From Desulfobulbus propionicus DSM 2032 (GTDB lineage Bacteria > Desulfobacterota > Desulfobulbia > Desulfobulbales > Desulfobulbaceae), in contig NC_014972.1 in NCBI RefSeq assembly GCF_000186885.1, positions 750,001-782,000 on the forward strand: 32,000 nucleotides of DNA, given 5' to 3'. The stretch's first letter is position 1; every line of letters starts with the position of its first letter. The notes under the pieces are model-generated. The model searched no databases. It was not told where the DNA came from and worked only from the letters and a program-made list of their open reading frames with translations. The translations under genes were made by a program, and so were the position numbers. Positions 1 to 32,000 of this stretch are shown here, piece after piece.

Positions 1-72
1 CGGGGTAAATCCGGCCGAGATGCGATGTGTAGCAGGGGATCGAAAGAGGTTCAAAAGGAGGACAGGACATGA
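1..72 (+). CDS. 3' end of an upstream CDS cut by the window edge (possibly rsmH/mraW by dcw synteny, not verifiable)
   Basis: Frame 1 is open from base 1 to TGA at 70-72. The stop overlaps the ftsL ATG (ATGA at 69-72), a typical coupling junction. The 23 visible residues (RGKSGRDAMCSRGSKEVQKEDRT) carry no motif I recognise. Confidence 0.3.
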   Translation, partial: RGKSGRDAMCSRGSKEVQKEDRT

Positions 73-431
73 CGCCAAACGTGAGTGTGCGCACCTACAG
101 GCCTCGCCAGCAGGCTGCTCTGAGGGAAGATCGTCAGGTGAAATCTCGCTGGAGTGTTCCATTGTCGGGTGGGGTGCGGAAATATCTTGCTATCATGGTC
201 ATTGCCGGGTTAGTGGCGGGGTTGGTCATTACCCAGTTCTTTTATGGGCAAATGATGGATATGCGAGTACAGGCGGAACAACTCCGAAGTGTAAACACTA
301 AAATCTATAACGAAAATGTCCGATTGCTGGCCTTTCGAGCCCAGTTGGCCTCCAAGAAACAAATTGTTGCCTTGGCCGGAACGAAATTGAATCTGTTTGA
401 GCCTGAAAAGGGACAGGTGCGTCGGATGTAG
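69..431 (+). CDS. ftsL: cell division protein FtsL (small bitopic coiled-coil protein)
   Basis: 120 aa. AGGAGG lies 8 nt upstream of the ATG. One TM segment (YLAIMVIAGLVAGLVITQFF) is followed by a heptad-like region (VQAEQLRSVNTKIYNENVRLLAFRAQLAS). It sits directly upstream of the ftsI homologue, as in canonical dcw clusters. Confidence 0.8.
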   Translation: MTPNVSVRTYRPRQQAALREDRQVKSRWSVPLSGGVRKYLAIMVIAGLVAGLVITQFFYGQMMDMRVQAEQLRSVNTKIYNENVRLLAFRAQLASKKQIVALAGTKLNLFEPEKGQVRRM

Positions 432-438
432 GCGGACG

Positions 439-2256
439 ATGGCGAAAACCCTGCGATCAAAGAAAAAAAGACGATGGCTCATCCCCTTTTTTGTTATTTT
501 GCTGACAGCGGCTGGAATTGTTCTGTATAGATACCCCCCCTCCCTCCAGGATATCGGCAGGATTATACAGTCTGCTGTCGGCAAAATTTCATCTCTCTCA
601 GCGGGCCAAACGCCCGCTGAACCTGTTTTAAGAGGAACGGTTTACGATCGAAAATTCAGGGAACTGGCGGTGTCGTACCGTCTGTTTTCGTTGATTGTCA
701 ATCCGGTTGAGGTGGTTGATCGGCGTAAGGCCGCTGAAGCGCTGGCCCCCTTGGTCGGCGACAAGGTGGAGAATATCGAGCTTCGGCTGAAAACCGCGCA
801 GTATTCCATGGTGCTGTCCGATGACCTCGATGCCCGCCAGGCCGAGCAGATCGCCGCCCTCCAATTGCGCGGCGTGACCTGCAAGGCCACGGAGGCCCGT
901 TTTTATCCCGGGCATACCGCTGCCTCGCATGTGCTTGGATTCATGGGTGACGGTGTCGGTCTTGCGGGCGTGGAAGGGAAGTACGATACGGTGCTGCAGG
1001 CTGGTGGATTTCGGAAAAGCAACATACCGGACATCGATTTCCAGGGCGAGGAGAGCCTGGGGCAGAAGGAAACGGACATTGTGCTCACTCTGGACATCGA
1101 CCTCCAGAGGCAACTGGAAAACCGTTTCCGGGAACATCTTGCCGCGCAAGGGTCGGAAAAGGGCATGGGATTGCTGATCGACCCGAGCAGCGGACGTATC
1201 CTCGCGCTCGTGAATCAGCCCTCGTTCAACCCCAATTATTTCTGGAAGGCCAACGAGAGCAACCGGATCAACCGGATCTACAACCATGTGCTCGATAAGG
1301 AGCTGATCAGGCCTCTTCTCGCGCGGGCAGCGGCCATCGAGCGTGAAGGGCTGGATGGGCCGGGGATACTGCCGGCCACCGTGGCTGCGCCGGATTATGG
1401 GTTCACCCCGGAACAGCTCGATGCCTTTGAGCAACAAATCCAGCTGTATGGTTCGGTGTTCGGCAACTGGGAGTCCGGACCGGCAGCGCAGGAGCGGACC
1501 GGCGCGCAACCGGTGGTTACCGGTGTTCAAGTGGGAGTGACCCTGGCGAGCCTGGTCAACGGTGGTTGGCGAATTACGCCCTATGTGGTCGATTCCATCT
1601 ACGATCATGCGACGATGAAACGCTACTCCCGCAGTAACGAGGCCACGGAGAAGATCCATGTGCTCGACCCGGCGCTGGGGGTCAAGATTCGCCGGGAACT
1701 GTTTGCCAACTGGCTGTTGGAGCAGGAAAATCTGGTCGTGTTTACTGCGGATCATGTGCAAATCCAGCCGGACAAGGACCAATACAGCCGCTATTCCATG
1801 CAGGATCTGTTCGTCGGACTGGCGCCGGCCAAGCAGCCAAAGTTTCTTTTGTTGATGGCCGTCGAGCAGGATCACCTGCTGCCTGTGGCGCAGCGGAAAG
1901 ACAATGAAAATGGGGTGTTGGAACTCATGGGTAAGGAGCTGCTCGCGGCTTTGGCCAAGGTGCCGCCGCCAGATGCCTTGCCGGAAAAACCTCCGGAAAA
2001 AAGCGAGGAAAATCTTCGCCAGTTTTTCATCAGCAAACGTCTTAATTTCAGAAATGCGCCAGGAAAAGCCAACGAACCGATTCCTCGCATGCCGCAATTG
2101 CGGGGCATGAGCCTGCGCAAAGGATTGCAGCAGATCGACAAATACAAGATGACGGTGAGGGTCAACGGCAGTGGACGGATCATCGCCCAGTATCCTCTTC
2201 CAGGACAACCTCTGACTGGGGTGGACGAATGTATTCTGACCCTGGACTCCAAATAG
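439..2256 (+). CDS. ftsI: FtsI/PBP3-like class B penicillin-binding protein homologue with degenerate transpeptidase motifs and a C-terminal PASTA domain
   Basis: 605 aa from ATG 439 (MAKTLRSKKKRRW, then a TM segment). The ORF-track start at 397 overlaps ftsL and is less likely. PBP dimerisation-domain motifs are present (RGTVYDRKFRELA, RFYPGHTAASHVLGF, GVEGKYD). Transpeptidase-domain landmarks are present (LIDPSSGRILALVNQPSFNPN, TLASLVNGG, FVGLAPAKQPKF). The last ~55 aa read as PASTA (MPQLRGMSLRKGLQQIDKYKMTVRVNGSGRIIAQYPLPGQPLTG). The expected SxxK, SxN and KTG positions are not conserved (see findings). Confidence 0.85.
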   Translation: MAKTLRSKKKRRWLIPFFVILLTAAGIVLYRYPPSLQDIGRIIQSAVGKISSLSAGQTPAEPVLRGTVYDRKFRELAVSYRLFSLIVNPVEVVDRRKAAEALAPLVGDKVENIELRLKTAQYSMVLSDDLDARQAEQIAALQLRGVTCKATEARFYPGHTAASHVLGFMGDGVGLAGVEGKYDTVLQAGGFRKSNIPDIDFQGEESLGQKETDIVLTLDIDLQRQLENRFREHLAAQGSEKGMGLLIDPSSGRILALVNQPSFNPNYFWKANESNRINRIYNHVLDKELIRPLLARAAAIEREGLDGPGILPATVAAPDYGFTPEQLDAFEQQIQLYGSVFGNWESGPAAQERTGAQPVVTGVQVGVTLASLVNGGWRITPYVVDSIYDHATMKRYSRSNEATEKIHVLDPALGVKIRRELFANWLLEQENLVVFTADHVQIQPDKDQYSRYSMQDLFVGLAPAKQPKFLLLMAVEQDHLLPVAQRKDNENGVLELMGKELLAALAKVPPPDALPEKPPEKSEENLRQFFISKRLNFRNAPGKANEPIPRMPQLRGMSLRKGLQQIDKYKMTVRVNGSGRIIAQYPLPGQPLTGVDECILTLDSK

Positions 2257-2269
2257 TCGGCGGGCGGTT

Positions 2270-5200
2270 ATGATCACCTTGGCAAAACTTGTGCAGGCCA
2301 TCGCCCCTGGGGCGAACCGGCGGCTTTCGGGAACCGTGCTCGCACAGCCTGTGACGGCGATCACCTCGGATTCACGGCAGGTCGTTCCGGGAAGCCTCTT
2401 TGTCGCCGTTCGTGGAGTAAAGACGGATGGCCGCCGCTATATTCCGGAGGCGATCGGCAAAGGGTGTCTGGCTGTGGTGGTCGATGTCGATGAGGGGGTT
2501 GATGAGTGGAATGTTCCGGTGCTCCTGGTCGACGATTGTCCAGCCGCGCTTGGTGAACTGGCCGCTGCGTGGAACGGTTATCCGGCCAGCCAGATGCAAT
2601 TGGTGGCCATCACCGGCACCAATGGCAAGACCACCTGTTCGTGGCTGATCGAGGAGATGCTGGTCGCCTCCGGCTTCCGCCCCGGAGTGATTGGAACGGT
2701 CAACTACCGCTATCACGGTGCCGACGGCCTCCATATCATCCAGGACGCCCCCCTGACCACCCCCGATCCGGTGACCTTGCAGGGATTGCTTCGCACCATG
2801 GCCGACAACGGTGTGACGCATGTGATCATGGAGGTTTCCTCACACGCCCTGCAACAGCAGCGTCTGGGCTCGACCCGCTTCGATGTGGCCTTGTTCACCA
2901 ACCTTAGCCGTGACCATCTCGATTATCACCAGTCGATGGAGGTCTATTTCGAGGCAAAGAAACAGCTCTTTCATAAGCATCTCAAGGAGCAAGGCGTAGC
3001 GGTGGTGGTGCTGGGGCCACAGGCGGAGGGGTGCGACTGGGGCGGCCTGCTGACGGCGTCACTGCCGGCGGAGCAGGTCATTCGCTGCGGTTTGCATGGT
3101 TCGTGCGAAGTGAGCGCGCATCAATTGACCCAGACCATGGAGGGGTTTCGGTGCTGCTTGCATCTGCGGGGCGCGGAGGTGAACTTTGCTTCGCCGTTGA
3201 CCGGGGAATACAATGTGCTCAATGTGCTGGCTGCGGCGGGCGTTGGACTGGGGTTGGGCCTGGTGCCGGATCGGTTTCTTGAGGGATTGGCCAGGGTGGG
3301 GCGGGTACCCGGCCGCCTGGAACGGGTTCGATTACCTGGTGAGCAGATAGGATCGGGGCCCGCTGTGTTTGTCGATTATGCCCATACTCCGGATGCCTTG
3401 GACAATGTGTTGCGCAATCTGAAAAAACTGACCACCGGACGTTTGCTTTGCGTTTTCGGTTGCGGCGGCGACCGTGATCGCGGCAAGCGGCCATTGATGG
3501 GCAGGGTTGCGGCCCAGTTGGCCGACGCGGTTGTCGTGACCTCCGACAATCCACGCACCGAGGCGCCGGAGGCCATCATCGACGAGATCGTTGCCGGTGT
3601 GGAGGCCGGCGGCAAGTCTAGGACCGACGCTTGGGCGTTGCTGAACGCTGCACAGCCGGTTGATGGTTACACCGTGATTGCCGATCGCAGGTGTGCCATA
3701 ACAGCGGCGTGCAGCCTTGCCGCTCCCGGTGACAGCGTCCTGCTCGCCGGCAAGGGGCATGAAACCTACCAGATCATCGGCACGGAAAAGCATTTTTTTG
3801 ATGATCGCCAGGAAGCGACCAACGGCCTGCTGCACTGGAACGAGCGCCATCTGCTTGCCGCCACGAGCGGCAAGGTTGCCGGCGGCACGCTCTGTCGTGT
3901 ATTGGCCTCGGTGTGCACCGATTCCCGCCAGCTGCGACCAGGAGATATTTTCGTGGCGCTCAAGGGAGAGGCCTTTGACGGGCACCAGTATATCGAAGCC
4001 GCTGCCGAACAGAGGGCCGGCGCCATTGTCGCCGAGTGGATGCCGCCACGCATGCGTCCGGAGGTTCTGTATATCGAGGTCAAAGACAGTCTGCGCGCCT
4101 TGGGCGATCTGGCAGCCTACCGACGTCGATTGCTGAACGGCACGATCAAGGTGGCGGCCATCACCGGCAGTTCGGGGAAAACCACGGTCAAGGAAATGGT
4201 GGCCAGCATCTTTGCCGAGGCGTTGCAGGGCAGCCGCACCGGAATGGACGCCGTTCTTAAAACCAGAGGCAACTTCAACAATCTGGTCGGACTGCCTCTG
4301 TCGCTGCTGCCGCTGGAGGCCGGTCACCGGCTCGCGGTGGTGGAGATGGGGATGAATGTTCCCGGCGAGATTGCCCGGCTGGTGGCCATCGCTGATCCGG
4401 ATATCGGCTGCATCAACAACGTTCACCCAGCCCATCTCCAGGGACTGGGCAGTCTTGCCGGAGTGGCTGCGGCCAAGGGAGAGCTCTTCGCCGGCATGCG
4501 GCCCGAAGCGGTGCGGGTAGTCAACCTCGATGATCCCCATGTCCGGGCGCAGGCCAAAAAATTTGCTGGCGAACAGATTGGTTTTGCGGTAACTCCTTCC
4601 GGCCGCAAATTTGGACCACAGGTCCGGGCCACCCGCCCGGACAATCTGGGTGAACAGGGCATGCGCTTTACCCTGCACATCGAAGGGTGGCGGGCGCGCG
4701 TGACCGTGCCGGTCTTTGGCGCCCACAATGTCAGCAACTGCGTCGCCGCCGCGGCCATCGCCCATGCCGCAGGTATCGGACCCGAGGTCATTGCCCAGGG
4801 CCTCCAGCGGTATGCTCCGTCGGTGGACAAGCGATTGGCGGTCACCGAACTGCCGGGAGGGCTGAAGGTCGTCAACGACGCCTACAATGCCAATCCCGCC
4901 TCGATGGCTGCGGGGTTGCGCACCGTGGCCGCCTTCGGCCACAGGGGATGCCGGCATCTGGCCGCTCTGGGCGACATGCTCGAGCTGGGTGCCGCTTCCG
5001 AAGATCTGCACGCCGGGATAGGCGCCCTGGTGGCGAGCTTGGGGTATGATTTTCTGGCCTTGACCGGGATGCAGGCGACCGTGATGGCGCGAGCCGCGAG
5101 CGCCGCGGGTATGAAGGAGGAAAACATCCGGGTGTTTGCCAATCCCCGCGCCATGGCCGACTGGATCTATCCGATGCTGGCCCGAGGGGACCTGGCCGCC

Positions 5201-5305
5201 GGCGACTGGCTGTTGATCAAGGGGTCGCGCGGCATGCGCATGGAGCAGCTCCTCGATGAACTGGAGCAACGCTTGAATAATTCAAAGAAAAACGTAACGG
5301 AATAA
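2270..5305 (+). CDS. murE-murF: fused MurE (UDP-MurNAc-L-Ala-D-Glu:meso-DAP ligase) and MurF (UDP-MurNAc-tripeptide:D-Ala-D-Ala ligase)
   Basis: Single 1011-codon frame. N-half: ITSDSRQVVPGSLFVAVRG, P-loop GTNGKTT, the DNPR motif of DAP-adding MurE (VVVTSDNPRTE), and GKGHETYQ. C-half starts near residue 520 (TDSRQLRPGDIFVALKGEAFDGHQY), with P-loop GSSGKTT, NDAYNANPASM and GDMLELG. No stop codon or start-like junction lies between the halves. Confidence 0.9.
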   Translation: MITLAKLVQAIAPGANRRLSGTVLAQPVTAITSDSRQVVPGSLFVAVRGVKTDGRRYIPEAIGKGCLAVVVDVDEGVDEWNVPVLLVDDCPAALGELAAAWNGYPASQMQLVAITGTNGKTTCSWLIEEMLVASGFRPGVIGTVNYRYHGADGLHIIQDAPLTTPDPVTLQGLLRTMADNGVTHVIMEVSSHALQQQRLGSTRFDVALFTNLSRDHLDYHQSMEVYFEAKKQLFHKHLKEQGVAVVVLGPQAEGCDWGGLLTASLPAEQVIRCGLHGSCEVSAHQLTQTMEGFRCCLHLRGAEVNFASPLTGEYNVLNVLAAAGVGLGLGLVPDRFLEGLARVGRVPGRLERVRLPGEQIGSGPAVFVDYAHTPDALDNVLRNLKKLTTGRLLCVFGCGGDRDRGKRPLMGRVAAQLADAVVVTSDNPRTEAPEAIIDEIVAGVEAGGKSRTDAWALLNAAQPVDGYTVIADRRCAITAACSLAAPGDSVLLAGKGHETYQIIGTEKHFFDDRQEATNGLLHWNERHLLAATSGKVAGGTLCRVLASVCTDSRQLRPGDIFVALKGEAFDGHQYIEAAAEQRAGAIVAEWMPPRMRPEVLYIEVKDSLRALGDLAAYRRRLLNGTIKVAAITGSSGKTTVKEMVASIFAEALQGSRTGMDAVLKTRGNFNNLVGLPLSLLPLEAGHRLAVVEMGMNVPGEIARLVAIADPDIGCINNVHPAHLQGLGSLAGVAAAKGELFAGMRPEAVRVVNLDDPHVRAQAKKFAGEQIGFAVTPSGRKFGPQVRATRPDNLGEQGMRFTLHIEGWRARVTVPVFGAHNVSNCVAAAAIAHAAGIGPEVIAQGLQRYAPSVDKRLAVTELPGGLKVVNDAYNANPASMAAGLRTVAAFGHRGCRHLAALGDMLELGAASEDLHAGIGALVASLGYDFLALTGMQATVMARAASAAGMKEENIRVFANPRAMADWIYPMLARGDLAAGDWLLIKGSRGMRMEQLLDELEQRLNNSKKNVTE

Positions 5306-6384
5306 TGTTCTATAATTTCCTCTACCCCTTTCACACCGAGCTGAGCTGGCTCAACGTTTTCCGTTACATCACCTTTCGCTCCATCGGCTGCGCGGTGACC
5401 GCCTTTCTGCTGGTGGTGATCATCGGTCCGCGATTCATCGCCTGGCTACAGAAAAAACAGATCGGCCAAGTCATCCGCGACGATGGTCCGGAGACGCATT
5501 TCTCCAAGAAAGGGGTACCAACCATGGGCGGGGTGCTGATCCTTTTTGCCGTGACCGCCTCCTCCTTGCTGTGGACCGACCTGCGGAGTGGCCTAGTCTG
5601 GTTGCTGATCGGTATCAGCTTGTTTTTCGGGTTGATTGGCTCGATGGATGACATCAAGAAGATCCGCAAGGGAAATTCGCGCGGGTTGAGTCCCAGGGAG
5701 AAATTGGCCCTGCAGGTGCTCGGGGCCGCGGTGGTGGGGATATTTCTCCTGCTGACGCCCGGCTACGACGGCATTCTCAGCATCCCGTTCATTAAGTCCT
5801 ATCAACCGGATCTGGGCTGGTGGTACCTGCCCTTTGCGGTGCTGGTGATTGTCGGTGCTTCCAACGCGGTCAATCTCACCGATGGATTGGACGGTTTGGC
5901 CGCCGGTCCCATCGTCATCACCGCCTCGACCTATTTGATTTTTTCCTATGTGGCCGGCAACGCGGTCGTGGCCAGCTATCTGCAAATTCCCTATGTTCCC
6001 GGAGCCGGCGAAGTGACCATTTTCTGCGGGGCCATGGTTGGCGCTTGCCTCGGATTTCTGTGGTTCAACTGCTACCCGGCGGAGATTTTCATGGGCGATG
6101 TCGGCTCCCTGTCCCTGGGGGGCACCTTGGGGGTTGTGTCGATCATCACCAAGCAGGAATTCCTGTTGGTGATTGTCGGGGGTATTTTTGTCATGGAGGC
6201 GATTTCGGTCATCCTCCAAGTGGGCTATTTCAAGATGACCGGCGGTCGGCGAATTTTTCTCATGGCGCCCTTTCATCACCATTTCGAAAAAAAGGGCTGG
6301 CTGGAACCCAAGGTGGTGGTCCGTTTTTGGATCGTATCCATCATTCTTGGCCTTATTGCGCTGGCAACCTTAAAGCTGAGATAA
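5305..6384 (+). CDS. mraY: phospho-N-acetylmuramoyl-pentapeptide transferase MraY
   Basis: 359 aa polytopic membrane protein. Has KKGVPTMGG, NAVNLTDGLDGLA and APFHHHFEKKGW motifs. Its start shares one base with the murEF stop (TAATG). Confidence 0.95.
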   Translation: MFYNFLYPFHTELSWLNVFRYITFRSIGCAVTAFLLVVIIGPRFIAWLQKKQIGQVIRDDGPETHFSKKGVPTMGGVLILFAVTASSLLWTDLRSGLVWLLIGISLFFGLIGSMDDIKKIRKGNSRGLSPREKLALQVLGAAVVGIFLLLTPGYDGILSIPFIKSYQPDLGWWYLPFAVLVIVGASNAVNLTDGLDGLAAGPIVITASTYLIFSYVAGNAVVASYLQIPYVPGAGEVTIFCGAMVGACLGFLWFNCYPAEIFMGDVGSLSLGGTLGVVSIITKQEFLLVIVGGIFVMEAISVILQVGYFKMTGGRRIFLMAPFHHHFEKKGWLEPKVVVRFWIVSIILGLIALATLKLR

Positions 6385-6387
6385 ATC

Positions 6388-7764
6388 GTGCAGATATCAA
6401 GAGGGACACAGGCAGTGGTGATCGGATTGGGGGCAGCCGGGCTGTCCACGGTCCGTTATCTGGTGAATCGGGGGGTGCGGGTACGGGTTTCCGATCGCCG
6501 CGCCGTGGAACAGATCCCCCCAGATACCTTGGCATTCCTCAAGCAGGCGGAGGTGGCGCTGGAAACTGGGGGACATACCGCCGCTTTTCTTGCCGGTGCG
6601 GACATGGTCATTCCCGGACCCGGCGTGCCGCTTGACCTGCCTGTATTGCAGGCCGCCCGGAAACAGGGACTGCCGGTGCTTGGCGAGCTCGCCCTCGCCG
6701 CGGGCCAGTATGCGGTTCCGGTGATCGCGGTCACCGGTTCCAACGGCAAGACCACTGTCACCAGTCTAATCGGTGAGCTGTTGCGGGCTTCGGGAAAAAA
6801 CCCCTTTGTTGGCGGCAACATAGGTACTCCCTTGCTCGACTATTTCGCCGATCCGCAGGGGTATGATGCGGTGGTGCTCGAACTGTCCAGTTTCCAGCTC
6901 GATCTGGCCGGCGCCTTCCGGCCCGATATCGGCCTGCTGCTCAATATCTCCCCTGATCATCTGGATCGCCATGGATCGTTGGAGGCCTACACCCTGGCCA
7001 AGCAGAATCTCTTTCGCCACCAGCAACTGGGCGACCGCGCCATCCTCGGCGCGGACGACCCTGTCGCCGCCGCAACACCACTGAATCCAGAGGTTGGCCG
7101 CTTCACCTTTGGCCGCGCCGAAGGATGCACGGCGCGCATTGCCGACGGACGGATTCTTCTCACCTTGATGGCCGGCGCCCTGTCCGGGAAAACCGAGTAT
7201 GTGCTCAGCGGTACTACACTCCACTCCTCGGTCAATCAGTTGAATGCCGCTGCGGCCATCCTGGCCGTTACCCTGGCCGGTTGCGAACAGGCCGGTATCG
7301 CCGAAGGGTTGAGACGTTTTGTGCCTCCACCCCACCGCATGGCCGAGGTCGCGACCATTGACGGCGTGCGGTTCATCAATGATTCCAAGGCGACCAATAT
7401 CGGGGCCCTGGAGGCTGCGCTGGCTGGTTGTGAGTCGCCTGTCGTGCTCATCGCCGGCGGTCGGGACAAGGGAAGTGATTACAGCTTGTTGCGTGAAGTG
7501 GTCGGGCGGAAGGTCAAGCATCTGGTGCTGGTGGGCGAGGCGGCTGGCCTGATGCGGGCCGCCCTGGGTTCGCTGGTTCCCACGGAAGCGGCGACCACCA
7601 TGGAGGATGCGGTGCGCAGAGCTATGACGGCGGCGGCCAGCGGCGATTTGGTGTTGCTGGCACCCGGATGTGCCAGTTTCGACATGTTTTCCGGGTACGA
7701 CGAGCGCGGCCGGGTGTTCGCCGAATGCGTCCACCAGATTGGCCAGGAACGGTTGGAGGCTTGA
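6388..7764 (+). CDS. murD: UDP-N-acetylmuramoylalanine:D-glutamate ligase MurD
   Basis: 458 aa with a GTG start 3 nt after the mraY stop. N-terminal Rossmann-like GLGAAGLS, Mur ligase P-loop GSNGKTT, and NISPDHLDRHG. Canonical position after mraY. Confidence 0.93.
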   Translation: MQISRGTQAVVIGLGAAGLSTVRYLVNRGVRVRVSDRRAVEQIPPDTLAFLKQAEVALETGGHTAAFLAGADMVIPGPGVPLDLPVLQAARKQGLPVLGELALAAGQYAVPVIAVTGSNGKTTVTSLIGELLRASGKNPFVGGNIGTPLLDYFADPQGYDAVVLELSSFQLDLAGAFRPDIGLLLNISPDHLDRHGSLEAYTLAKQNLFRHQQLGDRAILGADDPVAAATPLNPEVGRFTFGRAEGCTARIADGRILLTLMAGALSGKTEYVLSGTTLHSSVNQLNAAAAILAVTLAGCEQAGIAEGLRRFVPPPHRMAEVATIDGVRFINDSKATNIGALEAALAGCESPVVLIAGGRDKGSDYSLLREVVGRKVKHLVLVGEAAGLMRAALGSLVPTEAATTMEDAVRRAMTAAASGDLVLLAPGCASFDMFSGYDERGRVFAECVHQIGQERLEA

Positions 7765-7765
7765 G

Positions 7766-8002
7766 ATGGCCCTGATTCGTATGTGCTGTGTCTGTCACAG
7801 GGTGGAGCAGGAGGGCGGTTGGCGGCAGGTTTCCGAGCTGTCAGTGGACGCTGTGGTTTCCCATGGCTACTGTCCCGACTGTTTTGCCGAAGTCATGATG
7901 GAAATACGAGCGGCCATCGGTAATCGAGTGGTTCAGACGTTGCGGCCCGTGCACGATCCGGGTTGGTCTCGTTTGGCTGGGCGAAGGACCCCATGCGTTT
8001 GA
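7766..8002 (+). CDS. small four-Cys (CxxC...CPxC) zinc-ribbon-like protein of unknown function, in the slot normally held by ftsW
   Basis: 78 aa from ATG 7766, 1 nt after the murD stop. GGAGG (7754-7758) lies 7 nt upstream. The 3' end overlaps the murG start by 10 nt. Sequence is MALIRMCCVCHRVEQEGGWRQVSELSVDAVVSHGYCPDCFAEVM... It is not hydrophobic, so it is not an FtsW remnant. The ORF-track version starting at 7670 lies inside murD and is rejected. Confidence 0.6.
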   Translation: MALIRMCCVCHRVEQEGGWRQVSELSVDAVVSHGYCPDCFAEVMMEIRAAIGNRVVQTLRPVHDPGWSRLAGRRTPCV

Positions 8003-9087
8003 TCGTTGCCGGCGGCGGAACCGGCGGGCATCTCTTCCCCGGCATTGCCGTGGCTACCGCCATGCGGGAACGGGTTGCGGCCACTCGGGTGCTGTTCATC
8101 GGTACCTCGCGCCTGCTTGATCAGCAAGCCTTGGCTGGTTGTGGCTTTGAGCTGGCTGGGCTGCAATGCGGCGGAGTCAAGGGCCTTGGAACGATGCAAC
8201 GGCTTCGCAGCCTGTTACGTATGCCTGGGGCCGTGCTGGAGGCGATGCGGATGCTGCGGCAATTCAATCCGGATCTCGTTTTTGGCGTGGGCGGCTATGT
8301 GACGGGTCCGGTGTTGCTGGCCGCGCGGATGTTGGGGGTGCCGATCGCCATTCATGAGCAGAATTCGGTTCCGGGCATGGCTAATCGGTTGGCCGGTCGG
8401 CTGGCGGACAAAGTGTTTATTTCCCTGCCTTGCGTTCCCCCTTTTCCGCCGGCGAAGACCGTGCGCACTGGAAATCCGGTGCGCAGGGAGATCCTCGCTG
8501 CCGCCTCTGAAAAAACGCCTTGGCCTGAGCGGTCAACCACCCTTCTGGTGTTGGGCGGCAGCCAGGGGGCGCACCGGGTCAACCTGTTAGTGATGGAGGC
8601 CATGGAGCAGCTGGCCAGGCAGGGGAGAGCGTTGCACCTGATTCATCAAACAGGGGGGGCCGATGAAGAACAGGTGCGCACCTGTTACCACAAACTGGGC
8701 ATTGATGCCGAGGTGACGGCCTTTATCCGTGACATGGCCAGTGTCTATGCCCGAGCCGACCTGGTGGTATCCCGAGCCGGCGCCACCACCCTGGCCGAAT
8801 TGGCGGTCATGGGGCTGCCGGCGCTGTTGATCCCCTATCCGTACGCCGCCGATGATCACCAGGCAACCAATGCGGAATATTATGTAAAAGGCAGTGGTTG
8901 CAGGATGTTGCGTGAATCAGGATTGACCGGTGAAATTCTTGCCCGATCGATCAGCGAATACTTGCAGAACCCGGAAGAGTTACATACAATGTCGGCCAAC
9001 ATGAAGACCATGGCAATGCCGGATGCGACCAACCGGATCGTGGATGAATGTTTGCAGCTTGCTACCCGAAAGGGGTGGCATGGATGA
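7993..9087 (+). CDS. murG: undecaprenyldiphospho-muramoylpentapeptide beta-N-acetylglucosaminyltransferase MurG
   Basis: 364 aa from ATG 7993 (MRLIVAGGGTGGHLFPGIAVA, the canonical MurG N-terminus). C-terminal GT28 motifs are present (SRAGATTLAELAVMGLPALLIPYPYAADDHQATNA). Confidence 0.93.
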   Translation: MRLIVAGGGTGGHLFPGIAVATAMRERVAATRVLFIGTSRLLDQQALAGCGFELAGLQCGGVKGLGTMQRLRSLLRMPGAVLEAMRMLRQFNPDLVFGVGGYVTGPVLLAARMLGVPIAIHEQNSVPGMANRLAGRLADKVFISLPCVPPFPPAKTVRTGNPVRREILAAASEKTPWPERSTTLLVLGGSQGAHRVNLLVMEAMEQLARQGRALHLIHQTGGADEEQVRTCYHKLGIDAEVTAFIRDMASVYARADLVVSRAGATTLAELAVMGLPALLIPYPYAADDHQATNAEYYVKGSGCRMLRESGLTGEILARSISEYLQNPEELHTMSANMKTMAMPDATNRIVDECLQLATRKGWHG

Positions 9088-9117
9088 ACCCCGACGACTT
9101 CGACAGCAGGCGCCTTC

Positions 9118-10503
9118 ATGTATAGAAAAACCAAGCATATCCACTTCGTCGGCATCGGCGGCATCGGCATGTCGGGCATTGCCGAGTTGTTGTTGAGCCT
9201 TGGCTATCGGGTAAGCGGCTCCGATCTGCGGGTCACTGACATCACCCGGCGGCTGGAACACCTGGGGGGCGTGATCCACCAGGGGCACGATGCGGCCTGG
9301 GTGGCCGGCGCGGACGTGGTGGTGACCTCCACAGCCATTGCCGCCGACAATCCCGAGGTCGTTGCCGCCAAGGAAGCGCATGTGCCGGTGGTGCAGCGGG
9401 CAGAAATGCTGGCGGAGCTCATGCGGCTGAAAAAATACGGCATCGCCGTTGCTGGCAGTCATGGCAAAACTTCCACCACCTCGATGGTGGCGGCCATTTT
9501 GGCCGAAGCCGGATTGGATCCGACGGTGGTGGTCGGCGGCAAGGTGCATGGGTTGGGCAGCAACGCCAGATTGGGCGAGGGCGAGTTTCTGGTGGCCGAG
9601 GCGGACGAGAGCGACGGATCGTTTCTCAAGTTGTCACCGGTGATCGAAGTGGTGACCAACATCGATCTGGAACACCTTGATTATTATCGTGATATTGATC
9701 ATATCAAGGACATGTTCCTTGAATTCATCAACCGTCTCCCCTTCTATGGGGTGGCCGTGGTCTGCATCGACAACGATCACATCGCCCAACTGCTGCCGCG
9801 GATTCAGAAGCGGATCGCCACCTACGGACTAACGGAACAGGCCGATCTGCAGGCTGTCAAGATCATCTCCGGCAACGGTACCTCCCAATACACGGTACGC
9901 AGCCGCAAGGAAGAACTGGGCGTCATACGCCTCAACCGTCCGGGAAAACATCTGATTTACAACAGTTTGGCTGCGGTCAGCGTGGGTCTGGAGCTGGAAA
10001 TCGATTTTTCGGTGATCGCCAGGGCGCTGGAGAATTTTCAGGGCGTGCAACGCCGCCTCCAAATCAAGGGTGAGGCCGCCGGCGTACTGGTGGTTGACGA
10101 CTACGGCCATCATCCCACTGAAATCAGGGCAACCCTGGATGCGGTGCGTGAAGGCTGGCCGGATCGCCGGGTGGTGGTGGCCTTTCAGCCGCATCGGTAC
10201 AGCCGTACCAAGGGATTGTTCGCCGAGTTTACCACCGCCTTCCGCCGGGCTGATGTCCTGGTGCTGACCGACATCTACGCAGCCGGCGAATCGCCAATCG
10301 AGGGCGTCACCTCCGAGCGGCTCCAGGAAGCGATCAAGCAGCGCGGCCAGCGCCAGGCCCATTTCATCCCCCAATTGGTTGAACAGCCCCAGGTCCTGAT
10401 GCCGTTACTCCAACCCGGCGATCTTCTGCTTACCCTAGGGGCGGGCAACATTGTGCGTGCCGGTGAGCAGGTGCTGGACCTGCTCAAGGAGCACTCGGGA
10501 TGA
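9118..10503 (+). CDS. murC: UDP-N-acetylmuramate:L-alanine ligase MurC
   Basis: 461 aa. Has HFVGIGGIGMSGIAELL, P-loop GSHGKTSTT, NIDLEHLDYY and DDYGHHPTEI. Confidence 0.95.
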   Translation: MYRKTKHIHFVGIGGIGMSGIAELLLSLGYRVSGSDLRVTDITRRLEHLGGVIHQGHDAAWVAGADVVVTSTAIAADNPEVVAAKEAHVPVVQRAEMLAELMRLKKYGIAVAGSHGKTSTTSMVAAILAEAGLDPTVVVGGKVHGLGSNARLGEGEFLVAEADESDGSFLKLSPVIEVVTNIDLEHLDYYRDIDHIKDMFLEFINRLPFYGVAVVCIDNDHIAQLLPRIQKRIATYGLTEQADLQAVKIISGNGTSQYTVRSRKEELGVIRLNRPGKHLIYNSLAAVSVGLELEIDFSVIARALENFQGVQRRLQIKGEAAGVLVVDDYGHHPTEIRATLDAVREGWPDRRVVVAFQPHRYSRTKGLFAEFTTAFRRADVLVLTDIYAAGESPIEGVTSERLQEAIKQRGQRQAHFIPQLVEQPQVLMPLLQPGDLLLTLGAGNIVRAGEQVLDLLKEHSG

Positions 10504-10507
10504 TGCG

Positions 10508-11428
10508 ATGAACAGTCAACAGCGTGACGAACTGGCGGCGTTGTGCCCATTGATCCACTGGGATGCCGATATGGCCGCCTACTCGACTTTCCGGGCCGGT
10601 GGAACCGTGGAAGCGCTGGTGGAACTCAGCGACGCCGATCATCTGGCCGCGGTGTTGCAATGGTTGCATGCGCGGCGAATTCCCTGGCAGGTCATTGGCG
10701 GTGGTTCGAACGTCCTGTTTACCAGCCGACGCCATGAAGGCGTGTATATTCGGCTGCATGGTTCGGTTCGGGACATCGACTGCGACCGGGAGAACAACGG
10801 TGAATGCAGGGTGCGGGTACACGCCGGTTGCAGCCTTGGCGCCCTGGTGGGCTGGTGCATGAAGAACAGCTTGCGCGGTCTGGAATTCATGGCCGGCATT
10901 CCTGGATCGGTCGGCGGAGCCATTCGTATGAACGCCGGCGCCTTTGGCCATGCAATAGGAGAGGTTGTTGACACGGTGCGCTACGCCACCGAATGGGGTG
11001 AAATGGTTGAGGCGCGCCGGGAGGAGGTGCAATTCGCCTACCGAAGTACGTGTCTGCCGGGAGAACCCCAGGCCAAGATGTTGATCACCGGAGGCGTGTT
11101 CCGGCTCCAGACGGGCGATGGTGCGCAGATCGCCCGACAATGCCGGGAAATCATCGCTCAACGCAAACAGAAACAGCCTGCGGGGATCGGTTCGGCCGGT
11201 TCCTTTTTTAAAAATCCGACGGGAGACTTTGCCGGCCGGCTGATCGAGGTGGCAGGCTTGAAGGGCTTGGCGGTGGGCAAGGCCATGGTTTCGCCCAAGC
11301 ATGCCAATTTTATCGTCAATACGGGCGGAGCGGTGCCCGAGGATATCGTGGGCTTGATGGAAAAGGTCCGGCAAGAGGTCCTGCGGCAATCAGGCGTATT
11401 ATTGGAGCCTGAAGTCCATATCTTTTAG
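10508..11428 (+). CDS. murB: UDP-N-acetylenolpyruvoylglucosamine reductase MurB
   Basis: 306 aa from ATG 10508, 5 nt after the murC stop. FAD-binding-domain motifs are present (TFRAGGTVEALVE, IGGGSNVLF, GIPGSVGGAIRMNAGAFG), as is the C-terminal SAGSFFKNP. The ORF-track start at 10451 overlaps murC and is less likely. Confidence 0.9.
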   Translation: MNSQQRDELAALCPLIHWDADMAAYSTFRAGGTVEALVELSDADHLAAVLQWLHARRIPWQVIGGGSNVLFTSRRHEGVYIRLHGSVRDIDCDRENNGECRVRVHAGCSLGALVGWCMKNSLRGLEFMAGIPGSVGGAIRMNAGAFGHAIGEVVDTVRYATEWGEMVEARREEVQFAYRSTCLPGEPQAKMLITGGVFRLQTGDGAQIARQCREIIAQRKQKQPAGIGSAGSFFKNPTGDFAGRLIEVAGLKGLAVGKAMVSPKHANFIVNTGGAVPEDIVGLMEKVRQEVLRQSGVLLEPEVHIF

Positions 11429-11446
11429 GCAGGGAATTGAGCGCTG

Positions 11447-12385
11447 ATGGCGATTTATACACCCCGCCAGGCACCGTCCCGATCCCAACGAGGGGCCAAA
11501 AAGTCCACCTGGACCGATAGGCTGCAGGGCACTCTGCCACGCAAGCAGACCAAGCCGGTTCCATTCCGGCCGCAGGCGCTGGTTGGCGGCAGCCAGCGGG
11601 CGGGGAAGTGGAAGCGGTGGGTCAAAAACATTGTTCTGTTCCTGGTGCTTCTTGGTGTTGCTGTGGGGATGTTGTGGCTGTCGGCTCGACTGCTCATGCG
11701 GTCCAATGTATTTCGGCTGTCCGATATCCGGATCACCGGGGAGCAGGTCGTCACCGAACGGCAAGTTCTTGATTTGTCCGGGCTTCAGCACGGTGGCAGC
11801 CTGCTGCGATTCAACGTCAAGGCCGCCGAGGCTCGTATCGCCACCCATCCGTGGGTTGAGCGGGCAGAAATCAAGACCCAGTGGCCGTCGGCGGTGGAAA
11901 TCAGCGTCATAGAGCACCAACCCTTTGCCCTGGCAAATCTGGAGTCGGGCAAGGAGAAGCGATTGCGCTATGTCAGCCGGTCGGGTTTTCTGTTTGCCGA
12001 TGCCGGCCAGGGGCAGGAGTTGGATTTACCGGTGATCACCGGGGTTGTGGCCCAAAAGGATGTTGCATCCGATGTGTTCGTCAAGGGCGGCTTGGCCGAG
12101 GCGGCGTATAACCTTTTGCAGCTCGCCGCCAAGGGAAACGCCATTCTGCCGATCCAGGCGATCTCGGAAGTACATATTGACCAGAAATTGGGGCTTGTCC
12201 TCTATCTGGTGGATCGACCCTTTCCCGTGTACTTCGGGGCCGATCGCTTGCAGACCAAATATTATCGGCTGGTTAGGGTTCTTGAACAGTTGTATGCAAA
12301 GAAACAGGTTGATGCCGTTAAAGAAATTCGAATGGATTATTTAGATGATAAAGTCTTGGTTACCGGAACCCAAATTGACGGATGA
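11447..12385 (+). CDS. ftsQ: cell division protein FtsQ (POTRA domain)
   Basis: 312 aa. Basic cytoplasmic tail, one TM (IVLFLVLLGVAVGMLWL), a POTRA-like segment (FRLSDIRITGEQVVTERQVLDLSGL...ARIATHPWVERAEIKTQWPSAVEISVIEHQP), and a position directly before ftsA. Confidence 0.85.
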   Translation: MAIYTPRQAPSRSQRGAKKSTWTDRLQGTLPRKQTKPVPFRPQALVGGSQRAGKWKRWVKNIVLFLVLLGVAVGMLWLSARLLMRSNVFRLSDIRITGEQVVTERQVLDLSGLQHGGSLLRFNVKAAEARIATHPWVERAEIKTQWPSAVEISVIEHQPFALANLESGKEKRLRYVSRSGFLFADAGQGQELDLPVITGVVAQKDVASDVFVKGGLAEAAYNLLQLAAKGNAILPIQAISEVHIDQKLGLVLYLVDRPFPVYFGADRLQTKYYRLVRVLEQLYAKKQVDAVKEIRMDYLDDKVLVTGTQIDG

Positions 12386-13613
12386 GGAGTTGGACGAGCA
12401 GGAACCGCGCGAGCCGGGCGAGCTCGTTGCCGGCCTGGACATAGGCACGACCAAGGTCTGCGCCATGATCGGCGAGGTGTTCGACGATCGAGTGGAGATC
12501 ATTGGAGTCGGCACGGCCGCTTCCTCGGGAATGAAAAAAGGGGTGGTGGTCAACATCGAGTCGACGGTCAAGTCGATCCGCCAGGCGGTCGAGGCCGCTT
12601 CGGACATGGCGGGCTGCGATATCGAATCGGTGTATGTGGGCATTGCCGGTAACCATATCAAGGGGTTCAACTCTCCTGGGATCATCGCCATCAACAATCA
12701 GGAGATCAAGGAAAAGGATATCGAGGCCGTTATCCAAGCCGCCCAGACCGTTAAAATTTCCGATAATCAGCAGATTATCCATGTCCTGCCGCAGGAGTAC
12801 ATGGTCGATGACCATACCGGTATCCAGAATCCGCTCGGCATGACCGGGGTCCGGTTGGTGACCAACGTCCATATCGTCACCGCCGACGTCACCGCGTTGC
12901 ACAACGTGGTCACCAGCTGCAACCGGGCCGGATTGAACGTGGCCGAGATCGTGCTCGAGTCGGTGGCTTCTTCGCTGACTGTGCTCGGCAAGGACGAGAT
13001 GGAGCTCGGGGTGGCGTTGATCGACATCGGCGGCGGGACCACTGACCTGGCCATTTTCTGCAACGGCACCATCAAGCATACCTGGGAGCTGGCCCTGGGC
13101 GGCAACAACCTGACCAGCGATCTGTCCGTGGGGCTGCGAACCCCGCTGCAGGAGGCCGAGGAACTGAAATATCTCTATGGCGGCGCGCTTTCCTCCATGA
13201 TCAAGGAAAATCATATCATCGAGGTGCCCACGGTGGGCGACCGCAAGCCGCGGAAGGTTTCCCAACGGATCATGGTGGAAATTCTCGAGGCGAGAATGGA
13301 AGAGATTCTGCAGATGGTCAACAAGAACATCTGCGCCTCCGGTTATCGCAACCGGATCAATGCCGGCATTGTCATCACCGGCGGCACTGCGCTGCTGGCC
13401 AACATCGTCGAGATGGCGGAGCAGATTTTCGATCTGCCGGTGCGCATCGGTTATCCGCAAGGGGTGACCGGACGGATCGAGGATGTCCATTCGCCCCGGT
13501 GCACCACCGCCGTCGGTCTGGTGTTGCATGGCAGCAAGGCAAAAACGTATGTGCCGAAAGAAAGCGGCGGAATGGTCAGTAAGCTGAAAAACTGGGTCAA
13601 GAATATCGTCTGA
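12345..13613 (+). CDS. ftsA: cell division protein FtsA (actin-like ATPase)
   Basis: 422 aa. Has GLDIGTTKVCAMIGEV and IDIGGGTTDLAIF phosphate-binding motifs, and a C-terminal amphipathic tail (MVSKLKNWVKNIV). ATG 12345 overlaps the ftsQ end by 41 nt. In-frame TTG codons at 12375 and 12390 are possible alternative starts. Confidence 0.9.
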   Translation: MIKSWLPEPKLTDEELDEQEPREPGELVAGLDIGTTKVCAMIGEVFDDRVEIIGVGTAASSGMKKGVVVNIESTVKSIRQAVEAASDMAGCDIESVYVGIAGNHIKGFNSPGIIAINNQEIKEKDIEAVIQAAQTVKISDNQQIIHVLPQEYMVDDHTGIQNPLGMTGVRLVTNVHIVTADVTALHNVVTSCNRAGLNVAEIVLESVASSLTVLGKDEMELGVALIDIGGGTTDLAIFCNGTIKHTWELALGGNNLTSDLSVGLRTPLQEAEELKYLYGGALSSMIKENHIIEVPTVGDRKPRKVSQRIMVEILEARMEEILQMVNKNICASGYRNRINAGIVITGGTALLANIVEMAEQIFDLPVRIGYPQGVTGRIEDVHSPRCTTAVGLVLHGSKAKTYVPKESGGMVSKLKNWVKNIV

Positions 13614-13700
13614 AATGACTGGGATTTTCCTTTGGCGCCGCCGGTCATGGTGGTATAGAGAAAGGAAATTGATCAGAGAATTTTTTCTGGGGAGAACAAC

Positions 13701-14909
13701 ATGCCGTTCAGAATGGCCGAAGAAGAATCTGTGGCAGTGATCAAGGTAATCGGAGTCGGTGGCGGTGGCGGCAATGCTATCAACACCATGGTGGAAAGCC
13801 GCTTGGCAGGTGTGCAATTCATCGCGGCCAACACAGACATGCAGGCCCTGGAAAAGTCCCGCGCCGACATCAGGCTTCAGCTGGGGCCTGGCATCACCAA
13901 GGGCATGGGTGCGGGAGCAGACCCCGAGATGGGACGGGAGGCCGCCCAGGAAAGCTATGAGGATCTCCAGGCCGTGCTCAAAGGGGCGGATATGGTGTTC
14001 ATCACCGCTGGGTTGGGCGGCGGCACCGGCACCGGCGCCGCGCCGGTGATCGCCAAGCTGAGCAAGGAGTCCGGCGCCCTGACGGTTTCCGTTGTCACCA
14101 AACCCTTTTATTTTGAAGCGAAAAAGCGGATGCGCAATGCCGAGGCCGGGTGGGAACGATTGAAGGAGTTTTCCGATACCATCATCACCGTGCCCAACGA
14201 TCGGCTCTTGAGCCTCATGAACAAGAATTCCACCTTGGTGGACATGATGCAGATGGTCGACAACGTGCTCTTGCAGGCGGTCAAGGGCATCACCGACCTG
14301 ATCAATCTGCCGGGGCATATCAACGTCGACTTTGCCGACCTCAAGACAGTTATGAAGGAAGTCGGCCCGGCGATCATGGGTACAGGCACGGCGGTTGGCG
14401 AAAATCGTGCCACCGAGGCGGCCAAGCGGGCCATCGACAACCAGCTGCTCGAAGATGTGGGGATTGATGGCGCCCGCGGCATCCTGATCAATATCTCCGC
14501 GGCCAAGGAAACGTTGACCATGAACGAGTTCATGGAGGCTTCGGCCTTGATCCAGGAAAAGGCGCACGACGAGGCCAACATCATCATCGGTGCCCTGTTT
14601 GACGAATCGTTGGGCGACGAGTTGCGGGTCACGGTCATCGCCACCGGCATTGCCAGCATCGAGGAACCTGAGATCAACCAGCTGGAGGTGGTGCGCAGCC
14701 GCCAGGCCCCGGCTCTGCCGGCAAGCAGCCGTTCACGTCTGCCGCGGCTGGTCGACGAGGACGCCATGTTGACCGATTCCTCGGCGGTGAGCATTGCCAA
14801 ACCCAACCTGCTGCCCAAGGGAATGCCGCGCATGCCCAAACCGATTTTCGACGACCACGAACTCAACGAATTTGACGAACCGGCCTATTTGCGCAAGAAA
14901 GCCAACTGA
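13701..14909 (+). CDS. ftsZ: cell division GTPase FtsZ
   Basis: 402 aa. Has [18 protein letters not shown], the tubulin signature [20 protein letters not shown], and the conserved C-terminal peptide ([11 protein letters not shown]). GGGGAG lies 7 nt upstream of the ATG. Confidence 0.97.
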
Positions 14910-14966
14910 CGGCCAGCGAACAGCCCCGCGCATGACGTTGGCGGGAAGCATGAACAGAGGCATCCA

Positions 14967-15004
14967 GGGGAATATCGACAGGATATTCCCCTGCGTCGTT
15001 TTGG
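14967..15004 (+). terminator. hairpin downstream of ftsZ, candidate intrinsic terminator of the dcw cluster
   Basis: Perfect 10-bp stem: GGGGAATATC (14967-14976), loop GACAG, GATATTCCCC (14982-14991). It is followed by TGCGTCGTTTTGG. The T tract is short and interrupted, so efficiency is uncertain. Confidence 0.5.
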
Positions 15005-15080
15005 CGCTTCGAAGCGGCCCTTGGCCGTATTCGTCAAGGTTGCACCGAATCCCCATTTTTTCCTGTCTTGGTTTGTCCCG

Positions 15081-16823
15081 GTGTCCGCACATCTGACCCA
15101 GGAAACCGGTACAGTCCGGAAGAAATGGAAAGACCGGCTGCCGGTCGCCCTGCTCTATCCCAATGTCTACCCGGTGGCCGTGTCCAATCTGGGGTATCAG
15201 TTGGTCTACACCCTGCTCAATCAGCAGGAGGGGGTTGTTTGCGAACGGTTCGTCTATCCCGATCAGGACCAACCGCTCCGCTCGCTGGAATCCTCCCGGT
15301 TGTTGAGCGATTTTCCCCTGGTCATGGGGTCGATCAGCTTCGAGCACGATTACCCCAGGCTGACGGCCATGCTGGCGGCCGGAGGCATCCCCCCGTTCGC
15401 CGCGGACCGTTCTCCACAGGTATGCGCTGGCAATCCTTTGGTGATCCTGGGCGGGGTCGGCGTGTTCATGAATCCCGAACCGCTGGCTGTTTTTGCCGAT
15501 CTGATGGTTATCGGCGAAGCGGAACCGCTGTTGGAACCACTGATCGAATCCCTGAACGAGTTTGCCGCCATCCCCAGGGAAGAACTACTGGTCACCATCG
15601 GGTCCACGCTTCCTGGTTGCTATGTGCCCGGCATGTATCATTTTGTGTACGGGGATAAGGGCGAAGTCCGTCGGATAGAGCCCAAGGCGGGATTACCGGA
15701 ACGGGTGACCAAGGTCATCGCCCCGGCAATGGCGCGCGCCGCCCATTCGACCCTGCTGTCGCCCGAGGCAGAACTGGGCATGTACATGGTCGAGCTGGGA
15801 CGCGGTTGCAGCCGGGGCTGCCGTTTCTGCGCGGCAGGGTTCATTTACCGGCCACCCCGGCTGTGGACGGCCGAGGCCATCCTGGCCGGATTGGCGGATC
15901 GACCGGAGCGAATCAACCGCATCGGGCTGCTCGGCATGGAGATGGCCAGCAGTGAGACCGTGGACCGCATCGCCGCGTATCTGCGCGAACATGGCTGCGC
16001 GCTTTCCTTCTCCTCCCTGCGAGCCGATCGGATCACGGCACAGACCCTGGAACTGCTGGCCGCCTCCCGCCTCAAGAGCGTGGCCATCGCCGCCGACGGC
16101 TGCTCCGAGCGGTTGCGAACCCTGATCAACAAGGGACTCGGGGAAGAGGATCTGCTCGGCGCTGCGGAACGGCTGGTCGCGGCCGGCATTTTCCACCTCA
16201 AACTGTATGTGATGATCGGTCTGCCCACGGAAACCCAGGACGATCTGGACGAGCTCATCCGCCTGGTCGATCGGCTGCTGGCCCGAATCCTGCCGGTGGG
16301 CCGGTCGAGAAAACGGTTGTCCGAACTGACCCTGTCGATCAACTGTTTCGTGCCCAAAGCCTGGACCCCTTTTCAGTACTGCTCCTTTGGCGGCCTGGCC
16401 CCTGCCGAGGCGAAGGAGGAGCGGATCGAGCCGGCCCTGGCGGGCCTCAAGGAGAAAATTCGCTATCTGCGAAAGATGTTGGGCAACATGGCCAATCTCC
16501 ATCTCAAATTCGATCATCCCGACCAGGCCCTGCAGCAGGCGGTGTATTCCCGTGGCGACCGCCGCCTTGGTCCGGCCCTGCTGGATATCGGCTGCGGCAG
16601 GTTGCCGTTCAAACAGGCCCTGCGGCGCCACCGGGTCGATCCCTGGGAGTATGCCGTCCGGCCCCGGCACCAGCACGAGCTGATGTGTTGGGAGGTGGTG
16701 GACCATGGAATCCGTCCGGGATTTTTGTGGGAAGAGTATGCGCGCGCCGTGCGCGGTCTCGCTACCCCTCCATGCCAACCGGCGGTCTGCCGCCGTTGCG
16801 GTGTCTGCCATGAAGCCAAGTAA
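15081..16823 (+). CDS. B12-binding-domain-like radical SAM protein (resembles the uncharacterised TIGR03960 family)
   Basis: Radical SAM cluster motif in ELGRGCSRGCRFCAAGFIYRPPR (CxxxCxxC). N-terminal VALLYPNVYPVAVSNLGYQLVY and PLVILGGVGVFMNPEP fit a B12-like domain. The Cys-rich C-terminus is CQPAVCRRCGVC. The start is uncertain: GTG 15081 is chosen, TTG 15021 is the longest ORF, and neither has a good SD. Confidence 0.8.
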   Translation: MSAHLTQETGTVRKKWKDRLPVALLYPNVYPVAVSNLGYQLVYTLLNQQEGVVCERFVYPDQDQPLRSLESSRLLSDFPLVMGSISFEHDYPRLTAMLAAGGIPPFAADRSPQVCAGNPLVILGGVGVFMNPEPLAVFADLMVIGEAEPLLEPLIESLNEFAAIPREELLVTIGSTLPGCYVPGMYHFVYGDKGEVRRIEPKAGLPERVTKVIAPAMARAAHSTLLSPEAELGMYMVELGRGCSRGCRFCAAGFIYRPPRLWTAEAILAGLADRPERINRIGLLGMEMASSETVDRIAAYLREHGCALSFSSLRADRITAQTLELLAASRLKSVAIAADGCSERLRTLINKGLGEEDLLGAAERLVAAGIFHLKLYVMIGLPTETQDDLDELIRLVDRLLARILPVGRSRKRLSELTLSINCFVPKAWTPFQYCSFGGLAPAEAKEERIEPALAGLKEKIRYLRKMLGNMANLHLKFDHPDQALQQAVYSRGDRRLGPALLDIGCGRLPFKQALRRHRVDPWEYAVRPRHQHELMCWEVVDHGIRPGFLWEEYARAVRGLATPPCQPAVCRRCGVCHEAK

Positions 16824-18387
16824 ACCGTCCGGAGTCCATCGCCGGATAGCCCAATTCAACGGACAGCGGGGCACCGTCGGCCGCTGGATCGAGTGGATCC
16901 GCAGGAATATCCGCCTCAAGCCGGTGCGGCTTGATTTTTCCCTGCTCTGGCGGCGTCTGCGCTTCCGGGACGAAGCCAATGCCTTGCTGCCCTTCGAGCT
17001 GGTCAAGTATTTTTCCTTCACCTCGCTGCTGCTGATCCTGATCGCCTCCTTCATCCTATCGTGGGTGATCGCCAGCAATGCCAAAAGCGTGCTCCTGCAG
17101 CGCAGTGAGGCCTATTCGCGGTTGTTTGCCGACAATCTCAACCGTCAGGTGTTCCTCCAATTCGTCCTGCCCACCGTGGTGCGCTACGGCCGCATCGCCT
17201 TGTCCGAGCAGGATCAATACGAGCGCCTCGACCAGATCGTGGCCAACATCACCCGCGGTATGAACATCGAATCGGTGACCATCTTCGAACCGGTGCAGAA
17301 CAGGGTGGCCTATTCGACCATTCCCGAATTGATGGGCAAGCGGGACATGGGCGGACTGGAATACCAGAAAGCGGCCAAGGGAGAAAGCAATTCGGTGCTG
17401 ATCAGTGGCGGTTCCCTGTTCAGTCTGTTGCCTGGAGCGGCCGAGGTGTTCTGTACCCTGAAGACCTATGTGCCGTTTCGCCAGGAAAACAAGCTGGGCG
17501 AGCGGACCGGCGAGATCATGGGGGTCATCGAGGTGGTGCAGGACCTGTCCGAGGACCTTGAAGCCATCATCAGCCTCCAGGCCAGGGTGATCATGCTTTC
17601 CCTGATCATCATGTCCATTTTATTCGCCATTCTCAGCATGATCGTGGTGCGGGCCAACCGGATCATGGCCGAACGGGCCGAAGAGCGGCTGCGCCTGGAG
17701 GAGCAGCTGAACGAGGCTCAGCGGCTGGCATCCCTCGGCAAGATGGTGGCGGCGGTGTCCCATGAGATCAAGAATCCCCTGGGCATTGTCCGCTCCACCG
17801 CCGAGATCCTGGGCAACCGGATCAGCAAGGTGGCTCCGGGCAACGAACGGCTGGCCAATATCATCGTCGAGGAAACCTCGCGTCTCGACGCCATTGTCCG
17901 CGAATTTCTCGATTTTGCCCGGCCGCGCGAGGTCGACAAAGTCCCCGGTTCCCTCAACGGGGTGGTCGAGCGGCTGCTGCGGTTCATGGAGCCGGAATTT
18001 CAGCAGAAGGCGGTGCGGCTGGAGGTTCGGCTCGATCCGAACCTGCCCGAGATTCCCTTCGACAGTGAACAGATCTATCAGGTGCTGCTCAATATCGTAT
18101 TCAATGCCATTCAGGCCATGCCCCAGGGCGGTGACCTGCTGCTGAACACCATGCTGGAACCCGGAGGCGGCGCGGTGGCGGTCGAGGTGGCCGATAGCGG
18201 TATCGGCATTCCTCCGGAAAAATTGGAACAGATCTTCACCCCCTTCTATACCGATAAAAATCGCGGCACCGGTCTTGGTTTGTGCATCGCCAAGAGCATC
18301 GTCGAGAAGCATCAGGGGGTGATCGGGGTCAAGAGCACGCCGGGCGAGGGCAGCATTTTTCGCGTCACCCTGCCGGTGCTGGTCTGA
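16810..18387 (+). CDS. membrane sensor histidine kinase (two TM segments, ~190-aa extracytoplasmic sensor, HisKA, HATPase_c)
   Basis: 525 aa from ATG 16810, overlapping the rSAM stop by 14 nt. TM1 is LLLILIASFILSWVIA and TM2 is VIMLSLIIMSILFAILSMIVV. H-box AAVSHEIKNPLG, N-box LLNIVFNAIQAM, G-boxes DSGIGIPPE and GTGLGLCIAKSIV. Confidence 0.88.
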   Translation: MKPSKPSGVHRRIAQFNGQRGTVGRWIEWIRRNIRLKPVRLDFSLLWRRLRFRDEANALLPFELVKYFSFTSLLLILIASFILSWVIASNAKSVLLQRSEAYSRLFADNLNRQVFLQFVLPTVVRYGRIALSEQDQYERLDQIVANITRGMNIESVTIFEPVQNRVAYSTIPELMGKRDMGGLEYQKAAKGESNSVLISGGSLFSLLPGAAEVFCTLKTYVPFRQENKLGERTGEIMGVIEVVQDLSEDLEAIISLQARVIMLSLIIMSILFAILSMIVVRANRIMAERAEERLRLEEQLNEAQRLASLGKMVAAVSHEIKNPLGIVRSTAEILGNRISKVAPGNERLANIIVEETSRLDAIVREFLDFARPREVDKVPGSLNGVVERLLRFMEPEFQQKAVRLEVRLDPNLPEIPFDSEQIYQVLLNIVFNAIQAMPQGGDLLLNTMLEPGGGAVAVEVADSGIGIPPEKLEQIFTPFYTDKNRGTGLGLCIAKSIVEKHQGVIGVKSTPGEGSIFRVTLPVLV

Positions 18388-19523
18388 TGGACCGGGCGGC
18401 AAGGGGGAACACGATGGGCGGGACAAGCGGCGCGGCGCGGATCGGCTGTTGCATCAGCGGTCATGGTTTCGGTCATGCAACCCGGGCGATCGCGGTGATG
18501 CAGGCCCTGGTCGCACGGATCGAGGCCAGGTTTGAGATCCTCACCTCGGTCCCGGCCTGGTTGTTCGGCCAATCCCTGGCCTCTCCGCACACTCTCCACC
18601 CGATGATCACCGATGTCGGCCTGGTCCAGCAGCATGCGCTGGCCGAAGATCTGCCCGCCACCCTGGAGGCCCTGGACCGCTTCTACCCGCTGGACGAGCA
18701 ACGGATCGATCAGGCCGCCGCCGCGCTGCAGGGCTGCCAGCTGGTCCTGTGCGACATCGCGCCCCTGGGGATCGCGGCCGCCAAACGGGCAGGCATCCCC
18801 TCGATCCTGGTGGAAAATTTTACCTGGGACTGGATCTATGCGGCGTACGCCGAACAGTGGCCTGACTTTGCCCCCCATGTCGAGGGATTGTCGGCCCTGT
18901 TCGCCCAAGCTGATCATCATCTCCAGGCAAGTCCGGTCTGTTGTCCAATGCGGTGCGACCGACAGGTTGATCCGGTGGCCCGCCGACCACGCGATCCAGT
19001 CGCGATCCGCCGGCGTCTCGAGTGCGGGTCGGAACAGCGTCTGATCTTGATCACCATGGGAGGAGTGGGCGGCGGGAAGCAGGAGATCGCCCTGCACTCC
19101 CTGCGTGAACGCCGTGATTTGGTGGCCGTGTTCAGTGGCCAGAGCCGGGAGGAAAAATTCAGCGGAAATCTTCGTTTTCTTGCCCAGGACGGTCCCTGGT
19201 ACCACCCTGATCTGGTGGCCGCCGCCGATCTGGTGGTCGGCAAGGTCGGCTACTCGACCGTGGCCGAGGCCTACCAGGCTGGCACCGCCTTTGCCTATGT
19301 GGCGCGGCGCGGTTTTCGTGAGTCGGCCACGCTTGAGGCCTTTCTTGACAGTCATCTGCTTTCGTGGAAGATAGAAGAATGCGACCTGCAAAGCGGCCTG
19401 TGGCTCGATACCCTGCCGTCCTGGTCAAACAGCCGTCGGGCCGTTGAGGACAGGGCAAACGGCGCGGACCAGGTGGCGGACTATCTGATCGAACTCCTTG
19501 GACAAACACATGCCAGACCTTGA
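18387..19523 (+). CDS. GT-B fold glycosyltransferase-like protein (MJ1255 / arabinokinase N-terminal-domain-like family), function unknown
   Basis: 378 aa from ATG 18387, which shares one base with the kinase stop (TGATG). ATG 18414 is an alternative start. Motifs: CISGHGFGHATRAIAV, TDVGLVQQHAL, VENFTWDWIY, VVGKVGYSTVAEA. The family assignment is from my memory of these motifs and is not searched. Confidence 0.7.
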   Translation: MDRAARGNTMGGTSGAARIGCCISGHGFGHATRAIAVMQALVARIEARFEILTSVPAWLFGQSLASPHTLHPMITDVGLVQQHALAEDLPATLEALDRFYPLDEQRIDQAAAALQGCQLVLCDIAPLGIAAAKRAGIPSILVENFTWDWIYAAYAEQWPDFAPHVEGLSALFAQADHHLQASPVCCPMRCDRQVDPVARRPRDPVAIRRRLECGSEQRLILITMGGVGGGKQEIALHSLRERRDLVAVFSGQSREEKFSGNLRFLAQDGPWYHPDLVAAADLVVGKVGYSTVAEAYQAGTAFAYVARRGFRESATLEAFLDSHLLSWKIEECDLQSGLWLDTLPSWSNSRRAVEDRANGADQVADYLIELLGQTHARP

Positions 19524-20136
19524 AGTGATCAACCTCTGCTTCCAGGACCGAGGCCCCTATTCGTTCCGCATCGACGGTGGAGAATGCGTGGGCTTGCAGG
19601 GCGCATCCGGGGCAGGCAAGAGTTTGTTGCTACGGGCCATCGTCGACCTCGATCCGCGGACCGGGAAACTGCGTCTGGGCGGCATCGATGCCGACAGGGT
19701 GCCCGCGCCCCAGTGGCGACGGTTGGTGGGACTGCTGCCGGCGGAAAGCGGTTGGTGGCTCGATCGGGTTGGCGAGCATTTTGCCGATTTCCGTTCGGTC
19801 GACGACGCCATCCTGGCAGCGGTCGGTTTTGACCGTTCGGTCGGGAACTGGCAGGTCAGCCGGCTCTCCACCGGCGAGCGGCAGCGGCTGGCCATCGTCC
19901 GTTTGCTGGCCAACGGCCCGCAGTGCCTGCTGCTCGATGAACCAACCGCCAGTCTCGACCCCGGATCGGTGGCCAATGTCGAGGCCTTGCTGTTGAACCA
20001 CTGCGGGGCGCGTCAGGCGTCGTTGCTGTGGGTCAGTCACGATCCGGACCAGCTGGCACGGGTCAGCCGACGGCGTCTGATCATGGAACGCGGCGGTCGT
20101 CTTGTTGACGCGGGAGCCCCGGCCGATGCACGTTAA
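19510..20136 (+). CDS. fetA: ABC transporter ATP-binding protein, FetA/YbbL-like
   Basis: 208 aa from ATG 19510, overlapping the GT stop by 14 nt. Walker A GASGAGKS, signature LSTGERQRLAIVRLL, Walker B LLLDEPTASLD. It is paired with a FetB-like permease. Confidence 0.8.
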   Translation: MPDLEVINLCFQDRGPYSFRIDGGECVGLQGASGAGKSLLLRAIVDLDPRTGKLRLGGIDADRVPAPQWRRLVGLLPAESGWWLDRVGEHFADFRSVDDAILAAVGFDRSVGNWQVSRLSTGERQRLAIVRLLANGPQCLLLDEPTASLDPGSVANVEALLLNHCGARQASLLWVSHDPDQLARVSRRRLIMERGGRLVDAGAPADAR

Positions 20137-20941
20137 GCCCCTTTCTCCCCTCGATCTGACCCTGGCGGCCTCGCTGCTTCTCCTTCTCGGAATCCTGTCC
20201 TGGCGGCTGCGGTTGGGGTTGAGTAAAAATCTGGCCATTGCCGCCGCGCGTACCACGGTGCAGCTGCTGCTTATCGGCCATGTGCTCAAGCTGCTGTTTG
20301 CCCACGTGCATATCGTCTACATGGCGCTCATCTCCCTGGTGATGCTGGCCGCGGCCGGACGCGAGGTGATGGCCCGCCAGCACCGATCGCTGCGAGGCAT
20401 CCAGGGCTGGCTGATTGGTTCCGGGGCCATGTTTCTTTCCTCGTTCACCGTCACCCTGCTGGCCCTGCTGGTGATTATCGGCAACGAGCCTTGGTATGCG
20501 CCGCAGTACGCCATTCCCCTGCTTGGCATGCTGCTGGGCAACACCATGAGCGGCGTGGCCCTGGCCATGGACCGGATGACCGAAACCCTGTGGCAGCAAC
20601 GCAGGGTTATTGAACAGCGGTTGCTGCTGGGGCAGACCGCCGCCGAGGCGGCGAGCGAGATCCGCCGTCAGGCTATCCGGGCCGGCATGATGCCGAACCT
20701 CAATTCCATGGCCACCGCCGGGCTGGTCAGTCTGCCCGGAATGATGACCGGTCAGATCCTGGGCGGTTCCAGCCCCATGGATGCGGTGCACTACCAGATC
20801 CTGATCATGTTCCTCATCTGTGCCGGCACCGGTTTCGGTATTGTGGCCGCCATCCGCGGCGTGGAGCGACGGCTGTTTGACGCCCGCCATCGTCTCCGGC
20901 TCGACGTCCTGCACACCACGGGAGAAGGAGGCGAGCCATGA
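20126..20941 (+). CDS. fetB: ABC transporter permease, FetB/YbbM (UPF0014) family
   Basis: 271 aa from ATG 20126, overlapping the fetA stop by 11 nt. Polytopic. Contains blocks I recall from E. coli FetB (TTVQLLLIGHVLK, IPLLGMLLGNTMSGVA, AGLVSLPGMMTGQILGG, YQILIMF). Confidence 0.82.
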   Translation: MHVKPLSPLDLTLAASLLLLLGILSWRLRLGLSKNLAIAAARTTVQLLLIGHVLKLLFAHVHIVYMALISLVMLAAAGREVMARQHRSLRGIQGWLIGSGAMFLSSFTVTLLALLVIIGNEPWYAPQYAIPLLGMLLGNTMSGVALAMDRMTETLWQQRRVIEQRLLLGQTAAEAASEIRRQAIRAGMMPNLNSMATAGLVSLPGMMTGQILGGSSPMDAVHYQILIMFLICAGTGFGIVAAIRGVERRLFDARHRLRLDVLHTTGEGGEP

Positions 20942-22746
20942 ACCCTGATGCGCCCTGGCGAAAAAGAGGTGCCATGGAACGATGTTGGCTCGACAACGGA
21001 ACCCGGGTGCCGCTCAAGATCGCCGGGATTTATCTGGTCGTGGCCGTGCTCTGGGTACTCTTCTCCGATCAGTTGGTTTCGTTCTTCGCCCGTGACCCGG
21101 AGATACTGACAGAGTTGCAGACCGTCAAGGGTTGGTTGTTTGTCGGCGGGACGGCGCTGTTCATCTTTGTCCTGCTCCGCAGGGAGTTGGCCGTGTATCA
21201 GGCGACCATGGACCAGCTGCGGCAAAACGAGCAGGCCCTGCGCGATATCCTTGATGCCATGCCCGTGGGGGTGGCCTTGACCGACGGAACGACCATCGAA
21301 TACATCAATGTCAATTTTTCCGAGCGCTTTGGCTACAGTCTCGATGAGATAGCCACCGATGAGCAATGGTTTCTCCACGCCTACCCCGAGCCGGATTACC
21401 GGGAGCCAATGATCGCCGCCTGGAAGGCGGAACTGGAGCGAGCGAGGACGCAGGGTACTCCCATTCGCCCCTTTGAGGTCAAGGTGACCTGCAAGAATGG
21501 CACGGTCCGGCAGGTTATCGCCAACACCCAGCTGATCGGCAAGCGGATCATGGTCATCCTCACCGATATCACCGAGCGGGAACTGCTGCAAAACGAACTG
21601 ATCAAGATGCAAAAACTGGAATCCATCGGTGTGCTGGCCGGTGGCATTGCCCACGATTTTAACAATATTCTCACCGGGATCATGGGTAATATCTCCTATG
21701 CCCAGGTACTGCTCGAACCGGGCCATCCCGCCTGTCAACCACTGGCTTCTGCGGAACAGGCCACGATCCGGGCAGCCGACCTGACCCGACAACTGCTGAC
21801 TTTTGCCCGCGGCGGCGAGCCGATCAAGCAGGTGGTCTCGGTCGCCGAGCTGATCAAGGAGGCCATGGCCCTGATGCTGCGCGGATCAACGGTCAAGGGA
21901 GAGACTCGATTCGACGTCGGTCTCTGGGCGATCGAGGCCGATGCGGGCCAGATCTCCCAGGTGTTCAACAACATGATCATCAACGCAGTTCAGGCGATGC
22001 CGCAGGGGGGCACCTTGACCATCGCCGCCGACAACGAGCTGATCGCCGAAGATTCGCCGCTTTCCCTGCCAACGGGACGGTATGTCCGCGTCACCATCGC
22101 CGACGAGGGATGCGGAATGGAGCCGGACGTCATGGGACGCATCTTTGATCCCTATTTCAGCACCAAGGGCACGGGCAGCGGCCTGGGCCTTGCTTCGGCC
22201 TACTCGATCGTCACCCGGCATGCGGGGGCGCTGGAAGTCGATTCCGTCGTCGGCCAGGGAACGACGTTCACCCTTCACCTGCCAGCAAGCGACACGCAGC
22301 CGTTGTCGGAGGCGGTGGCTCCCCCGGCGATGTCCCGGGCCGCTGGCAACGGTGAATCTCCGCTGGTGCTCGTCATGGACGACGAGGAGGCCATCCGCGA
22401 CCTCGCCGCGTCGATGCTGACCCATTTGGGCTACCAGGTCGCGACCTGCGGCGATGGCGAATCCGCGGTCCGGCTCTACGAGGCGGCCCTCGCAGCCGGC
22501 GCCCCGTATGCCGCGGTGATCATGGATCTGACCATACCGGGCGGCATGGGCGGCAAGGAAGCCGCCAGGCAGATTCTGGCTCGTCATGCCGAGGCTCGTC
22601 TGATCGTCTCCAGTGGGTATTCCCATGACCCGATCATGTCGGACTATCGCCTCCATGGCTTTCAAGGTGTCCTGGCCAAACCCTATAAAGTGGCGGAATT
22701 GGCACGGCTACTCGCAGCGGTGCTCGCCGAGGAACAAACGCCCTGA
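20938..22746 (+). CDS. hybrid sensor histidine kinase/response regulator (2-TM N-terminus, PAS, HisKA, HATPase_c, REC)
   Basis: 602 aa. The ATG overlaps the fetB stop (ATGA). PAS-like region runs from NEQALRDILDAMPVGVALTD to ILTDITERE. H-box GGIAHDFNNILTGIMGN, N-box VFNNMIINAVQAM, G-boxes DEGCGM and GSGLGL. The C-terminal receiver has LVLVMDDEEAIRD, VIMDLTIPGGMGG and LAKPY. Confidence 0.9.
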   Translation: MNPDAPWRKRGAMERCWLDNGTRVPLKIAGIYLVVAVLWVLFSDQLVSFFARDPEILTELQTVKGWLFVGGTALFIFVLLRRELAVYQATMDQLRQNEQALRDILDAMPVGVALTDGTTIEYINVNFSERFGYSLDEIATDEQWFLHAYPEPDYREPMIAAWKAELERARTQGTPIRPFEVKVTCKNGTVRQVIANTQLIGKRIMVILTDITERELLQNELIKMQKLESIGVLAGGIAHDFNNILTGIMGNISYAQVLLEPGHPACQPLASAEQATIRAADLTRQLLTFARGGEPIKQVVSVAELIKEAMALMLRGSTVKGETRFDVGLWAIEADAGQISQVFNNMIINAVQAMPQGGTLTIAADNELIAEDSPLSLPTGRYVRVTIADEGCGMEPDVMGRIFDPYFSTKGTGSGLGLASAYSIVTRHAGALEVDSVVGQGTTFTLHLPASDTQPLSEAVAPPAMSRAAGNGESPLVLVMDDEEAIRDLAASMLTHLGYQVATCGDGESAVRLYEAALAAGAPYAAVIMDLTIPGGMGGKEAARQILARHAEARLIVSSGYSHDPIMSDYRLHGFQGVLAKPYKVAELARLLAAVLAEEQTP

Positions 22747-22868
22747 GAAAAGGGGGGGATGCGGCGCGCATGCCACCTGCCGCGAAGGATGAAGAATTTT
22801 GCCGTATCGTTGGAGTTCGTGCCGGTCCACGCACTCAATGGTTGAACCCCAAGAGAGGAGTGCTTCGG

Positions 22869-24059
22869 ATGGGTATGGTTCATGAGATCAGGGAGCGCTT
22901 TCCCCCGATCATCTTTCTGCTTGCCTTGCTGTCGGCCTTTCCGCCGCTGGCCACCGATATGTATTTGCCGGCCCTGCCGTTGCTGCAGCACGAACTGCAA
23001 GCGCAGGCCAGCACGATCAACCTGACCTTGGTCGCCTTTTTCATGGCCTACTGCGGTTGCCTGCTGATCTACGGGCCGCTGTCCGACCGCTACGGCCGCA
23101 AACCGCCGCTGTTGGTCGGGGTAACCATGTTCATCCTCGCCTGTCTGGTCTGCGCTTTTTCCTCCAGTGCGCCGGTGATGATTTTTGGGAGGTTTCTTCA
23201 GGGCGCGGGCGCGGCGGCAGCCTCGGCGATTGTCTTCGCCATCAGCAAGGACCGGTTTTCCGGGCAGCAGCGGCAGCGGGTGTTCATTCATATCGGGGTC
23301 ATCGTGGCCACCGCGCCGATGGTCGCTCCCATTGCCGGCGGCTGGATCATCAAATTACTCACCTGGCGGTGGATCTTCATTCTTCAGACCCTGCTCGGGG
23401 CCATCGCCTTTGCCGGCGTCCTCGCCATGCGGGAATCCCTGCGGCCGCGGACACCTCCCTCATTGCGCGAAGTCGCGTTCAGCTATTTGCGCCTGATGGG
23501 TAACCGCCGCTATTTTTCCCTGCTGCTGACGGTTTCCTTGACCTGTGTGCCGGTGTTCGCCTTTATCGGCGGCTCCTCGGAAATCTATATCACCCGCTTC
23601 GGCTACAACGAGCAGCAATTCGGCTACTTCTTCGGCTTCAACGCCCTGGCCTTTGTCCTCGCCCCCCTGGCCTTCGCCCGAGTGAACCGCCGGTATTCGA
23701 TTACCCGCCTGATGCCGTGGGCCTTTGGCGGCATGCTCCTCGCCTCGTTGCTGCTGCTGAACCCCTGGCTGCCGATCCCCTGGCGCCTGACCCTGCCCAT
23801 GTTCGCTCTGACCTTCTGTTTTTCCTTTTGCCGGCCGGCAGGTAATAATCTGATCCTGGAGCAGGTGGACCGGGATACCGGTGCCGCCTCGTCGCTGATG
23901 GTCTTTTTTTATTTTTTTATCGGCGCGCTGGCGATGTGGTTTCTTTCCTTCGCCTGGGAAGACAAAGTCGTGGTTCTGGGCTGGATGGGGGTGGGTTCGG
24001 TGACCAGCACCCTGTTGCTGTGGCAGGCGGTGAAGCGACGGATACGGACCCTGCCCTGA
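22869..24059 (+). CDS. MFS transporter, Bcr/CflA drug-resistance subfamily-like
   Basis: 396 aa from ATG 22869, with AGAGAGGAG upstream. Twelve hydrophobic segments. N-terminal LATDMYLPALP and GPLSDRYGRKP motifs are typical of Bcr/CflA-type MFS. The ORF-track start at 22770 adds a non-hydrophobic leader with no SD. Confidence 0.85.
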   Translation: MGMVHEIRERFPPIIFLLALLSAFPPLATDMYLPALPLLQHELQAQASTINLTLVAFFMAYCGCLLIYGPLSDRYGRKPPLLVGVTMFILACLVCAFSSSAPVMIFGRFLQGAGAAAASAIVFAISKDRFSGQQRQRVFIHIGVIVATAPMVAPIAGGWIIKLLTWRWIFILQTLLGAIAFAGVLAMRESLRPRTPPSLREVAFSYLRLMGNRRYFSLLLTVSLTCVPVFAFIGGSSEIYITRFGYNEQQFGYFFGFNALAFVLAPLAFARVNRRYSITRLMPWAFGGMLLASLLLLNPWLPIPWRLTLPMFALTFCFSFCRPAGNNLILEQVDRDTGAASSLMVFFYFFIGALAMWFLSFAWEDKVVVLGWMGVGSVTSTLLLWQAVKRRIRTLP

Positions 24060-24080
24060 TTGGAGGGGATGTCCGCGTTC

Positions 24081-25406
24081 TCAGCTGTCGCCGATGAACA
24101 TCTGGGTGGTCAGATCCCAGCAGGTGACGATGCCGTTGCGCCATTTGGCCAGCTGCACATTGCCGTCCTGAGAGACGACGATGGCCATGACATCGTGGAG
24201 GGCGTTGCACAGGTGGTAGACGGAACGGTGGCGCGAGCCATATCCCTCGATCTTGGCGAGGGTCAGGATTTTGCCCTCGACATCGCTGGCGATGGCAACC
24301 TCGGTCAATTTGTCGAGCGAGCCGACGATCATGGCGCCGAATCCCAAAGGCCCTCGGCTGCAGGTCACCACCGCGCCATCGACCGAGGCTAGGCTGGCCA
24401 CGAACTGGGCATGCTCGTACAGCGCCTCTTCCAGGTCGTAGACCGCTGATTCATGACGCAGGTCGACGTAATCCTTCCAGGTGACGATCTTGTCCGGATC
24501 GTTGATGTCGCCCAAGGCGGTGGTCGCCAGCCGGATGGTCCTGATCATCAACTGCTGCTGTCGGCGAATGGCTTCATCGTTGTGAAAACGATATTTCATC
24601 AGGATAAACGGATTATCGCCCGAGAGTTCAGGCGGGTTGTCGTTGGCAAAAATGATGAAGGTGCCACCATGCCGATTCATCCGGGTGACGCTGATCACCC
24701 GTTTGAGCAGCTGAAATTGCAGGCTTTCGATGAACTCGTCCTGAATTTTGGCCACCGGGTAGAGCACGCTGGCCCGGAACACCTCGTGCATCTCGAGCAG
24801 GTTCTCGCGCGCCGGGGCAAAGAGCTTGTTGATCCATTTGGACTGGAAGGCATTGGCGGTGGAATCCAGCAACCGGCCGCCGTTGAGGGTGGCGATGATC
24901 TTCAGCCCGCGGCAGATGGTCAGCATGCCAGGACCGGTCACATGCACCACGAAGGTATCGGGCAGTTGATTGGTTTTCTTGTTTCCCCCGCGTTCCTGCT
25001 GCAACCAGCGAATACCGGAATTGACGAGGCCCCAGATCTGGAACCCCTTGTCCGGATGCGGCTCGATGGCCACCAGCGACCGCTCGAAGTCCACGGCCGG
25101 CGACAGGCGGCGCAATTCGTATTCATTGAACGGCCGGGCGGGCGCGAACAGCAGACGGTGAAATCCCTTGGGCGGCCCCTGGTCGGACGGAAAAAGATCG
25201 GGCGCGGCCAGAATCAGCCGCAGGGTGACCGGCCGGTCTTCCTCGCGCATCATGCTGACCTGATAGCAGGTGGAGATCAGCTGTTCCAGGGCCGCCTTGC
25301 CCGGGAGGTTGTCGGGGAGCTGTTCACCGTCGCTTTCCGCCGAAGAGGGCTGGCCATTCCATCGCTGGGTGATCAGGGCGACAAGTTCGGCGGGATAGAC
25401 ATGCAT
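24081..25406 (-). CDS. soluble protein with a C-terminal diadenylate-cyclase (DAC/DisA_N)-like domain and an unrecognised N-terminal ~230-aa domain
   Basis: 441 aa with no TM segment. The C-terminal half aligns by eye to the CdaA/DisA DAC domain. NRHGGTFIIF matches the GALIvIe block. VDGAVV is the DGA motif (coded at 24372-24380). GYGSRHRSVYHLCNALHDVMAIVVSQDGNVQL matches GTRHRAALGISExTDAxxIVVSEETGxISL, with RHR coded at 24225-24233. There is no obvious SD before ATG 25406. Confidence 0.75.
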   Translation of the reverse strand: MHVYPAELVALITQRWNGQPSSAESDGEQLPDNLPGKAALEQLISTCYQVSMMREEDRPVTLRLILAAPDLFPSDQGPPKGFHRLLFAPARPFNEYELRRLSPAVDFERSLVAIEPHPDKGFQIWGLVNSGIRWLQQERGGNKKTNQLPDTFVVHVTGPGMLTICRGLKIIATLNGGRLLDSTANAFQSKWINKLFAPARENLLEMHEVFRASVLYPVAKIQDEFIESLQFQLLKRVISVTRMNRHGGTFIIFANDNPPELSGDNPFILMKYRFHNDEAIRRQQQLMIRTIRLATTALGDINDPDKIVTWKDYVDLRHESAVYDLEEALYEHAQFVASLASVDGAVVTCSRGPLGFGAMIVGSLDKLTEVAIASDVEGKILTLAKIEGYGSRHRSVYHLCNALHDVMAIVVSQDGNVQLAKWRNGIVTCWDLTTQMFIGDS

Positions 25407-25599
25407 AGACCGTACCGGGAAAGAAAAGGGGAAAGCGGGATGGACCGTACCGTAAAAACAAATAAAACCATGGCGGCTGGATTTTGTAAACTTCTTTTCC
25501 GGTCGTGTTTTCCACGGGATGCGCGGGGTCAGCCAAGGATGGGAAAAGGGTTGTGCTGAGAAGGCTTTTGCGGTAGTAGGGAGCCTTGCGGTAGGTGGG

Positions 25600-25627
25600 C
25601 CGGCCGCTTTGGGCGGCGGGATTTTTT
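25600..25627 (+). promoter_or_regulatory. terminator-like hairpin plus T tract in the nadA 5' leader (candidate attenuator or riboswitch expression platform)
   Basis: CCGGCCGC (25600-25607), loop TTTGG, GCGGCGGG (25613-25620). This is an 8-bp GC stem with one G-G mismatch, followed directly by ATTTTTTAT. It ends 28 nt before the nadA ATG, and no + strand gene lies upstream for it to terminate. Confidence 0.45.
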
Positions 25628-25654
25628 ATCGAGAAGGAAACAGCAGAGTTGGTC

Positions 25655-26713
25655 ATGAAAAACGGAGCACGAGAAACCCTGGCGGATGTCCGCATCCCCC
25701 TAGTCAAGGTCCCTGCCCATCCTGTTCGGCTGGAATTGCCGACCCAGGAGAAAGCGGCGCTGAAAGAACGAATCAAACTCCTGCTCAACGAGCAGAACGC
25801 GGTGCTGGTGGCCCATTACTACACCGACGGCGATCTTCAAGACCTGGCCGAGGAAACCGGCGGCTGTGTGGCCGATTCCCTGGAGATGGCCCGGTTCGGC
25901 ACCGAGCATCCGGCCCAGACTCTGGTGGTTGCCGGCGTACGGTTCATGGGGGAAACCTCCAAGATCCTCAACAACGAAAAGCGGGTGCTCATGCCCGACC
26001 TCGAAGCCACCTGCTCGTTGGACGAAAACTGTCCGATCGACCTCTTTGCCGATTTTTGTGATCGCCACCCCGAGCATACGGTGGTGGTCTACGCCAACAC
26101 CAGCGCCGAGGTCAAGGCCCGCTCCCACTGGGTGGTTACCTCGGGCATCGCCTTGCCGGTGATCAGGCACTTGGCGGAAAAGGGAGAGAAGATTCTTTGG
26201 GGGCCGGATCGCCACCTGGGCCGTTATGTGCAGCGATTGACCGGCGCGGAGATGCTCCTCTGGCCGGGATCCTGCGTGGTCCACGAGGAGTTCAAGGCCG
26301 ATGCCCTGCGGCAGCTGCGCGCGCTCCACCCGCAAGCCGCGGTCCTGGTGCATCCCGAATCACCCCAGGACGTGGTCGATCAGGCGGATGTGGTCGGCTC
26401 GACCACCGCACTGATTCAGGCGGTATGCACCCTGCCCAACAAGGAGTTCATTGTGGCCACCGATGCCGGCATCTTCAACAAGATGCGGCAACTGGCACCG
26501 GACAAGATCCTGCTCGGTGCCCCCACCGCCGGCGAGGGCGCCTCTTGCGAGAGCTGCGCCCGCTGTCCCTGGATGGAGATGAATACCCTGCAAAAATTGG
26601 CGCAGACGCTGGAAACCGGGGCCGGTGAAATTCACGTGGCGGCGGACTTGGCGGCCCGGGCCCGGGTCCCGATTCAACGGATGTTGGATTTTGCCAAGAC
26701 CCTGAAAAAATAG
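25655..26713 (+). CDS. nadA: quinolinate synthase NadA (type I, E. coli-like)
   Basis: 352 aa from ATG 25655, with GAGAAGGAAA upstream. Long near-identical blocks to E. coli NadA as I recall it: [81 protein letters not shown]. Confidence 0.95.
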
Positions 26714-26824
26714 CCCGACGGCTGGGATCGAGGCAGGAGTGCCGAGGTGGATGGCGGTGGTCCGAACGGGCTGCCAACACAGCGGCAATCCTGCCCGTGG
26801 GTCCGCTTGCGGGGAAAGCGCTTT

Positions 26825-27913
26825 TCAGGCGCCGATGGACTCGCGTGAAGGGCGGAAACAGCCGTGTGTCAGGTCGATCCCCTGGAGAAGGATGGCGGGG
26901 TCCTGGTAGAGGGTGCTGATCAGACCGTTTTGCCGACGGTTGATCAGCAGGCGGATGGGCACTTCCGGCAGGGTGAGCATTTCGTAGTCGGTGTCCGCGT
27001 CGCCAGCCACCAGCACCGGTGTGCCGTCGATCCACTGCTTGATGATCTCGGCCTTCCCCTCGCGGAAGGTGGTGGGGTAGGAAACGGGATCCTCGATGGT
27101 CAGATGTTGCTCGTCGTTCAGGCGGACGCGGATGCCGAAAATGTGGTCCGCCTCCACGGGAAATCCAAGGAGCTGCGCCGCCCCTTCCACCAGCCATTCG
27201 GTGCTGGCCGAAATCACATACCGGGCAATTCCCAGCTCCGCCAGGCGGTGCATTAAGGTCCGCATCTCGGGAAAGACATGGAGGCCGAGCGGGTAGCTGG
27301 CCTCGATGCGGCCGATCGGTTGTGGCGCGTCGGCATGCAATGTTTCCTCGACCAGCGGTTCTTCCCCTGCCACCCGGACCACTTCAACCGCCAGCTGGCG
27401 CAATTCGCCGATGGTGAAGCCCGCCAGCATCTTACCCATGAAGGGCAGCACATAGCGTGGTCCCAAACGGGCGTCCTTGCGCGCGCTGATGGTGAACCAT
27501 AACAGCAGGGTGGCGAACAACGGGTATGCAGGCAGGAGCCGGGCCTGTTCCTGGCGGCCGTCGACGATTAGCGGCCACAACTGCCGATAGGCGGTGCACA
27601 AGGTGGCGATGACCGCGTCCATCGGCCGGCCGGCCAGCTCGCCCTGGGGCGGCGGGAGGATGGCGGCCAGTTGCTCCGGAGTCAAGCGGTAGTGCAGATG
27701 TCGCACCTGGTAGCGAAATGCCGCCTGGCCGATATCGCGGAAAATGCAGGTGTTGTCAAAATCGAACACGGCCACCGGCTGGGCGAGGGAAGCGTGGGTC
27801 GCGATCTGGTGAAGACTACTGGTGATCCGCTCTCGATTTTCCGGGTACCAGTTGCCTTCCTCCAAGGAGATATCGGCCTTCTGCACCTGCATGGATGTGC
27901 CTGAAAATGTCAT
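26825..27913 (-). CDS. HAD-superfamily hydrolase (HAD-IB / phosphoserine-phosphatase-like)
   Basis: 362 aa. HAD motif I is VAVFDFDNTCI (DxDxT) and motif IV is LVAGDADTDYEML. It has a large cap-like middle region. The alternative start Met8 (27892) cannot be excluded. Confidence 0.75.
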   Translation of the reverse strand: MTFSGTSMQVQKADISLEEGNWYPENRERITSSLHQIATHASLAQPVAVFDFDNTCIFRDIGQAAFRYQVRHLHYRLTPEQLAAILPPPQGELAGRPMDAVIATLCTAYRQLWPLIVDGRQEQARLLPAYPLFATLLLWFTISARKDARLGPRYVLPFMGKMLAGFTIGELRQLAVEVVRVAGEEPLVEETLHADAPQPIGRIEASYPLGLHVFPEMRTLMHRLAELGIARYVISASTEWLVEGAAQLLGFPVEADHIFGIRVRLNDEQHLTIEDPVSYPTTFREGKAEIIKQWIDGTPVLVAGDADTDYEMLTLPEVPIRLLINRRQNGLISTLYQDPAILLQGIDLTHGCFRPSRESIGA

Positions 27914-28107
27914 TGTTCGCGGGTTGGGGAAAAATCATGATCAGGCCGCCATCCGCAGCGGGAAAACAGCCGGTTGTGTCGGCTTATATACGATAAACCG
28001 CTGAAGAATGCATGAAGTATCTGTCCGGACAAAAGATCGGGCAGTATTTTTCGGCATCGCAGTGTGCAGCGCCGCCGAAGCGATCCACACCGCAAGGGAG
28101 CGGCAAC

Positions 28108-28148
28108 CCGCCCACCGTCGTTGGCATGACGGCAACGACGGTGGGCGG
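28108..28148 (-). terminator. perfect 16-bp GC-rich hairpin 18 nt downstream of the SulP stop (candidate terminator or mRNA-stabilising stem, no U tract)
   Basis: CCGCCCACCGTCGTTG (28108-28123), 9-nt loop, CAACGACGGTGGGCGG (28133-28148), with no mismatch. Flanks on both strands are not T-rich, so it is not a canonical intrinsic terminator. Confidence 0.4.
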
Positions 28149-28165
28149 ACGAGGAGGCATGCCGT

Positions 28166-30322
28166 TTATCGCGGCAGGTACTTGGTCAGGGGGCAGCTCT
28201 TGCAACCACCCGAGGGCAGATCGGTGTTTTCGTGGATCTTGCCGACGATATCGGCCACCGCAGCCTTGGTATCCGGATAGAAATTTTCCCGGCCGATCTT
28301 GTCGAACAGGTGGGTGCGGTCGAGCACCGCCAGGATCGGCCCCTTGGCGTTGCATACCGCAAAACCGTAACCAGCCGCGTGGAGCCGGTCCACCAACAGG
28401 GCCAGCTCTTCCTCGCCCGAGGCGTCGATGTCATTGATGCCGCTGGCGTCGAGCAGGATGTAGCGCAGATCGGGCATGTCGTTGCGGAATTTGATGATCT
28501 GTTCATCCAGATAGCTGGCGTTAGCGAAAAAGAGGGCGCCATCGAAACGGACCACGGCGATGTGGCGGCAGCCGCGCAGCCGATGCTGTTCGGTGCTCTG
28601 CAGCGAGCCGTCCTTATACATCGACAGTTTGGCCACCACCGGCCGCATCGATTTGTAGAGGAATACGCCCATGGACAGGGCCACGCCGACCATGATGCCC
28701 TTGTCGAGATGGGGGGCAAAAGCCAAGGTGACGAAAAAGGTGATGATCGAGATGATGCCGTCGTGTTTCTGGGCGTGCCAGGCGTGGACAAACCCCCGGG
28801 TGTTGATCAGGCCGATGACCGCCATCATGATCACCGCCGCCAGTACCGCCTGTGGCAGGTGGTAAAGCAGCGGGGTGAGGAACAGCAGGGTGATGACCAC
28901 CACGATGCTGGTGATGACGCTGGATATGCCGGAGACCGCGCCGGCCTGCAGGTTGACCGCCGAACGGGAAAAAGAACCGGACACCGCGTAACTGGAGCCG
29001 AAAGAGCCCAATACGTTCGCCAATCCCTGGCCGATCAGTTCCTGGTTGGGGTCGAGCTTCTGGCCGGTCTTGGCGGCCATGGCCTTGGCGATGGCGATGG
29101 CCTCCATGAAGCCGAGCAGGCTGATGATGATCGCCGTGGGCAGCAGTTTGAGGACGATGTTGCCTTCCAGCTTGGGAATGGTGAAGGTGGGCAGGCCCTC
29201 GGGGATCTTGCCGACAATGGCGCCGCCGCCCATGAGCAGGAGGCTGTCGGTTTTCAGTTTGGCGTTGGACACCTTGAGGCGCCAGGTGTTGTGATCGGTG
29301 GGCACGTCGGCGGGGAGCGCGTTCTTGGGATAGAAGATTGCCTGTTCGCCTTGCTGGGCCTTTTCAAACTTCAGCTGCCGCAACTGGGCGCGCAGCTCCC
29401 GGTTGTGTTCCTGGACCTGATTCATCTTGGCGGTGATCAGGGCGATTTCGTTGTGCAGGGCAATGGCTTCCAGCGAGGGACCGTGGCCCTTGACCGCTTT
29501 CTCAAGTTTTTCCAGTTCCTTGCCCTTGCTCATCCGCTCAAGGCCCAGCTCTTCCACGGTCTTGATCTCCTGGTTGAACTCGTCCACCAGCGCGGCAAAC
29601 TCCGGCATCTGGATGGCGCTGAGCGGTACGCGCATATCCTTGTTGTAGCCGCTGAAATAGGAGATCAGGGTGGTGATGACCACCGCCACCAGCACCGCCG
29701 GAATTTTGGGGTTGATCTTCTTCAGGCCGACCATGATCGCCACCGCGCTCACCCCGTAGATCAGGGTGGGCCAATGGGTGTAGTCCATGGCGGCCTGCGC
29801 CACCCAGATCATGGTCTGGTAATGGTGCTCGGCCGAATCAACGGACACGCCGAAAAATTTGGAGAATTGGGAGGAGGCGATGATGATGGCCGCGGCATTG
29901 GTGAAGCCGTTGACCACCGGGTGAGACAGGAAGTTGACCACCAAACCGAGCCTGAGCACCCCCAGAGAGAACTGGAACACACCGACGATCAGGGCGAGGA
30001 CGATTGAGTAGGCGATGAAGTCGGTGCTGCCGGCGGTGGCCAACGGTTGCAGCGAGGCGGCGGACATCAGCGACACCACCGCGACCGGGCCGGTGGCCAA
30101 CTGCCGGCTGGAGCCGAACAGGGCGGCGACCATGGGCGGGAGAAAAGCGGCATACAGGCCGAAATAGGCCGGTAGGCCAGCCAGTTGCGCGTAAGCCATT
30201 GATTGCGGGATCAGCACCAGGGCCACGGTCAGGCCGGCAAGGGCGTCGGTCTGGAAACTCTTGAGGTTGTAGCCTTTAATCCAACTCAGGAAGGGGAAAA
30301 TTTTTGTCAGTACCATGTCCAT
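28166..30322 (-). CDS. SulP-family anion transporter with C-terminal STAS domain and an internal ~140-aa coiled-coil insertion
   Basis: 718 aa. The N-terminal SulP signature region is DALAGLTVALVLIPQSMAYAQLAGLP. There are multiple TM segments. STAS is VVRFDGALFFANASYLDEQI...LLDASGINDIDASGEEELALLVDRL. The hydrophilic heptad-rich insertion covers residues ~228-368. Confidence 0.9.
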   Translation of the reverse strand: MDMVLTKIFPFLSWIKGYNLKSFQTDALAGLTVALVLIPQSMAYAQLAGLPAYFGLYAAFLPPMVAALFGSSRQLATGPVAVVSLMSAASLQPLATAGSTDFIAYSIVLALIVGVFQFSLGVLRLGLVVNFLSHPVVNGFTNAAAIIIASSQFSKFFGVSVDSAEHHYQTMIWVAQAAMDYTHWPTLIYGVSAVAIMVGLKKINPKIPAVLVAVVITTLISYFSGYNKDMRVPLSAIQMPEFAALVDEFNQEIKTVEELGLERMSKGKELEKLEKAVKGHGPSLEAIALHNEIALITAKMNQVQEHNRELRAQLRQLKFEKAQQGEQAIFYPKNALPADVPTDHNTWRLKVSNAKLKTDSLLLMGGGAIVGKIPEGLPTFTIPKLEGNIVLKLLPTAIIISLLGFMEAIAIAKAMAAKTGQKLDPNQELIGQGLANVLGSFGSSYAVSGSFSRSAVNLQAGAVSGISSVITSIVVVITLLFLTPLLYHLPQAVLAAVIMMAVIGLINTRGFVHAWHAQKHDGIISIITFFVTLAFAPHLDKGIMVGVALSMGVFLYKSMRPVVAKLSMYKDGSLQSTEQHRLRGCRHIAVVRFDGALFFANASYLDEQIIKFRNDMPDLRYILLDASGINDIDASGEEELALLVDRLHAAGYGFAVCNAKGPILAVLDRTHLFDKIGRENFYPDTKAAVADIVGKIHENTDLPSGGCKSCPLTKYLPR

Positions 30323-30356
30323 CCGCTCGTGTTCGTAGAAGTCAAAGGTTATGGGG

Positions 30357-30947
30357 TCAGGGTTTCAGCCAGCAGCGACACGACTCGATCACCTCTTCAT
30401 AGAGCGATGTCGCTTGATATAAATTGTAGGTATCCAGCCGGACCAGGCCGTCGATCAGGGTGAAGATCAGCAGGGCTTTCTTGCTGGGCGAGACTGGACG
30501 GATTGAACCATCCTCCATGCCGCGGAGGATCGCCTGTTCGAAAATGCTGATCAGACCGCTGTAGATTTCTTCCAGATATTGCCAGCATTTTGGGTTGTTG
30601 GGCGCGATCTGATAATAGTGGTGGCGGTGGAGGAGAAGGAAGCGTTCCTCCATGACGCTGGACTGATACAGGTAGAACGAGATGGCTCCTTCCACCATTT
30701 CCAGGCCATTGGCGAACTCGGTATTTTGGAGGTGCTGCTTGAAGGAGCCGACAAAATCTTCCTTGAATTTTTGCAGCACGGCGAGAAACAGGTCTTCCTT
30801 GCTCTGAAAGTGGTAGAAGATGGTTCCCTCGGCCACGCCGGTGGCCTTGGAGATGTCACTGACCGACGTATCCCAGTAGCCCCGTTCGGCGAAGAATTTG
30901 CTGGCCGCCTGGAGAATGGCTTCTTTTTTGGTTTGTGCACGTGCCAT
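30357..30947 (-). CDS. TetR/AcrR-family transcriptional regulator
   Basis: 196 aa. The N-terminal HTH is KEAILQAASKFFAERGYWDTSVSDISKATGVAEGTIFYHFQSKEDLF. It ends 34 nt upstream of the SulP start, so the two are probably co-transcribed. Confidence 0.9.
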   Translation of the reverse strand: MARAQTKKEAILQAASKFFAERGYWDTSVSDISKATGVAEGTIFYHFQSKEDLFLAVLQKFKEDFVGSFKQHLQNTEFANGLEMVEGAISFYLYQSSVMEERFLLLHRHHYYQIAPNNPKCWQYLEEIYSGLISIFEQAILRGMEDGSIRPVSPSKKALLIFTLIDGLVRLDTYNLYQATSLYEEVIESCRCWLKP

Positions 30948-30975
30948 GTGTGGGTGACCCTTGGGGGATAGTCTT

Positions 30976-31048
30976 TGAGTGAGCGCTCAGGTAAAAATGG
31001 AAGTGAGAATAGTTTTCGACTGAGCACTCACTCAGGATTAAGTGAGTG
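30976..31048. promoter_or_regulatory. cluster of AGTGAG-containing inverted repeats upstream of tetR (candidate TetR operators)
   Basis: TGAGTGAGCGCTCAG (30976-30990) and CTGAGCACTCACTCA (31020-31034) are inverted copies with 14 of 15 matching. CACTCACT (25 positions: 31025-31032) and AGTGAGTG (31041-31048) form a second perfect 8-bp inverted repeat with an 8-nt spacer. A further AGTGAG lies at 31002-31007. The cluster begins 29 nt upstream of the tetR ATG. Confidence 0.5.
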
Positions 31049-31185
31049 TTAGATACCCTTCAATGACCATCCGGTCAAACGCTTTTTTTGACTATCAGAA
31101 ATATTTATGAAAAAGGCTGGCAAACAGCAAGGAAAGGGCGCACCGACAGGTCGAGACCCAGGGAGATCGGTTGGCACGCGCGGGA

Positions 31186-32000
31186 TTATCGTTTGCGTCG
31201 CGCCGTTGAGCGGTTTGCCGGAGGTGAAGTGGACTCTTTAGGAGAGCATGGATGACTCGTGGCAAGAGCGGCCTTTTGCCGTTCGCGGCCGACGTCGTTT
31301 TTTTCCACAAAGCAGGGGGACTTGCTGAAAGGGTCGGTTTCGGTCCAGTACATCAGGGTCGACCAGGTACAGGGGGTGGGCGTGAACAGCTGCACCTGGC
31401 GGGGCACAAGGTGAAGTTCCCGCTGGCAGAAGGCGCGCAGCCGCTCCATGGCCGCCTGGGTGCAACCCGGATGGGCGGCGATCAGGTAGTAGGTGAGGAA
31501 CTGGCGGAGACCTTCTTCCTCGGTCAGCCGGTTGAACAGGCGGCGGAATTGCAGCAAGGATTCCGTGCCCGGCTTGCCCATGGCGGCGAGCACCTCGGCT
31601 TCGCTGTGTTCCGGCGCGATCTTCATTTGGCCGGAAACATGGTGGCGCACCAGCTCGCGCAGATAGTCCAGTCCCTTTTTGTGGTCGGCCAGGATCAGAT
31701 CGTAGCGGACACCCGAGGCCACGGCGATCTTCTTGATGCCCCGAACCCCCCGCAGCCGTTGCAGCAGGGCAATGAGCGGGCCGTGGTCGATGCGCAGGCT
31801 CGGGCAGATGGCCGGAAAGAGGCAACGTTTGTCCCGGCAGGCCCCCCTGGCCAGTTTTTTGGCGCATTCAAATCCGTACATGTTAGCGGTCGGTCCGCCG
31901 ACATCGGCGATCATCCCCTTGAACGAAGGATGCGCCGCCAGGGTTTCCGCCTCGCGGACAATCGAGGTCGCGCTACGCTGCTGGATGGTCCGGCCCTGGT
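31186..32000 (-). CDS. ygiQ: YgiQ-family (UPF0313) radical SAM protein, C-terminal part (5' end beyond the window)
   Basis: The frame stays open from the TAA at 31186-31188 to the window edge. It contains the family-typical IADVGGPTANMY block, then VASGVRYDL, HHVSGQMKIAPEH, YLIAAHPGCT and VQLFTPTPCTWST, and a basic Lys/Arg tail. Confidence 0.85.
   Translation of the reverse strand, partial: QGRTIQQRSATSIVREAETLAAHPSFKGMIADVGGPTANMYGFECAKKLARGACRDKRCLFPAICPSLRIDHGPLIALLQRLRGVRGIKKIAVASGVRYDLILADHKKGLDYLRELVRHHVSGQMKIAPEHSEAEVLAAMGKPGTESLLQFRRLFNRLTEEEGLRQFLTYYLIAAHPGCTQAAMERLRAFCQRELHLVPRQVQLFTPTPCTWSTLMYWTETDPFSKSPCFVEKNDVGRERQKAALATSHPCSPKESTSPPANRSTARRKR

Follow-up and report, generated by a model that had tools for sequence, protein, structure and literature searches.

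The window, as we call the whole 32,000-nucleotide stretch of DNA that was analysed, holds a dcw operon for which Pfam matches give the gene order FtsI-like, MurE-MurF fusion, MraY, MurD, ZR, MurG, MurC, MurB, FtsQ, FtsA and FtsZ, where ZR denotes a small gene that is the subject of this report. On the + strand, murD, encoding the UDP-MurNAc-L-Ala:D-Glu ligase (positions 6388–7764; Pfam MurD-like_N, Mur_ligase_M and Mur_ligase_C), ends in a TGA stop codon at 7762–7764, and is separated by a 228-nt interval from murG, encoding the lipid II synthase (7993–9087, + strand; Pfam Glyco_transf_28 and Glyco_tran_28_C). ZR (7766–8002, + strand) fills this interval: its ATG (7766–7768) follows the murD stop after a single spacer base (7765) and is preceded, 6 nt upstream and within the end of murD, by the Shine-Dalgarno sequence GGAGG (7755–7759, + strand), and its TGA stop (8000–8002) falls in a 10-nt overlap with the start of murG (7993–8002, + strand; ATGCGTTTGA), indicating probable translational coupling. 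Direct reading of the sequence bore out every coordinate given, along with the GGAGG and the overlap, in a preliminary description of this DNA. Promoter- or terminator-like sites were not found on the + strand between 6300 and 9200, and ZR is probably co-transcribed and translationally coupled with both murD and murG, so that its product would be made alongside the Mur and divisome proteins.

The ZR translation begins MALIRMCCVCHRVEQEGGWRQVSELSVDAVVSHGYCPDCF, and the full product of 78 residues (MALIRMCCVCHRVEQEGGWRQVSELSVDAVVSHGYCPDCFAEVMMEIRAAIGNRVVQTLRPVHDPGWSRLAGRRTPCV) is, from its translation, synteny and dN/dS, a predicted stand-alone Cys4 zinc-ribbon protein. Alignments, an AlphaFold2 (AF2) model and hhalign together delimit a zinc-ribbon core (residues 7–39; 7784–7882, + strand) with a CxxC knuckle, an invariant Trp and a CPxC knuckle, and the AF2 secondary structure adds a C-terminal helix (residues 37–59; 7874–7942, + strand). 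Further upstream lie the gene for an FtsI-like class B PBP (397–2256, + strand), which by Pfam, NCBIfam and motif alignment has pedestal and PASTA domains and lacks SxxK, SxN and KTG, and that for the MurE-MurF fusion (2270–5305, from Pfam).

Absence of ftsW and degeneration of FtsI

In walled bacteria, the FtsW-FtsI pair counts as the essential synthase of septal peptidoglycan. No SEDS gene was found in the 32-kb window by tblastn with seven outgroup FtsW proteins or by Pfam on the major ORFs, and MurD, MurG and FtsW were mapped on each of 80 species-representative loci around murG. The closest MurG relatives of the window are those of Desulfobulbus spp. (71–81% identity), a genus of the class Desulfobulbia in the phylum Thermodesulfobacteriota, and the window is accordingly assigned to a Desulfobulbus sp. 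None of the 45 evaluable Desulfobulbia loci, which span Desulfobulbus, Desulfurivibrio, Desulforhopalus, Ca. Desulfobia, Ca. Electrothrix and Electronema, has a SEDS gene in the murD-murG slot or in about 10 kb on either side, and a full FtsW lies in a murD-murG interval of ~1.1–1.9 kb in all 32 outgroup loci with a readable interval (three more, too short to show it, were left out), from outgroups that include Desulfobacterales, Geobacter, Syntrophales, Binatia, Myxococcota, Magnetococcales and Nitrospira. The interval measures 3–340 nt in most Desulfobulbia loci and 4–5.5 kb in three cable-bacterial ones, of which the single one inspected (L023) holds HEPN, DDE-transposase and AAA_21/DUF4276 genes. 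Earlier, ftsW, ftsN and zipA were not found in the genomes of D. propionicus, D. japonicus and two Ca. Electrothrix, and rodA was recorded with pbpA and mre genes in the same four Desulfobulbaceae genomes (Geerlings et al., 2021; PMC7873302), a study on which, and hence on related genomes, the absence of ftsW outside the dcw locus rests here. Loss of ftsW is a class-wide and already recorded trait, not a peculiarity of this genome.

The companion enzyme appears to have decayed in parallel across the class. In the FtsI-like protein of the window, Pfam detects PBP_dimer, a C-terminal PASTA domain and a Transpeptidase fragment of only 33 residues, and the NCBIfam score is 115 against a cutoff of 688, far under every equivalog cutoff. 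Motifs were examined by a regex scan of orthologues and by a MAFFT alignment with seven outgroup sequences. All seven of the latter have GST(F/M/L/I)K near position 290, SSN near 345 and KTG near 490, and the scan found the three motifs at such spacing in nearly all 25 outgroup copies. SxxK, SxN and K(T/S)G are all replaced by unrelated residues or gaps in every Desulfobulbia FtsI-like copy recovered, the copy in the window reading DKELIRP where outgroups have PGSTFKP. In all copies examined, the dcw FtsI-like protein of the Desulfobulbia is thus, by its motifs, a predicted pseudo-enzyme (pseudo-transpeptidase). The preliminary description had stated that ftsW is missing from its murD-murG slot, that FtsI has lost its motifs, and that the cluster encodes no active version of either half of the pair; the first is upheld by the locus mapping and tblastn, the second by the alignment, where all three catalytic motifs are gone, and the third holds and extends class-wide.

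The Desulfobulbia, cable bacteria included, keep FtsZ, FtsA, FtsQ and all Mur enzymes and, with no dcw ftsW and a motif-less dcw FtsI, amount to a natural experiment in making a septum without the canonical synthase. Septal peptidoglycan in the class would, judging from the literature, have to come from a different enzyme, of which RodA-PBP2 and class A PBPs are examples.

Conservation of the small gene

The identical 78-residue protein occurs on 34 public contigs, including GCA_029267735.1 (JAJUHU010000001.1) and hydrocarbon-degrading culture metagenomes, and gene callers annotated it in all six assemblies among the matches listed. Orthologues sit in the murD-murG slot of 23 of the 45 species-level Desulfobulbia loci and of 23 of 80 metagenome contigs; cultured Desulfogranum japonicum has one there too, as does a closed 5.08-Mb Desulfobulbus genome, and Desulfobulbus alkaliphilus DSM 24258 (L014) is a further cultured carrier. 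The local arrangement recurs with them: most have an SD-like purine-rich run on their 5′ side, the start codons mostly share bases with the murD stop (ATGA) or directly adjoin it, the 3′ ends reach into murG or stop no more than about 15 nt away from it, and the ATGCG..TGA overlap with murG is found again in orthologues of the Desulfobulbus group.

Six residues (C7, C10, W19, C36, P37 and C39) are invariant both in the syntenic alignment of 24 sequences and in a wider one of 45. His33 of the SHGYCP segment is not conserved, whole subclades carrying SYGFCP, which points to the four Cys of CxxC...CPxC, and not the His, as the putative metal ligands; of the CxxC...HGYCPDC arrangement first described, the Cys part stands and the His is no conserved ligand. 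Selection was gauged by the Nei-Gojobori method on pairs with unsaturated dS, taking residues 6–46 as the core. Core dN/dS lies at about 0–0.3, with values of 0.08 for the pair L026-L028, 0.10 for L014-L015 and 0.11 for L011-L013, and with a pS of 0.49 and a pN of 0.00 for L034-L051, and the tail beyond residue 46 is nearly neutral (pN/pS 0.69 versus 0.29–0.39 in the core). Gene calls, shared synteny and the synonymous-biased substitution pattern together go well beyond chance and mark ZR as a real gene under purifying selection. The preliminary description had made a functional role depend on synonymous-biased conservation in relatives; orthologues, alignment and dN/dS all display it, and a functional role is not refuted.

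Predicted structure of the product

The AF2 model, built with the 45-sequence alignment, has a mean pLDDT of 81, with values of 89–96 over residues 1–50 and lower confidence after residue 50. Strands at residues 3–7, 12–15, 18–21 and 30–34 carry two CxxC-type knuckles and are followed by the helix at 37–59, so that the prediction has the two knuckles on β-hairpins that define the zinc-ribbon fold. No transmembrane segment was detected, the top 19-residue Kyte-Doolittle window reaching 0.76, and the core is acidic to neutral (pI ~5). Modelling shows ZR as a predicted soluble Cys4 zinc ribbon (CxxC-x8-W-x16-CPxC) plus helix of ~60–78 residues.

Known families do not account for it. No Pfam family was matched by the 45 members at E ≤ 10 beyond weak scores, the best of them 14.7 bits for DUF7569 (cutoff 27 bits, E 0.033), with DUF7569/DUF7558 appearing in two or three members, and no NCBIfam model at E ≤ 1; solved structures gave no significant match (E ≥ 0.3 for the PDB sequence profile, E ≥ 0.97 for Foldseek). 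Membership of DUF7569/DUF7558, haloarchaeal small Cys proteins, was rejected on the score, which is under the gathering threshold. Rubredoxin (PF00301) was likewise rejected, with an hhalign probability of ~2% against an approximate D. vulgaris sequence, and with no match at E ≤ 10 in the 45 members. Nor is ZR a remnant of FtsW, since seven outgroup FtsW proteins, compared by blastp and tblastn with its product and with the DNA of the gap, produced nothing above noise, or a member of FtsW/SEDS (PF01098), given the lack of a Pfam match and of FtsW similarity and the maximal hydropathy window of 0.76.

Kinship with a C-terminal module of signalling proteins

A homologue search with the single ZR sequence returned the identical protein and one weak match only, and its family was reached solely via the syntenic alignment. 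HMMER over 1.84 billion cluster representatives then retrieved 1943 at E ≤ 1e-3 and 226 at E ≤ 1e-10 (~1900 clusters at the 50% identity level). The best 150 of the 1943 representatives are all 52–126 residues long, the “longer” members inspected (9 of 14 sequences retrieved) being N-terminal over-calls, and family proteins, where named by their source, are called “hypothetical protein”.

The preliminary description had likened the Cys pattern to that of a C-terminal module on signalling proteins, and this proved well founded. With a module consensus as query, 84 proteins of 55–89% identity were assembled (set A3). The module spans ~45 residues and has the consensus GLLPICxxCKKIRDDxGYWxQxExYIxxHSEAxFSHG[IY]CPxC, and hhalign of the dcw-slot family (set A2) against set A3 gave a probability of 96.5% and an E of 7.8e-10 over 51 aligned columns. 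A metagenome scan with a profile of 12 closer sequences recovered 80 loci that form a continuum, with intermediates such as GLLPICCVCKKVRDD...FSHGYCPDCFKKAMQEL that join “CCVC” and “HGYCPDCF..M.EI” to “KKVRDD”. The GLLPIC-type leader is present in 34 of the 80, and the module with this leader sits 8–26 residues from the stop of proteins of 167–592 residues, save for a few contig-end cases. Ten module proteins were compared with Pfam: eight have N-terminal Response_reg, PAS, MASE3, CHASE or GAF domains and, besides the module, Pfam gives no output domain for them; the other two had no match. Large module-bearing proteins were absent from the first 1.39 Mb of loci searched and were seen only in the metagenome scan. 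Neither Pfam nor NCBIfam has a model for the module, and the searchable literature yielded no paper on it.

ZR itself contains the spaced motif of the module, CxxC - x8-9 - W - x14-20 - (S/T)(H/Y)G(I/Y/F)CPxC. It does not lie at the extreme C-terminus behind a sensor or receiver domain, as canonical members do in REC, PAS, MASE3, CHASE or GAF proteins of 186–592 residues, being a stand-alone protein with the ribbon starting at residue 7, and in place of KK(I/V)RDD and HS.A.F it has HRVEQEGG and DAVV, in columns that vary across the dcw-slot family. Profile comparison shows ZR as a stand-alone derivative of an uncurated signalling domain that occupies output position; sequence and model combined, it is a predicted small zinc-ribbon protein derived from a signalling module. 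ZR exposes a large uncurated Cys4 family (~1900 clusters) that many REC, PAS, GAF, MASE3 and CHASE sensors use as their only output module. Two cultured carriers of its stand-alone, operon-embedded form, Desulfogranum japonicum and Desulfobulbus alkaliphilus, make it straightforward to look for what the module binds.

Ancestry, repeated loss and other contexts

A neighbour-joining MurG tree unites the Desulfobulbia in one clade, with ZR in both main sub-branches and with patchy absences. Grouping of the ZR sequences follows that of MurG, which indicates vertical inheritance, and because ZR is found in both main sub-branches, the common ancestor of the Desulfobulbia sampled here most likely already carried it in the slot, and would itself have been without ftsW. 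Among the loci examined, ZR is the sole clade-specific gene addition inside the dcw operon.

Losses have been frequent. ZR is absent from at least eight separate lineages, among them the cable bacteria, the Desulforhopalus clade and Desulfurivibrio sp. D14AmB, with loci L018, L025, L029, L032, L056 and L059 as further ZR-less cases, and its distribution is read as at least eight losses within the class. In D. elongatus DSM 2908, a decayed remnant persists in which the first knuckle is mutated (MGCIDH) and a deletion of ~110 nt took W19 and the CPxC knuckle. Lineages without ZR are likewise without ftsW and with a dead FtsI, so ZR is no obligatory replacement of FtsW, and its frequent loss shows that any role in division is dispensable. 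The proposal that the small ORF takes the place of ftsW survives for position only: the product has 78 residues and no transmembrane segment, and around half of the relatives that lack ftsW have no ZR or a decayed one.

Family members also occur elsewhere as stand-alone genes, one after a rhomboid gene and one beside a flagellin gene and a hybrid (histidine) kinase gene, and such unrelated contexts imply that the dcw position may say little about function. In metagenomes, a ZR-type gene lies 24–53 nt downstream of dnaA in nine loci, which represent two lineages or more (their DnaA proteins being 65% identical) and where dnaA and ZR make up a two-gene unit with oppositely oriented genes on both flanks. 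That the two conserved contexts, dcw and dnaA, are both core cell-cycle operons is suggestive and could be coincidence.

Possible roles

Taken as a whole, the evidence is on balance best explained, in our judgement, by a conserved Cys4 ribbon in a vacated slot that acts as an accessory modulator of the envelope or of division and not as a substitute for FtsW. The ribbon would most likely be a small effector surface that binds a partner, as suggested by the homologous module being the only output domain in many sensors, and the stand-alone ZR might then be constitutively “on” and serve the cell-envelope or division machinery as a non-essential accessory factor or modulator.

The account that fares next best makes ZR a general effector or regulator that binds some core target in the cell, for example RNA polymerase, the ribosome, a cell-cycle protein or a nucleic acid, with the dcw operon as a convenient expression site and not a functional link. 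The use of the homologous module as the output of many sensor types would suit it, as would the stand-alone copies in several unrelated contexts and the dnaA-ZR unit in at least two lineages. We nevertheless consider it unlikely, if deserving of attention, in that the dcw slot was kept through deep divergence (MurG ~50% identity) in tight coupling to murD and murG, and the protein, with its acidic-to-neutral core of pI ~5, has no match to known nucleic-acid-binding families.

Two more ambitious accounts, each of which we rate as improbable, tie ZR directly to the missing synthase or to the cell cycle. In one, an undescribed effector domain docks on a core cell-cycle component, the dcw and dnaA copies being dedicated cell-cycle modulators and the dcw copy having helped to rewire septal synthesis. 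Such docking might allow the dcw ZR to couple the precursor supply from Mur enzymes and MurG, or a RodA-PBP2-type synthase, to the FtsZ/FtsA ring, and the rewiring would have followed the loss of FtsW and of FtsI catalysis in the Desulfobulbia. In the other, ZR compensates functionally for the loss of FtsW-FtsI, as an adaptor at the Z-ring that recruits or activates RodA-PBP2 or a class A PBP as alternative synthase, or else the dead FtsI scaffold. ZR does lie exactly in the ftsW slot, apparently since the ancestor that lost ftsW, it is probably co-expressed with mur and fts genes, to judge from the coupling, and a catalytically dead FtsI in all Desulfobulbia copies examined means that some rewiring must exist. 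Yet about half of the lineages with neither FtsW nor a live FtsI also lack ZR (among them the cable bacteria, the Desulforhopalus clade and a Desulfurivibrio isolate), cable bacteria and D. elongatus, with its decayed copy, evidently divide without it, the protein is predicted to be cytoplasmic with no membrane anchor, and the best 150 of the 1943 representatives include no fusion or Rosetta-stone link to division proteins.

More doubtful still is a Cys4 site that binds iron or works as a thiol redox switch, rubredoxin-like or through Zn release, and so links wall or division output to redox state in this anaerobe. The CxxC...CPxC knuckles with their ~25-residue spacing do recall rubredoxin, where the knuckles are ~29 residues apart, and there are weak, non-significant structural matches to the Zn(Cys)4 sites of PerR/Zur. 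Against this, ZR lacks the Gly that follows each knuckle in rubredoxin and its aromatic core, hhalign with the approximate D. vulgaris rubredoxin gave 2% and the Rubredoxin Pfam family no match at E ≤ 10, and the module stands in the output, not the input, position of sensors. That the ORF is non-functional, a remnant of ftsW or a spacer kept for translational coupling of murG, is effectively refuted: the near-neutral C-terminal tail (pN/pS 0.69), the constraint of the murG start on its end and the direct joining of murD to murG in many relatives would fit, but not the six invariant residues in 24 orthologues, a core dN/dS down to 0.0–0.1, the lack of FtsW similarity, the homology to a widespread domain and the confident AF2 prediction.

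Comparison with known systems

The absence of ftsW in four related genomes is already published (PMC7873302). That study does not describe the small Cys4 gene or its family and assumes FtsI to be catalytically active; the present analysis adds that the loss spans the class (45 loci), that the FtsI motifs are dead, and how the small gene is conserved and to what it is homologous. No prior report of class-wide ftsW loss or of concurrent FtsI motif loss was found in the searchable literature, nor one of a conserved Cys4 gene in the slot or of its link to an uncurated signalling module.

FtsW, with 367–412 residues at the same slot in outgroups, shares only its genomic position with the 78-residue ZR, which has no transmembrane helices and no sequence similarity to it and for which polymerisation of lipid II would be impossible. 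Generic two-knuckle ribbons, such as the N-terminal one of Nmd3, eL42/L44e, the Zn(Cys)4 sites of PerR/Zur and DUF7569/DUF7558, have, like the predicted ZR, two Cys-x2-Cys knuckles on β-hairpins, but all their matches to ZR are non-significant, those in Pfam being under the gathering score. The closest likeness is to the signalling module, with which ZR has in common CxxC-x8/9-W-...-(S/T)(H/Y)G(Y/F/I)CPxC(F/Y), and from which it differs in standing alone, with five residues before the first Cys and without the coiled-coil/GLLP leader, KKIRDD and HSEA, in its shorter inter-knuckle loop, and in a C-terminal helix of its own.

Cys4 genes and modules outside the canonical context

A stand-alone Cys4 subfamily (MRTVCCVCRRVK...SHGFCPECFDKTM), related to the zinc-ribbon gene that occupies the usual ftsW slot of the window, lies 24–53 nt downstream of dnaA, as at L158 (1098–2686) and in the comparison loci L139, L126, L170, L171, L138, L125, L119, L120, L176 and L177. 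Together, dnaA and the Cys4 gene make up a unit of two genes, seen in no fewer than two lineages, whose DnaA proteins are 65% identical. In L091 (3604–4216, + strand) a PAS_3 ORF overlaps, by 11 nt, a 71-aa ORF for the canonical module, the C-terminal domain of signalling proteins. Further genes of that contig are also split, and the two ORFs probably derive from one PAS-Cys4 fusion gene broken by a frameshift; some canonical modules appearing in databases as stand-alone would thus be assembly artefacts.

The murD–murG slot in relatives

The small Cys4 gene between murD and murG has decayed in Desulfobulbus elongatus DSM 2908 (L009, 9890–10010), where MGCIDH represents a mutated first knuckle (CxxC) and roughly 110 nt have been deleted, taking with them the CPxC knuckle and the Trp that is otherwise invariant. 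The tail of the remnant still aligns with L011 and L013. In the cable bacteria the murD–murG interval measures 4–5.5 kb (L023, L019, L020); as read from the gene content of one locus, L023 of Ca. Electrothrix laxa (4549–9965), where HEPN, DDE transposase, and AAA_21 and DUF4276 genes fill the interval, the former ftsW slot in these organisms is now a landing site for mobile or defence genes. Separately, the metagenome-assembled genome GCA_945787325.1 (L087) has an extra small ORF of 66 aa between murD and the Cys4 gene (3736–3936, + strand), for which no Pfam match was found.

Other features of the dcw cluster

The FtsI-like class B PBP encoded in the dcw cluster (397–2256, + strand) retains its pedestal domain and has a PASTA domain at its C-terminus, an unusual feature in a diderm; the SxxK, SxN and KTG motifs are gone from all Desulfobulbia copies recovered (orthologues in loci L008–L059) and are kept in outgroup FtsI. 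Just 5′ of its gene, a 120-aa ORF (69–431, + strand) encodes a single transmembrane helix with a coiled-coil-like segment after it, and weakly matches the FtsL model TIGR02209 (E 0.038). According to the literature ftsL is apparently missing from many Desulfobulbaceae, so that a divergent FtsL may have gone unnoticed.

Directly 3′ of ftsZ lie a radical SAM gene (Radical_SAM_N2 domain; 15021–16823, + strand) and then a histidine kinase gene (16705–18387, + strand), neither of whose products contains a Cys4 module. A 1011-aa ORF (2270–5305, + strand) fuses murE and murF and carries the complete Mur ligase domain set twice; the fused gene recurs in D. japonicum, where the product has 1028 aa, and in a further Desulfobulbus, where it has 1004 aa. 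Chimeras of the MurE-MurF type are discussed in PMC10214165. Further along, murB is followed directly by ftsQ (10451–12385, + strand) with no ddl between them, and in this the gene order departs from that of the E. coli dcw cluster.

Follow-up and report, generated by a model that had tools for sequence, protein, structure and literature searches.

The window analyzed here, a stretch of 32,000 nucleotides, carries on its minus strand the gene for what is, with a probability of about 0.62, an unremarkable DACNV-DAC protein: a diadenylate cyclase that is soluble and cytoplasmic, comes from a transcript of its own and has an N-terminal module that would control dimerization. The earlier note on this DNA had proposed the gene as a candidate for a new signalling input. 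However, orthologues 39-88% identical to the window protein already bear the NCBI name 'putative sensor domain DACNV-containing protein'; the architecture is named and annotated in public databases, and nothing sets the window protein apart from its family. The features referred to below are as follows.

24081..25406, minus strand: DACNV-DAC coding sequence, 441 aa plus stop, ATG start (listed open reading frame)
25023..25313, minus strand: residues 32-128, Pfam PF21751 'Probable sensor domain DACNV' (Pfam scan)
24672..25022, minus strand: linker, residues 129-245 (secondary structure from predicted models)
24084..24671, minus strand: divergent diadenylate-cyclase (DAC) domain, residues 246-441 (fold search and motifs)
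24450..24581, minus strand: insertion 1, helical, residues ~276-319 (model and family spacing; estimated boundaries)
24372..24380, minus strand: DGA motif, D343-G344-A345, in register with DacM 7dfx and DisA 3c1y once the insertions are trimmed from the profile
24252..24311, minus strand: insertion 2, beta-hairpin, residues ~366-385 (model and family spacing)
24225..24233, minus strand: RHR motif, R392-H393-R394, in register with GTRHR of CdaA, DacM and DisA
24165..24173, minus strand: S412-Q413-D414, counterpart of the CdaA VSEE strand
25407..25654, no strand assigned: intergenic region common to nadA and the DACNV-DAC gene, presumed from the gene arrangement to hold a promoter

The open reading frame and both catalytic motifs lie where the earlier note had placed them, and its account of convergent and divergent neighbours also held. 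An MFS transporter gene (plus strand) ends at 24059 and converges on the DACNV-DAC gene across a gap of 21 bp, and nadA (plus strand, with a start at 25595 or 25655) is divergent from it. The locus has a housekeeping setting, with the dcw cluster, nadA and transporters adjoining the gene. Scanned for promoters and terminators, the DNA around the gene gave nothing above shuffle expectation and no sigma-70-like promoter. The window gave no Rfam match at gathering threshold (RNA elements or riboswitches), and there was no PADLOC match (defence systems). The MHxYP at the protein N-terminus is kept in homologues. The protein is soluble, since its highest 19-residue Kyte-Doolittle mean is 1.25 and a TM segment is called at ~1.6. 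The AF2 model of the whole protein has a pLDDT of 85 and a pTM of 0.76.

The DAC fold takes up the C-terminal ~195 residues, where DGA, RHR and VS(Q)D stand in catalytic register. When the AF2 model was searched against the PDB with Foldseek, the best 50 matches were all DACs (probability 0.98-1.0), at a target TM-score of about 0.5-0.6 against single-domain DAC chains; they included CdaM 8ofj, CdaA 8c4j and 6hvm, DisA 9y4s and 4yxm, and DacA 6gyw. CdaA, the enzyme with which the earlier note had proposed to compare an AlphaFold model, is thus among the closest structures. Against Pfam PF02457 (DisA_N), the window protein scored 19.4 bits (E=8e-4), under the gathering cut-off of 27, in a local match that begins at residue 357 and takes in only profile positions 56-115 of 119. 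This is at the low end of the family: ten homologues tested, 41-46% identical, scored 24-32 bits, and eight of the ten exceeded the cut-off (27.6-32 bits). Because these eight pass, the DACNV-DAC family is tied to PF02457 by transitive homology.

Conservation was read from an alignment of 40 homologues with 39-74% identity. Among the motif residues, G344, R392, H393, S412, Q413 and D414 show no variation, while D343 and A345 are conserved in at least 90% of the sequences, and the third RHR position is Leu in three of the 40. The motif GGTFII occupies residues 247-252 and AIVVSQDG residues 408-415, with 96 residues from G247 to D343 and 49 from D343 to R392. We also considered F356-G357-A358 as the DGA strand, a register prompted by the Pfam local match from residue 357 at profile position 56. 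It was rejected, since in a comparison of two trimmed profiles it scores lower and loses the DGA region; D343-G344-A345 wins.

Two insertions interrupt the DAC fold. Insertion 1 lies between strand beta2 and the helix preceding DGA, where the model has helices at 278-297 and 310-315 of a kind not known from canonical DACs; R282 and W310 within it are invariant, and the distance from GGT to DGA is 94-96 throughout the family members aligned. Insertion 2 lies in the 'lid' between DGA and RHR, where its model strands (369-373 and 381-385) come on top of the two strands present in canonical DACs. Its D375 is invariant, A373, E377 and G378 are at least 90% conserved, and DGA and RHR are 48-50 residues apart family-wide. 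The corresponding D171GA and R203HR of B. subtilis CdaA are 32 apart (PMC8573169). The earlier note was right that there is extra sequence between GGT and DGA, but it took this for the only insertion and did not mention the 20-residue hairpin between DGA and RHR. Searches of PDB sequences without trimming found no DAC from the single sequence and only marginal RHR-region matches from the full profile. Removal of insertion 2 from the profile regained a contiguous alignment to PDB DACs, and removal of both insertions brought DGA, RHR and the VSxx strand into register with DacM and DisA, although the match of the insertion-trimmed profile to PDB sequences was itself marginal (E=0.02). The two insertions are ancient and family-constant, and they could obstruct the canonical head-to-head dimer or alter the product.

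The remodelled lid underlies the alternative that the protein is an active cyclase whose product is other than, or goes beyond, c-di-AMP, for example a mixed cyclic dinucleotide such as 3'3'-cUA. PanS is a precedent, as changes in its lid, the segment from DGA to RHR, affect which product forms (Ragucci et al. 2026, bioRxiv 10.64898/2026.08.10.743927), and by analogy the conserved hairpin, with its conserved residues and the longer spacing that it brings, could lead to a product other than c-di-AMP here as well. However, the hairpin is predicted at pLDDT ~85-90, as a structured element and not a flexible loop. F356, an aromatic residue kept in at least 90% of the homologues, would also count against a changed product, as it falls roughly at what we take to be the adenine-stacking Tyr position of CdaA. 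Moreover, DS-2C, a protein of the DACNG/DACNH type that likewise has a divergent DAC domain, still makes c-di-AMP (Ragucci et al. 2026). A changed product is therefore unlikely in our estimate.

It is likewise doubtful that the protein is a pseudo-cyclase, whose DAC domain would bind ATP or c-di-AMP without catalysis and serve as a nucleotide receptor or scaffold. Such a role would suit a fold that holds two insertions and that matches only the C-terminal half of the Pfam DAC profile, at a sub-threshold score, and it would suit the Leu found at the third RHR position in a few homologues. The DGA, RH and S-Q-D residues, however, have changed little or not at all across very deep divergence, as expected of an active site that is maintained. 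VSQD, in which the earlier note had correctly seen the trailing strand of CdaA and DisA, stands in place of the VSEE of CdaA with which it aligns, but this strand differs among the proven active DACs themselves (VSEQ in DacM, VSRR in DisA).

The reading of the gene product as a c-di-AMP-forming enzyme was set against the characterized cyclases. With CdaA/DacA it shares the DAC fold (best PDB matches 8c4j, 6hvm, 4rv7 and 6gyw), and GTRHR...VSxx is in register with CdaA, the R-to-S spacing being 20 in the window protein and 19 in CdaA. Unlike these enzymes, it has a 245-residue soluble N-terminal module in place of the three-helix TM anchor, a ~45-residue helical insert ahead of DGA and the ~20-residue lid hairpin (DGA to RHR 49 versus 32 in CdaA), and its locus has neither cdaR nor glmM nearby. 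DisA resembles it in being soluble and in its DAC fold (9y4s, 4yxm; MDGAIVL...GTRHRTA...VS in the 3c1y alignment), but has the DAC domain at the N-terminus, ahead of a helical spine and a DNA-binding HhH domain, whereas the DAC domain of the window protein is C-terminal, there is no HhH domain and the chain ends at residue 441. CdaS (2fb5, rank 14 among the Foldseek-PDB matches of the model) is also a soluble DAC with a non-catalytic N-terminal part thought to control activity, and it offers the nearest mechanistic parallel to the regulation proposed here. The N-terminal part of CdaS is a short, autoinhibitory pair of helices; the 245-residue alpha/beta module has no detectable similarity to it. 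The Kyte-Doolittle profile and the Pfam scan thus agree with the earlier note that the protein has no TM N-terminus of the CdaA type, no HhH domain as in DisA and no CdaS helices.

As in characterized DACs, two DAC domains would pair head-to-head and condense two ATP into 3'3'-c-di-AMP, and the N-terminal module may gate the formation or geometry of this dimer in response to an intracellular cue. We propose such gating by analogy with CdaS and DisA, whose non-catalytic parts set DAC activity, and with CdaA, for which the partner GlmM does so. Catalysis by DACs depends on head-to-head dimerization, and this is what GlmM blocks when it inhibits CdaA (PMC8573169). CdaA is encoded in 31 of 33 gut Desulfobacterota species (PMC12901056), and because most surveyed Desulfobacterota have this enzyme, the window protein probably acts as a second c-di-AMP input, specific to certain conditions, and not as the housekeeping cyclase.

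The earlier note recognized no motif in the N-terminal region, yet residues 32-128 match PF21751 at E=3.4e-30 over profile positions 4-97 of 98, and their score of 104.6 bits compares with a cut-off of 27. Its suspicion that one of the surveyed DACN* domains might lie here was well founded, DACNV being one of them; the Pfam check that it had suggested gave a match above cut-off for PF21751 and one below it for PF02457. At E up to 10, the Pfam scan found DACNV and the DAC domain only, with no HhH, DACNG or DACNH, and no Pfam family in residues 129-245. DACNV is the best-conserved region of the protein, with a mean column identity of 0.69, and the N-terminal module is more strongly conserved than the catalytic domain; among the residues invariant in the 40 homologues are C47, S51, E56, R63, G77-P78-P79, W125 and G126. 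The linker, which joins DACNV to the DAC domain, consists of a low-confidence loop, a four-strand beta-meander (152-180) and helices (190-244). In the predicted model the N-terminal 245 residues form a soluble mixed alpha/beta structure, for which Foldseek returned no fold relative at E < 0.1 in the PDB or BFVD.

The word 'sensor' is a Pfam label and not a finding, and among known ligand-binding folds the N-terminal module has no match. Its strong conservation is unusual for an input domain and counts against a sensor role. A sensed cue may be one specific to anaerobic Desulfobacterota, Nitrospirota and Geobacteraceae, and is possibly thiol or redox state, read through the invariant C47 (STCYQ motif) and C400 (in the RHRSVYxLC helix). 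Sensing by the orphan fold and a hairpin-altered product, both together, make up a minor possibility. We also considered that the N-terminal half might be a degenerate DAC duplication, an idea that came from the resemblance of VVHVTGPG...LNGGRL to IVVSQDG...RNGIV. This was ruled out, since hhalign of the N- and C-terminal profiles matched only 21 residues shared by construction, and Foldseek gave residues 1-245 no DAC match. Ten representatives of odd length had no alternative output domain fused to DACNV.

The search returned 319 homologues, mostly full-length among the matches listed. The family comprises 3,531 representatives at 50% identity, constant in architecture and ~415-455 aa long, and is spread over at least 585 species, among them members of the Desulfobulbales, Geobacteraceae and Nitrospirota; all full-length homologues examined have a single layout, DACNV followed by a C-terminal DAC domain. 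The DACNV-DAC architecture is reportedly one of 22 DAC architecture families in a 2023 survey by Galperin. In the literature searched we found no biochemical data on any DACNV-DAC member, and the name 'DACNV' occurs in no paper of the searchable literature. Knowledge of c-di-AMP signalling is good for Firmicutes and Actinobacteria, but for anaerobic Desulfobacterota, Geobacteraceae and Nitrospirota we know of essentially no described inputs that govern it. The window gene adds little as a discovery, since its architecture is already named and annotated publicly, and the interest that remains is moderate and lies in the orphan N-terminal fold and the remodelled lid. It shows a very common family in a clean, single-gene form, with a highly conserved domain of orphan fold joined to a DAC domain whose catalytic motifs are intact. 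A characterized member would assign a function to a whole Pfam family, would reveal a new sensory fold and would test whether insertions in the lid are a general way to retune the product specificity of DACs.

Identity to the window protein follows taxonomy: homologues from Desulfobulbus share 75-88%, those from Desulfogranum 61-68% and those from other orders 39-46%. The gene order HAD-nadA-DAC-MFS-kinase is kept across Desulfobulbaceae. Together, these observations argue for vertical inheritance and a housekeeping-type gene. They also bear on whether the protein serves anti-phage defence as a signalling enzyme comparable to DS-2C (DACNG-DACNH-DAC) or the PanS of Panoptoo. The window protein resembles both in its divergent DAC domain with conserved DGA/RHR-type residues, and DS-2C, a DACN*-DAC protein that acts in defence, also carries uncharacterized N-terminal 'DACN' domains. 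However, the N-terminal domain of the window protein belongs to another family, and its probably monocistronic gene has a housekeeping setting with no defence-island context, effector partner or PADLOC match; no effector-like or otherwise conserved neighbour recurs across clades. A defence role is thus very improbable. We give practically no weight to the protein not being a DAC, with coincidental DGA and RHR strings, since the failed single-sequence search and the sub-threshold Pfam score that might suggest it are outweighed by the DAC-only fold matches, the family-wide conservation of motifs in register and the homologues above the Pfam threshold, which refute it.

A conserved operon partner was also ruled out, as clustering of the neighbours at 71 loci gave clade-specific synteny only. 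In Geobacteraceae the neighbours include mutS and dinB, on opposite strands and in this one clade, which is a weak lead.

The ORF under study is real, as are the DGA and RHR strings that an earlier note had quoted from it and placed correctly:

24081-25406, minus strand: DACNV-DAC coding sequence, 441 residues from an ATG start
24372-24380, minus strand: DGA motif, residues 343-345
24225-24233, minus strand: RHR motif, residues 392-394
Residues 247-252 of the DACNV-DAC protein: GGTFII block
Residues 408-415 of the DACNV-DAC protein: AIVVSQDG block

A Pfam scan gave a sub-threshold match to the diadenylate cyclase (DAC) profile PF02457 (19.4 bits vs. a cut-off of 27; residues 357-421, profile positions 56-115), and a single-sequence search with the protein found no DAC match among PDB sequences, results that favor the view that it is not a DAC. 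However, the best 50 Foldseek matches in the PDB to an AlphaFold2 model built from 40 diverse homologues (pLDDT 85, pTM 0.76) were all DACs (50/50). These matches, to CdaM (8ofj), CdaA (8c4j, 6hvm, 4rv7), DisA (9y4s, 4yxm), DacA (6gyw), DacM (7dfx) and CdaS (2fb5), had probabilities of 0.98-1.0, with target TM-scores of ~0.5-0.6 for single-domain DAC chains. Furthermore, the DAC gathering score of Pfam was exceeded in 8 of 10 homologues with 41-46% identity (27.6-32 bits). Because the local PF02457 match begins at residue 357, it was asked whether F356-G357-A358, instead of D343-G344-A345, constitutes the DGA strand, using two trimmed family profiles, one without the helical insert (residues 276-319) and the hairpin (366-385) and the other without 341-354. 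The former aligned contiguously across the DGA, RHR and VSxx strand (18.0 bits, E=0.02) with DacM 7dfx (DGAVII...GARHRAA...VVSEQ) and DisA 3c1y (MDGAIVL...GTRHRTA...VSRR); DAC chains were 14 of the 31 matches listed for it, 11 of them within the top 24. The latter aligned solely from RHR onward and scored lower (14.8 vs. 18.0 bits). Thus, F356-G357-A358 was rejected, and D343GA is the predicted catalytic motif. In the 40 homologues, whose identity goes down to 39%, G344, R392, H393, S412, Q413 and D414 never vary; conservation at D343 and A345 is at least 90%. Altogether, fold, homologue scores and motif register settle the DAC identity that the earlier note had claimed and effectively refute the contrary view; two findings that the note had said would count against its claim, an absent DAC match and motifs out of register, were both looked for, and a match and the proper register were found.

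The N-terminal half, previously described as unknown, proved to contain a named domain. Residues 32-128 match PF21751, "Probable sensor domain DACNV" (104.6 bits, E=3.4e-30; Pfam), and Desulfobulbus and Desulfogranum orthologues are already named "putative sensor domain DACNV-containing protein" in NCBI and UniRef. The DACN* names reportedly go back to a 2023 J Bacteriol survey of DAC architectures by Galperin. According to the citing passage of a 2026 paper, this survey divides DACs into 22 families (PMC12901056). Residues 1-245, when modeled on their own (pLDDT 77), found no related structure in either the PDB (best E=0.3, probability ≤0.08) or BFVD, and comparison of the N- and C-terminal halves rejected a hidden DAC duplication. 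Mean column identity was 0.69 in the DACNV region vs. 0.54-0.63 for most DAC segments, and the N-terminal half is better conserved than the catalytic half. Its invariant polar and aromatic residues include C47, S51, E56, R63, G77-P78-P79, W125-G126, S130-G131 and G140-G141. Two cysteines are invariant, namely C47 (25266-25268), in the DACNV motif STCYQ, and C400 (24207-24209), in the catalytic helix RHRSVYxLC, two turns past RHR at an alignment position where CdaA has no residue. These cysteines could constitute a thiol or redox switch.

No 19-residue window of the protein is transmembrane-like (maximum hydrophobicity 1.25), and it is therefore predicted to be soluble. The plus-strand MFS transporter gene ends at 24059, 21 bp from the DACNV-DAC stop codon, and plus-strand nadA starts at 25595 or 25655; the gene is therefore convergent at its 3' end and divergent at its 5' end, in agreement with the earlier reading. 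It stands alone between these neighbours. The 248-bp divergent intergenic region shared with nadA (25407-25654) yielded no sigma-70-like promoter, Rfam element or obvious Shine-Dalgarno sequence before the DACNV-DAC ATG. A 368-aa plus-strand ORF antisense to the gene (24453-25559) would mislead a naive ORF caller; since homology supports the minus-strand frame only, it was dismissed as the kind of shadow ORF common in DNA of 60% G+C.

The analysis shows a soluble protein whose DAC fold retains its catalytic motifs intact and whose N-terminal module has an orphan fold; its gene stands alone. By established DAC biochemistry, two DAC domains must meet head-to-head for catalysis, and known DAC regulators permit or block this arrangement; in CdaA, GlmM occludes it (PMC8573169). 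Because known regulators act in this way, the N-terminal module most likely gates the dimer, controlling either its formation or its geometry. The product would most likely be c-di-AMP. Since CdaA is encoded in 31 of 33 gut Desulfobacterota species (PMC12901056, Table 1), the DACNV-DAC gene probably encodes an accessory cyclase. We estimate a probability of roughly 0.6 for this combined reading of gate, product and accessory role.

The long spacer between GGT and DGA that the note had reported was confirmed, but it is not the only insertion, as a second lies between DGA and RHR. GGT-to-DGA spacing is constant across the family at 94-96 residues, and the extra sequence is modeled as helices (278-297 and 310-315) between strand beta2 and the helix leading into DGA. 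DGA-to-RHR spacing is also constant, at 48-50 residues vs. 32 in B. subtilis CdaA (D171GA, R203HR; PMC8573169), and the extra sequence is modeled as a beta-hairpin (strands 369-373 and 381-385). Within the insertions, none of the 40 homologues deviates at R282, W310 or D375, and at least 90% of them conserve E377 and G378; both insertions are ancient functional parts of the family and not a lineage-specific oddity. The second is located in the "lid" segment of the DAC fold, elongation of which permits the minimal DAC PanS to synthesize 3'3'-cUA instead of c-di-AMP (bioRxiv 10.64898/2026.08.10.743927). The conserved lid hairpin is a concrete, testable reason to question c-di-AMP as the product, although we consider a different nucleotide product unlikely. 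A pseudo-enzyme that binds nucleotide and is non-catalytic is improbable to the same degree. A defence enzyme is less probable still, as PADLOC found no defence match in the window.

When the family profile was searched exhaustively against 1.84 billion representatives (50% identity), 3,531 proteins had E≤1e-3, of which 567 reached E≤1e-30. Full-length matches were all 415-455 aa and aligned end to end, and no further Pfam domains were found in representatives of odd length; the family is large and uniform. Relatives are encoded in at least 585 species-level genomes of Desulfobulbales, Geobacteraceae (Geomonas, Citrifermentans), Desulfobaccales, Nitrospirota, Syntrophobacteraceae, Binatia and Desulfarculales. 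The closest homologues are Desulfobulbus proteins (83-88% identity), which makes the source organism a Desulfobulbus or a near relative, and identity tracks taxonomy. Family membership, taken alone, is near-certain. Pfam, InterPro and NCBI already list the family; the finding is real and already known, and the candidate "new" signalling input is not new in this sense. Its remaining interest lies in the lid hairpin, the orphan N-terminal fold, and a searchable literature that reports no experimentally tested member.

The gene order HAD-nadA-DAC-MFS-kinase is kept through the Desulfobulbaceae; outside this family the neighbours are entirely different, and thus no partner gene is conserved. In Geomonas and Citrifermentans (loci L065, 5034-10565, L068, L069, L072, L078 and L079), the gene is flanked by a divergent mutS (880-aa product) and a convergent dinB/Pol IV gene (IMS family). 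Downstream of the gene in L001, a MAG from the Geobacteraceae, lie genes for a fusion of 2H-phosphoesterase (CPDase) with HAD and for MutS2 (MutS_V+Smr). A DNA-repair association reminiscent of DisA is possible, in one clade only and mostly on opposite strands. In Desulfogranum and one Desulfobulbaceae MAG, a same-strand ORF of 537-616 aa with no Pfam match, absent from the window, lies immediately upstream (loci L003, 4373-5986; L042, 6039-7823; also L035, L037 and L039).

The window itself is housekeeping chromosome without Rfam elements. Its first 15 kb hold the dcw cluster (ftsI to ftsZ), followed by a radical-SAM gene, sensor kinases, an ABC/UPF0014 pair, a hybrid kinase, MFS and the DACNV-DAC gene, and then by nadA, a HAD hydrolase, SulP and a TetR regulator. 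A 413-aa ORF (18282-19523, plus strand), flanked by genes for a sensor histidine kinase and an ABC-transporter ATPase, had no Pfam match at E≤1e-3. The usual place of ftsW is between murD and murG; here, murD (6388-7764) and murG (7963-9087) are ~200 bp apart, with no ftsW-sized ORF in 7764-7963. Finally, a 1011-aa ORF of the dcw cluster (2270-5305, plus strand) contains two complete Mur-ligase domain sets (Mur_ligase, Mur_ligase_M and Mur_ligase_C, two stretches each) and looks like a murE-murF fusion.
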